Source: Acinetobacter phage nACB2 | Sequence record: OQ032512.1 | Length of the DNA: 64,000 bases | Direction: 5' to 3' (one strand) | In this document: positions 1-64,000 of the stretch, piece by piece | How the letters are laid out: the number at the start of each line of letters is the position of its first letter | Numbering within the stretch: the first letter of the stretch is position 1 | Made by a program: the position numbers and the translations under genes | Notes under the pieces: model-generated | The model's database searches: none | The model's input: the letters and a program-made list of their open reading frames with translations, nothing else | Told to the model about the DNA's origin: nothing

Positions 1-310
1 TCATACCCTCTCCACCATCAGTTAGATTAGTTAAACAACCTGTACCCAAATCCCTTCTTCCGTATCTGGCAATATACTCTATTTCAGCAGCATGAGCTTC
101 GGCTTCTGTGAGATTGTCCAGAATGATTTCGGAGACGACTTCTAAACCTTCTCTTTGCGCTTTCTTTATGGTATTAATTTTATGCTTGTTACCTTTGTTG
201 GTTTCGATCATATACCCAACAAAATGCTCTTTATGGCGTTCCTCTTTACCCTTTCCAATATAGAATGGTAAATCGATACCCATTATCTTCAACTGATAAA
301 CATAAAACAC
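1..310 (-). CDS. GIY-YIG homing endonuclease, 3'-truncated by the window edge; probable GTG start at 308-310 with a GGAG Shine-Dalgarno
   Basis: The reverse-strand translation is MFYVYQLKIMGIDLPFYIGKGKEERHKEHF...NLTDGGEG. It shows a VYQ-(10)-YIGKG pattern (GIY...YIG spacing), conserved R/H residues and an N..GG.G motif typical of Seg/I-TevI-like enzymes. The ORF track only shows the internal ATG at 283. Confidence 0.6.
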   Translation of the reverse strand, partial: MFYVYQLKIMGIDLPFYIGKGKEERHKEHFVGYMIETNKGNKHKINTIKKAQREGLEVVSEIILDNLTEAEAHAAEIEYIARYGRRDLGTGCLTNLTDGGEGM

Positions 311-384
311 GTTTGACTCCGATATTAAATCTACGTTAATAATAGTTGAAACCCCAATCAATGGATAAAAATCAAGTCAAAAAG

Positions 385-410
385 AAAAAGCCCCTGAATA
401 GGGGCTTTTC
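385..410. terminator. GC-rich hairpin (GCCCC-tgaata-GGGGC) flanked by an A-run and a T-run; a bidirectional rho-independent terminator
   Basis: The sequence aaaaagcccctgaataggggcttttctttg is visible in the window. A near-identical copy lies at 4664-4690. Confidence 0.5.
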
Positions 411-421
411 TTTGTCCGAGT

Positions 422-808
422 TTATACCAAGTTGATGAAATGTTCTTTACATACTTCTTTGACGATTGTGTCAAAGTCATCTTCAAAGTCACAGACGTCA
501 TCCAATGAGTCTACTGTAGTTGTTGAAACGTAGCCGTTGACCTTTGTAACTTTGAACGTAGATACATTTTCTCGGGTTACGGCTAAGGTGACTACGCCTT
601 GACTAGAAATAGATGTAAATGAGATTGAGTTAGGGTCAACTACAATAGCAACATCTTCAGAATAATCATAGCTGTTGACGATTGAAGAAATAGCGGAAGC
701 GAGTTTGTCTGAAAAAGTGATGTTGCGAATGCTCTGACCAGCTCTGACTGATACATCTTGATCTAGGGTGTATCTTGAACCTGATACAAAAAATTTAACT
801 GTAGACAT
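422..808 (-). CDS. hypothetical protein
   Basis: 128 aa ORF in a co-directional minus-strand early-gene array; no recognisable motif. Confidence 0.4.
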   Translation of the reverse strand: MSTVKFFVSGSRYTLDQDVSVRAGQSIRNITFSDKLASAISSIVNSYDYSEDVAIVVDPNSISFTSISSQGVVTLAVTRENVSTFKVTKVNGYVSTTTVDSLDDVCDFEDDFDTIVKEVCKEHFINLV

Positions 809-902
809 TTGAGTTCTCCGCTGAGAGGTAATATAAGTTTGTGTCCATGAGAGATAGTATAATGGTTTCCATTAAGGAAGTAAAGGACTATTTCCGAAAT
901 AT

Positions 903-1229
903 TCAAATAATATTTTCTCGAATGAACAATCTTGCGAAATTATGTTTCTGGAGATGTTTGGTTAAATCTGTTAGGAATGTAAATTTTATTAGACTTTCCT
1001 CTGTCTTGAAACCATTAGCGCACCATATCTTGAGTTCATACGCATCACCCTTTCTTAGAGATATGATGTATTGTTTCTCGCTCTTAGTGTAACTAACCAT
1101 TACAAAGTTACCATGCACTTCAGCTTGGCATTCTTCAATGTTCTCCACTTCAAATGAGTCTGTCATCAATTTGCTTATTTTGACCTGTACCGTATTTTCA
1201 AGATCAATATTCATAAAACTTCTACCCAT
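903..1229 (-). CDS. hypothetical protein
   Basis: 108 aa ORF whose ends overlap its neighbours by 4-20 nt, which is phage-typical packing. Confidence 0.4.
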   Translation of the reverse strand: MGRSFMNIDLENTVQVKISKLMTDSFEVENIEECQAEVHGNFVMVSYTKSEKQYIISLRKGDAYELKIWCANGFKTEESLIKFTFLTDLTKHLQKHNFARLFIRENII

Positions 1230-1510
1230 TCGTTATTGAATTTCTTTTGTATTTTACAAATGTATTTCGTATCTAACATAGATGGCGTTGAATCATAAAG
1301 AAATAATGTGTTTGAAGTACAACGATATGCTTGATTATCCACATAAAAAAAATGGTATCTGGATGAGTTTAACGGTTTGTGGATATCCCCTTCTAAAATC
1401 AGAACATCATTTTTGTATACTTCAAACTTCATATTGTCTTGTTTAGTGCACCCTAGTAGAGAACAAACCAAAACAACTAAAAATAGATATTTCATTAAAG
1501 TTCTCCGCAT
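1211..1510 (-). CDS. putative lipoprotein
   Basis: N-terminus MKYLFLVVLVCSLLGCTKQ carries a signal peptide and an LLGC lipobox. Confidence 0.5.
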   Translation of the reverse strand: MRRTLMKYLFLVVLVCSLLGCTKQDNMKFEVYKNDVLILEGDIHKPLNSSRYHFFYVDNQAYRCTSNTLFLYDSTPSMLDTKYICKIQKKFNNEWVEVL

Positions 1511-1968
1511 GACGCTTCAATTATTCTATCGATCACTTGACGACGGCGCGAATTAAACGGCGTAATTGTTTTTTGAAATGACTCCAAGATTACTTTTACA
1601 TCCTTATTGTTGAGGCTCTCTATGAAATCTTTGTCCAAAAACATTTCGCATCTTGCCCAAGTTCCTTCTTCACCTTCAACGTAATACTTTGGATTTGAAA
1701 GATTGCGGGAAAGTAATCTGGCTTCACCTTCCGCCAATTCTAAAACAATGTACCCATCCTGAATGAATGTAATTATCTCATGAGAGGTGTAGAACTCGTT
1801 GTATGTTACGTCACACTGAAAAGCTACGCATGCTTGTTTTCCGTTTAGAACGTCTCTCAATTCCATAGAATCGTCTGTGTTAAGACGAGCTATGCCAATT
1901 TTACAATTCAATGAATCATCTAGTGTCATTAAGACGCCATCAAGGCTTGTTCTAGGTATTCCGTACAT
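1495..1968 (-). CDS. hypothetical protein
   Basis: 157 aa ORF; no motif recognised. Confidence 0.4.
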   Translation of the reverse strand: MYGIPRTSLDGVLMTLDDSLNCKIGIARLNTDDSMELRDVLNGKQACVAFQCDVTYNEFYTSHEIITFIQDGYIVLELAEGEARLLSRNLSNPKYYVEGEEGTWARCEMFLDKDFIESLNNKDVKVILESFQKTITPFNSRRRQVIDRIIEASCGEL

Positions 1969-1980
1969 ATTCTTTATTTC

Positions 1981-2322
1981 CTACAATTTGTACTGTTTGA
2001 TCTGCTCATCAATAATATGACGCATTTCTGGATAATATTTCAGGGTATATTCTTTATATGATATACGACTTCCGTCTTCATCAATTAATTCAATTTCTGA
2101 TAGATTTCTAGCATATCCCATATCACCTCGAATATACAACGCATCACGGCTTCCTGTCTCTATGAAACGTATGTAACCATCAACGGAACTGTTTCCAGTA
2201 TAAAATTCAACCCCTAGTAAGTGCATAAACATGCGCACATATTCTGAAGTTGTTATTTCATCGTATTGAAACTTTAAACGATGAGTTCGATTGAAACCAA
2301 CGTTGGGTATTTCAAATGTCAT
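1981..2322 (-). CDS. hypothetical protein
   Basis: 113 aa ORF. Confidence 0.4.
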   Translation of the reverse strand: MTFEIPNVGFNRTHRLKFQYDEITTSEYVRMFMHLLGVEFYTGNSSVDGYIRFIETGSRDALYIRGDMGYARNLSEIELIDEDGSRISYKEYTLKYYPEMRHIIDEQIKQYKL

Positions 2323-2355
2323 ATCTTTAAACCTATATTCATGAAGTAAAAAACG

Positions 2356-2877
2356 TTAAAATACAAAAATCGAGTCTGTATTTTCCAATTGTCTAGTGGT
2401 GTAATTTTTACCTTCCAGACGGTAGTGTGGGAACATACTATGAAGGCACTCTCGAATATGTTTCATCCTTTGAGTCATTGACAAATGAAAGGTTTGATCA
2501 GCCAACCCTAAGTCATCAAGATTCACTATACCAAATAAAGATAACATGCTAGATGGTATATTCTTAGGACAGACTCTGACTTCAAAATCTAATTCGTACT
2601 CAGGAATCATAGAATGAGACGGATACTCTGGATCCCATTCGAGCGCGTCGTTATCAGGATGAATATCAACCTCTAGAACGGCTATAGATTTATAATCAAA
2701 TATTTCTGGATAAGTTCCGGAAGCCAAAAGTTCAACCCAGTCAGAAGACAGATAAACGCCTAGTGGATCATGTTGGTCAGACGTTTGTGTTGGTGGTTTA
2801 GCGAGTAGACCGAACTGATGTATTGAGTCTAGATTCTCTAAAGGTGTTAAATGATATAGCATCAGCGTTCTCCGCAC
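2356..2877 (-). CDS. hypothetical protein; possible ADP-ribosyltransferase fold (DarT/DUF4433-like N-terminal motif)
   Basis: N-terminus LYHLTPLENLDSIHQFGLL resembles the lYHfT..NL.sIl..GlL signature of DarT-family ARTs. Downstream GVYLSSD and acidic EYELDFE could supply the Y and E of an H-Y-E triad. This rests on motif recall only. Confidence 0.3.
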   Translation of the reverse strand: MRRTLMLYHLTPLENLDSIHQFGLLAKPPTQTSDQHDPLGVYLSSDWVELLASGTYPEIFDYKSIAVLEVDIHPDNDALEWDPEYPSHSMIPEYELDFEVRVCPKNIPSSMLSLFGIVNLDDLGLADQTFHLSMTQRMKHIRECLHSMFPHYRLEGKNYTTRQLENTDSIFVF

Positions 2878-3692
2878 ACCTTGTTTTCAATCATGACTAC
2901 ACTATCTCTTAACAGTTTGAATGACTGTAGGTTTAATTCATTCTGGTCTATCTTCGATAGTATAGGTCTTAGAATTGAATTGTTGTAAGATTGAAGTGAA
3001 GGGCTTTTCTTTATCAACGTTGAAGCTGTGTGGATCATCAACTCCAAGTCTTTTTTACCACTCAGAATGCAATCGTCCACGTTAAAAATATCCATTATGG
3101 TTTCATTCGTCTTGTAATAGCTCTGAGCTGGTTTGGTGCCTTTGAACTCAACATACAGAGCTAAAAAGTATAACGCAAACGCAACAATATAATAATACCA
3201 TTCCAAGTTGAAAAATAACATCATTATTGCTAAAACTACAAAGAGTATGAATGTTGCATGAATATATTCAACCAAATTTAATTTATATTCATTTCTGAAT
3301 CCTTGATGGTTGAGAATTATCATTCTGGGATTTTCGAAAGAAAACACAGCTCCCCAACTAGGCTCATATTCAACAAAATCGAACAACATATTTCTTATGT
3401 CTAAGAAGTCTTGTACACTTCTAGCATTTTCAATATATTCTCTAAAGGTTCTTGAAGAGATGTATTGTTGAATTTCTAAACGTCTATTGATCATCTCATT
3501 GAATGGTTCTTGATCCCAGTCTAGACCATCAAGTAAAGATATTCTAACCATGGACACATTTAGATCATTTATTAAATTTGTGGCTCTAGACATATCATTG
3601 TATATAATATCCGATAGACGAGAAAGAATGTCGATTTTAGTTTGTAAAACATTCTCTTCGGACAGCATTTTAACAACTATTGGATTTATCAT
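2862..3692 (-). CDS. integral membrane protein, function unknown
   Basis: Hydrophobic stretch ATFILFVVLAIMMLFFNLEWYYYIVAFALYFLALYV indicates at least 2 transmembrane helices. Confidence 0.45.
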   Translation of the reverse strand: MINPIVVKMLSEENVLQTKIDILSRLSDIIYNDMSRATNLINDLNVSMVRISLLDGLDWDQEPFNEMINRRLEIQQYISSRTFREYIENARSVQDFLDIRNMLFDFVEYEPSWGAVFSFENPRMIILNHQGFRNEYKLNLVEYIHATFILFVVLAIMMLFFNLEWYYYIVAFALYFLALYVEFKGTKPAQSYYKTNETIMDIFNVDDCILSGKKDLELMIHTASTLIKKSPSLQSYNNSILRPILSKIDQNELNLQSFKLLRDSVVMIENKVCGER

Positions 3693-4108
3693 CTTTTTAT
3701 AATGCTCGCAGTATTGAGTGGAAACGATTCTGGGTCTAGAGGATCTTTCAACCGTCTAGGATTCAACTCAATCCATTCATAGCCTATTTCATCTTTGCGG
3801 AACCATTCTTGGTTTGGAAGTTTACTAGGCATCTTTGTATGGAAACGCATGGTTCCGCTTCTGCCTACGCTGAAGTATCTGAAACGTCTTGACGGCGCGT
3901 AATCCCATACGTTCGCGTATACTGGTAAAGGCTCCTCATACATCTCTAACAGAGACATAAACACAATGTTACTTGTGTCTGTTATATGCTTTTCATCGGC
4001 GCCAATCCAATTACTTCCATCGTACGTAGCCCATAGAACCATGGAATTGTTCAAAAACAAAGCATATGTTCCATATTCTGGACTTTCATCAAATGGGTTT
4101 AACAACAT
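3689..4108 (-). CDS. hypothetical protein
   Basis: 139 aa ORF. Confidence 0.4.
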   Translation of the reverse strand: MLLNPFDESPEYGTYALFLNNSMVLWATYDGSNWIGADEKHITDTSNIVFMSLLEMYEEPLPVYANVWDYAPSRRFRYFSVGRSGTMRFHTKMPSKLPNQEWFRKDEIGYEWIELNPRRLKDPLDPESFPLNTASIIKR

Positions 4109-4184
4109 GAGACTGCTCTCGTTATTATATCAATGACCTATTATAATAGCAAACGAAATATTTTTAAAAAATCAAATGAATCAC

Positions 4185-4213
4185 TTTACTTCACCCAAGA
4201 AATTGATTATAAT
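4185..4213 (+). promoter_or_regulatory. sigma70-type (T4 early-like) promoter TTTACT-17-TATAAT with an upstream A/T tract
   Basis: tttact at 4185-4190, a 17 nt spacer, and tataat at 4208-4213. The same TTTACT-17-(T/C)ATAAT architecture occurs at 5781-5809, 49540-49568 and 50256-50284. Confidence 0.55.
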
Positions 4214-4219
4214 AGATAT

Positions 4220-4240
4220 CAGGTTTGAATTTCAAACCTG
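4220..4240. promoter_or_regulatory. perfect 21 bp palindrome caggtttgaa-t-ttcaaacctg between the -10 box and the conserved leader motif; candidate operator or RNA hairpin
   Basis: Exact dyad symmetry seen in the sequence, positioned at about +7 to +27 of the predicted transcript. Confidence 0.5.
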
Positions 4241-4268
4241 TTTAATAACACTCAATGGAGTAGTCAAT

Positions 4269-4646
4269 ATGACAACTAATTTCACAATCTTGGTAGAATC
4301 TGATTTTCATAAACTAGACAGTAAAACAATTGGCGACATTCTGCGCGGAGAGATTGTACAAGTGATGAAAGAATGTACTGATGATCTAGAAGCCAATTAC
4401 CGCTTTTCAGACGTTGTATTCACTCAGGTATCTAAAACTCATCGCATGATCACTTCTTCAGTCTCAAACAAAGGTACTTTCAAAACAGTATCTGTTAATA
4501 TTGATGAAGAAAATGACATCTATGTCATGTCTGTGTTAGCTGACCGTGAACGTTATGACCGTCGTTTCGGCGATCTAGCTTCTCTTGTAGGCAATCTAGG
4601 CGCTGAAGATGCAAGAATAATCGCTGTATTGAATAAAGCGTTCTAA
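4269..4646 (+). CDS. hypothetical early protein (125 aa; ATG at 4269 preferred over the track start at 4176)
   Basis: A GGAG Shine-Dalgarno sits 8 nt upstream of ATG 4269, inside the conserved leader TAATAACACTCAATGGAGTA. The track ORF start at 4176 would include the promoter. Confidence 0.5.
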   Translation: MTTNFTILVESDFHKLDSKTIGDILRGEIVQVMKECTDDLEANYRFSDVVFTQVSKTHRMITSSVSNKGTFKTVSVNIDEENDIYVMSVLADRERYDRRFGDLASLVGNLGAEDARIIAVLNKAF

Positions 4647-4663
4647 TTTTCTTGTAATAAAGG

Positions 4664-4690
4664 AAAAGCCCCAATAGGGGCTTTTCTTTT
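4664..4690. terminator. GCCCC-aata-GGGGC hairpin plus T-run; bidirectional terminator between convergent genes
   Basis: Sequence aaaagccccaataggggcttttcttttg; near-identical to the hairpin at 385-410. Confidence 0.55.
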
Positions 4691-4692
4691 GT

Positions 4693-5700
4693 CTAGAAAG
4701 GAAGTTTGTTATCCTTCACTAGCTTGCTATAACCGCCGTCATCAAATACGCTGAGGTTGGTATTGCCATCGAAATTGCTACGCTTCATGGACGAGATGTT
4801 TATGATGTTATTCAAAGCATAAAATTGTTGGTCTACTGAGCAATGCGCGAGGTCATTAACCTTAGCCATCATGATAGCTTGGAAGGATTCTGGTAGCCGT
4901 TCCAATACCTTATAAGAAATATCTATAGTGGAGAAGCGTTGGTACGTGTATTCATTGAACTTATGTTCTCGCAGAGCAGTGAACATAGGTCTAGAAGCGC
5001 GTTTGTCGCCTTTTCTTAAATCCAACATATCTGGTTTGAACAGATGTGATCTTTCCATCCAAATAAATGCATCTCGAAAATCTTCAAATGCGTAACCTCT
5101 ATACGGAGAATGATTCAATTCTAAGATGTCTAAAACCGCGAACCAGTCTGTAGTTATCAATACTAGATGCTCCACACCTGCGGTAACAGTCTTATAGTAT
5201 AGTCCTGTATTTTTGAGAACCATCTTGAAGTTTCTTAACCATATCTGTAATAACTGAGAAAGGTCGCCATACGAATAATAATGTGCGCTGAAAGATAAGC
5301 AGTTACTAGGAACAAACTGAACATCTACATGACACCACTTACCCTCGGTTGATTTCAACCGTAGCTGAGAACTACCTTCCGTTTGTATCAAGTAACGTTC
5401 TGACGGCTCTACTGTACTGTTGTGTTTAGCGAATACTCCCATATCAACCCAAGGATGATCAGGTTGCTCGTTACGATAGGCTATCATAGCCAATTCATTG
5501 ACTGCACAACGGTTTTGAACAGTATCAGAAAGAAATACGTCAAGGTCTCCGTGATCTTCTTTAGATTTAAAGAACTCAGGAAAATGAGGCTTTGATATAT
5601 TAAAGTCATTACTTGTTGAAAGAGTAGTTAAAAGACGCTTTAAGTTTTCCAACGTCTCTGTACTCATACGTTCTGTTTGTTTAAAAGCATTTCCGCTCAT
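4693..5700 (-). CDS. hypothetical protein (335 aa)
   Basis: Long ORF. The HGDLDVF stretch lacks the G[GS] of a nucleotidyltransferase motif, so no call is made. Confidence 0.45.
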   Translation of the reverse strand: MSGNAFKQTERMSTETLENLKRLLTTLSTSNDFNISKPHFPEFFKSKEDHGDLDVFLSDTVQNRCAVNELAMIAYRNEQPDHPWVDMGVFAKHNSTVEPSERYLIQTEGSSQLRLKSTEGKWCHVDVQFVPSNCLSFSAHYYSYGDLSQLLQIWLRNFKMVLKNTGLYYKTVTAGVEHLVLITTDWFAVLDILELNHSPYRGYAFEDFRDAFIWMERSHLFKPDMLDLRKGDKRASRPMFTALREHKFNEYTYQRFSTIDISYKVLERLPESFQAIMMAKVNDLAHCSVDQQFYALNNIINISSMKRSNFDGNTNLSVFDDGGYSKLVKDNKLPF

Positions 5701-5780
5701 AACTGTAATCCCATCATTGGTTTTATCATAGATGAGTCTATTATAAGTGAGGATTCCAATTAAAATAATAAATCAAATCC

Positions 5781-5809
5781 TTTACTTGGTGCTGATAATA
5801 CAGTATAAT
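5781..5809 (+). promoter_or_regulatory. early-type promoter TTTACT-17-TATAAT for the HU-like gene
   Basis: tttact at 5781-5786, 17 nt spacer tggtgctgataatacag, tataat at 5804-5809. Confidence 0.55.
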
Positions 5810-5866
5810 GTTCTTCATTCAGGTAATAACCTGTATTAATGTCTCAAACAATTTAGGAGAATAGAC

Positions 5867-6142
5867 ATGAACCGTACTGAACTTGTAGCTGCTGTAGCAA
5901 AAACAACTGGCCAAACTCAAGTATCTGTTGAAGCAACAGTGAAAGCAATTGAAGCAGAAATCACTAACCAATTCGTAGCTGGTAACGGCGTACAACTTAT
6001 CGGCTTTGGTTCATTCAAAGTAACTCCAGTTGAAGCGCGTAAAGGTCGCAACCCGCAAACTGGTGAAGAAATTGATATTGCTGCTACTAAACGCGTTACA
6101 TTCAGCGTTGCTGATTCAACCAAAGAAAAATTAAAAGGCTAA
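5867..6142 (+). CDS. HU/IHF-family DNA-binding protein
   Basis: MNRTELVAAVA...GFGSFKVTPVEARKGRNPQTGEEIDIAATKRVTFS has the canonical HU beta-arm motifs (GFGxF, RNPxTGE). It is flanked by a promoter and a terminator. Confidence 0.9.
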   Translation: MNRTELVAAVAKTTGQTQVSVEATVKAIEAEITNQFVAGNGVQLIGFGSFKVTPVEARKGRNPQTGEEIDIAATKRVTFSVADSTKEKLKG

Positions 6143-6157
6143 ATTTTTCTCAGGTAC

Positions 6158-6185
6158 AAAAAAGCCCCTTGCGGGGCTTTTTTAT
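6158..6185. terminator. GCCCC-ttgc-GGGGC hairpin plus T-run
   Basis: Sequence aaaaagccccttgcggggcttttttatt immediately after the HU stop codon. Confidence 0.6.
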
Positions 6186-6391
6186 TGGCTGTCTATTTCT
6201 CTGGATTGCTTCTTTCCTTGTTGACGCTCAATTCTATGCGTCATAATTTTTGTATACTTTCCTACACAACCTCCGCCTTTGTTACAAGGTCTAGCTGTCC
6301 AATAGTCGTATCCAACTGGTTTACTGCCTTTACGCGTTCTACTCATTTCACTCTCCGATAAAAAATGAGACTTGCGTCTCATTTTGATAAA

Positions 6392-6637
6392 TTACTCAGG
6401 CATACCTAAATGTACACCTTTTTCATCATAGAGCCGTCGCCGTAGCTCTATATTATTAACTTCAATTTCAACCATGCGGTCTTTAGTTTTATTATGCTCA
6501 GTTAAGAGATAATTGTATTTGCTCTTCGAGTCCTCTAGACCTTTCTGTAGATGTTTGTTTTCACGTCTTGATAATTCATATAGTATACAAAGAACGCAAC
6601 AAATAGCTCCAAGAAAAGCAACAACGCCAATATCCAT
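6392..6637 (-). CDS. small membrane-anchored coiled-coil protein
   Basis: An N-terminal transmembrane segment (VVAFLGAICCVLCILY) followed by a charged coiled-coil. Confidence 0.4.
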   Translation of the reverse strand: MDIGVVAFLGAICCVLCILYELSRRENKHLQKGLEDSKSKYNYLLTEHNKTKDRMVEIEVNNIELRRRLYDEKGVHLGMPE

Positions 6638-6969
6638 TATAGCATCACTCCAAGTGTTATGATTATAACAATAATTAGATGAGCTATTTGATCCTGAAAA
6701 AACGTTAAACGGCTGTCATTCTTCATGAAGTCGATAATGAAATGCGATAAAACCATAAACCACATTGAGACCATAGCGACGTTAGACTCGTGTCCAAGCG
6801 CCTTCAGTACGATATAAACGCCCAAACCGTGTATAAAACAATGAGCTAAAAGAATAATTGACCAGTTAGGGTCAACGTGTCTAGATTTATGAACAGCGAC
6901 AAAATCCCCTTGCAACGGAAAGTCGCAAAGGAAGTGGACTGCCAATAGTATAGAAAAAAGTTCGATCAT
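6637..6969 (-). CDS. small multi-pass membrane protein (possible DUF3307-like)
   Basis: About 3 transmembrane helices; the HFLCDFPLQ motif resembles the H..DF.LQ signature. Confidence 0.35.
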   Translation of the reverse strand: MIELFSILLAVHFLCDFPLQGDFVAVHKSRHVDPNWSIILLAHCFIHGLGVYIVLKALGHESNVAMVSMWFMVLSHFIIDFMKNDSRLTFFQDQIAHLIIVIIITLGVML

Positions 6970-7505
6970 GCTTTATACAACCATTTAGAACGCTCACGCG
7001 CTTCACGCGCTTCAGGCAATTGAGAAACGTCCATAGTAACAATTTTGTCATTGCCAAGATTATTACTTGAGCGAATGCGCAATTTACCGCCATTGATGTA
7101 TAGGTCTTTGCCTTCCATCCAACCAATGTAGAATTCATTTTCAGCGCCTGTATTTTTATATAGACGCATGTCTTCAGCTACACCAAGCGTCATTTTGAGG
7201 TCTACACCGCCTTGAACCAATTCAATTTTAGCAGAAACAATTTTCAGTCCGCCGTACAGCTCTAGTTTTTTATAGCCTTTAATCTGTTGGTTAATGTGAT
7301 AATCCAGCGCTTGAGCATCTTCTTCAGTAATGAGAGCGTTCGCTTCGCTGTATTGTTGTTTGATTGAAGCAAGTAGACGCGCAGCCTGTTCACTGAATAA
7401 TAAGGTTTGTTCTGAACCACTGCGTAGGTCAATTTCTTCAGCTTGGGGTTGTTGAACTTTCTGATGTTTAGAATCTAGAATTAAAGCAGCCATTATGGTC
7501 TCCAA
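6966..7505 (-). CDS. hypothetical protein
   Basis: 179 aa ORF. Confidence 0.45.
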   Translation of the reverse strand: METIMAALILDSKHQKVQQPQAEEIDLRSGSEQTLLFSEQAARLLASIKQQYSEANALITEEDAQALDYHINQQIKGYKKLELYGGLKIVSAKIELVQGGVDLKMTLGVAEDMRLYKNTGAENEFYIGWMEGKDLYINGGKLRIRSSNNLGNDKIVTMDVSQLPEAREARERSKWLYKA

Positions 7506-7508
7506 ATA

Positions 7509-8462
7509 TTACCAATGAACAATATTTACTGTGCAAAGTTGTTTGCCTTTAAGGGTTTTGATAGATGCACAGCCCTTTAGCATATTGAGGTCACCGAATG
7601 AGAATTCAATTGGGCCAAGGCTGATATCTCTAAGATCGGTATACACAGTGCGTACAATGTCGCCACTAGATGGTCTGAAAGAACGTTTGATATGTTCATC
7701 TTCTTTGCTTTTAGAAGAAAGACCAGACAAAAACAGGATATTATCTTCTGGTTTGGTGAAAGGTATCATAAACGTCTGACGAAGGAAGCTATCAAGCAAA
7801 GAGCCACGGAAATCAGCGCCTTCTACTTGGAAATCAACGTTGCGAAATGGCAATTCACTTTTCACGCGAGAGATGAGATTGTGCATATGATGGAATACAG
7901 CCATAAACACGCGGTATTGTTCAGGTTCATCAATACGCTTCATATAAAGACTTCCAGTATTGAAATGGTCTCCAATGAAATGTAATTTCACGTCAACCTC
8001 GCCTTTAGACATGATTATAGCCTGAGCCTTTTGAATACTGATACTCAACGCTTGATCTAGGTTATCGTTGTTACGATCATAGAAGGCGTTGAAGTCTTTA
8101 AAAATGACATGATGAGTAGCTTTATTTTCTGAAGCTGATACAGAACCACCTTCAGATGATTCCGGAGAAAGATTTATTGGCTTATATGTCTCTAACAACT
8201 TAGAAACAAATGCGCGTTCAACCTTATTCATGTTACGACTTACGATTGCTGTCGTTGATGGAAGCGCAGAATCTAGGTTGACTGTCTCTACCTTTTCACC
8301 TTTAGCATGAGCAGCTGCACATTCTTTAACCCAAAGTCTTGCTGTTGACGGCGGTATGTTGAATTTTGAAGCAATTGTATTTACATGTAAGCCCTGACGT
8401 ATTGCTTTGAATACATCTTGCTTGAACGTTTTAGAATACTTTGGCATAACTATTAACTCCAT
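7509..8462 (-). CDS. hypothetical protein with an N-terminal helix-turn-helix domain
   Basis: The N-terminus ...IASKFNIPPSTARLWVKE is HTH-like; the C-terminal domain is unknown. Confidence 0.45.
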   Translation of the reverse strand: MELIVMPKYSKTFKQDVFKAIRQGLHVNTIASKFNIPPSTARLWVKECAAAHAKGEKVETVNLDSALPSTTAIVSRNMNKVERAFVSKLLETYKPINLSPESSEGGSVSASENKATHHVIFKDFNAFYDRNNDNLDQALSISIQKAQAIIMSKGEVDVKLHFIGDHFNTGSLYMKRIDEPEQYRVFMAVFHHMHNLISRVKSELPFRNVDFQVEGADFRGSLLDSFLRQTFMIPFTKPEDNILFLSGLSSKSKEDEHIKRSFRPSSGDIVRTVYTDLRDISLGPIEFSFGDLNMLKGCASIKTLKGKQLCTVNIVHW

Positions 8463-8553
8463 ATACTTGGGTTAATCATAGCCTATTCTTTGTAATATTA
8501 TAAAAATCAAAAAGGAAGCATTACGCTTCCCTTTTGGTTGGTCTTGTATTACT

Positions 8554-9123
8554 TCAAGACAAAAGTATTGCCGTCAGTTCATCTTGTTTCTTCAGAAGTT
8601 TATTCCAAACAAACCCCATTACTGATGCAATGGCAATGGATAAGGCAATGATGGCGTAATGATCAACTGAATAACCTAGATACGTTAGTACAAATACTAC
8701 TACTAGAGCCAAAACCACCGCTACGAAAAAGCCCTTGCGCATGAGCTCAATCTTAGTTTCGTTTTGTTTCAACTCAATCAACGTTCCAAGCATTTCTTTT
8801 GAAACTACAAAACGGCTGAACTCGCGAATGTCGTAAAAGCTCTTTTTAATCCATGTTGCAAACAAATTGATTAAAAGACGATTTTGTTCCTTTCCGAAGT
8901 CAAAAACGCCGTCTTGTAAGGCGCGTATCACAGCACGACTATCAATATCGTCAAAGAACTTAAACACGGCTGAAGCTACTTCTTCAACCGTGGAAATACT
9001 GTTCTTAAACGACGTCTGTAAATCCAAACACAATGAATGAGCATTTACCAAGACAACATCTTCATCTTGTACTGGTTCAACCCAATGGAATTGTTTTGAA
9101 ATTTCAGGAATCGTTAGCATCAT
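8554..9123 (-). CDS. hypothetical protein with a C-terminal membrane anchor
   Basis: C-terminus FFVAVVLALVVVFVLTYLG...AIIALSIAIASVMGFVW indicates 2 transmembrane helices. Confidence 0.45.
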   Translation of the reverse strand: MMLTIPEISKQFHWVEPVQDEDVVLVNAHSLCLDLQTSFKNSISTVEEVASAVFKFFDDIDSRAVIRALQDGVFDFGKEQNRLLINLFATWIKKSFYDIREFSRFVVSKEMLGTLIELKQNETKIELMRKGFFVAVVLALVVVFVLTYLGYSVDHYAIIALSIAIASVMGFVWNKLLKKQDELTAILLS

Positions 9124-9135
9124 GATTCTCTACTC

Positions 9136-10615
9136 CTAGAATAGGGAGTCAAGGCTGAACGATGTCGGAGCCTTTGCCTCCCAATTTATTGCTGTTAAAA
9201 AGTTAGTCAAAGGCGAAATGAAGCACTTATTGAATGCTGTTTCTTTATCAATAAACTGATCAAGTTTGAACTCCTTCGGCAATTGATCATCATATGATAT
9301 TACTTCCATACCGAAAGGCGAACCCTTCCGTAATGGTAACACAAAATATTTATTCCCGCTACGAAGTGGCATGATATGTGTCACTTCCAACCGTTTCAAT
9401 AGATTGTTATGGTTCACTGCGCCTTTAACGTGATAAGGTGTACCCTTTACGTAATTACCGCTACTATCTAGATAGTCTTCAATGTTGTTGATATTTTGAG
9501 CAGCGCCGTACTCATTAATATCTCGATCCTTTTTGAAGTCTGTTTCACAAGCGTCAACAAACTGATGCATCTCAGTCATTCGATCATTCAACGCAAATTC
9601 ATAACACTTCTTCATCCAATCTCGACAGAACATTGGGTAGTTTGATTTACGCGCTTCTAAGCCAACAATCTTCAGCTTAGGAGACGCGAATCGAACGCCT
9701 TCATTATCTGTTAATAGCATAGCGTATCTTTTCTTAGTAGTAAAGATGGCAACTGTAGAAATCGCTTCTCGCTTAAAGAAAAGAGCATTGATTGGGCAGT
9801 TATATGAAGCAGCTAGTTCTTCAGCCCATTGGATGAATAGTGGTTCAAGAACGTCTTTAGCGAGTTCATCAAGTTTGTCAGTTTTAGCTTCAACAGACAA
9901 CTTATCCCAACCTTCGGCTTTCACCACTTCTTTAAATTCAACGTACACAGAGTCTGTATCACCGTAGAAACAGTGATCACCTGATAGACCGTATTTGTTA
10001 TTGATCCATTCGTTCAAGCGGAACATGATATGACGCGTTGAACATTGTCCAGCTGTAGTAATTGCTTCTGCAATACGAATATCAAAGTGGTCAGCAAAGT
10101 TTTCATTCGCAATCGCGCCGTAACCAGCGTTGGCAGCAATTTTATGCGAGTGTTGGTTTGAATCGCCGTTCTGAATGATTGTTTCCCATTCATCCTTCTG
10201 CTTATAGAACCCTGCGTCCTTCTCTAGACATTCATCAAGATATTTTTTCTTGATAGATTCTAAAGAGCGTTCATCATTCTTCATTTGACGTTTAATCGCA
10301 GAACGCGTGTCGTACAAGTCTTTGAATACGCGACGTAACAGAGATGGACGCTCAATCTTGAACATGGCTAAGTTTGGAGCCATACAAACTTTAAGGCGCT
10401 TGAGTACTTGGAAATCATATGGGCGTTCAAAATATACATCCCAAATGCCTTGACGAGCACGGAAGCGTTCAGCGTACAAACGTGTATATTTGTCTTGTTG
10501 GTCTTCAGGTAAAGATTCCAATTCTTTTGCTAGTGCATCTAGAATCTGTTCTGTAATAGCCCAAGGAATCAAGGTCTCAACGCCCATATTGAACTGTTGC
10601 GCCATGTGTGGATAT
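9136..10615 (-). CDS. 43: DNA polymerase (family B, gp43-like), 3' exon or C-terminal segment (palm, fingers, thumb)
   Basis: Contains motif B-like KIAANAGYGA and motif C FYGDTDSVYV. Its N-terminal YPHMAQQFNMGVETL aligns to YPSIIRQVNISPETI of T4/RB69 motif A. The track ORF start at 10785 reads through intron sequence. Confidence 0.85.
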
Positions 10616-11788
10616 CCTTTATGTTCAGATGAGTTCGTGATTCTCATCCCGGAATTGTATCCAGCTTGTATTCGCATACAAGAGCAGACTATATCATCAC
10701 CCACGTTATACGTTTGGTACGCTGTTGTAACTAGCGCAGATGAGCTATACTCACCGTGTCTCCCGTTTCCAATTAAGCCATACATTTAGGCACCACACTT
10801 GGCTGTACTATGTCTTGCGACTGTCTAGTCGTTGAACCTTTCAGAACTTCTTTGATCTTTAGTGTATACAGTTCTACATCTAAACCTTTTAATTTCAATG
10901 GCTTGACGTAGTTAGATGCTAGTGTTCCGTTTTGGTTGAAGATTGTTTTGCCTTTCGCTTGAGCCTTCAGATAGTAAGCAAACAATTGTTCGTCAGACCA
11001 TCCAATGATTTCAAGTTTCTTGCGTTCAAGACTTTCTTTGAATTTTTGCTTTCCATCTTCTGATTGCATCGGGTTAGATTGTTCAAACCCTTTACCATCT
11101 AGATGATGTTTCAATTCGCCAGAAATATATCTTGGATCATTCTTTTCAGTCATAAATGTATTACCGTCTGAGTCTTTAACAACAACTCGTCCAGTCATGT
11201 ATTCTTGACTACGTTTAGTGATGCTTTTAGCAGTTTCTTCATCAGCCCCAAAGAACTTTTTACCGTTCATATCGGGTCTAGAAACACCGCGTTTAGTCTC
11301 ACTAATCTTCAACTTCACATCTTCGCGCTTAGATGGATTGTTCTCACCTGAGTTCATTACGCTAGCATTCAATCTAGCTTCAACGGTATACTCAGCGCCA
11401 TCTCTAGTTGTTGTCATTAAGTGATACGCAAATCCCATACCTCGAGTTTTTGCGCCTAACATCAATAATCTATGCGCTTCGACGTGTTCTAAAATAGATA
11501 AATCTATCAGATTCCACTTAGCATTTCTGTATTCATAAAAATCGCAGACTGGAAGAATATGATGACACTCTGTTACGCCATAACCTTTAGCAGACAAAAT
11601 GAATTCCACGTACTGTTCTAGTACAGCGTGGTCACCATTCTTGTAAGTCTGTTTCAAAGCATCTAGCATTTGTAAAGCGTTCATATAATTCACCATTCTG
11701 ACTTGGCTGCTGATTGTCTCAGTGAGAGTTCCCAGCAATTAAAGAGATTTTCATTGTATTATTACTAATACAAGCCCCTTATCAGTTA
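10616..11788 (-). mobile_element. putative group I self-splicing intron (1173 nt) carrying an HNH homing endonuclease ORF, inserted inside motif A of gene 43
   Basis: The 5' exon ends in U (..gccct) and can pair with GGGGC 10 nt into the intron, forming a P1 with a U-G pair at the splice site. The intron ends in G (..cataaagg). An R-like GGUUCAACGACUAGA (about 10821-10838) and an S-like GAUAUAGUCUG (about 10685-10698) can form P7. A P9-like hairpin CUUGUAU-GCGA-AUACAAG carries a GNRA loop. Joining the exons restores DANALYPHMAQQ in frame. Confidence 0.55.
10773..11696 (-). CDS. HNH homing endonuclease (intron-encoded)
   Basis: The HNH motif is ECHHILPVCDFYEYRNAKWNLIDLSILEHVEAH, and NUMOD-like GENNPSKRED repeats are present. 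The first in-frame ATG is at 11696; the track uses a TTG at 11738. Confidence 0.75.
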   Translation of the reverse strand: MVNYMNALQMLDALKQTYKNGDHAVLEQYVEFILSAKGYGVTECHHILPVCDFYEYRNAKWNLIDLSILEHVEAHRLLMLGAKTRGMGFAYHLMTTTRDGAEYTVEARLNASVMNSGENNPSKREDVKLKISETKRGVSRPDMNGKKFFGADEETAKSITKRSQEYMTGRVVVKDSDGNTFMTEKNDPRYISGELKHHLDGKGFEQSNPMQSEDGKQKFKESLERKKLEIIGWSDEQLFAYYLKAQAKGKTIFNQNGTLASNYVKPLKLKGLDVELYTLKIKEVLKGSTTRQSQDIVQPSVVPKCMA

Positions 11789-13053
11789 AGGGCATTAGCA
11801 TCCACTGAAACCACGTCTTCGTACCGTCCTGGCTTCAAATCTTTAACGTATCCGCCAGCGTAATCAGGCTTAGAATTCACGCGCGCACGAATTTCAGAAT
11901 ATTCTTTGCCGCGTGCTCCATAGCCGTACATCAAGTATTGCCAAGGAAGTACTGTCGCATTTGTGTCGTCTGGATTACAATGGAATAAGAAAGCCAGCGT
12001 ATATGCCAGTTGTAACATCTTAGTCTTTTCGGCAATGCGCTTAACTAAGTTCACGTCATGAATGTTGTATGAGATGTAGTTCTGGAAGTCTTTGTAATAG
12101 AATTCAGTCAGGTTTTTATAATCGCTATGGTCAACCTTTTCTTCACCCAAGAAGTGTTTTGCGGCTGTGTTTAGCTTTTTGTTATCCAATTCTACAAAGG
12201 CGTGTTTGTCAACGATGTCTTTCAAATCGAGGTTGCTGATACCTGCAATGTTGAAAGTCACTTCTTCGCCATAAGGTCCTTGGAAGGTACGCTTGCGCAC
12301 GTAATCTAGTGGAGAAATGCGTTTGAGCTGATCTCGTCCAAGAAGGGCGTCAATACGGTTACAGAAATATGCAATATCAAACGTGTCGCTGTTCCACCCT
12401 GAAATATAGTTGTATTCGGCATCTGCGAAATGATCAACAAAATCTGCAAGTAAGTCTAGCTCAGAGTCATAACCAACATATTCAATTTGTTCTGGCGTGA
12501 TATGTTTAGCTACTTCAGGCGGTAACTTTTCTACATCGAAAGTACCAATATATTCGCCCTTGAACGTCTCAAGACCAAATACAAAGAATTTATTTGTAAA
12601 TGTGTCATAAACCGTGATGGCTGTGACTTCGTATTGAGCTAGAGCAGGCTCAGGGAATGGGCCACTAAAGATAACGCCTTTTGCGTCTTTATAACCAGAC
12701 TCAACCTCAATATCCAGAAGCGCGCCGCGGATATGTTTCATATCAAACGTAATCTGCTTTTCAGGATAACGTTCAGCCACATATTGAGCTAGAGGGTTGT
12801 CAATGCCGTAGATTTTGTAGTTAGGAACGTTCTTCATTTCATCTAACCATTGATCCATGGCATAGATGTTATCAAAAGTCACAGCCTGTAAGGGTAGACC
12901 ACCTAGAGAACGGTGTTCAGATTCTTGATCTTGAGATGGTACAAATAACTTGGGCTTGAAATGAATTTCTGAAGTACCACGTACGCCATTTTCTACGTAG
13001 CGCTCAATGATTTTTTCTTTATGCTTGGTTAGTGAAGTGTAAAAACGAGACAT
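11789..13053 (-). CDS. 43: DNA polymerase (gp43-like), 5' exon or N-terminal segment (N-terminal and 3'-5' exonuclease domains)
   Basis: N-terminus FYTSLTKHKEKIIERYVENG aligns to T4 FYISIETVGNNIVERYIDENG. Exo I motif LLDIEVES is present. It ends ..SVDANAL, followed in the genome by N and a stop codon. Confidence 0.85.
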
Positions 13054-13132
13054 ATATCTCTTCTCCTATGATATCGGGTTAATCATAACCCCAAAAGCTG
13101 TTAAGTATTAATAATCAAATGAGGTCAAACAA

Positions 13133-13642
13133 ATGCAGGATATTATCTATTCCAACGCCCAGTCAAACAATTTCTTGGTTGTAATTGAGATGATGGAGAA
13201 TATTCAATTCAAATTGTATGACATTCAGATGCCTATGTTCAGCGCTTCATCTACAATTGTGCCTACTGACACAGACCGTCAAATAAGGATTCCAGGGTCT
13301 CACATTGAGGTAGACCAACTTCAAATCAACTTCTTTGTAGATGAACTTTGGAAAAACTATATTGATTGTTACAAGTGGATGAAAGATTGTACTGGTAATC
13401 CAGATCCATTTGCTCATTCAAAATCAGTTGCGGTACTGCCGCTAAATAGTAATAAGAAGCCCGTGGGCGTTGCCTTTGTCTTCTCAGACTGTCATGCAGT
13501 CAACCTTGCGCCTTTATCACTAGATGCTGAAGGTGAAACAACAGATGTTGTAATGGGTTTGACACTAGACTTTTCTGATATGACAGTAGAGCAATGGTTC
13601 AACGAGGACGGTACGACGAGAGTCACTTTCTCCAATGGATAA
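13133..13642 (+). CDS. hypothetical protein (divergent from gene 43)
   Basis: 169 aa ORF on the opposite strand to its neighbours. Confidence 0.4.
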   Translation: MQDIIYSNAQSNNFLVVIEMMENIQFKLYDIQMPMFSASSTIVPTDTDRQIRIPGSHIEVDQLQINFFVDELWKNYIDCYKWMKDCTGNPDPFAHSKSVAVLPLNSNKKPVGVAFVFSDCHAVNLAPLSLDAEGETTDVVMGLTLDFSDMTVEQWFNEDGTTRVTFSNG

Positions 13643-13671
13643 TAGGGTGCAGCCCCTATTATCCATCTTTT

Positions 13672-13932
13672 TTACCAAAGGTCATCGCTACAGACCGCCG
13701 ATAATTCAACCTTCAATTGTCCACATTCAAAGGCGTGTGCGGCAGCTTCAGTTCTGTTGTAGTACTTTCCGTACTCATCAACAAAACCTTGATTCAGTCC
13801 CTTGCCCCAGTCGAAAGCCACGCTCTCGTCTAAGTTCAGTCGTTCCATCATTCTTATCGCATCAGAATGTCTTAGTGGGTTGGGAACAGCTATTAATATG
13901 TCCCCGACCTTTACTGCAGCACCTATTATCAT
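13672..13932 (-). CDS. hypothetical protein
   Basis: 86 aa ORF. Confidence 0.35.
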   Translation of the reverse strand: MIIGAAVKVGDILIAVPNPLRHSDAIRMMERLNLDESVAFDWGKGLNQGFVDEYGKYYNRTEAAAHAFECGQLKVELSAVCSDDLW

Positions 13933-13939
13933 TTCAATC

Positions 13940-14719
13940 TCACAATAACATCAAAGGTGGAATATCGTACCAATGAGCAAATTGACGTTGGAAACGAGCC
14001 GACTTGTCCATTAACTCATCTCTCATATTATCAACTTGTTCAATGAATACGTGGGCTTTATTACGCTTCTTATCTTCCTCTGAAGCTAGAATGACGATAT
14101 CATCAATCTTTTCTCCATAACGCTCTTCATGCATTACTGCATATAAAGCGCCTTGAAGGAAGTAGTCGCGCATGTCTTCTCGACCTCGAACATAGTTTTT
14201 GTTCTTGTAGTCAAGAATAGCTCTACGTTTGCGGAATGTACCCATCAAGTCACAACGCCCAGCAACTCGCAACTTGTCTGACCACAATGCATGTTCAACA
14301 TACGACCAGTCATCCAATTCACCTAGAACAACGCGTAGTTGCTCATACATGAAAAAGAATTCGCCTGTTGCAGCTTCAGCGTCGTATGGTATACCCTGTA
14401 CATAATGCTCTAAGGCGTCATGAATAGCGGTACCACGATCTGTAGAACGTTTTGAGATACGATTGGCTTCAGCTTCTCCTACGCGCTTCCGCCACGCAAT
14501 GAGATGAGTTTCGTCTTCAAAAGCCCCCAGAAACGTAGTTGCTGACGGATAGATGCCACCATTAGGCGTTCTATAATAACGTCTTCCATCAAAATGAAAA
14601 GTCTCGCCCCATTTTGACTCCGGCACTAAACTGTCAATGATGCGCTTTGGAAATACCTTATTTCCAGACTTTGGTACACCTTCGGTTGTTATCTTCTTTA
14701 AATCTGCAAATGAAACCAC
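13940..14719 (-). CDS. putative PD-(D/E)XK-family nuclease
   Basis: RCDLMGTF...AILDYKNK resembles the D...(D/E)xK catalytic core of YqaJ/Cas4-like exonucleases. Confidence 0.4.
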   Translation of the reverse strand: MVSFADLKKITTEGVPKSGNKVFPKRIIDSLVPESKWGETFHFDGRRYYRTPNGGIYPSATTFLGAFEDETHLIAWRKRVGEAEANRISKRSTDRGTAIHDALEHYVQGIPYDAEAATGEFFFMYEQLRVVLGELDDWSYVEHALWSDKLRVAGRCDLMGTFRKRRAILDYKNKNYVRGREDMRDYFLQGALYAVMHEERYGEKIDDIVILASEEDKKRNKAHVFIEQVDNMRDELMDKSARFQRQFAHWYDIPPLMLL

Positions 14720-14720
14720 A

Positions 14721-15119
14721 TTACTCCCCTAGTGTAACTATAGTGTCACACTCCTCACTCAGAAAATTCTTGGCACTAAAACAAGTACCACCTACATCTT
14801 CATAGTTGCGCTGAAATTTGGAAACAACGGCTCTCCACCCAACCTTTTCATCATAATAGATGACTACATGCTCACCGTCAAATTTAATGTCTTTGAGGCG
14901 TTCAGCGAGCGGAGTAGAAAAGTTAAAACGCTTCTCTACAAAAGCGCCCATGCCTTTTATCTTTTCCACAAGTAGTGTCTTTTCAGATTCTGAAAGCTCT
15001 TTCAAACCTGTAATCCAGACGCGTGTATATCTGGATTGAGTTATTCTTAGTTTGTCTTTCATAAGGAAAGTCTTCCAATGATAAAGGCTACCGCCAAACA
15101 AACGGCGGTCTGAATCCAA
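14721..15119 (-). CDS. hypothetical protein
   Basis: 132 aa ORF. Confidence 0.4.
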   Translation of the reverse strand: MDSDRRLFGGSLYHWKTFLMKDKLRITQSRYTRVWITGLKELSESEKTLLVEKIKGMGAFVEKRFNFSTPLAERLKDIKFDGEHVVIYYDEKVGWRAVVSKFQRNYEDVGGTCFSAKNFLSEECDTIVTLGE

Positions 15120-15219
15120 GCTGAAATATTAGATGTGCGCCCCAATTGCTTTCTCGACTCAATAATGAGAAGTACTATAATGGTAGCAACCAATAATGTA
15201 ATAGATAAAGCGCCGTTCA

Positions 15220-15693
15220 TTAGCCGTTACCATTCATCATGCGTCTGAAGTCAATAGCGTACTTGATGGTGTACGTGCGTTCAGACATAGCTTTCTTGGA
15301 TTCTTCGAGAAATTTGACAATGCGTTCTTGAATCTGAAGTTCCAATTTAGATAGGATGAACTCTTCATCCACTTTGATGAATTCATCAATTTCTGACTTC
15401 AACGGAGCTACGCGTAATGGACGTTGTTTGTATGTCTCTTCTGAAGCTTTACCACCGTAGTAGCTTTTCAAACGACCTTTCAGCATGTCATGAGAGATGG
15501 TCAGTTTGTCCAACTTCTTGAATTCACGGCTATAAAGGCGTTGTAGCTTAGAGAAGATATTGACATGTTTCAACGCTTCGCCATCAAGTTGTTCAGAGTT
15601 GATTTCCAATAAGGCATCTACCTCATTATGGATCTGTTCAAGCATATCAGTACGTTCTTGAACGCGTTCGGCTGGGGTCAATTGTTGAGACAT
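15220..15693 (-). CDS. hypothetical coiled-coil protein
   Basis: 157 aa ORF. Confidence 0.4.
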   Translation of the reverse strand: MSQQLTPAERVQERTDMLEQIHNEVDALLEINSEQLDGEALKHVNIFSKLQRLYSREFKKLDKLTISHDMLKGRLKSYYGGKASEETYKQRPLRVAPLKSEIDEFIKVDEEFILSKLELQIQERIVKFLEESKKAMSERTYTIKYAIDFRRMMNGNG

Positions 15694-15790
15694 TGGTATT
15701 TTCCTACCTTTGGTCGTTATGATTACGAATATTATACTATTATATATTGTAAAAACGCAATATCAAATAAACAAATAATCATGAACATCA

Positions 15791-15871
15791 TTTTCTAAAA
15801 TCCAATAAAAAGCCCCTGTACTAGACAAGGGCTTTTGTATGTAAAAATCCAACTCCACACGGTAGGCTGGA
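15791..15871. repeat. 81 bp repeat (copy 1) containing a bidirectional GCCC-stem terminator; copy 2 at 52053-52133 differs by 1 nt
   Basis: ttttctaaaatccaataaaaagccc[c/t]tgtactagacaagggcttttgtatgtaaaaatccaactccacacggtaggctgga is present at both loci. Each copy lies immediately 3' of a minus-strand gene stop. Confidence 0.85.
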
Positions 15872-16576
15872 TCAATACTTTTCTGGTTGGTATATTCCGT
15901 CAACTTTAGTGGAGATAGTCCAATTAGAAACTGCGACCAAAGGCGTTGCGATGAATTGATATGAGAAATAATCTCCCATATCTTCAACCTGATGAATAAA
16001 ATCTAATGACACATTAGGTCTTAATTTGTCGATTTCAACATACGGTACGCCATCTTCCATAATACCGTACACTACAGTTCCGTTTAATAGCGTTTTTACG
16101 TTAGTATTTGTACGTAAGAAGGCTGCGTATGTGAAAGCGCCGTGAGTACTTTGCCCCAATAAAGGTTTATCAATATTGACCTCAAATGCCACATGACGCT
16201 CATCTGTTGACGTTCTATTGATGGTACCTTCTACTGGGAAAAAGCTAAACAGTTCATAACCGTCAACGCGTCTAAGATTCTTAACTGGGGTGACTTCAAA
16301 TAAACCGCGCAGACGTTTGTCAGGGTCATTATGAATGCGTACGATGTAACCTTGTTGTAGTATGACACCGCCTAGAGCATCTACACTAGCCAGTTGATAG
16401 TTGTCATAATCTCTAACCTGTTGTACTAATGAACGTTCAGCACCAACCTTTTCTATACCAGCCATGGTTTTGATCTCTCGACCATCTTCGAGCTGAACCT
16501 TTTCATCTGCTGAGCCGTTCACAAATCGATGTAGTTTAAAGATAAGATTCTTCAAACCTGCTACTGATACATCCAT
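15872..16576 (-). CDS. hypothetical protein (234 aa)
   Basis: ORF ending directly at the repeat/terminator. Confidence 0.45.
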   Translation of the reverse strand: MDVSVAGLKNLIFKLHRFVNGSADEKVQLEDGREIKTMAGIEKVGAERSLVQQVRDYDNYQLASVDALGGVILQQGYIVRIHNDPDKRLRGLFEVTPVKNLRRVDGYELFSFFPVEGTINRTSTDERHVAFEVNIDKPLLGQSTHGAFTYAAFLRTNTNVKTLLNGTVVYGIMEDGVPYVEIDKLRPNVSLDFIHQVEDMGDYFSYQFIATPLVAVSNWTISTKVDGIYQPEKY

Positions 16577-16577
16577 A

Positions 16578-17321
16578 TTAGAACTCCGCCAATTTGTGAA
16601 CAGTTGTAGTTGAACCTGAAGCTAGTGTCATCTCTAACTTGGCCACGTCACCTTCCAAATACATGCGCTTCACCTTTATGAGTTCTGAGTTGGAACCCAC
16701 ATATCCAGAAGTTGTCCAATATGTATTACCGTTCTTAACGCACATCAGAACTTCTACGGCGCAGATATCGTTAGCTGTCTCTGAACGCACAAGTAGTTTT
16801 ACAGTTTGAATATTGTAACGGTCAAATTGGTATACAACCTTATCACCGCCAGATACTTCAGATTGTTTAGCTTGAGTAGCTTCTGGTGTCCATTTACACT
16901 GCACCCAATTCTTTTTAACAATATCGTAGTATTCAAGAGACTGAACACCAGACTTGTTTTTCAACAGAGATATTTCACCACCTGAAAGATTTAGCGTTGA
17001 CAAATTAGACTGGCGTTCGATGGCATCTTGATATGTACCAACAAAACCACGTTTCAGGCGGTTGAGAAGTTGTCTATCATCTTCTGTGAAAACGTCAAAT
17101 CCTTCTATAGACTTGAATAACTCAGTCAACCACACTTGATCATCGAACTGTTTAGACCATTTATGAAGTCTGGCCACACTTTCTGCGGAGGCAACCTTTT
17201 GATTACCTCCGCCTTGATAATCGTCTACAATATCGTCATATGATATCTTTTCGCCTACGGAGCTGAGTATCTTTTCAATATCAGATCCGGAGTGACGACT
17301 TTGGAATGTTTTACTCATCAT
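16578..17321 (-). CDS. hypothetical protein (247 aa)
   Basis: ORF. Confidence 0.45.
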   Translation of the reverse strand: MMSKTFQSRHSGSDIEKILSSVGEKISYDDIVDDYQGGGNQKVASAESVARLHKWSKQFDDQVWLTELFKSIEGFDVFTEDDRQLLNRLKRGFVGTYQDAIERQSNLSTLNLSGGEISLLKNKSGVQSLEYYDIVKKNWVQCKWTPEATQAKQSEVSGGDKVVYQFDRYNIQTVKLLVRSETANDICAVEVLMCVKNGNTYWTTSGYVGSNSELIKVKRMYLEGDVAKLEMTLASGSTTTVHKLAEF

Positions 17322-17646
17322 TGTTCTCCCGTTTGTCTTTCAATTGTGTACCATTTGGAATAAAAGACTTTAACCAATCTACTCCACCCCTTTCCAACAA
17401 ACCTAATATTGGGTATGAAAGGAAACCACAAAGCATAAACAAACCATCTCTATAAGTTAGGTCTTCCGGCACAAAAGTACCGAATACATTTCCTACAAAG
17501 AAAGCAATTATTACTGCCGCAACGAAAGACCAAACGTTGAACTTTTCTCTTGTCTTGGTAAGCCGATAGACGTATGCAGAGACACCCCCGAAGATGCCAA
17601 TACCACCAGCGATTAAAGCTTCAAGCAACCGATCTACTAGAAACAC
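17311..17646 (-). CDS. small membrane protein (about 3 transmembrane helices)
   Basis: GGIGIFGGVSAYVY...FVAAVIIAFFVGNVFGTFV...LFMLCGFLSYPILGLL. Confidence 0.45.
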   Translation of the reverse strand: MFLVDRLLEALIAGGIGIFGGVSAYVYRLTKTREKFNVWSFVAAVIIAFFVGNVFGTFVPEDLTYRDGLFMLCGFLSYPILGLLERGGVDWLKSFIPNGTQLKDKRENNDE

Positions 17647-17707
17647 AGGTTATCCCCCATTATTGTAGGGAATCACTTCCCATGTATCTACTTATTCAAG
17701 ACGCATA

Positions 17708-17736
17708 AAAAGAGGGGCTGTTTAGCCCCCTTTTTA
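17708..17736. terminator. GGGGCT-gttt-AGCCCC hairpin plus T-run, downstream of gene 52
   Basis: aaaagaggggctgtttagccccctttttat. Confidence 0.55.
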
Positions 17737-17759
17737 TAGACCACATCTGATATTATTTA

Positions 17760-19100
17760 TCAGATTGATAAGCTCATGAGATCAGACATCATAATGTCAA
17801 CTGGAGTTTTGGACTGTAATTCCTTTTGCTCAGATACAATCTTGTCTAGATTAGCTTGAGTTTTATCAATACGCTCTTGCGTTAAAGATAAAATATCAGA
17901 CTCCAAGAATTTTTTGATGTATGCAGTATTTTCTGTCAAGGTGCCCAACTCCAACTCAATTTCTGGACGCTTTTTCTTCAAAATATCAGGGTTGGCTAAC
18001 CAATATTTGATCATATCCATAAGAGCAGTATACCACTTCAGATTGTCTTCCATTTTTTGAAGCATATGCGTCTTTCGATCTTGTAGATATTTGAAGCGCT
18101 CATTCATCCAAACGTTCATCAATTCTTCAATACTACCAAAGTTTTTCATACGATTATCGTATTCCCAAACTGTAATATTTTCTGTGAATGATTGATTCAT
18201 TTTGAGAATGTTGGCAATCTTTTCAGGCGTTTGTTTTCCAAAATCTCTAGAGTGGTGAATTACAATATGCCAATTACCTTCAGTTGATTCATTATCGAAA
18301 CCAGTAATTTTCTTGGCGTCTAAAAGAGGTAATAACACACGCGTTTTGTATTTCTCAAACTGGAATGAAGAAAATGGCGGAAGGTCTTTGATGATAGTTG
18401 TAGTTTGTCCAGCTCGTTCCAAAAGTCCTTTGATCATGAACTTGTTCTTTTCTAGGCGCTCAACAGTTCCTTTGAAGCCGTTAAAATGAGGAATTAGTAG
18501 ACTTTGGTCAATAATTGCACCCGTGGCCACCTGTTCCATATACTTTTTAACCTTTTTAGGACAGCGCGGAAGAATGTTTGATGAGTAACCTGTACCAATA
18601 CCAAAACCACCATTAATAACAATTAGAGGCATTTTAGGTAGGAAGAATTTAGGCTCAATCAGTTCATCATCAAACAATTGATATTCCACTAAGTTTAAGT
18701 CATCTTGGTCAAACATTTGAGATAACAATTTAGAACGGCGAACGTGAATATAACGCGGACTAGCGGCATCATTATCAATGGCTGTACCAAACTGCCCTTC
18801 TTTTTCCAGTAGAGGATAGTTGTTTGATCCAGCGAAATCTTGAGCAAGACCAACTACAGTATCTACAATTGAATCCTCGCCGTGTTTATAATGAGTTTCA
18901 TTAGATGTAGCTGAACCCAAGTTTGTGACTTTGATGTCAACGCCTTCTTTCAAAGTCTTCAGAACTGTATGAATGATCTTACGTTGAGAAACCTTCATTC
19001 CGTCAACCATAGACGGAATACTGCGCTGACAGTCATAGACAGCATAAGGTAAAAAATCTGTATTGATAAAATCATTTACTTGTTGAAGTTTTGAGTTCAT
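17760..19100 (-). CDS. 52: DNA topoisomerase II medium subunit (GyrA-like, gp52)
   Basis: LPYAVYDCQRSIPSMVDGMKVSQRKIIH corresponds to the GyrA YAMSVI...RALPDVRDGLKPVHRR region. Confidence 0.85.
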   Translation of the reverse strand: MNSKLQQVNDFINTDFLPYAVYDCQRSIPSMVDGMKVSQRKIIHTVLKTLKEGVDIKVTNLGSATSNETHYKHGEDSIVDTVVGLAQDFAGSNNYPLLEKEGQFGTAIDNDAASPRYIHVRRSKLLSQMFDQDDLNLVEYQLFDDELIEPKFFLPKMPLIVINGGFGIGTGYSSNILPRCPKKVKKYMEQVATGAIIDQSLLIPHFNGFKGTVERLEKNKFMIKGLLERAGQTTTIIKDLPPFSSFQFEKYKTRVLLPLLDAKKITGFDNESTEGNWHIVIHHSRDFGKQTPEKIANILKMNQSFTENITVWEYDNRMKNFGSIEELMNVWMNERFKYLQDRKTHMLQKMEDNLKWYTALMDMIKYWLANPDILKKKRPEIELELGTLTENTAYIKKFLESDILSLTQERIDKTQANLDKIVSEQKELQSKTPVDIMMSDLMSLSI

Positions 19101-19102
19101 GT

Positions 19103-19516
19103 TTAGTTTTCCAAGAAATTACGTATTGCTTCAATAAAGGATTGACGCTCGTGATAGCTCATAGTCTTGTATTTTGATTTAACCAATTTCAACTTGTCTA
19201 TCAGTCCATCTTCTATTTTAATCTGTAAGTTGCACAGTTTGTATTTATCAATTTCAGATTGAGAATTTAACTTAAACATCTCAATCTGAATATTGTCGGC
19301 GTACACTCCGCAAGGTCGTTTTGGCACAGAATAACGCCCTGACGGTTGTTCTTCCAATTCAAAAATCTTTCCAATTTTATTATGGTCTGATAGTGTACCA
19401 GAAAAAACTAATGTCTCTCCCTGAAGCGTATTGTTGTCAACTGATTGATATTTGACCAACAATTTACCTCTGCTAAACATCAGACCTTCCAAAACGTACT
19501 TTGCCATTACGTCCAT
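19103..19516 (-). CDS. hypothetical protein
   Basis: 137 aa ORF. Confidence 0.4.
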   Translation of the reverse strand: MDVMAKYVLEGLMFSRGKLLVKYQSVDNNTLQGETLVFSGTLSDHNKIGKIFELEEQPSGRYSVPKRPCGVYADNIQIEMFKLNSQSEIDKYKLCNLQIKIEDGLIDKLKLVKSKYKTMSYHERQSFIEAIRNFLEN

Positions 19517-19857
19517 ACCTCAGTTCTGAAATGGAAATTCAGCTCATATTCCACGATAATTGCCTTTATTAGCAAGCGTTCTACGCTTTCCCGATCATAC
19601 GTCTGTTCAGCGCGGTCAAAGTCGTAAAAATCGTCAATTATACACTGAGGAACATCCCATTCCTTAGTACCTTCTGAAAGAATGTACGCGTGTAATGTGT
19701 CTGGTTTGAGATTGATTGTTTCCGCCTTCAAAAGTTTGAATAGACTTTCTACAATAGGGCTGCGTATCCCTTCCACCAAACGCTCATCAGCATTAGTGAT
19801 ACTGTCTGAAATTTGCTGAATAATGGGGCTGCCCTTTAAAGAACTCCATGTAGCCAT
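19507..19857 (-). CDS. hypothetical protein
   Basis: 116 aa ORF. Confidence 0.4.
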   Translation of the reverse strand: MATWSSLKGSPIIQQISDSITNADERLVEGIRSPIVESLFKLLKAETINLKPDTLHAYILSEGTKEWDVPQCIIDDFYDFDRAEQTYDRESVERLLIKAIIVEYELNFHFRTEVWT

Positions 19858-20163
19858 CTACATCTCCTGGTCATAAGAAGTGAAGGTGTACGAAAAACCT
19901 TTCTCATTTGTAAGATTCAAACCGCTGGTAAACATATCTGCTTGTGAGATAGACGACAGACGAAGATTCTTAGCTGAATACAAATCCTTCAGATGATTCA
20001 TAGAAAAATCTACGTAGGATTGGATCAACCCTTTAGTCAACAGTCTTTGATCAGACTTTATGAAAAAGGTGAATGAGCGCTCCACAGGCTCATTCTTACA
20101 GATACCGTCACCTACAACGACCTCTTGCTCAATTTTACAAGCCAAGATTAGAATTAGCATCAT
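19858..20163 (-). CDS. hypothetical protein
   Basis: 101 aa ORF. Confidence 0.35.
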   Translation of the reverse strand: MMLILILACKIEQEVVVGDGICKNEPVERSFTFFIKSDQRLLTKGLIQSYVDFSMNHLKDLYSAKNLRLSSISQADMFTSGLNLTNEKGFSYTFTSYDQEM

Positions 20164-20498
20164 TCTTCGTCTTCCTGATCTTGGGCGTGGATAAATGGTA
20201 GAGACAAATTATCTACTAATAACAAGCGCTTGGTGTTAGCAAAATCAGAGAAATTTTGTACTTCGGTCACTTTGGACATAGAATTTACAAAGAAAGTCAA
20301 GACTGTTTTATCGCTGCACTGGTCTAGATGCTTACGGCGGTCTTGAACCATTGTTTCTGCGATCTGGTCAATCAACTTCTTGTTCAGGTCTACGCCAGAA
20401 TCCACTCCAATATAATGGGTGGAATTTACTGTCACTTCGCCAATATATTCTGGGTGACGATATTTAATGGCTAAAGCCAAACACATTACGTTAATCAT
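20160..20498 (-). CDS. hypothetical protein
   Basis: 112 aa ORF. Confidence 0.4.
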   Translation of the reverse strand: MINVMCLALAIKYRHPEYIGEVTVNSTHYIGVDSGVDLNKKLIDQIAETMVQDRRKHLDQCSDKTVLTFFVNSMSKVTEVQNFSDFANTKRLLLVDNLSLPFIHAQDQEDEE

Positions 20499-20818
20499 TC
20501 AAATAAATCCTTACGCTCTCCTAAGCGGATATTACAGTTAATTGGAAGGCGCTCAGGCGTTCTGAAGTATTCTGGAACTGTACCAGCGCTCCATAAATTA
20601 TTTGTCACAATACGTTTTCCATCTAACTTTTCAATGATGAAAACTCGACCTGCATGACCTAGATATTTGGTCTCGTTTGGTTTACAACCGCCATCAGAAT
20701 AGCAACCGTAATTTTCATCAACTAATGTCTTTGGATCACCGATCATTGATTTCCAATGATGGCATAACCAACACTTTTCGTGCGGGCAATTTTCGTAATC
20801 GTGATTTTCAATATCCAT
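20495..20818 (-). CDS. cysteine/histidine-rich small protein (putative Zn-binding)
   Basis: CPHEKCWLCHHWK...CYSDGGCKP. Confidence 0.4.
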   Translation of the reverse strand: MDIENHDYENCPHEKCWLCHHWKSMIGDPKTLVDENYGCYSDGGCKPNETKYLGHAGRVFIIEKLDGKRIVTNNLWSAGTVPEYFRTPERLPINCNIRLGERKDLFE

Positions 20819-20843
20819 AAAACTTCTCCAAAATAGAATTATA

Positions 20844-21272
20844 CTACGGACTGATGAATAATTCCGGATTCAATTCGAGTTCATCTTTGAAATACCAATT
20901 TCCATCTTTAGGTTTAAACTTTCGAATGAAAACAGGTAACCAACGAGTATAAACAGCGCCCATATCATCCTCATATACTACCATATGAGGATAGTTCAAG
21001 GTTGTATTATTAGCTAGGGCAATGATCTTATAAGGTTTGTCTTTTCCAATATGAATCACATCTTGACCAGAATGAATGTTGTAATTCTGGAAATTGGCTG
21101 GAAAGCCCTTCTGATCCACTGTTACCCATCCGCAACCTTCGCAAAGGTCGTTATACACCAAGAAATTGAAGTCAATCTCAGAGTCGTCCATTTCTGGTTC
21201 TCTGTTGAGATCATTCATCTCGGGTTCAATGTGTAGGTGCTTAACGGCGCAGCATGCACAAAAATCAGCCAT
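20844..21272 (-). CDS. hypothetical protein with an N-terminal Cys cluster
   Basis: MADFCACCAVKH...CEGCGW. Confidence 0.4.
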   Translation of the reverse strand: MADFCACCAVKHLHIEPEMNDLNREPEMDDSEIDFNFLVYNDLCEGCGWVTVDQKGFPANFQNYNIHSGQDVIHIGKDKPYKIIALANNTTLNYPHMVVYEDDMGAVYTRWLPVFIRKFKPKDGNWYFKDELELNPELFISP

Positions 21273-21274
21273 TG

Positions 21275-22075
21275 TTACTTCTCCAATTTCAAAGACAATT
21301 TATATTCTTTTCCAATTTTTTCTGAAAGCCCTTTGAGGCGTTCATCCAGATTTTTGGAAATAAACTCTTCAAGATTAGTTTTTGCCGCCTGAAGATCATT
21401 TTCAACATCAGAAATATCTTCTGGGTCTAGACTACCTTTATATTCATCTGCTCTGACACAGGATTCATAATTTTTCAAAATGATGTCAAATTCAGAAGTC
21501 AATTGTATCTTTAGTTCTCCAGCTTCAGTTCCAAAATCCATAACGACAACAGATGGTTTGAAATAGTGAGCGCCCACTACCTTAGCCCCCTTCTTTGTAA
21601 AGGTGTTATGAAGTGGAATGTATGAAGATGTCCAATGTGGTTTCTTCTCGTACGGCGCACACCACATCAAAGCATGTAAGCCTTGCTCTCCTTCTTTAAT
21701 GGTATACAGAATGTCATCGTAGATATAATTGAAGCCTTTGGTCAAATCAACTTCATAGAAATGGTCTTTGGCGTATTCTTTATCAATTACAAGACTACCC
21801 GCAGAACCAATTTTCATAGCTAACAGGTCTTTCCCTGCGCGCATCAATACGCTTCCAAAACGTCCACGTACAATAGCATCTACCTCTGGATTGAATTCTG
21901 GAAGCGGAATTTGATTGAACGCGTGGCTCACTGTTGAATCCGTAGCTTTGATTACATCACGAAAAACAGTTTGTGTATACTGACGAGAATTTGGATTGAA
22001 TTCAACAGCCAAGAGAATTTCATATGGATCGGTTTTGTTTACAAGTACTTTAGAAAAAGAATCAATGGTATACAT
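21275..22075 (-). CDS. hypothetical protein (266 aa)
   Basis: ORF. Confidence 0.45.
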   Translation of the reverse strand: MYTIDSFSKVLVNKTDPYEILLAVEFNPNSRQYTQTVFRDVIKATDSTVSHAFNQIPLPEFNPEVDAIVRGRFGSVLMRAGKDLLAMKIGSAGSLVIDKEYAKDHFYEVDLTKGFNYIYDDILYTIKEGEQGLHALMWCAPYEKKPHWTSSYIPLHNTFTKKGAKVVGAHYFKPSVVVMDFGTEAGELKIQLTSEFDIILKNYESCVRADEYKGSLDPEDISDVENDLQAAKTNLEEFISKNLDERLKGLSEKIGKEYKLSLKLEK

Positions 22076-22187
22076 TTTGTAACTCCGTTGAGTTGATAGT
22101 AAAATCTCAGATAAACTGAGTTATCTGAGACCAAGTATAATATATTATTGTGTACAAGTAAAGGATTATTCCTAAAATTAATTCTTT

Positions 22188-22406
22188 TCAAATGTTCATC
22201 AATAATGTATGGAATCTAGGCGTTGTATCTTTAAAATAAGAATGAACGGTATACGATTTGTAATACACGCCTTTCACCACCTGTACACCTTTGGGTTTAA
22301 TTGATAACTTTCGATTATGAAGAAACTTCTTGACATCACTAGGTTTTTCAAAATTACGATGCACATGGTTTTTCTTTTCATCAATAGTGATTACAAGCAT
22401 GATCAT
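22188..22406 (-). CDS. hypothetical small basic protein
   Basis: 72 aa ORF. Confidence 0.3.
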   Translation of the reverse strand: MIMLVITIDEKKNHVHRNFEKPSDVKKFLHNRKLSIKPKGVQVVKGVYYKSYTVHSYFKDTTPRFHTLLMNI

Positions 22407-22411
22407 TACTC

Positions 22412-22948
22412 TCAGATAAGTCCACTGTTTTTATTAAGTAGTGTTAGAAGTTCTTTATGAACCTGAATTAACAGTTTTGCGTCAGATAGTGCTGTATGTA
22501 ATTGCTCACTACTGTAGTCTATCCCAAGGCGCTCGATGACGTTTAACAGTTTGTTCTTTTCGCCAGGAAATACGGACTTTGCAAGCCCTAATACATCTAT
22601 TTGATTGTGTATATTAAATGGCCCAAAACCTCTAGAATTAAATTCATGCTTCAGAAATTTGACATCAAAGGGTGCATTATAAGCAATTAGATTATCAGCC
22701 TGTTTTATGAAATGCTTCAAGTCTTTAGAAATATCTGAGAAAACTGGTGCATTTTTCAATTGTTCGTCAGTGTGGCCGTGAATGGTAGCTGAGAACCCAA
22801 CAGGACGTTCAGGATTTACCAAAGTATGAAACGTATCAACGATTTCAAAATCTACCGTTAAAATGCAACATACCTCAACTATTCTGTCGCCTTTGAAGGG
22901 GTTGAGACCAGTGGTCTCAGTATCTGTGTAACAGCTGATTAAGCTCAT
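22412..22948 (-). CDS. DEDDh-family 3'-5' exonuclease (DnaQ/DexA-like)
   Basis: Exo motifs CYTDTETTGL (Exo I), AYNAPFDVKFL (Exo II) and HTALSDAKL (Exo III, H-x4-D). Confidence 0.7.
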   Translation of the reverse strand: MSLISCYTDTETTGLNPFKGDRIVEVCCILTVDFEIVDTFHTLVNPERPVGFSATIHGHTDEQLKNAPVFSDISKDLKHFIKQADNLIAYNAPFDVKFLKHEFNSRGFGPFNIHNQIDVLGLAKSVFPGEKNKLLNVIERLGIDYSSEQLHTALSDAKLLIQVHKELLTLLNKNSGLI

Positions 22949-22961
22949 ATTGTTTCCAAAT

Positions 22962-22986
22962 AAAAGGGGCTTTTATAAGCCCCTAT
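22962..22986. terminator. GGGGCTT-ttat-AAGCCCC hairpin
   Basis: aaaaggggcttttataagcccctatta. Confidence 0.45.
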
Positions 22987-23173
22987 TATAATATCATTTA
23001 TACTCTGTAGCGTTCTTTCAATATCACACGCACTAGATTATTTTGCGTTGTATGAATTACTCTTATTACAACATACATTCTAGACCGCATGATCACGTTT
23101 TCACCAATTCTAGGAACAAACGCAGCACTTTGATTCTCTTCTCTAATATCTGAATCTTCGTCTTCATAACGTA

Positions 23174-25021
23174 TCATGCTACGCCAACCCAAGTCTTACG
23201 ATCATCAGCCATAGTAGGGTCAAAGACAAGATTCAATAAACCATCATCCCGATCTTCTTCATAGTTTACTGTCACAAAACAAGCTGGGTCTACCAAGAAT
23301 GATTGGATCTTCTCGCTGCTATGTGAACCTAGACCTTTACAATATTTAGTTTTGGCTGACGGTTTGTCTTCAATGAATTTGAAATACGTTTCATCGTCAT
23401 AGAAATCGTACTCTTTATTCTTGTACGTGACAACGCGGTTAGGTGTATTGAAGAATTGAACGCGCCCTGCTTTCAATAGCTCTGGGAAGAACTTTTTGAA
23501 AAACAATACCAACAGACCTCGAATATGCATCCCATCCAAGTCAAAGTCTGTCGCAATAACAACCTTTTGATAACGCATATCGCTGAAATCATCTTGCCCC
23601 AGCTTGAGATTCAAGATACTCATAACATAGAGAATCTCTTGACTCAAAACAGCCTTCACTTCTTTAGCGAAACAGTTTTCAGGCTTTCCGCGCAATGGAA
23701 ATAGACCATGTACCTTTGGATTCGAAGCAGCACCCAAAGGCTTCAATGCTGAGTCACCTTCCGTTAGGAATAGAATACAGTCTTCGCGTTGTTTAGATGT
23801 TGCTGGGCGATATTTTGGAATATCGTAGAATCCGTTTTTACGTACAGCTTTCGCTTGTTCTTCAATGGATCTTGCATCTTCCAGCTCCTTCTTGCGTTTA
23901 GCCCATTCAATGATAGATTCAATCATTGGAGACGCTAGAAGAGCCTTCAGCTGCTTATCAGAAATTTTGAACTGACTTCCAAACTGGTTCGGCGCTGTAA
24001 TCAATTTTTCTTTAGTTTGAGAATTGTAGCGTGGGTTATTGATTTTACAATCAATGAACAAGCGCAAATTGTTTTTGATGTCAGATGGTCGGATCTGCTG
24101 CTTTGTCTTTTTCTCAATATGAGATCGCACTGCTTCAACAATCTTTTCACTGACGTAATCAACATGCGTCCCGCCGTCAAATGAAGCTGTTGAGTTCACG
24201 TAAGAGATATGTTGGAAACCAGTCTTTGAAAGCCCTACTGCTACATTCCAACGGTCTTGAGAAATATCTACAGTGGATTTATCAAATGAATTAACAAACG
24301 TTTCAAAATTGTTTATGTTGATCAATTTAGTGTTGAACCAAACCTTCAAATGCGGATTGGTGAAAGCAATTTCATAACAACGGCGTTCTAGAAGTAGTAA
24401 GGTGTCTTCATCAAAGTAAGCGTTGAGAATCTTCAAGTCGGGCTTGTATGTAATGGTTGTACCGTTTTCAGAAACAATATCACAAATTTCAGGAGTAGAA
24501 CGCTCCGTCATATGATTTTTGAATACTTGTTCAAACATTTTACCGTTATGGATAGTTTGTACTTTGAACATTTCGCTGAAGATGTTTACTAAAGAAGCGC
24601 CTTCGCCATTCTGACCTGTAGATAAAGAGTCTTCGTTGTCATCAAAGTTGGAACCAGAACGTAGTTCACCAAAGATCATTTCAGGAATATATTGACCGTA
24701 CTCTGGATGAAGAACAACTGGAATGCCGCCGTTATCAGTTACAATAATGAGACCTGTTTCTGGTTGAACCTGTACGTCAATTTCTGTAAGATTCTTTCCT
24801 TCTGGAGTACGAGAATGGTCAGCTGAGTTAGAAATAATCTCATCGAACAACTTATGAAAAGCAGGTGATGATGTCAATGTTCCTTCAGCAACTACTCCAT
24901 CTCGAAAGAACCATGTGTTTGCAACTACTGGATTGATTGAACCTACATAACGTCCAGGACGCGCTAACACATGTTCAACTTCACTTAATTTGCGGTACTT
25001 CGCCCATTCTTGGTTACTCAT
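23174..25021 (-). CDS. 39: DNA topoisomerase II large subunit, GyrB-like ATPase plus Toprim (gp39 with gp60 region fused; 615 aa)
   Basis: N-terminus LSEVEHVLARPGRYVGS and the GHKL N-box EIISNSADH. At 615 aa it is about the size of T4 gp39 plus gp60, implying no intervening gene-60-style split. Confidence 0.85.
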   Translation of the reverse strand: MSNQEWAKYRKLSEVEHVLARPGRYVGSINPVVANTWFFRDGVVAEGTLTSSPAFHKLFDEIISNSADHSRTPEGKNLTEIDVQVQPETGLIIVTDNGGIPVVLHPEYGQYIPEMIFGELRSGSNFDDNEDSLSTGQNGEGASLVNIFSEMFKVQTIHNGKMFEQVFKNHMTERSTPEICDIVSENGTTITYKPDLKILNAYFDEDTLLLLERRCYEIAFTNPHLKVWFNTKLININNFETFVNSFDKSTVDISQDRWNVAVGLSKTGFQHISYVNSTASFDGGTHVDYVSEKIVEAVRSHIEKKTKQQIRPSDIKNNLRLFIDCKINNPRYNSQTKEKLITAPNQFGSQFKISDKQLKALLASPMIESIIEWAKRKKELEDARSIEEQAKAVRKNGFYDIPKYRPATSKQREDCILFLTEGDSALKPLGAASNPKVHGLFPLRGKPENCFAKEVKAVLSQEILYVMSILNLKLGQDDFSDMRYQKVVIATDFDLDGMHIRGLLVLFFKKFFPELLKAGRVQFFNTPNRVVTYKNKEYDFYDDETYFKFIEDKPSAKTKYCKGLGSHSSEKIQSFLVDPACFVTVNYEEDRDDGLLNLVFDPTMADDRKTWVGVA

Positions 25022-25175
25022 TATCAGTAAACTCCGATGTTTCTACTTTAGACGGTTTATATTTGAATTCATCAATATTAATGTGAGGAATCTCTTTGCG
25101 CTCGCATGAAATGCTTTCTTGAATGAAGACCTGATTGAAAAGGTCTTCCGTTCTGGGGTCGAATGATAACTGCAT

Positions 25176-25823
25176 TTATTTTGTCTGCAGAAAAATCAAT
25201 TTACCTTGAATTAAATGTAGGTAATTTGAAATAGAAAAAAGCTCGTTGTTGTTTCGATCAATTTCAACCCGCAGCATCTCATTACGCGCCTGTATATCAC
25301 TGATGCGCTGGTTAGCATCACTGATAAAGTTAATCACTTCATCAAGTTCTGGCATATCTGTATTACGCGCAGTTTGCTCTTGTGATGCAATTGGTTCAAT
25401 AACTTCTTTGACTTCCTGAACTTCTGGGCCAAGTTCTTCATCAATGTGTTCTTTAAAGTCTTCAGGAACTTTTATGTCTTCAACAACGCGAAAAGAGTCT
25501 AGAACAGATACGTCACAGGTGCGACCAATTTCAAAGTTGGCGTTAGGTGTCATCTTTAAACCGTGTGTATACTTTCCCATTAGCCCTAGACTTTTACGTC
25601 CATCTGCACTTGTCGTTAACATAGTATTGGCAAATGAACCACCAAGTTTCTTAACGCTCTTCTTCAAGGCTGCTAATGCCGAAGGAGAGATAAATACATG
25701 GTCAGATGAAATTACAATACCCATCTGACCTGTTCCGCTCGGGTTATTTAGAAAATGACCGTTTTCAATATCAGATTTAGCTCCCACGCAACCGCGATAT
25801 TCGAAGATTTCTACTGTACGCAT
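25176..25823 (-). CDS. hypothetical protein (215 aa) with an acidic linker and a C-terminal coiled-coil
   Basis: ORF. Confidence 0.4.
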   Translation of the reverse strand: MRTVEIFEYRGCVGAKSDIENGHFLNNPSGTGQMGIVISSDHVFISPSALAALKKSVKKLGGSFANTMLTTSADGRKSLGLMGKYTHGLKMTPNANFEIGRTCDVSVLDSFRVVEDIKVPEDFKEHIDEELGPEVQEVKEVIEPIASQEQTARNTDMPELDEVINFISDANQRISDIQARNEMLRVEIDRNNNELFSISNYLHLIQGKLIFLQTK

Positions 25824-25892
25824 TAAAAAGCCCCTAGGCAGTTATTATATGTCAGGGGCTATTATAATGTATTTTATGTTATTCCATAAAAA

Positions 25893-27377
25893 TCAAATAT
25901 CAACCTTAATGGTTTTGATTGTTTGTCCCTCTTCCCTGTATATATCTAAACGCTCGGCAGCCCATTCCATTGTTCTATTTCTACGCCCGTCAAACTTCAT
26001 TTCATCTATCAAGTCGTAAATGAACGCAATGTCTTTAGAGTCGTGAATACGCAACATACGCCCTATTGATTGCTGAATTCTGATATTTGACTTACTTGGG
26101 AATGCAAATACTAAATTGTGCAGCTTCTTGATAGAGATACCTGTAGACGTTGTTCCATATGACGCTAAGAGAATGACGTCATCATGCGTTTCCATGTAGC
26201 GCTTGATTTCTTCTCTTTCTTCAACTGAAATTTCGCCGTGAATAACAAAGGGCTTCAAACCTGCTTTGATCATCTCTTCTTTAACAACTTCTAGGTGTGT
26301 CTCAATATTGTTAAACAAAAACAATGAGTTACCTTTGAGTTTGCGCCCTAGATTTACTAGAATTTTATTTCTTGGTTCATATCCACATATGATTTTAGTT
26401 TCCTTCTCCAAAGTACAGTCATTACGCCATTTGCGTCTTTGTTCTGTTGGATAAGACATTACGATCATATTAACAACTGTTTTAGTGGCTAAACCTCTGT
26501 CTTGCAGTTGTTTTGTAGTTACTAGGCGCTTAGAATCTCCAAAAATCTTACAAACTCTGATCTTATGATTTGGGTCATTTCTTCTGAGTGTACCTGTTAA
26601 GCCTACGCGCTGCCAACAGTTGATACAAGATGAGCTGATATAATCTAGGCTTTCTGAGCTGAATGTATGAGCTTCATCCCCCATTAAGAAATTGAACGGT
26701 TGGAAAAATTCTCTGTCTTGATTCTTTAGAGTCTGCCACGTACAAATTACAATTCTTTTTCTTGTATATGGACTTACGCCGTCACCAGCTACGTGAACAA
26801 ACGCATCTGTATCCCAGCCGTTGAGTTGAGAATAGTCCTTGAAGTCTTTATATAACTGTTGAGTCAACTGAAGGGTTGGGACAACAATAAGAATCTTAGC
26901 CTCATCAGCCATCATATCGAGCCAAAATCTGGATTTCATGTATTGCATCAAAGATTTACCAGCTGATGTAGCTGCCAGAGCAAGGTATCTCGTATACTTC
27001 ACGCTGTAGTAAAGCGCTTCAACTTGGTAGTCGTAAGGCTTGATGGGATTGCCGCCAGATGAAACATTGAGATTATCAACCCATTCCTGAATGTCTTCTC
27101 GGCTGATATCTCTGACTAGATTCTTCAATAACGGTTCGATGTCTACTTTGTCTTCGTAATCTTTACAAAGTTTCAGCATCATGGAAAGCAAGCCTGAAGG
27201 GAATGTACCATTCTTTTTATTGAACATACGTACAGTTCCATCCCACTTTGTCCAAGCATTGCGCTCGAAAGTGGGGTCTTGATATCTCAAAGTATCATAA
27301 GCTGCTTGCCATAGGCTATCATTGTCCGTTTCCAAGAACAAGGTACTAGCGTTCACTACACCAACAAAAGCAGCCAT
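25893..27377 (-). CDS. uvsW: SF2 DNA helicase (UvsW-like)
   Basis: Walker A is LALAATSAGKS, the DEAH box is FLMGDEAH, and helicase motif VI QSIGRMLR is C-terminal. At 494 aa it is similar in size to T4 UvsW. Confidence 0.75.
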   Translation of the reverse strand: MAAFVGVVNASTLFLETDNDSLWQAAYDTLRYQDPTFERNAWTKWDGTVRMFNKKNGTFPSGLLSMMLKLCKDYEDKVDIEPLLKNLVRDISREDIQEWVDNLNVSSGGNPIKPYDYQVEALYYSVKYTRYLALAATSAGKSLMQYMKSRFWLDMMADEAKILIVVPTLQLTQQLYKDFKDYSQLNGWDTDAFVHVAGDGVSPYTRKRIVICTWQTLKNQDREFFQPFNFLMGDEAHTFSSESLDYISSSCINCWQRVGLTGTLRRNDPNHKIRVCKIFGDSKRLVTTKQLQDRGLATKTVVNMIVMSYPTEQRRKWRNDCTLEKETKIICGYEPRNKILVNLGRKLKGNSLFLFNNIETHLEVVKEEMIKAGLKPFVIHGEISVEEREEIKRYMETHDDVILLASYGTTSTGISIKKLHNLVFAFPSKSNIRIQQSIGRMLRIHDSKDIAFIYDLIDEMKFDGRRNRTMEWAAERLDIYREEGQTIKTIKVDI

Positions 27378-27413
27378 AAGAATCTTCCATAGATATCAAT
27401 TATGTACTTACCA

Positions 27414-27719
27414 TCATAATTCCCAATATAATATAGCTTTCTTAATCACGTTCCCGTGACATTGTTTCGGGCTACAGAAGCATTGTAGGTTCAAATCGCC
27501 TTCCGAGCTTATACCTTTAAGGCGTTTCAAATCATTTATGATTTTTCTATTTCCTTGGTTCACTTGATTTTTAAGCCATTCTTCGTATTGATCAATGACT
27601 CTTTTACGACTAACTTCGCCATTTAGCGGAAATGGATTCCCCAGAATAGTTGGACGTCCAATATAAACTGTCGTTCCAGAATACACTTGGGTATCACTTT
27701 TGTTTATTATGCGTATCAT
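27414..27719 (-). CDS. DUF4326-like small protein (CxC...CHG motif)
   Basis: C-terminus LQCFCSPKQCHGNVIKKAI matches the two conserved motifs (CHC-like and HG) of DUF4326. Confidence 0.45.
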   Translation of the reverse strand: MIRIINKSDTQVYSGTTVYIGRPTILGNPFPLNGEVSRKRVIDQYEEWLKNQVNQGNRKIINDLKRLKGISSEGDLNLQCFCSPKQCHGNVIKKAILYWEL

Positions 27720-28039
27720 AATTCAGACTCATCTAAAGTTGAAAGAATCATCTGCTGACTTTGTTTCTGTCCTTTACGTCCATTTGTAATAGCGTTCTGC
27801 TTAGCTACGGAATGTCTAAATGCGCGTCGGCGGTCTTTTTCAGCCTGTTTTGCCGCTCGCTTTTCAGCCTGTCGAGTAGTGCGTCCATCTGGAGACTGAG
27901 ATAAGAAATTTGGTTCAAATCCAGTTTCCGGAATACTAATTTTTCTAGCTGGAGACGCTTCAACAGCTTGCATTTGACCAGCTACAGCCATAAGCATACC
28001 AATATTTGAAAGTCTTTTACCAATCATGACATAATCCAC
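27716..28039 (-). CDS. hypothetical protein
   Basis: 107 aa ORF with a hydrophobic N-terminus. Confidence 0.35.
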   Translation of the reverse strand: MDYVMIGKRLSNIGMLMAVAGQMQAVEASPARKISIPETGFEPNFLSQSPDGRTTRQAEKRAAKQAEKDRRRAFRHSVAKQNAITNGRKGQKQSQQMILSTLDESEL

Positions 28040-28533
28040 ATAATTTAATACGAGTGTTCATTAAAATAATACCAAGATTATTAGCGCCGCAACCTGTTTT
28101 ATGGTCTACGCCCCAATAATTATCTTTCCACCAGTTACCTTCTATCAATGTCTTATCGTTAGTTGAAATCAACTTTTCTAACAAGTTTGGATTGTTTTCA
28201 AATTTCTTCAAAACTATAGATTGCATATACTTCAATCTGTTAGGTATGAATGAACTATCAAGTCGATGGTCTTTACCCTTTAGATCAAATTGTTCTTTAG
28301 CGAAGACTTTAGATTTTTTAGGAGACATTTTAGATACAAGACGTTTTGTCTCCATATCCAAGAACTTACAAGACTGATAAGCAGCTTCTGAACTAAAAAA
28401 ATTCAATATGAGCAATGATTATAGGCTTGTCCAATACCTGCATATTACTCAGATATTTGTTATCAGCATTGTCGTAGAAATTTCTGATTTCAGAATGTTC
28501 TTCTTTATACCAATCTTGAGATGTACTTTTCAT
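28017..28533 (-). pseudogene. NADAR/YbiA-family (DUF1768) gene interrupted by a +1 frameshift at a U7 run followed by UAG (about 28393-28401)
   Basis: An upstream 46-codon ORF (MKSTSQDWYKEEHSEIRNFYDNADNKYLSNMQVLDKPIIIAHIEFF*, ATG at 28533 with a GGAG Shine-Dalgarno) aligns to the YbiA N-terminus (NFY...FSNF...HYFQ). The downstream ORF (28017-28415) continues SSEAAYQSCKFLD...NYWGVDHKTGCGANNLGIILMNTR, matching the YbiA signature G.N.LG..LM..R. Deleting one T from the run fuses the two ORFs. Confidence 0.6.
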
Positions 28534-29759
28534 AAAGTCTCCAGTTATAACTCAACTGCGGTAACCAATTTGAAACCTACTCTAGACGATTGGCCAGACC
28601 ACTACCATCAATCTCAAACTGTTTTCACAATATTATGGTTTGCTCACCTTGTTCTGACTAGCGCCTGAAAGGTTATAACCTCTGTCTTCATCAGACATTA
28701 ACTAGCTAGTTGAACCACCTCACTTTTTCTGTCACGCCCCTAATGAACATAACCCCAGTAATCTCGGAATGAACCTTACAAACATCAATCTATCACCGCA
28801 GATAAATTATAAAACCGAATGACTCAACTCTATATAAATCAAATAAAAAGGAGTCAAAAGACTCCTAGCGTTTAAGATAGAATTGTGTGGCGGCGTGGTA
28901 GCTATCAACCTCTAGCTTTTCTTTACCTTTAACGCAAATAACGTTACCACTATGATTTTCCAAAACCATTTCATCGCTTGTTCTAAAGAATGAACCTCTT
29001 TCATATGTTTATCTCATGATCAGATTATTTATAAATTCCATTTCAACGTCTGTAATAAACAGCATCTAAATGGTCTATTTTTATACAGCTGTACTACCGT
29101 GTGAGACCTATAATTTAGTAATGGCTCTTGTCTAATATATACAAGGTTTCACCCCTTTCTCACATTCTTCCCATAAATCACAAGGTGATAATTCAGGAAA
29201 TTAAGAATGACACTTGACCAAGTGTATCTTCAAATGAATGAAGACTGATACTAGGAACCCAGATTTCAATTAAGGAAATCTCAACGCCTGAATGTTCAGC
29301 TGACGTTGCTCACACTGTATTACTACAGAATCAAGATAAAATCTCAACCTTATCATCATATAATGTTTAACGTGATCTGATGATCCAATACAATTATAGG
29401 GGTCAATCTGAACTTCAATTGTAAAGGCTTCCAAACACGGTAGTCTATCAGATTGATATTAGACAAATGGGCTTAATGAAGGAGAAAAATCTCAAGATGC
29501 CATTTGAATCAATTCAAATTTTTGAATTTTACCATTCTGACCACTTTCTCTCAAGTTTAGACCTTGAGGAAAACTAGACTGAACTTTTACGTCCAAGAAT
29601 CCTTGTCATGTGTATAGGTGAAAACATAAACAAGGCAACAAGCAAGGCTGATTATAAATCCTTTGTTTTTAAAAGTAAAGTATTTTTATTATTTGATTTT
29701 TATCTATATGATGGTCTTTACAGTAAAATAGCTGTATCATTCAAACAAGGAGCAATGAT

Positions 29760-30032
29760 ATGCCTATTATATTAGGATTGTTAATTGTCATAGGTGTGCT
29801 ATCGTACCTGTACTACGTTGAGCGTAAACGTAACCAATCTTACATTTCTCAAGATGAATCTGAGTTGCGTGGTTACGTTTATGCAACTGAACAACTTGAT
29901 GAACATTTCACAATTATGAAATTTGAAGAATTGAAATGTATGTCTGAAGTTTCTGTAGCTGGATATTCAAGATTCCACGAAGGTATCCGTAGAAAGCTAA
30001 AAGAAGTAAACGTTGAACATTTAGAGACATAA
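29760..30032 (+). CDS. small membrane protein
   Basis: N-terminal transmembrane segment MPIILGLLIVIGVLSYLYYV. Confidence 0.45.
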   Translation: MPIILGLLIVIGVLSYLYYVERKRNQSYISQDESELRGYVYATEQLDEHFTIMKFEELKCMSEVSVAGYSRFHEGIRRKLKEVNVEHLET

Positions 30033-30075
30033 TCCTTTATTTCAAACCTCAAATACATTAAAATAGGAGATTAGG

Positions 30076-30486
30076 GTGGATACTATTGTAATTTTTACAG
30101 CTATAATGCTGATAATGATGTCACCTATGGGAATATTATGGGTAGTGGCTTCTGACCATAAAAGAATAGTTGACGCTGAAAGTTTTAGACAACTATTACT
30201 TCGTGAAGACTTTGAAGATACAAAACATCTATTGTTTGGGCGACTAGGGTGGGCTGAAGCTTTAGAAGTTGATGAAGAAAATATGCTTTTCAAATACAAG
30301 TTTGAAGCTGACGGCGTTACTCTTTTTTCAAATCAAGATAAAGATGGATATGCTCTTTTAACAATAGATGCAGATAATCTTAGTTGGCAATCTACAAAGC
30401 AAACGAAAAGATCCATTTTACAATTTCACACTTATTTGCATTTTCGCAATTTCATTCAACAATTAAAGGCAAAAGATGAACATTAA
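30076..30486 (+). CDS. hypothetical protein with an N-terminal transmembrane helix
   Basis: 136 aa ORF. Confidence 0.4.
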   Translation: MDTIVIFTAIMLIMMSPMGILWVVASDHKRIVDAESFRQLLLREDFEDTKHLLFGRLGWAEALEVDEENMLFKYKFEADGVTLFSNQDKDGYALLTIDADNLSWQSTKQTKRSILQFHTYLHFRNFIQQLKAKDEH

Positions 30487-31036
30487 ACCTTTACAGTATC
30501 CGCAACAATTTCAAGAATTATTGACGCCGTTATCTATTCTTGAAATATGGACTGACGGCGGTGTGACAAACAACGGCAAAGAGAATTCATTTGGAGGGTG
30601 GTCATACGTAGCCATTAAACCAAATGAAAAGCCGAAAATTGGTTATTCTGAACACGTTCCTGGTATTGTTACCAACAACCGTTGTGAAATCATGGGCGTT
30701 ATGGCTGCAATAGTTGAATTCGCTAATCCAGAGTGTAAACTCATTGTGCATAGCGATTCTCAGTATGTAGTTAAGACGGTGAATGAATGGCGTCACGGCT
30801 GGAAGCGTAAAAACCCTGCTTTAATCAAGAATAAAGAACTCTTTGAACAACTATTTGATCTTGTGGATAAAAATCACGTAGAATTGAAGTGGGTGAAGGG
30901 TCATTCTACATGCGTTGGAAACAATATCGCAGACTTTTGGGCAACTAAGGCTATGCACAAACAAAAACCTTCTGACGCTCATCTAGAAAAGGCTGATATT
31001 ATCTACTACGAAAGCGTGGAAGGGTTTTCAATATGA
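30476..31036 (+). CDS. ribonuclease HI (bacterial RnhA type)
   Basis: IWTDGG...CEIMGV...VHSDSQYV...KGHST..GNNIADFWA carries the D-E-D-D catalytic motifs of RNase HI. Confidence 0.8.
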   Translation: MNIKPLQYPQQFQELLTPLSILEIWTDGGVTNNGKENSFGGWSYVAIKPNEKPKIGYSEHVPGIVTNNRCEIMGVMAAIVEFANPECKLIVHSDSQYVVKTVNEWRHGWKRKNPALIKNKELFEQLFDLVDKNHVELKWVKGHSTCVGNNIADFWATKAMHKQKPSDAHLEKADIIYYESVEGFSI

Positions 31037-31623
31037 GCAAACAAAATTACGTTGACAATGAAAGACTCTCAGACGACATATTAGACTGGGTTGGAAAATA
31101 TAATGACGCAATGTCTGCAGGTCTTCCTAAACCTAGAATACCAGAACGCGTTGGAAGAGATATATTGTTAATTGCTGTCAACCTTGCGCGCCTTCCTAAA
31201 TTCAACCGTTACACTTGGTTGGAAGAAATGGTTGGCGATGCTGTAGAGAATACCTTAAAATACCTACATAATTTTAATGGCGGCGTATCAACAAGAATCG
31301 GTAAACCTAATGCTTTCAGCTGGATCACTATTTCTATGGAACGCGTGTTCTATGATCGCATAGAAAGTGAGAACAGACAACTCTATTATCGCAACAAGAT
31401 GGGCGTTGAAGCATTTGATGAAATGGGAAGCGAAATTGAGAATGGCGATCTAGGTTCTGCTGATACAACTCAGAAAATTTCAAATGATATGCGAGAACGC
31501 GTTGGAAGCTATGAACAACAACAACGCAAAAGAAAAGAGAAAGAACGCCAGAAACAGGATGAAAAGAAACAATCTGTTCCTACTGGTACAATTTCTCTAT
31601 CAGAACTGTTTTTGTCGGAGTGA
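31033..31623 (+). CDS. 55: late-transcription sigma factor (gp55-like)
   Basis: NYVDNERLSDDILDW and LKYLHNFNG parallel T4 gp55 YNYVNNKELLQAIIDW and GLHNFD. Confidence 0.8.
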   Translation: MSKQNYVDNERLSDDILDWVGKYNDAMSAGLPKPRIPERVGRDILLIAVNLARLPKFNRYTWLEEMVGDAVENTLKYLHNFNGGVSTRIGKPNAFSWITISMERVFYDRIESENRQLYYRNKMGVEAFDEMGSEIENGDLGSADTTQKISNDMRERVGSYEQQQRKRKEKERQKQDEKKQSVPTGTISLSELFLSE

Positions 31624-31953
31624 ATGATGATATCTTTAATTTCTGAATCTAAAACACCTCGTCTTGGAACTGCGACTTCAAAACGTCTTGATGAGATGTC
31701 TCAACTGAAGTCATTCATTACCAAAACACCAACTAATGGTTATTCGTATGAAATAAAAAGTAGCTCTCAAGCCTACGAGGGCGGATTTTTCTCAGACGAA
31801 CTTTTGAAAATAGCTGAGACGGTTCCTTCAAATTTAGATCGAATTATAGCCCAGAAAAGTGCTATACAAGCTCGTGAATATCACAACAACCGTCATCTAG
31901 ATGGTCTTAGCGACTATGAAAGACATTTCTGGAAGAAATGTCCAGAATGGTAG
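31624..31953 (+). CDS. hypothetical protein
   Basis: 109 aa ORF. Confidence 0.4.
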   Translation: MMISLISESKTPRLGTATSKRLDEMSQLKSFITKTPTNGYSYEIKSSSQAYEGGFFSDELLKIAETVPSNLDRIIAQKSAIQAREYHNNRHLDGLSDYERHFWKKCPEW

Positions 31954-32094
31954 ACTATAGGACGAAGGGGCGATCTAATCCATCAATAAATATAGAACGC
32001 GATAGATTTCATCTAGATCGAGCATTGGATAATATGTATAATATGTCATATCCAATGAAGCGCGTGTTGTTAGATTTCTACAATCGTTAAAAAA

Positions 32095-32120
32095 GGGGCT
32101 TGCGCCCCTTTTTTAATCCA
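32095..32120. terminator. GGGGC-ttgc-GCCCC hairpin with flanking A/T runs (bidirectional, between convergent genes); identical core at 61670-61694
   Basis: aaaaaggggcttgcgcccctttttta. Confidence 0.6.
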
Positions 32121-32123
32121 CAT

Positions 32124-33272
32124 TTAACGCAAAGAACCAACATCTTCAGGGTTGAAACGAGCACCGAAGTCTCTAGCATGGGCTACGGCGTTGTCCAATA
32201 ATTCAAAATCATCATCGTCCACTAATTCGCCCATCCAATTGGTAATTTGGAGGTTGTAATAGCATTTACCTTCTTCATCATGGAGTTTGAAAATACTCGC
32301 TTCGCAATCCCCATATTGCCCGCAGTTCTTGGCTGTAATGAAGGCTGCGTCTTCATATGATTCGTCAAGACGGTATTGCGCTTCATTCAACTTTTTGTAT
32401 ACGGCGTAGTCTTTGTCTTTAACGAAGTCAATGATTTCAGAGAATGACTTATCAATCTTGAACGCCTTGACACTTCCGTTTACTTGGAAAGCAGCCTTCC
32501 AACGGTGATGCCCATCCACAATTACTTTATCATTGGAGATAACAATTGGCTTTTTATCCCAACTTTTTTCAGCTACAATACTGTTTACCTTTTCCATATT
32601 GAATTCTGACTGAGATGGAACCAGTTGATCAGAAAGGTATTCACCTTCATCTACATTGATACCATACTTTTTCAGATCAACGATAAACTTGTCGAGTTCA
32701 AGTTGAGGTAGGTTCTGGCGTTTATGGAAATTTTCATTTAAACCAATAGCGTAGAAATCGCCTACGTGTTTATTGATCCATTCAATAGGCTTGTCAGGGT
32801 TGTCGCCATTAAATGACTCTTTTTCTGAACCGTATTCAAGAGTGAATGAGTATAGACTAGAGTAAGTCATTTTAACTTCACCAGAGTCTGGATCTTCTGG
32901 AACAAAGAATACAGTAGTGTAAGCGTCTTCAGGTTTTGATTGCCAACCTGCATCGTAGAATGCTTTACGCAAACGAGTAGCGCACGCTGATGTTTCTTCG
33001 CCCCAGTCTGAACGTTCGTTCAGAGGTACTTCTTGACCTTCATTCAATTGTTTTTCAGAGAAGTCGTAGACCAAATCGCAACCTTCCAAAGTATAACCTT
33101 CAGTTAGACCAATTTTTTCTGCAATTTTATCCAAAGCAATCTTATTAGGGTGCGAAAATTTAAATGAGGAATCAGTTGACTCAGTAACAAGAGCAGCGCC
33201 CATATAGAGCATTGCAACTTTATTCAAACCCAGACTTGCTACTCGCTCATTAAAGGCGCTAATTTTGTCCAT
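32124..33272 (-). CDS. protein with a C-terminal ParB/Srx-like nuclease domain
   Basis: KVIVDGHHRWKAAFQ carries the DGHHR motif of the ParB N-terminal nuclease fold. The roughly 250 aa N-terminal domain is unknown. Confidence 0.45.
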   Translation of the reverse strand: MDKISAFNERVASLGLNKVAMLYMGAALVTESTDSSFKFSHPNKIALDKIAEKIGLTEGYTLEGCDLVYDFSEKQLNEGQEVPLNERSDWGEETSACATRLRKAFYDAGWQSKPEDAYTTVFFVPEDPDSGEVKMTYSSLYSFTLEYGSEKESFNGDNPDKPIEWINKHVGDFYAIGLNENFHKRQNLPQLELDKFIVDLKKYGINVDEGEYLSDQLVPSQSEFNMEKVNSIVAEKSWDKKPIVISNDKVIVDGHHRWKAAFQVNGSVKAFKIDKSFSEIIDFVKDKDYAVYKKLNEAQYRLDESYEDAAFITAKNCGQYGDCEASIFKLHDEEGKCYYNLQITNWMGELVDDDDFELLDNAVAHARDFGARFNPEDVGSLR

Positions 33273-33359
33273 TTTGATACACTCGTATTTGATTTTAGAA
33301 AATAAAGCTATTATGAGTTATACTAAGGGTGAATTATACAAACAGAGATTCAATAACTC

Positions 33360-33764
33360 ATGTCTTTTACAAAACTCTTTCCTCATGTTGCATCAGGTAT
33401 CGTAGCTTGGGCAAACGAAAACAACATTGTTTGTCATATTAGTTGCGACACAAACCGCGTAGAAGGTCTACCAGCTACTATCACTAAGAAATATCCCGAT
33501 GCAATCACTTTATCTATTGGTGATGAAGCTACTAAAGGTTCTCTGGACGTAAATCAAGAATCAATGATTTTCAATTGTCGATTCAATGGAACTGAGACGC
33601 GTGTAGTTGCACCTCTAGAATGTATTCAATTTTTGAGCGTTCCTGATGCTGGAATGATTGTCGGTAATGAAGTTTATACTGATGTCAATCAGAAAAAGCC
33701 TTCAGATGAAATTACCTTCTCTGAACCTGTTAAACCTAAATCTAAATTGCGCATTGTGGAGTAA
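33360..33764 (+). CDS. hypothetical protein
   Basis: 134 aa ORF. Confidence 0.4.
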   Translation: MSFTKLFPHVASGIVAWANENNIVCHISCDTNRVEGLPATITKKYPDAITLSIGDEATKGSLDVNQESMIFNCRFNGTETRVVAPLECIQFLSVPDAGMIVGNEVYTDVNQKKPSDEITFSEPVKPKSKLRIVE

Positions 33765-33767
33765 TAC

Positions 33768-34880
33768 ATGCTAGTAATTCCAGAAATTGTCATTGAAAGT
33801 CCAAAAATAGCGATGATTGGAGACCTCCACTTCGGTATTAAAAACGGCGACAAATACTTCCTAGACTTCCAAGTGAAGTATATGAAGCGTAAACTAGACA
33901 TGCTAGCAGGTATGGGAATAAAACAGTTATTTCAAGCTGGTGATGCCTTAGATAACCGCAAGCGCACAGAGACAAATGTAATTAATGCAGTTCAAGAAGT
34001 TTGTGCATATGCAGCTGAGCTGGGTATTGAAATTGTATTCATCGTAGGTAATCACAATACTTTCTATACCGATACAAACGCCGTTCATAATTTGAACATT
34101 GTGACACATATGTCTAATGTGAAAATAGTGGAAGAATATAGTCACGGCGTTTCTAAGCTTGATGGAAGTCCTGTCATTCTTTTGTTGGGATGGATTCATA
34201 AGAATAACCACGATGCACTAATGGAAGCTGTAGAACAGTCTACAGCGCCTTACTGTCTAATGCACGCTGAATTCGATGGATTCGAGATGTATAAAGGCAT
34301 TGAAGCAAAAGGCGGTATGTCTATTGTACCATTCCGTAAGTTTAAACGCGTTCTATCTGGTCATTATCATACCGTTTCTAGTAACGGAAATGTAGAATAT
34401 CTTGGTTCGCCATACGCTCTGACATGGATGGACTGGGTTGATGGAGTTAATCGTGGTCTATTCATTTTAGATGTTACTACAGATGAATTCAACTTCATAC
34501 GCAATGAAGAACATGAAACTCTGTTTGTGACGCATGAATATGACGGCGCTATTGTGTATGATGAATTCTTCTTTGAAAAATTCAAAAACAAAGTGGTGAA
34601 GTTCTTTGTCAAAGAAGTCGCTGACCCTAAGCACTACGACAAATTTGTGAAGTTGGTGAACAGCGTACCTTATATTGATCGACGTATCATTGATGAGCGC
34701 GAACTAGCTGTTATAGAGCACGCTGCAATTGATATTCGTTCAATGAATCTTACTCCAGCAAAAGTTATTGATGATTATGTTCGTGAAGAAGCTATAGTCA
34801 ATAAATTGAATCCGGATGACGTAGCAAAAGAAGCGTTATCATTATATCAGTCGGCTCTCGAAGAGCAATCAAAGGTATAA
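33768..34880 (+). CDS. 47: recombination endonuclease subunit (Mre11/SbcD-like, gp47)
   Basis: Phosphoesterase motifs IGDLHFG, AGDALD and GNHN. Confidence 0.85.
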   Translation: MLVIPEIVIESPKIAMIGDLHFGIKNGDKYFLDFQVKYMKRKLDMLAGMGIKQLFQAGDALDNRKRTETNVINAVQEVCAYAAELGIEIVFIVGNHNTFYTDTNAVHNLNIVTHMSNVKIVEEYSHGVSKLDGSPVILLLGWIHKNNHDALMEAVEQSTAPYCLMHAEFDGFEMYKGIEAKGGMSIVPFRKFKRVLSGHYHTVSSNGNVEYLGSPYALTWMDWVDGVNRGLFILDVTTDEFNFIRNEEHETLFVTHEYDGAIVYDEFFFEKFKNKVVKFFVKEVADPKHYDKFVKLVNSVPYIDRRIIDERELAVIEHAAIDIRSMNLTPAKVIDDYVREEAIVNKLNPDDVAKEALSLYQSALEEQSKV

Positions 34881-34884
34881 TATC

Positions 34885-35235
34885 ATGAAACTATTTCCGC
34901 TCATCGCATCTATATCTGTGGTACATCTTTTCCGTAATAAACAGATGGACATCGTGAAGCTTTCAAAGGCTTCTTTAACGTACAAAGAATGTTGTTTAGA
35001 ATGTAATCCATCTATTGTTCGCATGAATTCTGTGCACGGATACGTTACAGAAGAGCAATTCAATCATTTGAAACAGTATAATGATCAGCGTATGGCTATT
35101 TGGACGAAATATAACGAAGATATGAAAGCCATCGAAGATCAATATAAGATGGACGTTCAGACCTTTAAAGAAATTAATGATTCAAAAGGCTTAACCATCG
35201 AAAAGCAATTGGCTAACACTACGGAAAAACAATAA
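34885..35235 (+). CDS. hypothetical protein between genes 47 and 46
   Basis: 116 aa ORF. Confidence 0.4.
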   Translation: MKLFPLIASISVVHLFRNKQMDIVKLSKASLTYKECCLECNPSIVRMNSVHGYVTEEQFNHLKQYNDQRMAIWTKYNEDMKAIEDQYKMDVQTFKEINDSKGLTIEKQLANTTEKQ

Positions 35236-37373
35236 TGTCTCATATCAATTTCAAATCTCTTGAAGCAAAGAACTTTCGTTCCATTGACAACATGGGTTTA
35301 AAAGTAGATTTTAAGAGTGGGAAAACCACTCTAGTTGCATCTACCGACAATGGATCTGGTAAATCTTCCATTTGGCGCGACGCCTTGTTCTATGCCTTGT
35401 TTGATAAACCGTATGCCAAGGGGCAGTCAAAGACACAGCTTATCAACTCGCGCTCAGGTAACAAACTGTACGTCAAATTGCAATTTGAAAAGGGTGGCGT
35501 TGACTACATCATTGAACGCGGACAAAAACCTTCTGTTTTTGAAATCACGGTAGATGGAGAAAAGTTGAATAAAGAAGCAGTTGATTTTCAAAAGACTCTT
35601 CTCGATATTCTTGGTGCAGATGAAAAGCTATTCTCTAACAGTATCATCTTGGGCGCGGACAAATTTGTACCGTTCACCAATATGGGGGCTGAAGAGCGCC
35701 GTCGCTTTGGAGATCAGATGCTCGATCTCATTGTAATAACAAAGATGAGCGCCTTGAACAAAGAACGATTGAAGGAGGTGAACCAAAATATTACTTCCAC
35801 AAATCAAAATTTATCCATTTTGGAGACGCGTCAGACAGGCATTGAAGCTATTATCAGCGCTAAAAAGGCTAACTCAGTTGATCTTCAGAATCGCATCCAA
35901 GAAGACATAAACAACCTAGAGTCAGACAAAGCAGCATATGAGCATGATAAAAACGTAGCTGAATCCGACGTTTCTTCTCTAGAGGAGTACGTTGAAGAGA
36001 AAAGAACTGCTAAAGCTCAACAAGAACAGGTATTGTTAGAAAAATACAAACCTCTTATTGAAGAAGCGCGCAAAGGCATTGCTGAAGCTGAGAATCTAAG
36101 TGCAGATGAATTAACTGTTTGTGTTAACAGCCTTCAGGATAGTCTTAATCAATGTATGATGTCTATCACTAAAGAAGAGAAGACAATCGCTGAACAACGC
36201 AAACTCTTCAAAGAACAATTCGATACGCGTCAAAAATACGAAGATATGGTAGTGGCTCTGAAGAATAAACTTTCAGAGTTGAAAGAGCCAAATAAAGATG
36301 AACCGTGTTCTCATTGCGGCGGTATAGTAGGTGAACAGTACTATCAAAAGCATCTTGATGAATATAACGCTAAGCGCCAGAAGCTGGAAGATGGTATAAA
36401 AGCAGCAGAAATGAAGGTTCAAGAAGGCGTGAACCTAGATTCTCTGTTTGCTCAATGGGAAGAACACTGCGAGAATGAACTCGAAGGTTATCGCAAAGAG
36501 CAGAAACAACTTTCTGAAGAATTGAATGACGCTAAGGTGAACCGTGGTACATTTGAGAGCGATCGTCATAAAAAGATTTCAGACGCTAAGCATAAGTTGT
36601 CACAAGTCCAAGCTGATCTTACTCGCGAAACTCAAGAAATTATCAATCCATTAACTCAAGAACTGAATAAAGTCATTTCTGATCTAGGTTACAAGCGTCA
36701 AGATGTAGAGCGCCTTAATGGTCTTATGGACAAACTACATCAAAACATTCTGTCTAAACAACAACAGTTAGAATCCGCGAAGAACAACAGCTCTTATTCA
36801 ACTGAGGAAGCTGATTTGGTTGAGTGTCAGCATGAAATCAATGAACACAAAAACATTCTGGATGAATGCTACAAAAAGCAAGCTATCGCTAATCTTTTGA
36901 CGCAATCTCTAAAAGACGACGGCATCAAAGCCAAGTTGGTTGAAAATTATCTACCGTATATCAATGATCGTATCAATTTCTATCTTGAAAAGATGAATTT
37001 CTTTGTACGCATTGAGCTGAACCGTGAATATGAATTGGAAATGTTTGCTCCAGAGCGTAAGGGGCAAAATATCCATTGTTTATCAGCTGGTCAGCAGAAG
37101 CGTATCGATCTGTCTGTACTACTTGCGTGGCGCGATCTAGCTCGTCAGGCGTCCACTAATAGTTGTAACATTCTTATCATGGATGAGTTATTAGAAGCGA
37201 TGTCGGAGTCAGGTATCATTGACTTCATGGAAATGTGGCGTACTATTGAAGAATCGAAGTACACTAATCTTGTGGTCATTACTCAACGTAAAGCTGAATT
37301 TGAACCTCTGTTCGATGAGTGTAAAATGTACAAGTTGGTTGATTTAGCAACAGTGGAGATTGAAAATGAGTAA
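35235..37373 (+). CDS. 46: recombination endonuclease ATPase subunit (Rad50/SbcC-like, gp46)
   Basis: Walker A STDNGSGKSS, long coiled-coil with a zinc hook CSHCGG, ABC signature LSAGQQKR, Walker B ILIMDE. Confidence 0.9.
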   Translation: MSHINFKSLEAKNFRSIDNMGLKVDFKSGKTTLVASTDNGSGKSSIWRDALFYALFDKPYAKGQSKTQLINSRSGNKLYVKLQFEKGGVDYIIERGQKPSVFEITVDGEKLNKEAVDFQKTLLDILGADEKLFSNSIILGADKFVPFTNMGAEERRRFGDQMLDLIVITKMSALNKERLKEVNQNITSTNQNLSILETRQTGIEAIISAKKANSVDLQNRIQEDINNLESDKAAYEHDKNVAESDVSSLEEYVEEKRTAKAQQEQVLLEKYKPLIEEARKGIAEAENLSADELTVCVNSLQDSLNQCMMSITKEEKTIAEQRKLFKEQFDTRQKYEDMVVALKNKLSELKEPNKDEPCSHCGGIVGEQYYQKHLDEYNAKRQKLEDGIKAAEMKVQEGVNLDSLFAQWEEHCENELEGYRKEQKQLSEELNDAKVNRGTFESDRHKKISDAKHKLSQVQADLTRETQEIINPLTQELNKVISDLGYKRQDVERLNGLMDKLHQNILSKQQQLESAKNNSSYSTEEADLVECQHEINEHKNILDECYKKQAIANLLTQSLKDDGIKAKLVENYLPYINDRINFYLEKMNFFVRIELNREYELEMFAPERKGQNIHCLSAGQQKRIDLSVLLAWRDLARQASTNSCNILIMDELLEAMSESGIIDFMEMWRTIEESKYTNLVVITQRKAEFEPLFDECKMYKLVDLATVEIENE

Positions 37374-37581
37374 TCTTGTTGTATTAAAGGAAGGACGTTG
37401 GATTGTAGATATATCTCAGGTTGCGTCTGTGTTTATCACTAAACGATGCGATAATATCTACGTCGCGTTGAAAGGATGTGAAGAAATGGAACGCTTCTAT
37501 GACACCAAAGCGGAATGCGAAATTGACTACAAAGTTTTATCAGAAGCGCTTTTATCGCATCACGCAGAAACAGAAATTTGA
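37360..37581 (+). CDS. hypothetical small protein
   Basis: 73 aa ORF. Confidence 0.35.
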   Translation: MKMSNLVVLKEGRWIVDISQVASVFITKRCDNIYVALKGCEEMERFYDTKAECEIDYKVLSEALLSHHAETEI

Positions 37582-37598
37582 TTTAGAATGAAAACAAA

Positions 37599-37634
37599 CC
37601 CTGAGATTATAATAGTCTCAGGGTTTTTATTTTT
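37599..37634 (+). terminator. CCCTGAG-attataatagt-CTCAGGG hairpin plus T-run; the loop contains TATAAT
   Basis: Related copy at 38185-38217. Confidence 0.55.
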
Positions 37635-37644
37635 GGATAATACA

Positions 37645-37839
37645 ATGCTTTTTGAGATAAAGGCGTCCGAGTACGTTAATCTGAAACATGTTGCTTTCCT
37701 TAGTCTGGGGCGCTACGATCCGTATAGTTCAACGTACTCTTTTGTAGAGGTTACAATGACATCAGGTATCAAAATGACATTCGAACGCGTTGAAAATATA
37801 GTGGTTGTTAATATGAAAGCCAAAATGGGTGAGTTATGA
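37645..37839 (+). CDS. hypothetical small protein (start moved to the ATG after the terminator)
   Basis: The track ORF at 37588 would encode the terminator hairpin. The ATG at about 37645 (MLFEIKASEY) follows ggataatacaATG. Confidence 0.35.
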   Translation: MLFEIKASEYVNLKHVAFLSLGRYDPYSSTYSFVEVTMTSGIKMTFERVENIVVVNMKAKMGEL

Positions 37840-38162
37840 ATGAAAGACATAAAGCTGCTAGCGTCAACCTGCTAAAGATAATGGAACAAAAACTCAAGTT
37901 ATTCGAGAATACTAATTCTGTTAAAGAGCTTTTTGAAATGGTTTGTCGCAGTATTGAATCTGAACAGGACTTTCATGCTACGGTGAAAGATGGTGGTATC
38001 GTCTATTCAAAAGAATATACCATGAAGGGTATGGCTAGTATAGAAGCAATACAAGGTATGTGTATAGAACTTACATTACGATATGGGCCATACGTAAAAA
38101 CAGCAAAACCTACCAGTATGCGCTCTGTTAAGATAGAACTATACGGAGAAGCCTTCCAATGA
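37836..38162 (+). CDS. hypothetical protein
   Basis: 108 aa ORF. Confidence 0.4.
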   Translation: MNERHKAASVNLLKIMEQKLKLFENTNSVKELFEMVCRSIESEQDFHATVKDGGIVYSKEYTMKGMASIEAIQGMCIELTLRYGPYVKTAKPTSMRSVKIELYGEAFQ

Positions 38163-38184
38163 TTTGATTATTTTACAAACCCAA

Positions 38185-38217
38185 GCCCTGAGTTTATAAT
38201 AGTTCAGGGCTTTTTAT
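38185..38217 (+). terminator. GCCCTGA-gtttataatagt-TCAGGGC hairpin plus T-run
   Basis: Seen in the sequence; the same family as 37599-37634. Confidence 0.55.
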
Positions 38218-38228
38218 TTGGTAGCAAT

Positions 38229-39293
38229 ATGATTTATGAACTAATAGGCTACGTGAATCAGGTAGGCATGCGGCTTGAAGGCTTCAAGCGCGTCAGAGAC
38301 AACGTTTGGAATGCGCGTTGCCCTATCTGCGGCGATAGTCAACAAAGAAAGGGTAAACAGCGTTTCTATATCCATCCTGATAAGGAACGCACAACACTTA
38401 TGACTTCTTGTCGCAACTGTTCATACGCATCACCTTTTCTCTATTTCTTGAAAGACCACTACAATGACTTATATCTACAAGCTATTATGGATATATTCAA
38501 GAATAAGGCTGAACGCAAGCCCAAGAAGGTTGAACAACCAGTTGAAGCCGAAGTTACATTAGATGAAACAAACGTTGAGCGCCCCTTTCTTGAACCCATT
38601 GAAGGTCTTGACAATCTTCATCCAGTAATGAAATACGTGAATTCTAGATACATTCCTAAGCAGAGATTCTCTAGACTTGCTTGGTGCGAGAACTTCAAAG
38701 AATTCAGTTTGAAGTTTCCAGAGTATCAAGAAAACAATGAGATGCCCGAAGATATGCGTTTGTTGATACCATTCTATGACTCAAACAATAGAATGACACA
38801 TATTCAGGCTCGAGCTATTGACCCTAACGCATACATTCGATACATTACATTGAAGTTAGATGAGAAAGCGCCTAAATGGTTTGGCGTTGAAAGTCTGAAG
38901 GAAGGTAAACGCTACGTGATTGAGGGACCAATTGATAGTTTATTTCTACCTAACTGTGTAGCCACAGCAGATGCTAACTTATTATCGTATCCGGATGGAG
39001 ACATATACATTCCAGATAATCAATATAGAAACAAAGAAATTGTTCAAATTGTTGAACGCATTATTGATTCAGGAAAGTCTGTAGTTTTGTTTCCGTCCTC
39101 ATTTGCCCATAAAGATATCAATGACGCCGTTATAGACGGAGTACCTTTGTCTGAAATCTATATGATAATCAAAAGTAACACATTCAAAGGTTTAGCAGCT
39201 AAACTTGAATGGTCTCAACGTCAAAAGGTAGTGACTAACAATGGATTTAAGCGTAGAAGAAATAAAGCACATAATAACTTCTCTGGATTTTAG
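38229..39293 (+). CDS. 61: DNA primase (gp61-like, zinc-ribbon plus Toprim)
   Basis: ARCPICGDS...CRNCSY parallels T4 gp61 FRCPVCGDS...CYNCNY, and RYVIEGPIDSLFLPN parallels VYVLEGPIDSLFIEN. Confidence 0.8.
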   Translation: MIYELIGYVNQVGMRLEGFKRVRDNVWNARCPICGDSQQRKGKQRFYIHPDKERTTLMTSCRNCSYASPFLYFLKDHYNDLYLQAIMDIFKNKAERKPKKVEQPVEAEVTLDETNVERPFLEPIEGLDNLHPVMKYVNSRYIPKQRFSRLAWCENFKEFSLKFPEYQENNEMPEDMRLLIPFYDSNNRMTHIQARAIDPNAYIRYITLKLDEKAPKWFGVESLKEGKRYVIEGPIDSLFLPNCVATADANLLSYPDGDIYIPDNQYRNKEIVQIVERIIDSGKSVVLFPSSFAHKDINDAVIDGVPLSEIYMIIKSNTFKGLAAKLEWSQRQKVVTNNGFKRRRNKAHNNFSGF

Positions 39294-39633
39294 AATCCAC
39301 AAGATGGAGGAAGATTTTCATCAGGTGCGATATCCTGACCCAGATGAAAGAATTAGATTTATCAAAGGGTATAGAAAACTATCTGAAAAGTTCAAAGAGG
39401 TTTTGGAATCTGCGTTTGATGACGGAAAATCAAATTTCTCAGTTCCGTCTACCATAGATGGTTTAATAGAAGTAACCAAGGTCAAGGCTTTTAGTGATAC
39501 AGAACAACTGAATGAGTTTCTAACAAGGAAATGTGTCAATAAGGTTGTTTCTATAACTCCATGGCTGCGTAACCATGGTTACGCAGAATATCTTTTAACA
39601 TACACTGAGATAGTCGAAAACATTGATCAGTAA
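39241..39633 (+). CDS. hypothetical protein
   Basis: 130 aa ORF overlapping the primase 3' end. Confidence 0.35.
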   Translation: MDLSVEEIKHIITSLDFRIHKMEEDFHQVRYPDPDERIRFIKGYRKLSEKFKEVLESAFDDGKSNFSVPSTIDGLIEVTKVKAFSDTEQLNEFLTRKCVNKVVSITPWLRNHGYAEYLLTYTEIVENIDQ

Positions 39634-39666
39634 ATTGCGAATTTTGTAATTTTTGGTCTGTAAAGT

Positions 39667-40116
39667 ATGGATCAAAACACATATATTTTTACACAACCAC
39701 ACGGTAGTTTGGAGAACATTATGCAATACTACGCTTTGAGTCTTTCTTCTGAGATATCAGATTTTATGAAAAGTCGTATGACAGATATGGGGCGCGGAGT
39801 CTTCACCTTATCCCATATTCCAGCTAGACACTTTTTAGATTCATTCCGTCATCCTGGATATACTGTAGATGACAAATACGATTACGTTTCTCTAGCTGTA
39901 CTGCGCGGAGAAATACCATTTGAAGAAATACAGAATATGACAGAACAATGTAACGCCGTTTTAGTCACTGTTTTCGATGGAAAGTTGAGTGTCAATGGCG
40001 GTACATTGAAGACTAATGATATAGCCGTAATAAAGTCTGGAGATAGCATACGCCCATCAGCTAATGCACTTTGGGGTCTATTACCTTACGGTTCAGCAGT
40101 AGTTGCGACTATTTGA
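39667..40116 (+). CDS. hypothetical protein
   Basis: 149 aa ORF. Confidence 0.4.
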   Translation: MDQNTYIFTQPHGSLENIMQYYALSLSSEISDFMKSRMTDMGRGVFTLSHIPARHFLDSFRHPGYTVDDKYDYVSLAVLRGEIPFEEIQNMTEQCNAVLVTVFDGKLSVNGGTLKTNDIAVIKSGDSIRPSANALWGLLPYGSAVVATI

Positions 40117-40188
40117 TTTTTATTCATTTCAGTAAATGACTCTATAATAGACGCAGATTGATATATTACCATTCTTTTGAGGAATACA

Positions 40189-42750
40189 ATGCAACTTCAC
40201 GACACAGATCAAACCGTTTCAGTATCAGGCGGTACAGCTATTCAGATGACAATGGACGCCAACTCGGCTATTGGCTTTTCTCTTTCTATTGACAAATTGT
40301 ACGTTCATAAAATTGAGTCAGTGATTCGAGAAATTTGCTCCAACGCTCGTGACTCCCACGTAGAAGCTGGAAAAGCGGATGTGCCGTTTGAAATTTACCT
40401 TCCGTCTGAAATTTCTCCGTACCTTGTTATTAAAGATCAAGGTACAGGTTTGAATGAAGCTGATGCTATCAAATATCTGTCTCAGTTGTATTCTTCCTCT
40501 AAGCAAAATACAAACAAAGCAGTGGGCGCTTATGGCATCGGAGCCAAATCCCCTTTTGCTATCTCAGATTCATATAACATTGAATGTATCAAAGATGGTG
40601 TGAAGTGTTCATTCCAGTTCTTCCGTTCTGGGCGCAGCCTACCACAGTTAATGCTTTTAGATAAGTCTACGACAGATGAACCAAACGGCGTAGCTTTCCG
40701 TATTCACGTACGCGATCTTCAACGCAAGAAATATGAAGATGCTCTGAAGACTCAGATGTTCATGTTCGAGCCTAAACCTAATATTGACGGTGCAGCATGG
40801 CCATATGATAGACCTTCGTTGACTCTAGAGCGCGGAAATGTTCGAGCGTACAGAGCTGAAGATCAGCGTGAATTCTTCGGCGCTTTTGCTCTGGAAATGG
40901 GTGGCGTGACGTATCCATTCAAACCAGATTCTGTAAATCCTGAGTGCGAACAGTTATTCAAAGCTATTCAACAGACGCTAGGTTATAATGAAATTGTTGT
41001 GATTAGTGTTCCTATTGGTAGTGTAGAAGTACCAGGAGACCGCGAGCGCGTAGAATATAGCGACTTCACAATTGAAAATCTAGTGAAGGAGTTGCATAGT
41101 GTAGGGGATGCGTTTACTAAAGACAAGACAGAAGAATACTTGAAAAACTTTTCTGAAGTCAAAAACTTTCTTGAGGCAACAAGATTAGCCGCAGACTTTT
41201 CCGGAGAGATGAAGTATATGCTTCCGTTTGTGAGAAATACAAACGGCATGGAAAATTACAAAGAATGGACTATGTATGAGAAGCCTATCATCAACGAAAA
41301 GGGTGAAGTGGTAAATGTGACAATGCGTTTTGCCCCTTATAATACAGAACGTAGCGACTTTCACTGGACTTTCTCTGCGCCATTTTTTGAAGATACGCAT
41401 GTAGTGCAAACGACAGACGAGAAGGGGCAGAAAGTAGATAAGGTTGTTAAGAATTACAATCCAAAATATTCTTTTTCAAAAGCTTCCGTAGCGTATAATA
41501 GCACAAAGGTTGTTTTGGATCAATATGAGCATATAAAAATTTGGTCTTCAGGACAAGCATCGCGTTTCGACAACATGACTGTAATATTAGTTGATACAAA
41601 TTCTAAACCAGTTGCTAAGACAATAGAACTCTGGTTAGCAGAACCTACTACAACTGTATCTAATCGTAATATATACGTTGTTCGTTGCGCTGACAAGAGT
41701 TATGATTTTTCTGAGTTTGAATACATTCTTTCAGAATCTTTACCTGTAAACGTGAATATTGTGCGTTTATCTGAGCTGAAGTACACTAAGGCAGCAACAG
41801 ATAAAGTAAGCAACGCTGCTGGTTTTAGACGTATGCCAGCTGTTCTTGATTTGTTTGTACCAGAAACTAGGAAAACTCGCTTTGATACAAAGCCGTCTCA
41901 AATTAAGATGTCCGAACTTCAAGAACACTTCAAGGCTTATGATGAAGACAATTTGGATGAATCTCAATTCTTCGCATACGGTTATTTTGACGTTGACACA
42001 AACACAATATATTCAGATCCTGAACATAAGCAAAAGGTGGACATGAAAGCCCTTTCTATCATGACCACGGCTAGATACTTCGGAAAGTCAATTCTGTTGA
42101 TGTCTAAAACAGCAGCTAAGAAATACGGAGAAATTATCTCTGAGACAGGTATTCCTAATATTTCGGAGTTGTCGGACGCTGATAAGTGGTTCAAAACTTT
42201 AAGTTTAGAATGTAAATCCATTTGGATGTTCATATTGCGTTATCAATCGGTAACTATGAATAGCACAGCTCGCGAAAATCTAAACTATTTGGATGATTAT
42301 TTCTACAAAGTAGCTGAAGAAATATTTGATGTCTATAATCCTAAAGAATATCGTTACAACTGCGAACTAAGATTCCAAAATTTCGTTAATGCCATTCACG
42401 GTATAAGTTATAACAGCACTAACATTCGCAAAAAGTTTTTCAAAGACGATACTGAAGACCTACAGCATTTCAAAGACGCTATTTCTGTATTGTTCTATGC
42501 AAAACATTATCCTAAATCTCAAATTGGACGCAAGATAAACAATATCTTTAGAAACATACAAGGGGGGTACGTTGAAGAACGTGCAAAATCATTAGTGGAA
42601 AAGACTAAGAAAAATAATTCTGTACCAGAATCCTTTACTGAGTTTTTAGTTTATACGGCTCTGAATACTTTATCAGAATCGGATGCATTGAAAGCTGCAA
42701 TACGTTTTGAGAAACAAAGAACTATCTTTGATTTTAGTTTCCAAAATTGA
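40189..42750 (+). CDS. rIIA: rIIA-like protein with an N-terminal GHKL (Bergerat-fold) ATPase domain
   Basis: N-box REICSNARDS, G1 box VIKDQGTGL and G2 box GAYGIGAKS. The large size and the downstream partner gene fit rIIA. The track start is TTG 40177; ATG is at 40189. Confidence 0.55.
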   Translation: MQLHDTDQTVSVSGGTAIQMTMDANSAIGFSLSIDKLYVHKIESVIREICSNARDSHVEAGKADVPFEIYLPSEISPYLVIKDQGTGLNEADAIKYLSQLYSSSKQNTNKAVGAYGIGAKSPFAISDSYNIECIKDGVKCSFQFFRSGRSLPQLMLLDKSTTDEPNGVAFRIHVRDLQRKKYEDALKTQMFMFEPKPNIDGAAWPYDRPSLTLERGNVRAYRAEDQREFFGAFALEMGGVTYPFKPDSVNPECEQLFKAIQQTLGYNEIVVISVPIGSVEVPGDRERVEYSDFTIENLVKELHSVGDAFTKDKTEEYLKNFSEVKNFLEATRLAADFSGEMKYMLPFVRNTNGMENYKEWTMYEKPIINEKGEVVNVTMRFAPYNTERSDFHWTFSAPFFEDTHVVQTTDEKGQKVDKVVKNYNPKYSFSKASVAYNSTKVVLDQYEHIKIWSSGQASRFDNMTVILVDTNSKPVAKTIELWLAEPTTTVSNRNIYVVRCADKSYDFSEFEYILSESLPVNVNIVRLSELKYTKAATDKVSNAAGFRRMPAVLDLFVPETRKTRFDTKPSQIKMSELQEHFKAYDEDNLDESQFFAYGYFDVDTNTIYSDPEHKQKVDMKALSIMTTARYFGKSILLMSKTAAKKYGEIISETGIPNISELSDADKWFKTLSLECKSIWMFILRYQSVTMNSTARENLNYLDDYFYKVAEEIFDVYNPKEYRYNCELRFQNFVNAIHGISYNSTNIRKKFFKDDTEDLQHFKDAISVLFYAKHYPKSQIGRKINNIFRNIQGGYVEERAKSLVEKTKKNNSVPESFTEFLVYTALNTLSESDALKAAIRFEKQRTIFDFSFQN

Positions 42751-42754
42751 TTTT

Positions 42755-42791
42755 TAACTTAAATTGGAACTGACTCTATAATAGGTCAGTT
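42755..42791 (+). promoter_or_regulatory. TTAACT-17-TATAAT promoter whose -10 lies in the loop of a 7 bp hairpin (aactgac/gtcagtt)
   Basis: The gactctataatag motif also occurs 40 nt upstream of rIIA (40138-40150). Confidence 0.45.
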
Positions 42792-42810
42792 CCCAACTAG
42801 GAGAAGCCCA

Positions 42811-43935
42811 ATGGCTGTCAAATACACAGATGCACAAAAGAAAGATTACGCTATCAAAGCATGTAAAATCATCAAATCTGGTGGTTCTATTAACTCAGCT
42901 GCTAAAGAATTGGGTATTGCGAACCGTACTATCAAAAGCTGGATCGAGCAATACGCCCCTGCTGAAGCTACTGATAAAGACGGTAAAGAAGTTGAAGTCG
43001 AAACGACTCGAAAAGCGAAAGCAAAGCGCCAACCAGCAGCGAGCACCACTCGACGCAAAAAAGCAGGTGGAAGTAAAACCACTAAACCGAAACAGCAGAA
43101 AGCTACTACAGCAGAAGTTGGAACGGAAGCGCAAACTACAGGATCGGTGGAGCTGAAAGTTATCACTCTTCCAAACAGTACTGTAATCGCAATTGCTTCT
43201 CAAAGCCATGAAGTGAAAAAAGATCACCCTCGTTTCAACCAAATCAACATATTCTTGAGCAAAGTGGTTGATAATGTTATTACAGAAGATCAAGCCAAAG
43301 AACTTGAAAACCTAATTGAAGGCGAACAGGTTACTCAGCTGAAGACTTGGTCGCAGGGTAAACTTTCTATTGACAACGGCGTTGTGCGTTGGGATGGTAA
43401 ACCTCTTGTTGGCGGTCTGAAAGAAGTTATGTTGCGTCTGGCGGCTTCTGGAGATACGAAACGCCTCAAAAACTTCTCTGCTTTCATTGAGAAGGTGCGT
43501 CAGTGTGTATCTTATAAAGTCAACCAACGCTTCTTTGACTTTATCTCAAAGAACAGCCTTCAGATCACTGAAGATGGTGATATTATTGCATTCAAAGTAG
43601 TTCGTCATGACTATAAAGATAAACACTCTGGCACATTTGACAATAGCGTAGGCAAAACAGTCCAGATGCCTCGAAACGAAGTGGATGACCAAGACACAAA
43701 TACTTGTTCTAATGGTCTACACATTTGCTCTGAATCCTACATTAAGTCATTCAGCAGCTCTAATGACCGCCTAGTGTTAGTGAAAGTAGATCCACGCGAT
43801 ATCGTGTCTATCCCAACAGACTACAATTCGTCAAAGTGCCGAACATGCCGTTACACTGTAGTGAAAGACGTTACTGATGAATGGAAAGCTGGAAAGCATA
43901 TCCAATACACAGACGACTATAAGTTCAAAGCGTAA
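42811..43935 (+). CDS. rIIB: rIIB-like protein (N-terminal HTH, a K/A/T-rich low-complexity linker, and a C-terminal domain)
   Basis: Positioned immediately after the rIIA-like gene; N-terminal HTH SINSAAKELGIANRTIKSW. The opposite-frame ORFs over 42830-43293 are low-complexity artefacts. Confidence 0.4.
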   Translation: MAVKYTDAQKKDYAIKACKIIKSGGSINSAAKELGIANRTIKSWIEQYAPAEATDKDGKEVEVETTRKAKAKRQPAASTTRRKKAGGSKTTKPKQQKATTAEVGTEAQTTGSVELKVITLPNSTVIAIASQSHEVKKDHPRFNQINIFLSKVVDNVITEDQAKELENLIEGEQVTQLKTWSQGKLSIDNGVVRWDGKPLVGGLKEVMLRLAASGDTKRLKNFSAFIEKVRQCVSYKVNQRFFDFISKNSLQITEDGDIIAFKVVRHDYKDKHSGTFDNSVGKTVQMPRNEVDDQDTNTCSNGLHICSESYIKSFSSSNDRLVLVKVDPRDIVSIPTDYNSSKCRTCRYTVVKDVTDEWKAGKHIQYTDDYKFKA

Positions 43936-44353
43936 TGGTTTCGGGGGAGAAATCCCCCACTTTGGTGAAATGGATATGACAATCTTTTATATTGACTTAA
44001 AACAACGAATAGATGGCTGCTACGGCGCTTCTAATCTGAAACACGAAATACAACAGCGCGTTGAAGCTGGATACATCGTGCATTTAGACCTTAGCAATCT
44101 AACTAAAATACCTCAGTTAGACTTTTTTGAAGAAGGTATTTCTGAAATTATTACTGATGGTATGCCTTTAGAAAAATTGAAAGCGCATCTGAAGTTTAAA
44201 TGTTCTGAATCTGATCTTTTGAAGATTGTTGAATTATTGAAACAAGCAGAAAAGTCTAGATTCAATGCGCTGCGAAACAAAGATGTTTTGGGGCACTTAA
44301 AAGACACAATCAAAGGGTTCGGAAACAACCCAGTAGTATCACGGGGGCAGTGA
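43877..44353 (+). CDS. hypothetical protein
   Basis: 158 aa ORF. Confidence 0.4.
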   Translation: MNGKLESISNTQTTISSKRNGFGGEIPHFGEMDMTIFYIDLKQRIDGCYGASNLKHEIQQRVEAGYIVHLDLSNLTKIPQLDFFEEGISEIITDGMPLEKLKAHLKFKCSESDLLKIVELLKQAEKSRFNALRNKDVLGHLKDTIKGFGNNPVVSRGQ

Positions 44354-44772
44354 TGAAGTTTTATGTCGGTAGTGTAAAAATGGAACATGATGGTAAAAAC
44401 ATCTTTCTCACAACCGAGATAAAGCCCTCAGATGTTGAAGGTGTGAGTCCTTTATTAGATTGTGTAGCAAATCTAGACATCTGGGAATCTGATGATGTTG
44501 TAGAGTTGACATCAGCTATATGGTCTAAAAACGGTCTTTTACCATTTGATGTTATGTTTTTAACAAATTTCAGCGATGAAATAGTTTCTTATGAAGGTGA
44601 TGTTGATGTCATGTATATCAATATTCTAGACTTCAGATTGGCGCTAGTGAAGTTTGATGACTTCAATAGCTTATTCGTAGAGCGTAAACAGCTCAAACAA
44701 TTTGTGAATGCCCTAACAACTAACAGACAGGGTCGTTACACTCAACATGGGAGAAAGGCGCAATGCGCTTAA
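44350..44772 (+). CDS. hypothetical protein
   Basis: 140 aa ORF. Confidence 0.4.
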   Translation: MMKFYVGSVKMEHDGKNIFLTTEIKPSDVEGVSPLLDCVANLDIWESDDVVELTSAIWSKNGLLPFDVMFLTNFSDEIVSYEGDVDVMYINILDFRLALVKFDDFNSLFVERKQLKQFVNALTTNRQGRYTQHGRKAQCA

Positions 44773-45575
44773 ATTTAAATCAGTATGGTATTTTACCTAA
44801 AATTGCTGCTATTGTTATTGCTATTATTGTGGGGTTGATTTTCTTATCATCTCTGTTCTTCACTGTACCAACAGGTCATAAAGGTATTGTAACTCAATTC
44901 AATGAATTGCATACGGTGAAAGACTCAGGCTTGAACTTCAAAATGCCATTTATACAAAAGGTGATCTTGGTAGACACGCGTACTGCTAAGGCTGAAACAG
45001 CTATTCAAGCAAACACGCGTGACATGCAACGCGTGTCGTCAAAAGTTGTAGTGAACTATCATATTAATCCGTCTAGTATTGAAAAATTGTTCAGTCAGAC
45101 AGGTTTGGACATTGAAACAAAGATCATCGATCCGCGTATCCAAGAAGCAACTAAATCCGTTGTGACAAAATATACAGCCGATCAATTGACAAAACAACGC
45201 GATGACGTGAAGAATGCTTTGTCTGTTGACTTAACAACGCGCCTTGCAAAGTACGGTATTGTAGTTGAAGACGTTCAGGTCACTGAATTCACTTTCTCCA
45301 AAGTTTTCTATGACTCAATCGAATCTAAGCAGATTGCTGAACAAAGTGCATTGAAGGCTGAAAATGACCTCAAGCGTATCGAAGTAGAAGCGAAACAAAA
45401 GATTGAAATGGCAAAGGCTGAAGCCGAAGCTATTCGCATTCAATCTGAAGCTGTTCGAGCTCAGGGTGGTACTGAATATGTACAGTTGAAAGCTATTGAA
45501 AAGTGGTCTGGTAAACTTCCTGAAACTGTAGTTGGCGGCAACGGCGCTCTTCCATTCATCAATGTAGGTAAATGA
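44763..45575 (+). CDS. SPFH/band-7 (prohibitin/HflC-like) membrane protein
   Basis: N-terminal transmembrane segment IAAIVIAIIVGLIFL, then an SPFH core (GHKGIVTQFNE..., TRDMQRV...) and a C-terminal AEAEA coiled-coil. Confidence 0.8.
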   Translation: MRLNLNQYGILPKIAAIVIAIIVGLIFLSSLFFTVPTGHKGIVTQFNELHTVKDSGLNFKMPFIQKVILVDTRTAKAETAIQANTRDMQRVSSKVVVNYHINPSSIEKLFSQTGLDIETKIIDPRIQEATKSVVTKYTADQLTKQRDDVKNALSVDLTTRLAKYGIVVEDVQVTEFTFSKVFYDSIESKQIAEQSALKAENDLKRIEVEAKQKIEMAKAEAEAIRIQSEAVRAQGGTEYVQLKAIEKWSGKLPETVVGGNGALPFINVGK

Positions 45576-45994
45576 TCATGAAAAAGTATTATGGTACAAA
45601 AGTATTAACAGCTGTTTCAATGACATTAGGTGCGTATAATCACACTCGTGGTTGGAATCTACCACCCAATGAAGATCCTGAAACAGAAGGTTATTTGGTT
45701 TGTTACCCAGACCAAAAACCAAATGTTGAAGGTTTTGATGGTTACGTTTCTTGGTCACCTAAAGATGTATTTGAAAAAACCTATAAAGAATTACCTGAGC
45801 GCGCATTGCCTCATCAAGAACGAGTGGATGTTGAACGCGCTCAGTTGAATGAACGCGCTGAAGGTCTTGAGTCATTCATTGGTTCAAGCGCATTCTTTGC
45901 CTTACCTCAGATTGAGCAAAAAAGTCTCACTGAACAACTTGAAGCCATGGTGTGGTACCGTGACATTTTAGATCAGCGGATCTCGCGTTTCTAA
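45572..45994 (+). CDS. hypothetical protein
   Basis: 140 aa ORF. Confidence 0.4.
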   Translation: MIMKKYYGTKVLTAVSMTLGAYNHTRGWNLPPNEDPETEGYLVCYPDQKPNVEGFDGYVSWSPKDVFEKTYKELPERALPHQERVDVERAQLNERAEGLESFIGSSAFFALPQIEQKSLTEQLEAMVWYRDILDQRISRF

Positions 45995-46010
45995 AATACA
46001 GTCTTTGGAA

Positions 46011-46036
46011 AAGGAGCTTTATAGCTCCTTTTTCTT
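46011..46036 (+). terminator. GGAGCT-ttat-AGCTCC hairpin plus T-run
   Basis: aaaaggagctttatagctcctttttcttttt. Confidence 0.55.
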
Positions 46037-46225
46037 TTTACATTAATACCTTTATGATAACTTAATGGAAGACATTATGCCAATGATATACTTGGTGTAC
46101 TGCGTAACATTTGTTATAGTAGCTGGTTACGCAAATGACAAACTCATTCACCCTAGCGTGTTTGTGCCTTTATCCTTGGCTGCTTCTTTAGTAGCTTCTT
46201 TAATAGCATTCTGTTTAGGAGTAAG

Positions 46226-46690
46226 ATGATGAATGAGCAAGAACGTATAAAATCAGATCAATCTTTTGATAGCGAGAGAATAGAGCTGACTAAAAAGTTG
46301 ATAGATGATCTATCATTTTTAGATTATTACAAAAAAGCCTACGTGAAGAGTGAAAGAGAAAGAATCACGGTGTATCTACCAGCTCATACTCCATTCTTGA
46401 ATGATGTATTGAATAGAAGCACTCTAGCTGTATCTCTTCAACACGACCTATTCTTGAAATATGAACTAGCTTTAACAGATTCAGCTGAAGTTCTACCAAT
46501 AAATACCGACCTTTTCCTTGGTAATAGCATGGTTCGTAACCGTATACAAGGGGTAGTGGTACCAATGATTGGAGTTTCGTTAAAAAGGGAAGCAGACGTA
46601 TTTGAAACAGTCACTTCCCTCATTATGTTTCAAAAGCATATAATGTCTACGCTTGAGAAACACTACTTTCCGATTGCAGGTTGCGAATGA
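46226..46690 (+). CDS. hypothetical protein
   Basis: 154 aa ORF. Confidence 0.4.
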   Translation: MMNEQERIKSDQSFDSERIELTKKLIDDLSFLDYYKKAYVKSERERITVYLPAHTPFLNDVLNRSTLAVSLQHDLFLKYELALTDSAEVLPINTDLFLGNSMVRNRIQGVVVPMIGVSLKREADVFETVTSLIMFQKHIMSTLEKHYFPIAGCE

Positions 46691-46949
46691 AGGCTTGTCT
46701 AGCCTTCTTCAATTCTCTGATCTTCTCGTAGGTTTGGTCATCGCAAGTCATAGCGCGTTCTACCTCTTCCAATGTATCGCAAACTAGAGCAATACCTGAA
46801 GGGAATGTAGAAATAACGTCTCCATTTTGTTCCACCTCTACTCTCATACCGTTGAAAGATGCGATGCGTCCAACGTTCCCAAAAGATTTATCAGCCTGAA
46901 GCGATATCATAACCGCAATGCGCCCTACTTCAATATTATTGTCGATCAT
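46647..46949 (-). CDS. hypothetical protein (lone minus-strand ORF in a plus-strand block)
   Basis: 100 aa ORF; it overlaps the 3' end of 46226-46690 by 44 nt. Confidence 0.35.
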   Translation of the reverse strand: MIDNNIEVGRIAVMISLQADKSFGNVGRIASFNGMRVEVEQNGDVISTFPSGIALVCDTLEEVERAMTCDDQTYEKIRELKKARQAFIRNLQSESSVSQA

Positions 46950-47023
46950 ATCAATTCTCTTTGATTTTTATCCCAAACCGTAATATATAGTATAATTCTC
47001 TGAACTACAACGGAGACCATACA

Positions 47024-47578
47024 ATGAATCTCGAAAATTTGCGCAACCTTATCCTTTCAATGGCAGACGTGTCAACGCGTATTGTAAATCACGTAGAACA
47101 CGGCTTAGACTCAACCCTATTGAGTCAAGGTTTGTTTCGAGTTTTTACAGCTAACTACGAAACTCAAGTGCGCCTTCCACACTCTCACAAATACGATTTT
47201 GCTTGTCTAGTGCTCAAAGGCTCTGTATTGAATCGCTTGTATACGCCTATTGAAAATAGCAAATACAAAGAAAATAACGAGCTTCACGCTGAGTATTGCG
47301 TGACTATTCAAACTGGACAGTTGGGCGACTATAAGTTCAATAGACGTCAACGCCAAGCGTTTCAGATTTCTGAAAAACTTCATACTGAAGGTGAATGGTA
47401 TCAAATGAACTCAGAAGACATCCACACCATTCGCTTCAGTAAAGGCGCAGTTGTATTGTTTATTGAAGGACCTGCTAAAACCGATCATGTTGAAGTTCTA
47501 TTTCCGTATGCATCTAATGGTCGAGCGTACAATCCGCTAGACGACAGCAAAACATTTCTTACAGGCGACAAAGTTTAA
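47024..47578 (+). CDS. hypothetical protein, possibly cupin-like
   Basis: PHSHKYDF..KG is reminiscent of cupin motif 1; this is weak. Confidence 0.35.
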   Translation: MNLENLRNLILSMADVSTRIVNHVEHGLDSTLLSQGLFRVFTANYETQVRLPHSHKYDFACLVLKGSVLNRLYTPIENSKYKENNELHAEYCVTIQTGQLGDYKFNRRQRQAFQISEKLHTEGEWYQMNSEDIHTIRFSKGAVVLFIEGPAKTDHVEVLFPYASNGRAYNPLDDSKTFLTGDKV

Positions 47579-47865
47579 TGAAAATAACAGATATAGGTCT
47601 AATGGCTGAAGCTTTGCGCGTTCCTATTGAATATATTCATATTATGCGCCAATCTGGTCTAGAATTTGAAGTCGTTATGGAACTGAATATTGAATCTTAT
47701 AGCGGTTCAATGACTCAAATGAAACCGCCTGTATCTGTTTCAGTAGGAAAATCTGGACTACGCTATGACCCAATTACAGGAGGTACTGTAAAAGTGTTCG
47801 AAGCGTATAACATCGAAATTATTAAGAATCTCATTAAGACATCAATGGAGAACAAAAATGTCTGA
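47578..47865 (+). CDS. hypothetical protein
   Basis: 95 aa ORF. Confidence 0.4.
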   Translation: MKITDIGLMAEALRVPIEYIHIMRQSGLEFEVVMELNIESYSGSMTQMKPPVSVSVGKSGLRYDPITGGTVKVFEAYNIEIIKNLIKTSMENKNV

Positions 47866-48175
47866 CGTTAAAAATGTAAACGAAACCAACCTTGTAAGCG
47901 TGGCTGTAAAGGTAGATGAGGCTTCAATTAAGGCTTCAACTGACTCGATTGTTCGTATTCTGGATGCGGCTGCGAAAAATCACACCAATGATAAAGTCAC
48001 TCTGAAAGCCCTAGACGCGTTCAAAGCGTCAGCCACAATTGAACACTGTCATTTCAATGGCTTCTCTATTGTAAATGACAACTCGCGCCGTACTGAAGTG
48101 AACGTTCAAGGCGATCCAAATGACGTAGACGCGGATGTCAATGGCGTGAAAGTGGATGGTCAACTAAATGGCTAA
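47858..48175 (+). CDS. hypothetical protein
   Basis: 105 aa ORF. Confidence 0.4.
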   Translation: MSDVKNVNETNLVSVAVKVDEASIKASTDSIVRILDAAAKNHTNDKVTLKALDAFKASATIEHCHFNGFSIVNDNSRRTEVNVQGDPNDVDADVNGVKVDGQLNG

Positions 48176-48432
48176 TGAATTTATCGGGTTCAAGATTCTT
48201 AGCGCGTCTAATATTACAATATCTTATTGTAACGTTGACGGCGGTTATAGACCAAAGAATCATAAGGTTGCTGTTCGGGTAACGAAAGATAAATTGATTT
48301 TAAGCCGTTAATTTGTCTTGACTATATAATACTGTTCATGTCAAGGCTCAGCCTAACTTGAACTTGGGTAGCTACATTTGACAAAGGGCTTGTCCTCCTT
48401 CCTCAACCCCAAGAGGAGAATGGACAGACTAT

Positions 48433-48506
48433 AACGTAATAACAATTGTTGCCCACTAAGTGAATGGGTCATGGAGTGGGTTATTCCCAATAGTTGTTAT
48501 TACGTT
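48433..48506 (+). ncRNA. structured leader or stem-loop element preceding the tRNA cluster (13 bp stem aacgtaataacaa/ttgttattacgtt enclosing an inner cccact/agtggg hairpin)
   Basis: Perfect inverted repeats seen in the sequence; the element ends 10 nt before tRNA-Arg. Confidence 0.35.
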
Positions 48507-48516
48507 GTAGTTTGAA

Positions 48517-48593
48517 GCGCCTGTAGCTCAGTTGGATAGAGCATCCGCCTTCTAAGCGGATGGTCACAGGTTCGAGTCCTGTTAGGCGCGCCA
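48517..48593 (+). tRNA. tRNA-Arg (anticodon TCT), with encoded CCA
   Basis: Manual fold: acceptor gcgcctg/taggcgc, D-arm gctc-agttggata-gagc, anticodon stem tccgc/gcgga with loop cttcTaa, T-arm acagg-ttcgagt-cctgt. Confidence 0.8.
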
Positions 48594-48708
48594 CTTTCAA
48601 ACTCCAGAATGCGAGGACAACAGTATCACCCAGAACACGGCGGTGGTTGCGTTATTAGCATGGACAACGCGGCAGTCGGTAAAAGCCGTGGGCGTAGCAA
48701 TACGCTCT
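48594..48708 (+). ncRNA. 115 nt spacer between tRNAs; possible small stable RNA, not a tRNA
   Basis: No T-loop or cloverleaf is found. By analogy to the small RNAs in the T4 tRNA cluster it may encode a processed RNA. Speculative. Confidence 0.2.
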
Positions 48709-48784
48709 AGCCTAGTAGCTCAGTTGGTAGAGCAGCGGATTGTTAATCCGTTGGTCACAGGTTCGAACCCTGTCTAGGCAGCCA
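48709..48784 (+). tRNA. tRNA-Asn (anticodon GTT), with encoded CCA; A1:A72 mismatch
   Basis: Manual fold: D-arm gctc-agttggta-gagc, anticodon stem gcgga/tccgt with loop ttGTTaa, T-arm acagg-ttcgaac-cctgt, 3' ctaggca-g-cca. Confidence 0.75.
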
Positions 48785-48786
48785 TT

Positions 48787-48863
48787 GGGACTTTAGCTCA
48801 GAAGGTCAGAGCATCCGACTCATAATCGGGCGGTCACTGGTTCGAAACCAGTAAGTCCCACCA
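48787..48863 (+). tRNA. tRNA-Met/Ile2 (anticodon CAT), with encoded CCA
   Basis: Manual fold: acceptor gggactt/aagtccc, anticodon stem tccga/tcggg with loop ctCATaa, T-arm actgg-ttcgaaa-ccagt. Not initiator-like, because there are no 3 G:C pairs in the anticodon stem. Confidence 0.75.
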
Positions 48864-49000
48864 TATCCAGCGTTAGTGTACGGTGCACGTCAATACGGTA
48901 AACAGACGTATTGAAAGACTAGGGTTTAATTCCCTAGACAATGGGCCATATTTGATTTCTTATAAAAATAACAAACAGTAATAAAATAATCTCAGCAATA

Positions 49001-49315
49001 ATGGAGATTATAACATTGAAACTCTTATCATTCATCTACAACTATCTACGTTACATGCCAGTTCACTACTGGTTATTTTTCTTCTTCATGCCTGATCTGT
49101 ATTCAAAATACCCTCGCGTCAGCGTGAAGGGTCGATATAACATTAAGGTGTTCCGTGTCTACTTTGGAGCAAATGAAGTGGTTAATAAGTTTGTTGAAGG
49201 CTCTAAGAATAAAGCCTATATCAAACTGCGTTACGAAGCTCTGAGACAAGATTTTAGAACGCCGCAGCCACTAGGCGTTGAATACAGCATGAAGAAGGTA
49301 GAAAATGAAGATTGA
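49001..49315 (+). CDS. hypothetical protein
   Basis: 104 aa ORF with a hydrophobic N-terminus. Confidence 0.35.
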   Translation: MEIITLKLLSFIYNYLRYMPVHYWLFFFFMPDLYSKYPRVSVKGRYNIKVFRVYFGANEVVNKFVEGSKNKAYIKLRYEALRQDFRTPQPLGVEYSMKKVENED

Positions 49316-49511
49316 TCTAACGTTGCTTGAGTCATTGAAACGCGCTGCTGATGGGTCAATGTTGAGTTCTAGAATATCATTGAAACAGCAGATGAGTAGA
49401 AAGGAGCGCCAACTCAAGAAACGCAAAAAGGAAAATAAAGAATTTGAAGATTCCTTATTTTCTATGGGCGCTCATCACAGAGCCGCCATGTTTCAAAAGT
49501 ACTGGAAATAA
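49305..49511 (+). CDS. hypothetical small basic protein
   Basis: 68 aa ORF. Confidence 0.3.
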   Translation: MKIDLTLLESLKRAADGSMLSSRISLKQQMSRKERQLKKRKKENKEFEDSLFSMGAHHRAAMFQKYWK

Positions 49512-49539
49512 AAATATTTGATTATTTCCGAAATAATCC

Positions 49540-49568
49540 TTTACTTCCGTTGATGGTTAGGGTATAAT
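49540..49568 (+). promoter_or_regulatory. early-type promoter TTTACT-17-TATAAT
   Basis: tttact at 49540-49545, spacer tccgttgatggttaggg, tataat at 49563-49568. Confidence 0.55.
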
Positions 49569-49609
49569 GAATCTCATAAGGTTCAATAACACTCAACGGA
49601 GTAAATCAA

Positions 49610-50212
49610 ATGACTACATTAACTGCTAACCAAACTCAAGTACTTGTTGCTCTAGCTACAGACACTACTATTGAAAATCAACCTTGGGTTACAACTACTC
49701 AAATCGCAGTCATCTCTGGTTTAACTAAATTGGTAGCATCGGGCTTAGTTTGCTCTATGATCCACAAAGAACTTCTTGTATCTAAAAAAGAGAAAACTGG
49801 TTCACAATACCAATACACTGTTAAAGGTCTTGAAGCTGTCGCTCACTTGATCAAAACTGAAGAAGTAGTTGAAGACAAGCCTAAAGCTAAACGCAAATCA
49901 ACTAAATCTTCAAAAGAATTCTCAATTAAAATCACTGCAAATGAGGAAGCAGTTATCAAAGCAATTGCTTACTCAGAATGGTGTGAAGTGAATGGACGCC
50001 CTGAAGTTGCAGAATCAGCTGATGACGTTTCTACTTGGTGTTACACTGATACATTCGCAGAATACGCTAAGTTGACTGTTCGTACTGTAAAAGGTACTTT
50101 GGGTTCACTGGCTAAAAAGGGTATCATTGACGTACTTGATAACTTTGATGAAGATAACTCAGTGCGATTCACTGAAGAAGGCTTCAAGCTGATGAAAGAA
50201 GTTATTGCATAA
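49610..50212 (+). CDS. hypothetical early protein with two winged-helix-like segments (possible DNA-binding regulator)
   Basis: ISGLTKLVASGLV and TVKGTLGSLAKKGIIDVL resemble wHTH recognition regions. It is preceded by the conserved leader AATAACACTCAACGGAGTA. Confidence 0.4.
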   Translation: MTTLTANQTQVLVALATDTTIENQPWVTTTQIAVISGLTKLVASGLVCSMIHKELLVSKKEKTGSQYQYTVKGLEAVAHLIKTEEVVEDKPKAKRKSTKSSKEFSIKITANEEAVIKAIAYSEWCEVNGRPEVAESADDVSTWCYTDTFAEYAKLTVRTVKGTLGSLAKKGIIDVLDNFDEDNSVRFTEEGFKLMKEVIA

Positions 50213-50220
50213 TAATTGAA

Positions 50221-50255
50221 GACCGAGATATTTTGAATATCTCGGTCTTTTTTCC
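50221..50255 (+). terminator. 11 bp-stem hairpin gaccgagatat-tttga-atatctcggtc plus T-run
   Basis: Immediately after the stop of 49610-50212; followed by the promoter TTTACT-17-CATAAT (50256-50284). Confidence 0.65.
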
Positions 50256-50338
50256 TTTACTTTTCTCTGGCGCGCCCACATAATTTTAATCATGGACAAC
50301 AAGTTCATTATTTAATTACACTCAACGGAGTACAAGAT

Positions 50339-50668
50339 ATGACACATTTAGGCTTAGTAGATTTTGATTTAGATTTTGACTACGTTTCTGGTCTAATTGA
50401 CGAAGATATCATCCAACAGATTCTTGCCAATGAGCTTGTAGCTCCTCATTACAAATCTATTGTGGGCGATTCTGAGGCTCTAGTTGCCTGCCCATCGAAC
50501 AGCGATATCGTTGAGGCTTCTGACGTTCCAGATATGGTTCTTGTTCAACGCGATGTTCGCAACAACGGTTTCGTTCTAGGTGACTTCTATGTTGGCGAGG
50601 TCAACGGACGCCGTTGTTTAGCTCTTAATTGGGACTACACTGGTCTCTTCATTATTACCACCGCTTAG
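50339..50668 (+). CDS. hypothetical early protein
   Basis: 109 aa ORF preceded by the conserved leader AATTACACTCAACGGAGTA. Confidence 0.45.
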   Translation: MTHLGLVDFDLDFDYVSGLIDEDIIQQILANELVAPHYKSIVGDSEALVACPSNSDIVEASDVPDMVLVQRDVRNNGFVLGDFYVGEVNGRRCLALNWDYTGLFIITTA

Positions 50669-50671
50669 TTT

Positions 50672-50705
50672 CAAGCCCCTTCGGGGGCTTCTTGATTTTT
50701 ATTTC
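50672..50705 (+). terminator. AGCCCC-ttcg-GGGGCT hairpin plus T-rich tail
   Basis: aagccccttcgggggcttcttgatttttatttc. Confidence 0.6.
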
Positions 50706-50747
50706 TTTTGCAATAATACTTCATAATTTCATTATTTGGAGAATGAT

Positions 50748-50867
50748 ATGAAAACATTTCGTTTTATCGCAGTGTCACAGTGTCGCTTCTGTAGCGAAAA
50801 AGCTACTACACAAGATAATACCTGCGCACTTTGTGCTGCAACCCTTCTAGCCGAATTTGGATGGTAA
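50748..50867 (+). CDS. small Cys-rich (zinc-ribbon-like) ORF, 39 aa
   Basis: MKTFRFIAVSQCRFCSEKATTQDNTCALCAATLLAEFGW has a CxxC...CxxC pattern and a GGAG Shine-Dalgarno. Below the track's size cut-off. Confidence 0.3.
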   Translation: MKTFRFIAVSQCRFCSEKATTQDNTCALCAATLLAEFGW

Positions 50868-51187
50868 TGACTATGGCTTCTGTCTCACTTCCTTTCTCAA
50901 CTTTATCGGAAACGGTTGGACAAGTTGGGATGAACTTTATCTATAACCATATGGATAATTTTCGGGATATTACATTCAACGCTTACGGTAAACACTACCC
51001 AGAACGCATGACATCGAAAATGGACGTCTATCCGGAAATGTTTAGAGCGCTGAAGGTTTTGTCTCATAACAAAGACCTGTACAAAGCTCTTATGGATATG
51101 GAGGATGCTTCTATAGTGAACGTCACGCTAGAGTCCAATGAATTTAGTGCATTTATCTTTTTCAAGGCTGAAAATAAAAATGGCTAA
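50861..51187 (+). CDS. hypothetical protein
   Basis: ATG overlaps the upstream stop (ATGGTAATG); the track start at 50831 is upstream. Confidence 0.4.
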   Translation: MVMTMASVSLPFSTLSETVGQVGMNFIYNHMDNFRDITFNAYGKHYPERMTSKMDVYPEMFRALKVLSHNKDLYKALMDMEDASIVNVTLESNEFSAFIFFKAENKNG

Positions 51188-51491
51188 ACGCAATCATAAA
51201 CCTTGTGGATATAATCACATTCAAGTGCGCCGTTTGGGTAAGCAATGGTACGTTTGTATCTATTGGAATTACAATTGGTATCAACCTAAATGTACTGGAT
51301 GCATCAGTTGCCAAACTGAGCTAGGGAAATCTAGAGGTTGGCAATGTAACCCCAACAAGATTGTCAAGGGTAAAACGCTTGACATCTTATCAGTCTGTAA
51401 AAATCGATCTGATGCCAACCGCGCAGCTGATGAATTAGTGAGACGCGAGGAAGAGGATATGCATTGGTATGGAGTATTTGATAATGAATAA
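51180..51491 (+). CDS. Cys-rich hypothetical protein
   Basis: MAKRNHKPCGYNH...CTGCISCQTE...WQCNP. The ATG at 51180 overlaps the upstream stop (ATGGCTAA). Confidence 0.4.
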   Translation: MAKRNHKPCGYNHIQVRRLGKQWYVCIYWNYNWYQPKCTGCISCQTELGKSRGWQCNPNKIVKGKTLDILSVCKNRSDANRAADELVRREEEDMHWYGVFDNE

Positions 51492-51843
51492 ACATTTGGT
51501 ATTGATTGCGGCGCTTTTATTCCCAGCCTGCTCAAAGATGGATTCTGTGAACAAGGTTGTTACAGAAATAAAGGTAGCTGATGTTGAGGTGATGGACATT
51601 AACCGACCTCCTCAATTTTCTTTACAGATACGATCCACTGACAGATCAATTAGTGATTATCTCGTATCAACTGAAGAGTGTCCCAACTGGAGAAATGTTG
51701 AATACGGAACTATCTACAAGATGGAATATACTGTAACAACAAAGTACTACAAGTCAGGAAAGACATCTAAAACAATCGCGCTTCCTAATTCTTGCACATT
51801 TGCGAACTACGCTGTGGTCAAATATAGATTGGATGTAAAATGA
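51469..51843 (+). CDS. putative lipoprotein or secreted protein
   Basis: MNKHLVLIAALLFPACSKMD has a signal peptide with a Cys lipobox-like site. Confidence 0.45.
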   Translation: MEYLIMNKHLVLIAALLFPACSKMDSVNKVVTEIKVADVEVMDINRPPQFSLQIRSTDRSISDYLVSTEECPNWRNVEYGTIYKMEYTVTTKYYKSGKTSKTIALPNSCTFANYAVVKYRLDVK

Positions 51844-52046
51844 AAAGAATATCTTTGGAAGGGTGGGAGCTTAATGAGAAAGGAACTCTTATTAAAGATT
51901 CTGTGTTCATTTCTAGATTCAAATGTAAAGATTATAGTCTTCAGACTGTAACAAAATACAAAGTGCAAGACTACTCAGGAAAGATCAAAACGCAAATGTT
52001 TTCTAGTGTGTTTGAAGCAATGGTCTACGTTCAAAATAATTCATGA
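51840..52046 (+). CDS. hypothetical small protein
   Basis: 68 aa ORF. Confidence 0.35.
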   Translation: MKRISLEGWELNEKGTLIKDSVFISRFKCKDYSLQTVTKYKVQDYSGKIKTQMFSSVFEAMVYVQNNS

Positions 52047-52052
52047 TCATTA

Positions 52053-52133
52053 TTTTCTAAAATCCAATAAAAAGCCCTTGTACTAGACAAGGGCTTTTGT
52101 ATGTAAAAATCCAACTCCACACGGTAGGCTGGA
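52053..52133. repeat. 81 bp repeat (copy 2) with a bidirectional terminator between convergent genes; 1 mismatch relative to 15791-15871
   Basis: See the copy 1 entry at 15791-15871. Confidence 0.85.
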
Positions 52134-52141
52134 CGGTAGAT

Positions 52142-53926
52142 TTAACTCCAACCGTTGAAGCCATAACCTCCGTATCCGTCTGAACCATAAGCTGGGCCAT
52201 CATCTCTATTCATGAAGTCATAAAGAGATTCTTGACGTTGAGACTCAATTTCCTCTTCAGCTTCCAAAGACTTGGTGCTAAAGAATGAAGTCATAGAGGT
52301 GTCCTCAATTGATGCTTCTCTGAGGGACTTCATTCTGTCTTGAATACTATCGCCCTCTTTGGTCTCATATTCAGACTTGAAGAACTCAGTCTTGGTCAAC
52401 CAAGAGAATAAAACCAAGTTCATTACTGTGTCATCTTTAGCGCCTTTATCAGCTGCATAAGAACCGTTTGTCTGAAGAACAAACGTACCCAGTTCATCAA
52501 CCATGATTTCTGATTCAATAAGCAGAATATCGAGTTCCAGAAGCGTTTTCAGGTTAGAACAACCAACAGATTTCGTCGATTTAGTGGTCTTAATTCCTGG
52601 TTTAGCCCCTGCTCCACCTATCTGAGTGCCCAAACCATTTTTCTTGTTAGAAGTCAGGAAAACGTTCTCGTATTCAATCTCATAGTAGAGAATCTGAATG
52701 ATTTGAGAGCCGATGGCGTTGTTCTCTACCAACACCCAAGCCTCATTATACTGAGAACAAATGCGCTCAATCTCATACGGAAACACTAGAGGTGAAACAG
52801 TATTGGAATGATAGGTTGCTACCACTCTGTACGGCTTTGATGTAACGTCAAAGATGGCTATAGTGGAGTTGTCTTCACCTATACCCTCAGCGCAGTCTAC
52901 GGTTGCAACATAGATGCGATCCTTTTCAGGTGGGTAGAGAATCTCGTACGCACCATCTTCAAACGTATATTCAGGTGTAGCAATCTTGAGTTTTTCTAGA
53001 ACCTCTGACGAGATCAAACCACCAGATGAAGACAAGAATTTACATTCATGCTCTTGTGAGAATCGAGATGAACCAAGCTGTTTCTTAGTTTTTACAGCCC
53101 AATCTTCATCTCGTCCTGGGACGTCCTTCCAAGTAACACTCAATGGAACATAACCATTCCAATCATCACCCTTAGCAACTGCTCCTTGCCAGAATTTGTA
53201 GAACTGACCTCTTGCCCCTTTAGGAGTAGAAGTGATCAGAATCTTAGATGTTTTACCTGAAGATACTACTGGAAATACAGAGTCAACAAAGTCTTGACCG
53301 CCGTCTGAGAAGCCCAAGAAAGCAAACTCGTCAAGATAAAGTAATGAAGCAGAACGACCACGGATAGAGTCAGAAGAACTCGCGTGACCTTCGCAGCTTG
53401 AACCGTTTTCAAGAATGATATTCCCTTGGTTGAATGCTACAATACCTTGCTGAAGGAAGTATGGCAACTCTTCGTACAGACGGCGGAGACGTTTCATGAT
53501 CTCCATAGCCTGAGCTTCCTTGTTCGCAAGAACGTGACAGTCCTTCTCAGCGTGGAATATCAGATACCAAGCCAAGAAGCCTACTACGCCTGTTGTCTTA
53601 CCTGCCTGACGACAAGTTAAAGCAATATTGAAACGATGCTCTTTGTAGTTCTTGATCATCTCTTCCTGATAAGGGTAGAGTTTCAATGGTACAAGACCAT
53701 GGTCAATATGCACTACTCGACCGTAGGTGGTCAAGAAGTAGATCGGGTCTTTTTTACATCTGATCCATTCTTTGAGCTGATCTGGTGTCATATCAATGGT
53801 GACACCAGCGCGTTTCACCCTCGGCTTACCAACAAACAATTGATCTTTTGATAAGATACAATCGTCAACTGGCCAAGGGTGTTTACCGCCACTCTTTTGG
53901 AACGTATTGATTCCATCAGCCTTCAT
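52142..53926 (-). CDS. 17: terminase large subunit (gp17-like)
   Basis: Walker A LTCRQAGKTT, an ATPase coupling motif, and a C-terminal nuclease domain. Its size (594 aa) and position after gp16 fit gp17. Confidence 0.9.
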   Translation of the reverse strand: MKADGINTFQKSGGKHPWPVDDCILSKDQLFVGKPRVKRAGVTIDMTPDQLKEWIRCKKDPIYFLTTYGRVVHIDHGLVPLKLYPYQEEMIKNYKEHRFNIALTCRQAGKTTGVVGFLAWYLIFHAEKDCHVLANKEAQAMEIMKRLRRLYEELPYFLQQGIVAFNQGNIILENGSSCEGHASSSDSIRGRSASLLYLDEFAFLGFSDGGQDFVDSVFPVVSSGKTSKILITSTPKGARGQFYKFWQGAVAKGDDWNGYVPLSVTWKDVPGRDEDWAVKTKKQLGSSRFSQEHECKFLSSSGGLISSEVLEKLKIATPEYTFEDGAYEILYPPEKDRIYVATVDCAEGIGEDNSTIAIFDVTSKPYRVVATYHSNTVSPLVFPYEIERICSQYNEAWVLVENNAIGSQIIQILYYEIEYENVFLTSNKKNGLGTQIGGAGAKPGIKTTKSTKSVGCSNLKTLLELDILLIESEIMVDELGTFVLQTNGSYAADKGAKDDTVMNLVLFSWLTKTEFFKSEYETKEGDSIQDRMKSLREASIEDTSMTSFFSTKSLEAEEEIESQRQESLYDFMNRDDGPAYGSDGYGGYGFNGWS

Positions 53927-54443
53927 TCAGCTTACCCTCAGCTTCAGCCTGTTCACGCGCAATATCTTCATCAACCTGTTTCAGTAGGTCTGAAGTGTTC
54001 ACGGCTACAGTTTGAGCGATGTTAACGGTTGTACCGCCTTCTGACTCAGGTACTTCTTTTGGTTTGACCTTAGCATCTTTGTAAATGGTCTTAGCGGAAG
54101 TCTGAATGTTGACCAATTCCTTGACCGAGTTCAAAGTGTTAGATGACGCTGAGTTGAACGCCTCAATGGCTCTAGGGTGTTCTGTCTCTTTTGCTACCGT
54201 CATCGCTCTGTGTGTGATAGAAAGGTTCATTTGCACAATAGCATAGATAGCACTACGAGCGTATTCATAGTCAACCTTGGCGTCTGAGTCTTCGATTTCT
54301 GGAACATTAGATGCCTTCTGTTCCATTTCAAATTCTTCACGGGTTGGTCTATTGTCTGCGTTTATGTCATCTGTATTAGTATCAGCGCCAGCTGGGATAA
54401 TTCCCAATTCTCTTAAAATATCATTCATCTTTGTTCTCCGCAA
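53916..54443 (-). CDS. 16: terminase small subunit (gp16-like)
   Basis: VDYEYARSAIYAIVQMNLSITHRAMTVAKETEHPRAIEAF parallels T4 gp16 [40 protein letters not shown]. Confidence 0.7.
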   Translation of the reverse strand: MRRTKMNDILRELGIIPAGADTNTDDINADNRPTREEFEMEQKASNVPEIEDSDAKVDYEYARSAIYAIVQMNLSITHRAMTVAKETEHPRAIEAFNSASSNTLNSVKELVNIQTSAKTIYKDAKVKPKEVPESEGGTTVNIAQTVAVNTSDLLKQVDEDIAREQAEAEGKLNEG

Positions 54444-55191
54444 GCGCTTGTTTCAACGAGCGTATTTCCAATTCATCTGTATTTACATGATCTGTAACCC
54501 ATGCATTTTCTTTAGAGAACAGAGATGCATCAAATTCAAGAATAACAGGTACGTCGTTGATCCGATTATACAGATAGCCCTTCAGTGTGAATACAAGTTC
54601 AAATTCAACAATACGCGTTTCATCAACGTTCTCGAAGTTGTCTTGAATGTCTAGATTAGGTTGCTTTCTGATGTTGATCACGCGTTCTACATCTAGAAGG
54701 TCTGAATCCATCAATCTGACATTCACGCCCTTAGCAAAGGCAGATTCTATTTGTTCAAAGATCAATAACGCTTCTGTTGTATTGTTGGCTCTGACTGTAA
54801 GATGAAAATCAACGTTGTACGGTGACGGAGACATTGCAGACTTGCTGTTAGCAGTAGAATTGTTGAAGTACAAATTGCGACTACGCATAGTGGCGTGATC
54901 TACAGTTTGGCGTTGACCATCCTTAACAATAGAGCCTAGAGTAAACGCCATAGCTGGAAGGGCTGGTTTCACTTTAGGTTGTAGTTGCTCATCTACATTT
55001 AACTGAGTGTCAGCTTTATTTCTGCTATTACCATTACCAAATCTAATAGGCACGCTGACTAGCTTATTGTTAATCTTTATACCGAAACCAGAAAATAAAG
55101 AACCGAAGACAGCTGTGTACTTTGACAACTGACTCGTGTCGACTCTATGAGAGCCATCTGAGAATAGGGAGATGCTCATGTTATTCTCCAA
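54421..55191 (-). CDS. 15: tail sheath stabiliser/connector (gp15-like)
   Basis: YTAVFGSLFSGFGIKI...VSVPIRFGNGN parallels T4 gp15 YATLMGDLFSNIQIKR...IRVPITYASKE. Confidence 0.7.
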   Translation of the reverse strand: MENNMSISLFSDGSHRVDTSQLSKYTAVFGSLFSGFGIKINNKLVSVPIRFGNGNSRNKADTQLNVDEQLQPKVKPALPAMAFTLGSIVKDGQRQTVDHATMRSRNLYFNNSTANSKSAMSPSPYNVDFHLTVRANNTTEALLIFEQIESAFAKGVNVRLMDSDLLDVERVINIRKQPNLDIQDNFENVDETRIVEFELVFTLKGYLYNRINDVPVILEFDASLFSKENAWVTDHVNTDELEIRSLKQALAENKDE

Positions 55192-55807
55192 ATGGGTTGT
55201 TTACGTCAAAGTCTGGGACATCAGTTACGTGCTTCTCAGACTCCATCACAAAATTATCAGACTCATCTTGAGAAGGTTGAACAAGATCACCTAACGTACC
55301 TTGGAACACGACTCCACTGAAGTCATCGATATTATCTTCATGCTTTGGTTGATAGATTACGCAGTTTAGAATCCAACAATATCTTTTGTTTCCAACGTAG
55401 TATTGGTCGTCAGTGCGTACGCGTCTAATTTCCCAAAGTCTATTACCCACTGGGTCATATAATACGTCACCCTCTTGGGGTTCAGTGATTCCTAGCTTAT
55501 CAGCTTCAGCCTTAAAACGAGTTATAGCCATCTTAAAGACAGCAGAATCAGCTGGTGTGAACCCAAACTGTCCGAATATATCAGACTCACCACCAAAGCT
55601 CTGAATCTCCATGATTTGGGCTTCAATGGTGAACTGTTGCTTTAGACCTTTAACGTCAGCGTCGTTCAAAGCATTATGATTACTTTCAAGTAATTGGATA
55701 TAGACTAAATCCACACCAATGACCTGAATTGCTTCAATAACCATCTGGTCAAATAGTTCGCATTCAGCGTTTGTAACCTGTATTGCGTTTAAGTGTGGAT
55801 TTAGCAT
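55181..55807 (-). CDS. 14: neck protein (gp14-like, by position)
   Basis: Gene order 13-14-15-16-17 is conserved with T4; 208 aa. Confidence 0.5.
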   Translation of the reverse strand: MLNPHLNAIQVTNAECELFDQMVIEAIQVIGVDLVYIQLLESNHNALNDADVKGLKQQFTIEAQIMEIQSFGGESDIFGQFGFTPADSAVFKMAITRFKAEADKLGITEPQEGDVLYDPVGNRLWEIRRVRTDDQYYVGNKRYCWILNCVIYQPKHEDNIDDFSGVVFQGTLGDLVQPSQDESDNFVMESEKHVTDVPDFDVNNPFGE

Positions 55808-55828
55808 ATAGTGTCTCCTTTATTCTAT

Positions 55829-56659
55829 TTAAGCCAAATAGAACAGGTCGCAAGCTTCATTTCTCAAGCGTTCCATGATATCAGCTTCGTCTTGACGCCC
55901 TTGTTCCAACATAGCTTGACCTTGAATAACTTGTCCTCCAGGAAGTTGCATACCTTCATACTTGGACATAGTTTGACCAATGATTTGTTTACACAATGCG
56001 GTTGCTAAGTCTTGCATTGTCTCATTGTCGAAAATGAGACCACCGCCAATCGTACTCGTGGGTACGGAAGTCATTCCAGTATGTTCCTCTTCAGGAATAT
56101 AGTCTTCAAGTGCTCTAATACAGATCAGATCATTTTCTTTAACAGGAAACTTCAGAGTGATCTGATGATTAAACTTTGTGAATACAAATGGAAAAATATC
56201 CATGCCTGTAACAATCTTATATGTATCTACCCGAGCCATTGCCGCAAAGTAATCAACCATAGACAGAGGTGTCATAAACACGCCGTTTAAGAATACGTTG
56301 CGCGTCAATGTAAATTCTGTAGTTGCAAAATACAAAGGATCTGTATTGCTATTTCCAACTGGAATAATATCTGTCACTGCATCAAAAGAATCTGGTACTT
56401 GGAACCACCCTTGTTCTAGAATTTCCTTTGTGATCTTCACTACACAGAATGATTCAAATGAAAAGTTATTGTGCCAGCGCCACATTTTCTTGATAGCGCC
56501 GTCAATGGCTCCGTTAAGCTGTTCGTCACTTATGTTTACCTTAACAATAGGATACCCTAAACTGTTTAAGATACGCGCCTTCACATCTTTGCGTGTTCTA
56601 TTTCTGTACATGTCCCAGAATCTCCTGTAACAACAATTCTTGTCTATCCAAACGTTCAT
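55829..56659 (-). CDS. 13: neck protein (gp13-like, by position)
   Basis: Synteny with T4; 276 aa. Confidence 0.5.
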   Translation of the reverse strand: MNVWIDKNCCYRRFWDMYRNRTRKDVKARILNSLGYPIVKVNISDEQLNGAIDGAIKKMWRWHNNFSFESFCVVKITKEILEQGWFQVPDSFDAVTDIIPVGNSNTDPLYFATTEFTLTRNVFLNGVFMTPLSMVDYFAAMARVDTYKIVTGMDIFPFVFTKFNHQITLKFPVKENDLICIRALEDYIPEEEHTGMTSVPTSTIGGGLIFDNETMQDLATALCKQIIGQTMSKYEGMQLPGGQVIQGQAMLEQGRQDEADIMERLRNEACDLFYLA

Positions 56660-56798
56660 TTAGTGTTTTAACATTAGTCTGGAGTTCCTGAATTTGGTCG
56701 TCCTTCTGTTTTGCTAATTCTCTTTGTTTGGTATACTGTAAAAAGCCAGCTGTGTCAGTATTTGACACAGCTGCTCCATTTCTAACCCATTTATTCAT
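56598..56798 (-). CDS. small coiled-coil protein upstream of gp13 (at the T4 wac position, but only 66 aa)
   Basis: ELAKQKDDQIQELQTNVKTLNERLDRQELLLQEILG has coiled-coil character. Confidence 0.35.
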   Translation of the reverse strand: MNKWVRNGAAVSNTDTAGFLQYTKQRELAKQKDDQIQELQTNVKTLNERLDRQELLLQEILGHVQK

Positions 56799-56807
56799 CG
56801 TCTACCT

Positions 56808-59800
56808 TTATGCCAAAGCGATCAATCTCAGCTCTTCCAATACTGGAGATTGAGAACCAACCTCACCTAACATTTCAATCTTGAGTTTCAGACCTAGGAA
56901 AGATTCATCAGCGTTTATTTCAAACTCAGCTTCATACATATCTGTAGAAGAGTTCTTGAACGCTTTTGAGACTTCTACGTCTGCCCATTCTTTCAGTGTT
57001 AAGTTATCATCGCCACTTGTGATAGCTTTGTATTTCAACTTAACGGTAGAACCGAATGGTACTCGACCCACAACATAGATTTTAGCTGAAGTGGATGGGT
57101 TGTTGAACTTCAAAGAACGCGTAACGGCGTTTGCAAGAACATTGTTTTCATCGTTGTTAAGACAATAACCAACCATTTCTAGACCTGCGCCATCTAGGTC
57201 TACGAGTGGCGTTAACCATTCATTATCAGACTTCAATGTTAGATTCAACTTGGGCTTCAAGGTAGATGAAGAAACGGCGTCAAAAGGCATATCAGCAAAT
57301 GTATCACTCTCTAGACCTTGTAATGTAACCGCCGTTCTATTTTCTTGAAGATGAGTTAACAGATCAATGTTCAAAGACGTACCATCCAGAATGAATGACC
57401 CTAACCACGGGCAAACCTTATTGTATGGGTTGTTCGCTTTGATAGCAATAGAACCACCTCCGATAGCCCCAGTTAGTTGAGCAACAGCCGTTGTTTCTAC
57501 AGAGAATGTTGAAGCATTTGCTGCTGTAACGCGGTGACGCGCATTGATTAGATTAGCGTCTATACCATTACCTGATACAGCTCCGGAAACTTCAACATAA
57601 TCGCCTACCTTTAAGCCATGCCCTAAGCAACCAAAGGCGATAACATTAGAGTCTAAAGTTGTAGAAATTGAGTTGTATGGTAATGCTTTATCTTCAGGTG
57701 AAGCGCCTTCTAATGTTGCAACGTACGCAGAATCAGTTTTGAACTTACAACCGTAAATCTTGAATTTCAAGTCTTCCAGTTGGTTTGCTGTCCATGTTTG
57801 ACCGTTAGATGACACAAAGAAAACACCAGTATGAGGTTGTTTAGCAACAACATAGCGGTTAGATAAATCAATCTCACCCATGCGCGCAAGATAAACATTA
57901 TATTCTTGAGTGTCAGCTAGTAATACAATTGCGTATTCTCTGTCTTTCTCAAGATAAACTGGATCACTAAACACAAACTGAGTAGCAACTGTACCATTTT
58001 CTGAAATGTTCACCTGAGACGGATTGAGAACAACTTCACCAAAAGTCAATACTTCATTAGATGGAACGCCATTGTACACGTTACGAACCTGAAGTGTAAC
58101 AGGAATTGACTTAGCCTTTGTGGCAAAGAAAATATCAACTGCTTTGATGAAACCACCGCCGTCTTTAGAGATATTGAACGTTTGAGCAACAGGATCACTA
58201 TTCCAACGCGCTGTCACACGAGAAGTAGATGAAGTCCATTTTGTCTGTTCAGCGCGCAGTGTCTTTGTGATAGTTGTAGTCTTTTGACGTACCTCTAATT
58301 CACCGCCTGATAGATGGGTTGCCTCACCGCGTGTAAAGTTGTTATTTGGGTTGTCATCATTGTTCGCTGAGTCAGTGAATTTCAGAATGTTAGAACCTGT
58401 TTTGAAACGGAAGTCATTAGTGTTTGGTACCTTGAATACGCCTGATACGTTACCAGATACGTCAGTAACAATGGCTTCTCCGTAGGCTTTACCTGTTTGA
58501 GCGCATTGCGATGAAACAGCTACGCCTGAGAAGAAAGGGTACAGGCGCGTTAGTGGCTTAAATCCGCGTAAATCGAATTTAACTTCAATGCTACGCATAT
58601 AAGGAATAATACTCAAAGACACTCGAGAATCGTCAACCTTCACGTCAGTTGAGGATGTGATTTTAGTATTCAGATACGTCTGAGTAGTCGTTTCAACGGT
58701 ATTACGCCACCAACTAGACCATTGGAATGAAGATGAAACCGTTGTACCTATAAGTTGATCACCAGCTTGGAGTCCATTGGTTAGATCATCTGTCACATTT
58801 AACACAATAGGTTTATTGTAAACAGTGTCGCGCCAGAAATCCTGAGCTGGTGTAAGTGTAACACTACCTGCCCACGAGAATACCGCAAATGGGTTGATGT
58901 TAGACGTTGTTGTTGCATACGGCTGACTAGCGAATTCAACTAATGTGTAAGGAAGAGATATAGTTGACGTATGCTTCTGAGCGCCAGAAAGATATGTCAT
59001 GTCAATACCATTTTGTACAATAGGAGGTGCAATACGCCCTAGATCAGTATCAATAGATGCAGCCCATTCAGAATCCAAAACGTCAACCAGTTTGAAATCT
59101 TTGAAACGATCAGCCGCAATACCATTCTTGAATCGGTTATTTCCAGTTACAGGGTCAAGAATTTGTGTACGCTCTGCTTTAGTCTCACTTTGACTCAAAG
59201 AGATATAATACTCCGTATTCTCAATACGTTTTTCCAAGCGACCAATATCAGCCATAGTGAAGCGTTTGTTTTCAACCTTGATTGCCTTAATCTGAGTCAC
59301 TGAGTCAGTGTAAGCTGGAATGTGAAGTTGATACAAAGCCATACCGTCTGCTGGTATAGTAGGCGCTTTAGGATTCTCTGATGGTATGCCGCGAGAAACT
59401 GAGTAATTTCCGGAAGATGAAACGTACAATACATCAATTCGAGGTAGATACATTGTCAAATCAATACGCACGTTGTCATTCGGGTTGATTACATCAAATA
59501 CAGCTGGAAGATTCGTGAAGCTACCGTCACTTGCTTTCAGAACACGGAAGTCAATGCAATCTGCTAGACTACGGATAACGCGGTCTGACGCTTCTTTAGA
59601 TGTAGGGATATCGGTACGCGCAATATCATAAGAATCGACACAGAAGAAATCGCCTGTGTTAGAATGTTCAAAGTACTCGTAAGTCACAGATACGTTTGCA
59701 GTAATGTTACCGCTAGTGCTGATCAGTTCACCTACTTCATACCAGTTAGGTCTTTGACCATCAAAGAAGCGGAAACCAGGAGTCATATCCAAACCGCTAT

Positions 59801-61619
59801 CAGTATTGGTAACGCTCACTATTTTAAAAATATCAGCTTTGTTCAACTTAACAGAAGATGATTCATTGAAAGAGATGTTTTCAGATACTTCTCTCAATGT
59901 CTTTGTTTTGTAAGTTGGATTCGTCTTAACAATAGAAGTAACAATGCGAACAACTGAACCAGAGTAAGATGCACCAAAGTCTAGATTAAGAGCCTTGCCA
60001 TTTGGAGAACCTGCTAACGAGATACCTGAAATAGGAAGCGCCGTGTCGCCATTTACACTCGCAAAATAGTCGAAGCTGTTAACTGAGTTGAATAGTTCAG
60101 AACCTGTAAGACCAATAGAAGCCTTACCTGAAGCATCTAATGTGACGTCAAATGAACGCGTAACATTGAATGACACGTCTTGACCAGCAGCGCCCGTCAA
60201 TGAGCTCACATTTGAGTACGGTAATGAGAATAAAAGGCTATCAGTTGTCCCACCGAAAACGCTAGAAGCAGCCAAAGTAGCTTCAAAGGTATCAGAAGGC
60301 GAGAAGCTGCCTAAAATACGTTTCACAGAGCCGAATGATTGACCCAGAGACATATTGATATCCATCAAGTAAAGGATCGCATTGTTGCCTTCGCGTTTGA
60401 TAGAACGCACTTTACAAGTGCCCAAGAGCGAATTGCTTTCATCTACTAGGCTGTGAAGACGCGTTAGGTCAAGTTTCGGAAGCCCTTTATCAATTGTAAC
60501 TACAATGAATGATCCGTATAAAGCCTGAAGAACACCATTGTTAACAATCTTTGTATCTCGCGCCTTACCAACCTCTACGTCTTTGTATCCCACGATTTCG
60601 TGACGGTATCCTTGAACGTAAGAAACACCGCGCTTCAGACGCGCTACAAACGTGTCTTCCTTACCACCTTCTACGTTTGTATATAGACCATCTACGTGGT
60701 CACCATCGCGTAGATGTTCCAATAATTCGATAGGAGGGTGTGTAACAGTGTAGTTACCAGATTCTTCGTAGGTACGCTGAGCTAGAATATCATTGAAAAC
60801 AGCGTATTGTGTATTATCATTTACACTTTGGATTACACCACCGTCAATGTCTACAATCTCAATGAAAGTGTCATCTTTTTCAGATTTATCAATCGCTTCA
60901 AGTTTTAATGTAACTTTGAGACGGCAAGCGCCAGCGCCTTTGAAGTTTGGTTCACCCGAAGCATTTGAATATAAAGATGGGTCTACAGTTTCGTCGATCA
61001 CTTCTTCATCAATACGGAAACCAACAAGTATAGATGGCGCTTCCTCTGGAATTAGAATATCTTGGCTATTCGTCCAGACAAGGTTTCCGCCTACGAAATA
61101 AACGCCTTCTAGAACAGAAGCGTAGAAGCCTAAAGCGCTTTCAACAACAGTGGACATTAATACGTCTACAGAGGAACCATCGATGTCTTGTGAGATGATG
61201 ATTGTAGATGCATCCTCAAATGTAGCGCCTTCAGTGCCGTCTGAGTTAAGGTATTCAATTGCTAACCATCCAGACGTTCCATCTATAGGAAGATACTTCA
61301 GAATCTTAGCATTCAAACCAGCATTAGATGCTCTTGCGTTCAAAGAAACATCACCTTCGAAAAAGGATGCATCAAAATTCACTGGAAGAACTATTTTAAC
61401 CATATTCTGGCGTTCTTTTAATGAGATTGATCCCTCACCTACAACTGAGCCATCTTTAAAAAAGTGCGAACCCATTCGATTGATTTGTTCTTGAAGAATG
61501 GATTGTAATTGGTTCAACTCTCGGGCTTGTACAACTCGAGGTCTGAATAGAATTTTATGAAACCCTTTAGATGGGTTGTAATCATCATAAAATGGAGCGT
61601 GTGAAGTGTCCAAGGCCAA
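56808..61619 (-). CDS. giant virion structural protein (1603 aa), likely a baseplate/fibre component
   Basis: Uninterrupted 4.8 kb ORF in the late structural block; no catalytic motifs. The internal antisense ORFs are artefacts. Confidence 0.55.
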   Translation of the reverse strand: MALDTSHAPFYDDYNPSKGFHKILFRPRVVQARELNQLQSILQEQINRMGSHFFKDGSVVGEGSISLKERQNMVKIVLPVNFDASFFEGDVSLNARASNAGLNAKILKYLPIDGTSGWLAIEYLNSDGTEGATFEDASTIIISQDIDGSSVDVLMSTVVESALGFYASVLEGVYFVGGNLVWTNSQDILIPEEAPSILVGFRIDEEVIDETVDPSLYSNASGEPNFKGAGACRLKVTLKLEAIDKSEKDDTFIEIVDIDGGVIQSVNDNTQYAVFNDILAQRTYEESGNYTVTHPPIELLEHLRDGDHVDGLYTNVEGGKEDTFVARLKRGVSYVQGYRHEIVGYKDVEVGKARDTKIVNNGVLQALYGSFIVVTIDKGLPKLDLTRLHSLVDESNSLLGTCKVRSIKREGNNAILYLMDINMSLGQSFGSVKRILGSFSPSDTFEATLAASSVFGGTTDSLLFSLPYSNVSSLTGAAGQDVSFNVTRSFDVTLDASGKASIGLTGSELFNSVNSFDYFASVNGDTALPISGISLAGSPNGKALNLDFGASYSGSVVRIVTSIVKTNPTYKTKTLREVSENISFNESSSVKLNKADIFKIVSVTNTDSGLDMTPGFRFFDGQRPNWYEVGELISTSGNITANVSVTYEYFEHSNTGDFFCVDSYDIARTDIPTSKEASDRVIRSLADCIDFRVLKASDGSFTNLPAVFDVINPNDNVRIDLTMYLPRIDVLYVSSSGNYSVSRGIPSENPKAPTIPADGMALYQLHIPAYTDSVTQIKAIKVENKRFTMADIGRLEKRIENTEYYISLSQSETKAERTQILDPVTGNNRFKNGIAADRFKDFKLVDVLDSEWAASIDTDLGRIAPPIVQNGIDMTYLSGAQKHTSTISLPYTLVEFASQPYATTTSNINPFAVFSWAGSVTLTPAQDFWRDTVYNKPIVLNVTDDLTNGLQAGDQLIGTTVSSSFQWSSWWRNTVETTTQTYLNTKITSSTDVKVDDSRVSLSIIPYMRSIEVKFDLRGFKPLTRLYPFFSGVAVSSQCAQTGKAYGEAIVTDVSGNVSGVFKVPNTNDFRFKTGSNILKFTDSANNDDNPNNNFTRGEATHLSGGELEVRQKTTTITKTLRAEQTKWTSSTSRVTARWNSDPVAQTFNISKDGGGFIKAVDIFFATKAKSIPVTLQVRNVYNGVPSNEVLTFGEVVLNPSQVNISENGTVATQFVFSDPVYLEKDREYAIVLLADTQEYNVYLARMGEIDLSNRYVVAKQPHTGVFFVSSNGQTWTANQLEDLKFKIYGCKFKTDSAYVATLEGASPEDKALPYNSISTTLDSNVIAFGCLGHGLKVGDYVEVSGAVSGNGIDANLINARHRVTAANASTFSVETTAVAQLTGAIGGGSIAIKANNPYNKVCPWLGSFILDGTSLNIDLLTHLQENRTAVTLQGLESDTFADMPFDAVSSSTLKPKLNLTLKSDNEWLTPLVDLDGAGLEMVGYCLNNDENNVLANAVTRSLKFNNPSTSAKIYVVGRVPFGSTVKLKYKAITSGDDNLTLKEWADVEVSKAFKNSSTDMYEAEFEINADESFLGLKLKIEMLGEVGSQSPVLEELRLIALA

Positions 61620-61669
61620 TCTCCGATATTTTGGAACGTATATGTCTGTCTTTATTTAGCATTAGACAT

Positions 61670-61694
61670 AAGAAAGGGGCTTGCGCCCCTTTTT
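61670..61694. terminator. GGGGC-ttgc-GCCCC hairpin, identical core to 32098-32118
   Basis: gaaaggggcttgcgcccctttttctt. Confidence 0.55.
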
Positions 61695-61695
61695 C

Positions 61696-63984
61696 TTACC
61701 AGTTGCCTCGTATGAAACTGTTAGCATTGTAATACTGCGATGATGTAATCGTTACACCATCTTTTTTCAATACTAGAGTTCCTCCACCAGATTTTATTAG
61801 ACCTGCAGCTCCAGCAGCTGTATTAACGCCAGTAGAGGTAGAAACGGCGCCAGCCATTCCTAGATCACCGCCCTTTCCGCCAATGTAATCCGTGGTCACA
61901 GAAGTTACTTCGTCAACGTGAGTGTACGTTCCGCCTTGAGCGCCCAAAAGTCTTGATGCTTGAGAACCTGCGTAGTCAGCAGTACCACCTAAACCTGTAG
62001 CTGCGCCACCACCGCCACCAACGTATTTTCCATTGATAGTAACACCACCGCCGCCACCACCACCTGACGCTACGATTACGTCTCCAGAATAAAGATTGAT
62101 GTTTAAAGTGTGACCCGACCCAATATTGAAAACATTTCCTCCAACTGCCCCAACTCTAGGAACTTTAGGATCAGCGCCCTGACCACCCTTTCCTATGATA
62201 CCACCAGTGCTGTTCCAATAAAGATTAACAACTGTTCCAGCCAACCAATTATCAGAAGTTACAGCGAATTTGTTTGTAGCGGAAGCCTCAAACCAAGATT
62301 CTCCAGTAACATAGAGGTTACAAATCCAAGGAACGTCTTGAGTACCAAACTGAGTTTCAAACAAAGTTTTCAAATCAACGTCTTGTTTTACTTCACCTGA
62401 AATGTACAGGTTTTGAATCGGGGTTGTCGATGTATCTTTAATCAACAAAGGTTTGTTAGAGTCAGCAACTATAGACGAGGTTGATTGATTCACCCACTCC
62501 ATATATAGAATTTCATCACCTTCTGTTTTACGGTCTGCGCGTATTACAATTTTTTGAGATAATATGATATTACCGTTGAATGACTGAGCTACAATATTAC
62601 TATTGGTGATGTCTACGTCATCGCCCTCGACAATATTACCAGTTGTACCGACTGTCTTGATGTTAGGTTTGAAGAACGTACCTTGAGTTGTACCAGACGG
62701 AACTCTCAGCACGAAGTAAACAGTGTCTCCTTCATTAGCCTGTGTAATAGCTGTAGAACCGTTAGAAGCTGTAGAATACCAACACTCAGCCTTCCAAGCT
62801 GTGTCCACTATTTGAATATTTGTAGAAGTAACCACAACACCTGCTAGAAGTACATTAAGCGTAATTGTCTCAGTGCCTTCGTACGGTTTAGTTGCATCGG
62901 CTTCAAATTTTACTGGTACAACAATTAAGTTATTGTTAATGTTTCTTGCAGCCCCAAATTCAACAATGTTTTCAATGTCTGAATCCGATGAACTAGAGAA
63001 GGTAAAAGATGTGCCGTTTGCAACATACTTTGACTCAAGCATAAGGTAAACAGTGTCACCTTCATTAGCCTGTGTAATAGTTGTAGAACCATCTGAGAAT
63101 CTAGACACCCGACTCTTGTATTCTGGTGGCCCAGATACATCTAGAACACTAATTTCTTTAAATGTATTAGTGGCAGCTAGAGTGAAACGCAATGTTTCAG
63201 TAGATTCTGGAAGGAAGTCTTGTACAATTGGAAGGTCAACAATACCTTGATTATTCTGAATAGTAACGTATCCTGATAAAGAACCATCTACGTCAGACTG
63301 AGATATTTGTGTAAAATTATATGCTAAGGATTCACCGTTCGCAAGACCATTTGCAGACACAATTACGCGTAAGGTTTGACCTTCGCTGATCTGAGTAGAT
63401 TCCGTGAATAATGAACCTTGGAGAATGCCCATTCTGATTCCTAGAACTACATCAGATTCCGAAGGCTTCGATTCATACACAACCCAATTGACCTTTCCAT
63501 TCCAAGTGTTAGCGGTTGGAGACTTAGCGACAACACCAAAACCGCCATTTGTACGACTAACAATCTGGAAACCTTGACAGTCAGTTAGAATTTTCTCTGG
63601 AGAAGCGTTAATGATATAACGACTCTGAGACAAGTCTATATTGGGCACTGAAATGGTTACTGGAGTGGAACCATTAAGGCTCAAAATGTCTGAACCACCT
63701 GCTACAGCTCTTGGATAGCGCTTGGACGTAAACACTTGAGTCCAGAAGCCGTAAACACCATTGTTTCTAGAACGATAATACATATCATTCTGGAGGTCGA
63801 TAAACAATTGAGCGCCGATGGATGTATTATTTGTGCCAGATATTGTATAACAAATACCAATACCGTCTGTATTTGGTCTAGAACCAGCTGTAGCTGGATT
63901 ACAAGAAGCGACAGACGAATAAACCACTTCATTGAGGTCTATGTTCACGCCGTTAGATGAATCTTTCACCTCAATAGCATTCAC
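61696..63984 (-). CDS. tail-fibre/adhesin-like structural protein (762 aa) with internal repeats and a Gly-rich C-terminus
   Basis: Duplicated segments STTITQANEGDTVYLML and STAITQANEGDTVYFVL (Ig-like repeats). A C-terminal ASGGGGGGGVTINGKYVGGGGGAATGLGG glycine-rich region is typical of fibre tips. Confidence 0.55.
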   Translation of the reverse strand: MNAIEVKDSSNGVNIDLNEVVYSSVASCNPATAGSRPNTDGIGICYTISGTNNTSIGAQLFIDLQNDMYYRSRNNGVYGFWTQVFTSKRYPRAVAGGSDILSLNGSTPVTISVPNIDLSQSRYIINASPEKILTDCQGFQIVSRTNGGFGVVAKSPTANTWNGKVNWVVYESKPSESDVVLGIRMGILQGSLFTESTQISEGQTLRVIVSANGLANGESLAYNFTQISQSDVDGSLSGYVTIQNNQGIVDLPIVQDFLPESTETLRFTLAATNTFKEISVLDVSGPPEYKSRVSRFSDGSTTITQANEGDTVYLMLESKYVANGTSFTFSSSSDSDIENIVEFGAARNINNNLIVVPVKFEADATKPYEGTETITLNVLLAGVVVTSTNIQIVDTAWKAECWYSTASNGSTAITQANEGDTVYFVLRVPSGTTQGTFFKPNIKTVGTTGNIVEGDDVDITNSNIVAQSFNGNIILSQKIVIRADRKTEGDEILYMEWVNQSTSSIVADSNKPLLIKDTSTTPIQNLYISGEVKQDVDLKTLFETQFGTQDVPWICNLYVTGESWFEASATNKFAVTSDNWLAGTVVNLYWNSTGGIIGKGGQGADPKVPRVGAVGGNVFNIGSGHTLNINLYSGDVIVASGGGGGGGVTINGKYVGGGGGAATGLGGTADYAGSQASRLLGAQGGTYTHVDEVTSVTTDYIGGKGGDLGMAGAVSTSTGVNTAAGAAGLIKSGGGTLVLKKDGVTITSSQYYNANSFIRGNW

Positions 63985-64000
63985 GTAGCCGTATTTTCTC

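Follow-up and report, generated by a model that had tools for sequence, protein, structure and literature searches.

A td-like group I intron, very probably self-splicing and mobile, interrupts the DNA polymerase gene of Acinetobacter phage nACB2 at motif A

The family-B DNA polymerase (PolB) gene of Acinetobacter phage nACB2 is interrupted at motif A by a 1,173-nt insertion (11788..10616) that is very probably a mobile self-splicing group I intron of the td-like subgroup IA2. Coordinates refer to the window, the whole 64,000-nt stretch of record OQ032512.1 that was analysed, and all features lie on its minus strand. The class assignment draws on two partial matches to the Rfam group I intron model (RF00028), on covariation and on a 3′ end homologous to that of the phage T4 td intron. 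The element is already known in kind, and nACB2 adds a further case at the same spot.

Exon 1 (11789..13053; open reading frame list and translation; Pfam DNA_pol_B_exo1, E 5e-12) encodes the N-terminal and exonuclease part of the polymerase and ends in ..GAU GCU AAU GCC CU, where the final base, U11789, marks the predicted 5′ splice site. Left unspliced, its frame continues for two further codons to a UGA at 11784..11782 and ends in ..SVDANALN. The insert starts at U11788 with UAACUGAUAAGGGGC and ends in ..AAAGG, its terminal base G10616 being the omega-G. Exon 2 (9136..10615; joined reading frame; Pfam DNA_pol_B, E 5e-12) encodes the rest of motif A, the fingers, the palm and the thumb. The insertion point lies in the Leu codon of motif A, D-x-x-[S/A]-L-Y-P, directly ahead of the Tyr and between the second and third base of the codon, which is completed by A10615 (CU/A). 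Removal of 10616-11788 joins gccct to atatcca and yields a single 2,745-nt reading frame (914 aa plus stop) with the junction D-A-N-A-L-Y-P-H-M, so that the coordinates and the 914-aa gp43 proposed by the initial annotation are both confirmed. The predicted ligated-exon junction reads ..AATGCCCT joined to ATATCCACAC.., the junction-spanning protein stretch is ..DANALYPHMAQQ.., and the tryptic peptide between R428 and K469 is ..YEDVVSVDANALYPHMAQQFNMGVETLIPWAITEQILDALAK. Comparison with the intron-less polymerases of PhiW-14, RSP15, phiA8-29 and T4-like phages shows the spliced protein to be collinear with them and to align without gaps across motif A.

A homologous intron and reading frame (ORF) are inserted at precisely this nucleotide in Acinetobacter phage SH-Ab 15599, Dickeya phage LIMEstone1, SeF6a, CRW-SP2, allotria, Vibrio phage 1.244.A, the T4-like phage ECD7 and four metagenome contigs, L133-L136. 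The intron at this one nucleotide thus spans phages of the Ackermannviridae type and the T4 type (Straboviridae) and five host genera (Acinetobacter, Dickeya, Salmonella, Vibrio and Escherichia). The LIMEstone1 homologue was published in 2012 as "putative intron I-LimII" (PMC3296691). The ORF is found in 75 phage records, against 841 that carry the homologous polymerase region, and this scattered distribution fits ongoing gain and loss. Neither a viral-contig scan nor a metagenome scan returned close intron-less relatives; the former yielded a single near-identical contig, L133, in which the intron is present, and the latter yielded no contig at all. A splicing experiment for any of the same-site introns was not found in the literature searched.

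Both halves of the insert match RF00028, as the initial annotation led one to expect, at scores under the gathering threshold of 50 bits. The 5′ half-match (11798..11570, P1-P6) scores 34.9 bits, with E 9.4e-7 in a 1.8-kb search and 3.3e-5 in the 64-kb window, and the 3′ half-match (10986..10665, P7, P7′ and P9) scores 28.5 bits, with E 7.8e-5 and 2.8e-3, respectively. The two cover complementary halves of the model with the ORF in between, and they stay below the threshold because the ~840-nt ORF in P6a cannot be spanned by the model. A scan of the window at the Rfam gathering threshold accordingly reports three tRNAs only, and the intron is seen in E-value mode only. ORF-less introns from viral contigs with an identical P4-P5-P6 core score 81-101 bits. 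Over its final ~80 nt, the insert shares ~80% identity with the 3′ terminus of the T4-type td intron carried by more than 280 phage records, T-even-type and others. Both the model matches and this similarity exceed what would arise by chance. With the ORF deleted, the RNA folds by itself into P1, P2, P4, P5, P6/P6a, P7.2, P8, P9, P9.1 and P9.2 (z = -2.5).

A complete td-like fold can be located in the insert, consisting of P1 with its U•G pair, P2-P6, P7, P7.1/P7.2, P8, P9-P9.2, P10 and the terminal G. P1 (11774..11793) pairs the exon end GCCCU (11793..11789) with the guide GGGGC (11778..11774, intron nt 11-15), and the wobble U11789•G11778 at the splice site, to both bases of which the consensus U and G of Rfam align, had been proposed together with the terminal G from the sequence and is upheld by the Rfam alignment and by RNAfold. 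The loop of P1 contains the in-frame UGA. The P10 guide GAUA (11780..11783) forms four base pairs with UAUC of exon 2 (10614..10611) by sequence reading, and P10 covaries with synonymous exon-2 changes (AUAUC/GAUAA in nACB2, UUAU/AUAG in SH-Ab 15599, CUAC/GUAG in L134). P2 (11754..11773) is a hairpin in the fold, UUGUAUUA-GUAA-UAAUACAA, with a GNRA loop, and all eight of its pairs are doubly changed among relatives. The 5′ strand of P3 (UCUCUU, 11742..11747) pairs with GGGAGA at 10764..10759 in a pseudoknot with P7, an assignment made by covariation: all cells pair, and five of the six pairs show compensatory changes (CCUGCU/GGCAGG in ECD7, UCUAUC/GAUAGA in td). P4 (UUGCUGG/UCAGCAG) encloses P5 (UCUC-ACU-GAGA) at 11707..11738, with high posterior in the Rfam alignment and with covariation, and the P4-P5 motif is also present in at least 120 viral contigs. 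P6 (CC) and the 5′ strand of P6a (UCAGAA), at 11696..11706, have their partners UUCUGA..GG at 10846..10837, as judged from relatives' sequences and the fold, and the two strands flank the endonuclease ORF, which is looped out. The P6a sequence changes among relatives while its pairing is kept, as in the 12-bp helix of the Vibrio phage (ACCGUUGUUGAC/GUCAACAACGGU), in LIMEstone1 (GUCA.CUAC/GUAG.UGAC) and in ECD7 (UGCAU/AUGCA).

The catalytic part of the fold follows the ORF. P6′ (GG), J6/7 (UUCAA) and the 5′ strand of P7 (CGACUA) occupy 10838..10826 and correspond to the Rfam consensus UUCAaAGACUA, within the 'R' element GGUUCAACGACUAGA at 10838..10824. The end of J8/7 and the 3′ strand of P7, GAUA-UAGUCUG, form the 'S' element GAUAUAGUCUG at 10695..10685, which corresponds to the consensus GAUAUAGUCu and is invariant in the family. 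Within P7, UAGUC pairs with GACUA at 10830..10826, and J6/7 and the 5′ strand of P7 are without change in all nine aligned introns. The R-like and S-like elements and the GNRA-capped P9 hairpin are present in the insert as first proposed, with P7 and J8/7 in agreement with the Rfam consensus. P7.1 and P7.2, additional helices between P7 and P3′, are a hallmark of subgroup IA2 (T4 td/Twort type), and both are found in the nACB2 intron at 10776..10821 from the fold and from relatives, P7.1 as GUC-GCAA-GAC (10821..10812) and P7.2 as AGCC..GGCU (10804..10776). The P7.2 loop starts with AAGU and is enlarged by 17 nt in nACB2; compact, covarying versions of both helices occur in L134 (UCCC-GCAA-GGGA and ACUC-AAGU-GAGU) and in td (UCCCU-UU-AGGGA and GGUC-AAGU-GACU).

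P8 (GGUGAG-UAUAG-CUCAUC, 10755..10739) is followed by an additional hairpin (UGCGCU-AGUUACAAC-AGCGUA, 10738..10718), both placed by compensatory changes (GGUAUG/CAUACC and UGCGCA/UGCGUA in L134, GUUGAG/CUCAAC in L136). An earlier assignment of P8 to a CACG/CGUG stem closing a multiloop was dropped, and the first hairpin was given the name, because L134 breaks one pair of that stem (A·A) while the inner hairpins covary; the covariation alignment A1 still carries the earlier CACG/CGUG row for nACB2. The P8 region is unusual in having both the extra hairpin and 26 nt (10717..10692) without assigned pairing, which adjoin J8/7. The 3′ domain (10628..10682) folds into P9 (CUUGUAU-GCGA-AUACAAG, 10682..10665), P9.1 (CUGGA/UCCGG) and P9.2 (GAUGAG/CUCAUC), the layout and lengths of which equal those of the T4-type td intron tail, with compensatory changes relative to td (CUGCAUG/CAUGCAG, GAUAAG/CUUAUC).

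A structural alignment of nine introns, including a T4-type td intron (phage TuIa, AY262157), shows changes on both sides in 45 of 67 pairs, and 96.7% of its cells pair, a percentage that is inflated because the alignment was fitted by hand to the structural model. None of 500 shuffles reaches the observed level of covariation, and slid controls are 38-49% paired. Between nACB2 and SH-Ab 15599 the exons are 68% and 73% identical and the ORF 73%, compared with 87-93% for the RNA core. The sequence GGUUCAACGACUA is conserved although the ORF reads it in different frames (KGSTTR in nACB2, KVQRLS in LIMEstone1), and its conservation is therefore at the RNA level. Purifying selection acts on both the intron RNA and the ORF.

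The ORF (10773..11684) encodes a putative homing endonuclease of 303 aa, from AUG 11684 to UAA 10775..10773, as indicated by PHROG matches, motifs and a dN/dS of 0.14-0.19. The start codon at 11684 is kept in SH-Ab 15599; starts at the upstream AUG 11696 or TTG 11738 were ruled out, as both are missing from that phage. The overlap of the ORF with the P3-P6 core that the initial annotation expected is absent, since these helices (11747..11705) lie upstream of the start codon; instead, the last ~24 codons (about 74 nt) traverse P6a′, P6′, P7, P7.1 and P7.2, and the ORF is looped from P6a as in T4 td. The protein matches PHROG 12434 'HNH endonuclease' (E 1e-62) and PHROG 655 'homing endonuclease' (E 7e-17), and its homologues conserve the motifs ExHHIxP..WN..HVEAHRLL and NPxKRxxVxxKIS. 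Across 24 homologues, residues H41, H42, N58, H67 and H71 show at least 90% conservation, and they fall on a predicted beta-beta-alpha unit (strands 38-42 and 59-63, helix 64-78; pLDDT 94). No match was obtained in Pfam (even at E <= 10), in NCBIfam or among PDB sequences; a 7-sequence profile run against PDB returned no meaningful hit, and searches by fold gave no clear result. Of the HNH/NUMOD label given at the outset, the HNH part is putative, its two supports being PHROG 12434 and the HH..N..H..H motif in the predicted beta-beta-alpha unit. The NUMOD part did not hold, as NUMOD3 (PF07460) is absent from the nACB2 protein at Pfam E <= 10; a NUMOD3-like stretch, GENNPSKREDVKLKISETKRG, is conserved, and PF07460 is recorded solely for two distant homologues (P0028 and P0032). 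The intron-less version of the site, GTGGATGCTAATGCCCTATATCCACACATGGCG, is the putative endonuclease target.

LIMEstone1 and its relatives (SeF6a, allotria and CRW-SP2 of Kuttervirus/Aglimvirinae, and Vibrio 1.244.A) share with nACB2 the insertion point after the U of CCCU, the sequence of the P3-P7 core, an ORF in the P6a loop and homologous endonucleases (35-38% aa identity), whereas their P2, P3, P6a, P8 and P9 sequences are unlike those of nACB2, with compensating changes. In the LIMEstone-type introns P7.1 is long, P8 is simple and the P9.1/P9.2 helices are of another form, while the nACB2 clade has the td-like tail, the enlarged P7.2 loop and the extra hairpin after P8. The LIMEstone1 ORF crosses P7 in another frame, and LIMEstone1 has a second insertion, I-LimIII, that nACB2 lacks. 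The T4 td intron shares the IA2 architecture, P1-P9.2 with P7.1 and P7.2 and the ORF in P6a, as well as an in-frame stop soon after the 5′ splice site, and its TuIa version has equal helix lengths over the similar 3′ 80 nt. It differs in its host gene (thymidylate synthase), its P3-P6 sequences and its endonuclease family, the td intron endonuclease I-TevI being a GIY-YIG enzyme. Self-splicing is proven for td and predicted for the nACB2 intron.

Other introns in phage polymerase genes offer further points of comparison. Group I introns in the PolB genes of T4-type phages are also known from Aeromonas phage 25, where 25.g43B is self-splicing, and from JSE, where the gene 43 intron is putative (Petrov et al. 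review, PMC2993671). The phage 25 intron has no endonuclease gene of its own and sits in 43B, a cistron of a gene that is already split, and the JSE intron has a truncated endonuclease gene only, as reported (PMC2993671), in a phage described there just as a close relative of RB49. ECD7, a Krischvirus, has a same-site homologue of the nACB2 intron with a full ORF. Bacillus phages SPO1, SP82 and Bastille have a family A polymerase and share with the element proposed for nACB2 the general design of a self-splicing intron and an HNH-type nicking endonuclease aimed at a conserved polymerase motif. Their group I introns in DNA polymerase genes carry the HNH endonucleases I-HmuI/II (SPO1/SP82) and I-BasI (Bastille) (PMC2988022). 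In sequence searches the nACB2 endonuclease showed no similarity to any PDB chain, and hence none to I-HmuI, provided that the structure of the latter is deposited.

From these features we infer splicing and homing of the nACB2 intron along the following lines. The gene would be transcribed as a single pre-mRNA, on which ribosomes translating exon 1 would halt at the UGA two codons into the intron. The RNA would fold into P1-P10, with the guide GGGGC on the exon end GCCCU and the U•G pair at the splice site, the P3-P8 and P4-P6 domains as the core and guanosine bound in P7. Free guanosine would attack after U11789, the second step would be positioned by P10 (GAUA/UAUC) and the terminal G10616, and exon ligation would give the mRNA for a single 914-aa polymerase. 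The 303-aa ORF looped from P6a would supply a site-specific HNH-like endonuclease that in mixed infections may cut or nick intron-less polymerase alleles at the highly conserved site, whereupon recombinational repair would copy the intron into the cut allele.

Alternatively, the insertion could be what remains of a dead intron, or a free-standing cassette for the endonuclease, and the polymerase could be assembled from two separately made polypeptides, as in Aeromonas phages 25 and 44RR. The first, 43A-like, would end in ..DANALN, and the second, 43B-like, would start either with AUG 10785 or with the Met of YPHM. The homologues are indeed annotated in databases as separate polymerase coding sequences, and an active gp43 polymerase in two parts has been described from Aeromonas phage 25 (PMC2988022). 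In the nACB2 clade, the reading frame leading up to the 3′ splice site is free of stops over 56-81 codons, and AUG 10785 overlaps the endonuclease stop codon. However, this open frame is explained by the conserved td-like tail, which has no stops in that phase, and ECD7, Vibrio 1.244.A and allotria lack it, with 0-15 open codons; AUG 10785 has no Shine-Dalgarno-like sequence in front of it. The break would also separate the catalytic Asp from the Tyr of SLYP within motif A. A dead intron would degenerate, whereas conservation is higher in the RNA core than in either exon and the core helices covary, and P10 tracks exon-2 changes, which is relevant only with exon ligation. A split gene is thus very unlikely, and the initial preference for a group I intron over a 43A/43B split is sustained by the model half-matches, the covarying helices, P10, the conservation of the RNA core, the collinearity of the spliced product and the same-site relatives.

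The intron could also splice and be immobile, with an ORF product that is inactive or otherwise used (maturase-like or DNA-binding). This would accord with the lack of matches to curated HNH or NUMOD models and the inconclusive fold searches, and defunct intron endonucleases are known, such as I-TevIII in T4 nrdB and the truncated homing endonuclease gene in the JSE gene 43 intron (PMC2993671). The full length of the ORF, its low dN/dS, the conserved His and Asn residues on the predicted beta-beta-alpha unit and the scattered occurrence of the element make an immobile intron most unlikely. The probability of an intein or other protein-level insertion is effectively nil, in line with its earlier exclusion: the location in a conserved polymerase motif, favoured by inteins too, is all that speaks for it, against the UGA two codons past the junction, many more stops in the polymerase frame across the insert and an endonuclease ORF in a different frame from the polymerase.

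For the self-splicing mobile intron preferred here, two extensions can be considered. As the ORF is translated through P7, P7.1 and P7.2, its translation and the folding of the ribozyme would be mutually exclusive. AUG 10785, in frame with exon 2, arises from a 17-nt insertion specific to the P7.2 loop of this clade, and the overlap of this AUG with the endonuclease stop means that terminating ribosomes could restart there and give a separate C-terminal polymerase fragment. Spliced RNA would then yield the full-length polymerase, and unspliced RNA the endonuclease followed by the restart fragment. The other extension is movement of the intron across phage families, for which a 2010 review denied that there was convincing evidence. 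Taken jointly, dual output and cross-family movement are improbable.

The nACB2 intron reveals no new mechanism, and one of its consequences concerns annotation. In nACB2, SH-Ab 15599, several Kuttervirus/Limestonevirus phages and ECD7, the polymerase should be annotated as one spliced protein of the 914-aa class, whereas existing records show two 'DNA polymerase' fragments and a hypothetical protein, a difference that affects gene counts, pangenome clustering and polymerase phylogenies. With nACB2, the family of td-like introns aimed at the most conserved polymerase motif gains a well-resolved member; this family would lend itself to studying how introns spread from one phage family to another and the overlap of an endonuclease ORF with a ribozyme core. 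If true, the presence of the same unit in Ackermannviridae-type and Straboviridae phages would show that introns move across phage families.

The polymerase gene is read on the minus strand as an upstream frame of 423 aa (13053..11782) ending in ..SVDANALN*, a second frame listed at 11738..10773, and a third (10785..9136) that includes ..KGYPHMAQQFNMGVETL. Removal of 11788..10616 (1,173 nt) joins gccct|atatcca and yields one 914-aa ORF with the junction ..VSVDANALYPHMAQQ.., confirming the initial annotation's observation that excision of this insert restores the polymerase frame; each sequence motif it described was also located where it had been placed. The Pfam domain DNA_pol_B_exo1 lies in the first polymerase part and DNA_pol_B in the second, and alignment of the spliced products with the intron-less polymerases of PhiW-14, RSP15 and phiA8-29 and with one T4-like polymerase needs no gaps. 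The junction region is present in 841 records, 444 of which span it uninterrupted, in one piece. The interruption of the polymerase is real.

The insert is very probably a splicing-competent group I intron, and the initial annotation's reading of it as such proves essentially correct in the light of the model matches, a td-like 3′ end, a full set of helices and covariation. The Rfam group I intron model RF00028, run on the minus strand as had been suggested and in E-value mode, matches 11798..11570 (34.9 bits, E 9.4e-7), aligning P1, P2, P3, P4, P5 and the beginning of P6 at high posterior probability, and 10986..10665 (28.5 bits, E 7.8e-5), covering UUCAACGACUA (P7), GAUAUAGUCU (J8/7-P7′) and the P9 hairpin. 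The two matches are halves of a single model with the ORF between them, and a default Rfam scan misses the intron because neither half passes the gathering score of 50. A search of viral contigs for the P4-P5-P6 motif of the window, AATTGCTGGGAA..AATCAGCAGCCAAG, found at least 120 loci. Ten ORF-less introns score 81-101 bits with RF00028 at the motif-bearing site, and therefore the low scores in the window are due to the ORF and not to a poor core. Further introns on the contigs of these ten examples score 67-89 bits. Two viral contigs (L034, 534..1364; L083, 363..1590) each hold three introns with full group I scores (67-96 bits) within ~0.8-1.2 kb, apparently within one gene. The last ~80 nt of the intron (10702..10614) share ~80% identity with the 3′ end of the T4-type thymidylate synthase (td) intron in >280 phage records.

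All elements of the RNA lie on the minus strand. P1 pairs exon GCCCU (11793..11789) with GGGGC (11778..11774), placing U11789•G11778 at the splice site, and its loop holds the stop codon UGA two codons beyond that site. P2 (11773..11754) has a GNRA loop, P3 pairs UCUCUU (11747..11742) with GGGAGA (10764..10759), P4/P5 occupies 11738..11707, and P6/P6a pairs CC..UCAGAA (11706..11696) with UUCUGA..GG (10846..10837). P7 pairs CGACUA (10831..10826) with UAGUCUG (10691..10685) and is followed by P7.1 (10821..10812), P7.2 (10804..10776), P8 (10755..10739), an extra hairpin (10738..10718), P9/P9.1/P9.2 (10682..10628) and the terminal G (10616), while P10 pairs GAUA (11783..11780) with exon-2 UAUC (10614..10611). 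Single-sequence folding of the ORF-deleted RNA (352 nt) by a method that cannot reach the P3/P7 pseudoknot recovers P1, P2, P4, P5, P6/P6a, P7.2, P8, P9, P9.1 and P9.2 (z = -2.5 against shuffles). As in T4 td, the ORF is looped out of P6a. The initial annotation's concern that the ORF overlaps P3-P6 is not borne out, as its conserved start codon (11684) lies 3′ of the P6a 5′ strand; the overlap is with P6a′-P7.2, where the final ~24 codons (~74 nt) pass through P6a′, P6′, P7, P7.1 and P7.2 to the ORF end at 10773. Between the extra hairpin and P7′, a 26-nt stretch, CCAAACGUAUAACGUGGGUGAUGAUA (10692..10717), gave no convincing pairing, and a possible CACG/CGUG closure is broken by an A·A in the metagenome contig L134. 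An insertion that near J8/7 is unusual among group I introns.

Covariation was assessed in nine ORF-deleted introns (window, SH-Ab 15599, LIMEstone1, SeF6a, CRW-SP2, allotria, Vibrio 1.244.A, ECD7 and the T4-type td of TuIa) matched element by element, with structural elements N-padded in an alignment that stayed gapless in MAFFT. Standard pairs fill 96.7% of 579 cells, a percentage biased upward by our having built the alignment around the model; sliding the partners by 1-3 columns leaves 38-49% paired. Both sides change in 45 of 67 pairs, and none of 500 shuffles matches the observed covariation values. The per-sequence sub-segment folds and the single-sequence fold are independent of this alignment. 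P3 covaries (window UCUCUU/GGGAGA, LIMEstone1 CUCUCU/GGAGAG, ECD7 CCUGCU/GGCAGG, td UCUAUC/GAUAGA), and P7 is invariant in the nine introns and uninformative either way. Within the clade of the window, covariation extends to P8 (GGUGAG/CUCAUC, GUUGAG/CUCAAC, GGUAUG/CAUACC), the hairpin after it, P7.1 (GUC/GAC vs UCCC/GGGA) and P7.2 (AGCC/GGCU vs ACUC/GAGU). P10 tracks synonymous exon-2 changes (window AUAUC/GAUAA, SH-Ab 15599 UUAU/AUAG, L134 CUAC/GUAG), which is sensible only with a guide aligning exon 2 for ligation.

The closest genome, Acinetobacter phage SH-Ab 15599 (MH517022), is 75% identical across the gene and carries an insert of identical length, 1,173 nt; its record (1324..5238) gives the polymerase as two CDSs plus a hypothetical protein, leaving the intron unannotated. 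Identity to the window is 68% in exon 1, 73% in exon 2 and 73% in the ORF outside the core, against 87% in the 5′ core, 93% in P6a′-P7.2 and 89% in the 3′ core. The non-coding RNA is conserved more strongly than an essential polymerase, a sign of constraint at the RNA level. The segment GGUUCAACGACUA is read in two different frames, giving ..KGSTTR.. for the window and ..KVQRLS.. for LIMEstone1, and its conservation is therefore not protein-driven. A 2026 paper describes hypermodified thymine in SH-Ab 15599 DNA, which by analogy may also occur in the phage of the window. The window also contains tRNA genes for Arg (TCT), Asn (GTT) and Met (CAT), which form a cluster of three at 48517..48863 (+).

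Metagenome contigs L133 (99%), L136 and L134/L135 represent three more clade members with the intron at the same site. On L133 (IMGVR_UViG_3300033068_001590, a 22.5-kb viral contig), the polymerase at 3001..6915 is 99% identical to that of the window, and the contig is probably from the same or a sister phage. A tblastn search with the ORF found 75 phage records, and PolB is interrupted in all seven fetched: LIMEstone1, Kamild, SeF6a, CRW-SP2, allotria and Vibrio 1.244.A (Ackermannviridae) and ECD7 (Straboviridae, Krischvirus). The six junctions read share a 5′ exon ending in ..CCCU, inside the D-x-x-[S/A]-L-Y-P Leu codon, and a G as the last intron base; Kamild and LIMEstone1 are identical in core-flanking sequence. 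In Escherichia phage G2285 (MK327933, ~1300..2590), the T4-like gene 43 is intact at motif A and interrupted elsewhere, by one ORF after ..EILASK and, in motif B (..INSLYGAL|), by a group I intron; these polymerase targets differ from that of the window.

The 303-aa ORF (11684..10773) matches PHROG 12434 ('HNH endonuclease', E 1e-62) and 655 ('homing endonuclease', E 7e-17). The motif ExHHIxP..WN..HVEAHRLL and a NUMOD3-like GxxNPxKRxxVxxKISxxKxG are common to seven same-site homologues. Among 24 homologues, conservation of H41, H42, N58, H67 and H71 is 90% or higher, and AlphaFold puts these residues on a pair of strands (38-42, 59-63) and a helix (64-78) with pLDDT 94. With moderate confidence, the product is a putative HNH-like homing endonuclease. 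Of the HNH/NUMOD label in the initial annotation, the HNH-like part draws on PHROG 12434, the conserved His/Asn residues and AlphaFold, and NUMOD is a sequence resemblance only. The LIMEstone1 endonuclease I-LimII (3944..4822) can be aligned to the HH..N..H..H family, and its PHROG match is to 'HNH endonuclease'; its published listing as GIY-YIG (Table 1 of the 2012 LIMEstone1 paper, PMC3296691) looks wrong on this sequence comparison.

The main alternative, a split 43A/43B enzyme made without splicing, is highly improbable. It would draw on the frame 5′ of the 3′ splice site, which is open over 56-81 codons in the clade of the window, and on an AUG at 10785 (-) that is in the polymerase frame, overlaps the endonuclease stop (10775..10773; ..AAAUGUAUGGCUUAA..) and begins a 56-codon frame running into exon 2. 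This AUG is kept in SH-Ab 15599 and L136 and sits in a clade-specific P7.2-loop insertion. However, it has no evident ribosome-binding site, and in ECD7, Vibrio 1.244.A and allotria the frame upstream of exon 2 is closed. A conserved td-like tail that lacks stops in that phase accounts for its openness in the clade, and in phage G2285 a different gene 43 intron is preceded by a comparable in-frame read-through peptide. Such a break would also leave the catalytic Asp and the SLYP Tyr on separate polypeptides. An intein, dismissed in the initial annotation too, is excluded by the stop codons in the insert. A spliced intron that is not mobile is improbable as well, its ORF being intact and under constraint (dN/dS = 0.14-0.19).

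The mechanism of the probable group I intron in the window is not new; same-site and td-like introns are already known. Adriaenssens et al. (2012; PMC3296691) listed two putative introns of the LIMEstone1 polymerase gene, I-LimII and I-LimIII, giving neither structure nor splicing data. According to the 2010 reviews (PMC2993671, PMC2988022), gene 43B of Aeromonas phage 25 carries a self-splicing intron, gene 43 of JSE a putative one, and gp43 is split in both phage 25 and phage 44RR. T4 td is the structural prototype, and specific to the clade of the window are the combination of a td-like tail with a LIMEstone-type P3-P7 core in one intron, an enlarged P7.2 loop holding the ORF end, and the extra hairpin after P8. 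The relevance of the finding lies in correct annotation and in adding one well-resolved example to a widespread family of introns that target polymerases.

Follow-up and report, generated by a model that had tools for sequence, protein, structure and literature searches.

How does the NADAR gene of Acinetobacter phage nACB2 come to be spread over two reading frames, and is it recoded, switched, inactivated or merely misread? We examined this question in a stretch of 64,000 nucleotides of the phage (OQ032512.1), which as a whole is referred to as the window. The first of the two ORFs runs on the minus strand (28533..28393) and consists of 46 codons and a TAG, with the tail ...IAHIEFF. Its ATG is at 28533-28531, and a Shine-Dalgarno GGAG (28539..28542, minus strand) lies 5 bases ahead. 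Both elements can be read directly in the sequence, as the first-pass annotation had described for this upstream ORF, and the Shine-Dalgarno region, TGGAGACTTTATG, was identical in all 10 sequences of a DNA alignment (A2). The second ORF (minus strand, 28415..28017) is in the +1 frame and ends with the TAA at 28017. The frames meet, one T apart, at GAA (28404-28402) TTT TTT TAG (28395-28393) T, which is the junction reported earlier as gaa-uuu-uuu-UAG-u. The site of the one-T insertion is a T7 run on the minus strand (A7 on the plus strand), read as TTT TTT TAG in the zero frame. This run occupies 28395..28401; the earlier placement at 28394-28401 was one base too long. When one T is taken out, or when the second UUU is assumed to undergo a +1 shift, a repaired NADAR of 171 aa is obtained that reads ...HIEFFSSEAAYQ... 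over the junction. In GenBank the N-terminal piece is nACB2_079 (WAW11852.1, 46 aa) and the downstream piece is nACB2_078 (112 aa), each labelled hypothetical protein. The latter starts only at M60 (28355-28353), so it is without E49 and K56, the putative catalytic-type residues. Six ORFs of the window are identical to nACB2 proteins, namely the two NADAR pieces and those for DUF4326, the helicase, a topoisomerase subunit and nACB2_086. That nACB2_078 and nACB2_079 are halves of one NADAR gene is mostly of value for annotation.

The identity of the gene was assessed by profile searches and alignments. The repaired 171-aa protein scored 66.8 bits against Pfam NADAR (PF08719; gathering cutoff 35.1 bits) over profile positions 2-162 of 163, and it matched phrog_1017 at 1e-29. 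The expectation of a complete domain of about 172 aa was thus borne out for the domain and corrected to 171 aa for the length. The downstream part alone scored 58.2 bits and covered only profile positions 40-162, in agreement with the view that ORF 28017-28415 is a NADAR without its N-terminal third; for this reason, we took the upstream ORF as the missing N-terminus. The upstream fragment (28393..28533, minus strand) matched residues 1-46 of intact homologues and added profile positions 2-39. The +1-frame continuation (28017..28394, minus strand) supplied residues 47-171 and the TAA, as judged from Pfam, the homologue alignments and the alignment with E. coli YbiA (PDB 2B3W). The earlier reading had depended on the downstream ORF being a NADAR and on the upstream ORF aligning to NADAR N-termini, and both proved to be the case. 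The complete domain is therefore not found in a single frame here, profile positions 2-39 and 40-162 being separated by the TAG, and the observation of a split gene is far beyond chance.

We also compared the repaired protein with characterized NADARs. It aligned with E. coli YbiA (PDB 2B3W) over residues 15-164 (E=1.2e-5), SSEAAYQSCKF pairing with TSEHYFQAQKF and LIE with LVE. The putative catalytic-type residues, E49 (28388-28386) and K56 (28367-28365), are seven residues apart and were invariant in an alignment of three phages. The catalytic Glu-x6-Lys pair of NADARs is E88/K95 in the E. coli C7 NADAR and E43/K50 in that of P. nicotianae (PMC11543638), and by its spacing the E49/K56 pair probably corresponds to E88/K95 of C7. 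In addition, the residue of the last beta-strand is Glu in the YbiA subfamily, Asp in the DarT1-linked NADARs and His in gp30.3 (PMC11125620). E131, in TLIEGNWW, pairs with the last-strand Glu of YbiA (KLVEH). The T4 gp30.3 family was not matched, as the score against Pfam Phage_30_3 (PF08010) stayed at 18.7 bits, below the cutoff of 36; likewise, the last-strand residue is Glu instead of His. On these sequence features, the gene is best classed as an ordinary YbiA-type NADAR. It shares with YbiA the same domain at full length (profile positions 2-162 of 163) as a bare protein of ~170 aa with no extensions, the SE..(Y/F)Q..KF motif with its Glu-x6-Lys, the last-strand Glu and the G.N.LG..LM..R tail. 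However, the pairwise similarity is weak (28.8 bits), and YbiA is cellular, whereas the nACB2 NADAR is phage-encoded and split by a frameshift, with no full-length product encoded.

The age of the two-frame arrangement was judged from relatives. Megablast and blastn searches of the locus and the surrounding 24 kb against the phage collection returned only a weak match to Acinetobacter phage SH-Ab 15599. IMG/VR, scanned with a back-translated query, yielded a single marginal locus (L003) that was left out, and an exact-pattern scan for the junction, with T6 or T7 allowed, found none in JGI metagenome contigs or IMG/VR. All informative relatives were obtained through gene look-ups in Logan, ENA and JGI, in which a 90%-identity protein cluster led to nine NADAR-bearing contigs from eight sequencing runs. 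All nine contigs carry one uninterrupted NADAR ORF of 170 or 171 aa (88-99% amino-acid identity), and the nACB2 window has exactly one extra T at the junction column (alignment A2, 10 sequences). The nearest relatives, L005 and L006 (98-99% identical), have GAA TTT TTT AGT, that is, T6, at this position; the other two NADAR-bearing clades have TTC TTT AGT and TTT TTC AGT. The nACB2 NADAR differs from L005, its nearest intact allele, by 3 substitutions and the T, and the intact homologue P0006 differs at 2 of 171 residues and reads ...IAHIEFFSSEAAYQ... over the junction. Between clades, dN/dS was 0.05-0.07 in the single NADAR frame; the intact frame is under purifying selection in the relatives. 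In the more distant Acinetobacter phages SH-Ab 15599, at 46% identity, and Ab1-TPeters, at 38% identity in the three-phage alignment, the NADAR is a single ORF as well, and the junction is ungapped (IEFFSSEAAYQ in repaired nACB2, IPYHSTEAAYQ in SH-Ab 15599 and IEYNSSENAYQ in Ab1-TPeters). Since all these relatives have a single ORF and the nearest are almost identical to nACB2, the two-frame arrangement is unique to nACB2 and very young.

The first-pass annotation had suggested prfB-type programmed +1 frameshifting, and we considered whether the T7 allele yields full-length NADAR by programmed recoding, either through such a shift or through transcriptional slippage on U7. A UUU codon with a zero-frame UAG behind it is prone to shifting, as in prfB-type 'shifty stop' sites. 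The nACB2 site has a slippery P-site codon, a +1 codon that is also UUU and then the zero-frame stop (UUU UUU UAG U). As in prfB (RF2), the sequence downstream of the in-frame stop is in the +1 frame, and this downstream NADAR frame is undamaged. However, the prfB site and its Shine-Dalgarno-like stimulator are conserved across bacteria and autoregulatory, whereas the nACB2 site is without stimulator, conservation or regulatory logic. The two-frame arrangement occurs in none of the nine close relatives and neither of the two distant phages, and in relatives synonymous TTC codons break up the run. Within the 25 nt that precede the site (CCTATAATCATTGCTCATATTGAA) there is no GGAGG-like element, nor any other G-rich element resembling a Shine-Dalgarno sequence. 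With regard to transcription, RNA polymerase slippage is efficient at the 8-9 bp length of the RNA:DNA hybrid, and slippage runs are typically of 9 or more. The U7 run is shorter than this, and a conserved long A/T run of the kind expected for transcriptional slippage was lacking, the run being of 7 bases and present in nACB2 alone. The dispensability of the NADAR, described below, also argues against programmed recoding. Programmed frameshifting is not supported, and we regard programmed recoding of either kind as very improbable. The nACB2 NADAR thus brings no new mechanism and no added case of programmed frameshifting.

We favor another account, in which the one-T insertion is a real, very recent inactivating mutation of the NADAR gene, and we assign to it a probability of about 0.65. 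That the locus might be a fresh pseudogene or a homopolymer error had been raised from the start, and the unique lesion and the intact relatives favor this pair of explanations. As in a young pseudogene, the intact orthologues are constrained, the lesion is unique and there is little other decay. The real mutation is preferred because of the high Illumina coverage, the clean rest of the genome and the restriction of frame breaks to small accessory genes. Replication slippage in a T6 tract would have converted GAA TTT TTT AGT into GAA TTT TTT TAG T. Translation from the native NADAR start would then stop after 46 codons, and Glu49 and Lys56, with the rest of the fold, would lie in the +1 frame without a good start, so that the enzyme would essentially not be made. 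Trace read-through may occur, by unprogrammed ribosomal +1 slippage on UUU-UAG or by RNA polymerase slippage on U7, and some full-length NADAR could arise from the UUU-UAG site with its U7 in this way, although there is no sign that such slippage is put to use. The event would be very recent and would have struck an accessory gene that this lineage can lose; T7 was likely fixed in the isolate by natural drift or by plaque purification on a non-selecting host. We infer that the phage itself, and not just the consensus, has the extra T, and that nACB2 has probably lost NADAR function.

The main competing explanation is that the phage truly has T6, with its 171-aa NADAR intact, and that the extra T is confined to the deposited sequence. 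What separates the two frames is a change of homopolymer length by one base, and the T7 at 28401..28395 is the only A/T run of at least 7 inside an ORF in the 64 kb. Furthermore, T6 is found in the nearest relatives, which are 99% identical in other respects, and neither NADAR half has decayed further. The thymine of nACB2 may also play a part: the phage is predicted to carry hypermodified thymine (PMC13458397), which is conceivable as a contributor to a consensus error at a T-run. Against this explanation stands the quality of the data. In a consensus, Illumina MiSeq sequencing at high coverage rarely miscalls a homopolymer of 6 or 7 bases. For nACB2, MiSeq reads (Illumina, 2x300) were assembled de novo with Geneious to a coverage of 487x (PMC10057805), so a miscalled 6/7-mer would be a rare event. 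We also looked for comparable lesions elsewhere. None of the 39 A6/T6 runs in the 64 kb is linked to a frame break, and large genes are free of breaks: the terminase, the 1603-aa tail protein and the topoisomerases are essentially ungapped relative to the relatives. Gaps against the window numbered zero over up to 11.8 kb (contigs L018-L021) and one over 11.9 kb (L016). We therefore hold an error confined to the deposited sequence to be possible but rather unlikely, and the nACB2 sequence merits a check at this one homopolymer. The only other A/T homopolymer of at least 7 in the 64 kb is an A8 run at 1345..1352, located between ORFs 903..1229 and 1495..1968.

Over the ~55 kb of the window that was compared with relatives, only two frame breaks were found, both in small accessory genes. 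Besides the NADAR, a break affects a plus-strand ORF of 109 aa (31624..31953), whose continuation to ~32090 lies in another frame. At ~31926-31928 the window has CA-TTTCTG (T3), and the relatives have CAT TTT CTT (T4). The equivalent of 31624..32090 is one ORF of 156-158 aa, of unknown function, in 5 relatives. With the allele of the window, these 5 share just 54-60% identity, which leaves no near-identical comparator. This second one-T break, 3.5 kb from the NADAR, could be due to relaxed selection or to imperfect consensus calling. A second one-T indel in another small gene nearby speaks for an artefact; a change from T4 to T3, however, is atypical for a homopolymer error, and breaks in small accessory genes, together with a NADAR that is deleted in nature, form a pattern of relaxed selection. 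Two further candidates for frameshifts were examined and rejected. The SspB-like gene (33250..33764, plus strand) is not split; its N-terminal length varies among relatives. It encodes 134 aa in the window, 132 in L004, L010 and L013 and 148 in L007 and L008, and the extension of L007 and L008, which lies in another frame in the window, looks like start-site variation. The DNA polymerase gene was likewise set aside, as its parts are separated by a 1.17-kb insertion and are in the same frame.

The genes around the NADAR form a leftward string in the order NADAR, 103-aa ORF, DUF4326 and helicase. The ATG of the 103-aa ORF (27716..28027, minus strand) overlaps the end of the NADAR (ATGATTGGTAA), and this overlap with the NADAR stop, as read from the sequence, would allow translational coupling. 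The ORF is 103-105 aa in all relatives and had no match in Pfam or PHROG searches. The next gene (27414..27719, minus strand; GenBank nACB2_076) encodes an intact protein of 101 aa, which had been assigned to DUF4326 on the basis of a CxC...CHG motif. The assignment is sound: the protein contains CFC...CHG, scored 66.7 bits against PF14216 (cutoff 25) over profile positions 9-82 of 82 and matched phrog_464 at 4.6e-28. An exact look-up of this protein found no contig on record. The string continues with an SF2 helicase gene (25893..27377, minus strand), for which Pfam ResIII, DEAD and Helicase_C families were found on the orthologues, and the NADAR...DUF4326-helicase order is common to nACB2 and SH-Ab 15599. 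On the other side of the NADAR, ~1.5 kb (28534..30075) with no ORF of at least 100 aa separates the leftward string from the rightward genes that begin at 30076; in relatives, a conserved 46-aa ORF lies within the equivalent of this interval. It is presumably a divergent regulatory region. A promoter and terminator scan of 27300-30200 gave 15 hits, no better than the 11.6 in shuffled sequence.

A natural deletion of the NADAR was found in three samples with identical breakpoints (window 28506|28050). In L013 (a 135.7-kb metagenome contig), L022 (JGI) and L023 (Logan), window positions 28505..28051 are missing, and the flanks are 97-98% identical to the nACB2 window. A GTAT microhomology is present at the deletion (L013:9643-9702). 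The reading frame is preserved across the deletion, and what remains is a mini-ORF of 19 codons, MKSTSQNWYIKLCGLCHDW, with the ribosome-binding site of the NADAR, its start codon and its stop, which still overlaps the following gene's ATG. The mini-ORF may thereby preserve translational coupling to the 103-aa ORF. Because the gene has been cleanly deleted in three independent metagenome samples, the NADAR is dispensable in this phage lineage. This group of Acinetobacter phages carries a YbiA-type NADAR near DUF4326. Three states of the gene were encountered: an intact form under strong constraint, a clean deletion and a frameshifted form. Such a pattern is expected for an anti-defence accessory gene with host-dependent value.

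The coexistence of ON (T6), OFF (T7) and deleted alleles in closely related genomes, and the slippage-prone T6 tract that the closest relatives carry at the site, raised the question of a contingency switch. In this scheme, the T6/T7 tract would toggle the anti-defence gene within the population, and the consensus would have caught the OFF state. Such a switch would act through phase variation in the population or through low-level +1 or transcriptional slippage that gives a trickle of NADAR. If it were true, the gene would stay silent on hosts that make it useless or a burden and could be regained quickly on DarT1-bearing ones. However, there is only one example of T7. In addition, 2 of the 3 NADAR-bearing clades break the tract with TTC, which indicates that selection does not maintain it, and T6 runs are nothing unusual in an AT-rich genome such as this one (39 A6/T6 runs in 64 kb). 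We consider it highly doubtful that a lytic phage uses slippage in the tract to switch an anti-defence gene on and off or to set its dosage, and a population toggle with its OFF state captured in the consensus has, if anything, slightly less to recommend it.

Returning to the reading of a recent inactivating mutation, we asked what the intact gene might do. AdfN (T4 gp30.3) and the unrelated enzymes NADAR-Bas32 and NADAR-Bas60 clear DNA guanines of ADP-ribose and rescue plating against DarTG1, and every phage NADAR tested by Johannesman, Carlson and LeRoux in 2024 countered DarTG1 (PMC11257639). By analogy, the intact alleles of the nACB2 group would be expected to remove guanine ADP-ribose and to counter DarTG1. 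The nACB2 gene resembles those of AdfN, Bas32 and Bas60 in being an orphan NADAR in a lytic phage. It differs in that AdfN is of the gp30.3 type with His in the last strand, whereas the nACB2 NADAR has Glu, its copy is disrupted and the host genus is Acinetobacter. DUF4326 belongs to the rhodanese-phosphatase superfamily as a clade in DNA viruses that is often fused to NADAR, Macro or SLOG, and its predicted targets are the ribose-linked phosphates of ADP-ribose derivatives (Iyer et al. 2022, PMC9503650). The 101-aa neighbor is a clear member of this clade, and its linkage to NADAR is also seen in SH-Ab 15599; in contrast to the frequent fusions, it stands alone in nACB2, two genes from the NADAR. 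The gene is present in all relatives, including those in which the NADAR is deleted, and this retention indicates that DUF4326 does not depend on the NADAR. The proposal of an ADP-ribosylation-reversal module is consequently plausible from the published work (PMC9503650, PMC11257639), but the two genes are not obligately coupled, as DUF4326 persists without the NADAR. The NADAR half of the module is most likely off in nACB2. Neither the anti-DarT1 function of NADARs in phages nor the association of NADAR with DUF4326 is new, both having been published already.

Two other features of the window were recorded. The family-B DNA polymerase gene (9136..13053), a single ORF of 914 aa in relatives L014 and L015, contains an insertion of 1173 bp (10615..11787, minus strand) after ...SVDANAL|YPHMAQQ.... 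The insertion holds an HNH homing endonuclease ORF (10773..11738; phrog_12434, 1.4e-62) and two Rfam matches to group I introns that fall short of the gathering score of 50 (34.9 and 28.5 bits). A mobile group I intron at the active-site motif of the polymerase is the probable interpretation. At the gathering threshold, Rfam found nothing in the window beyond three tRNAs. These form a cluster at 48517..48860 (plus strand), scored 67-71 bits against the Rfam tRNA model and agree with the three tRNAs reported for nACB2.
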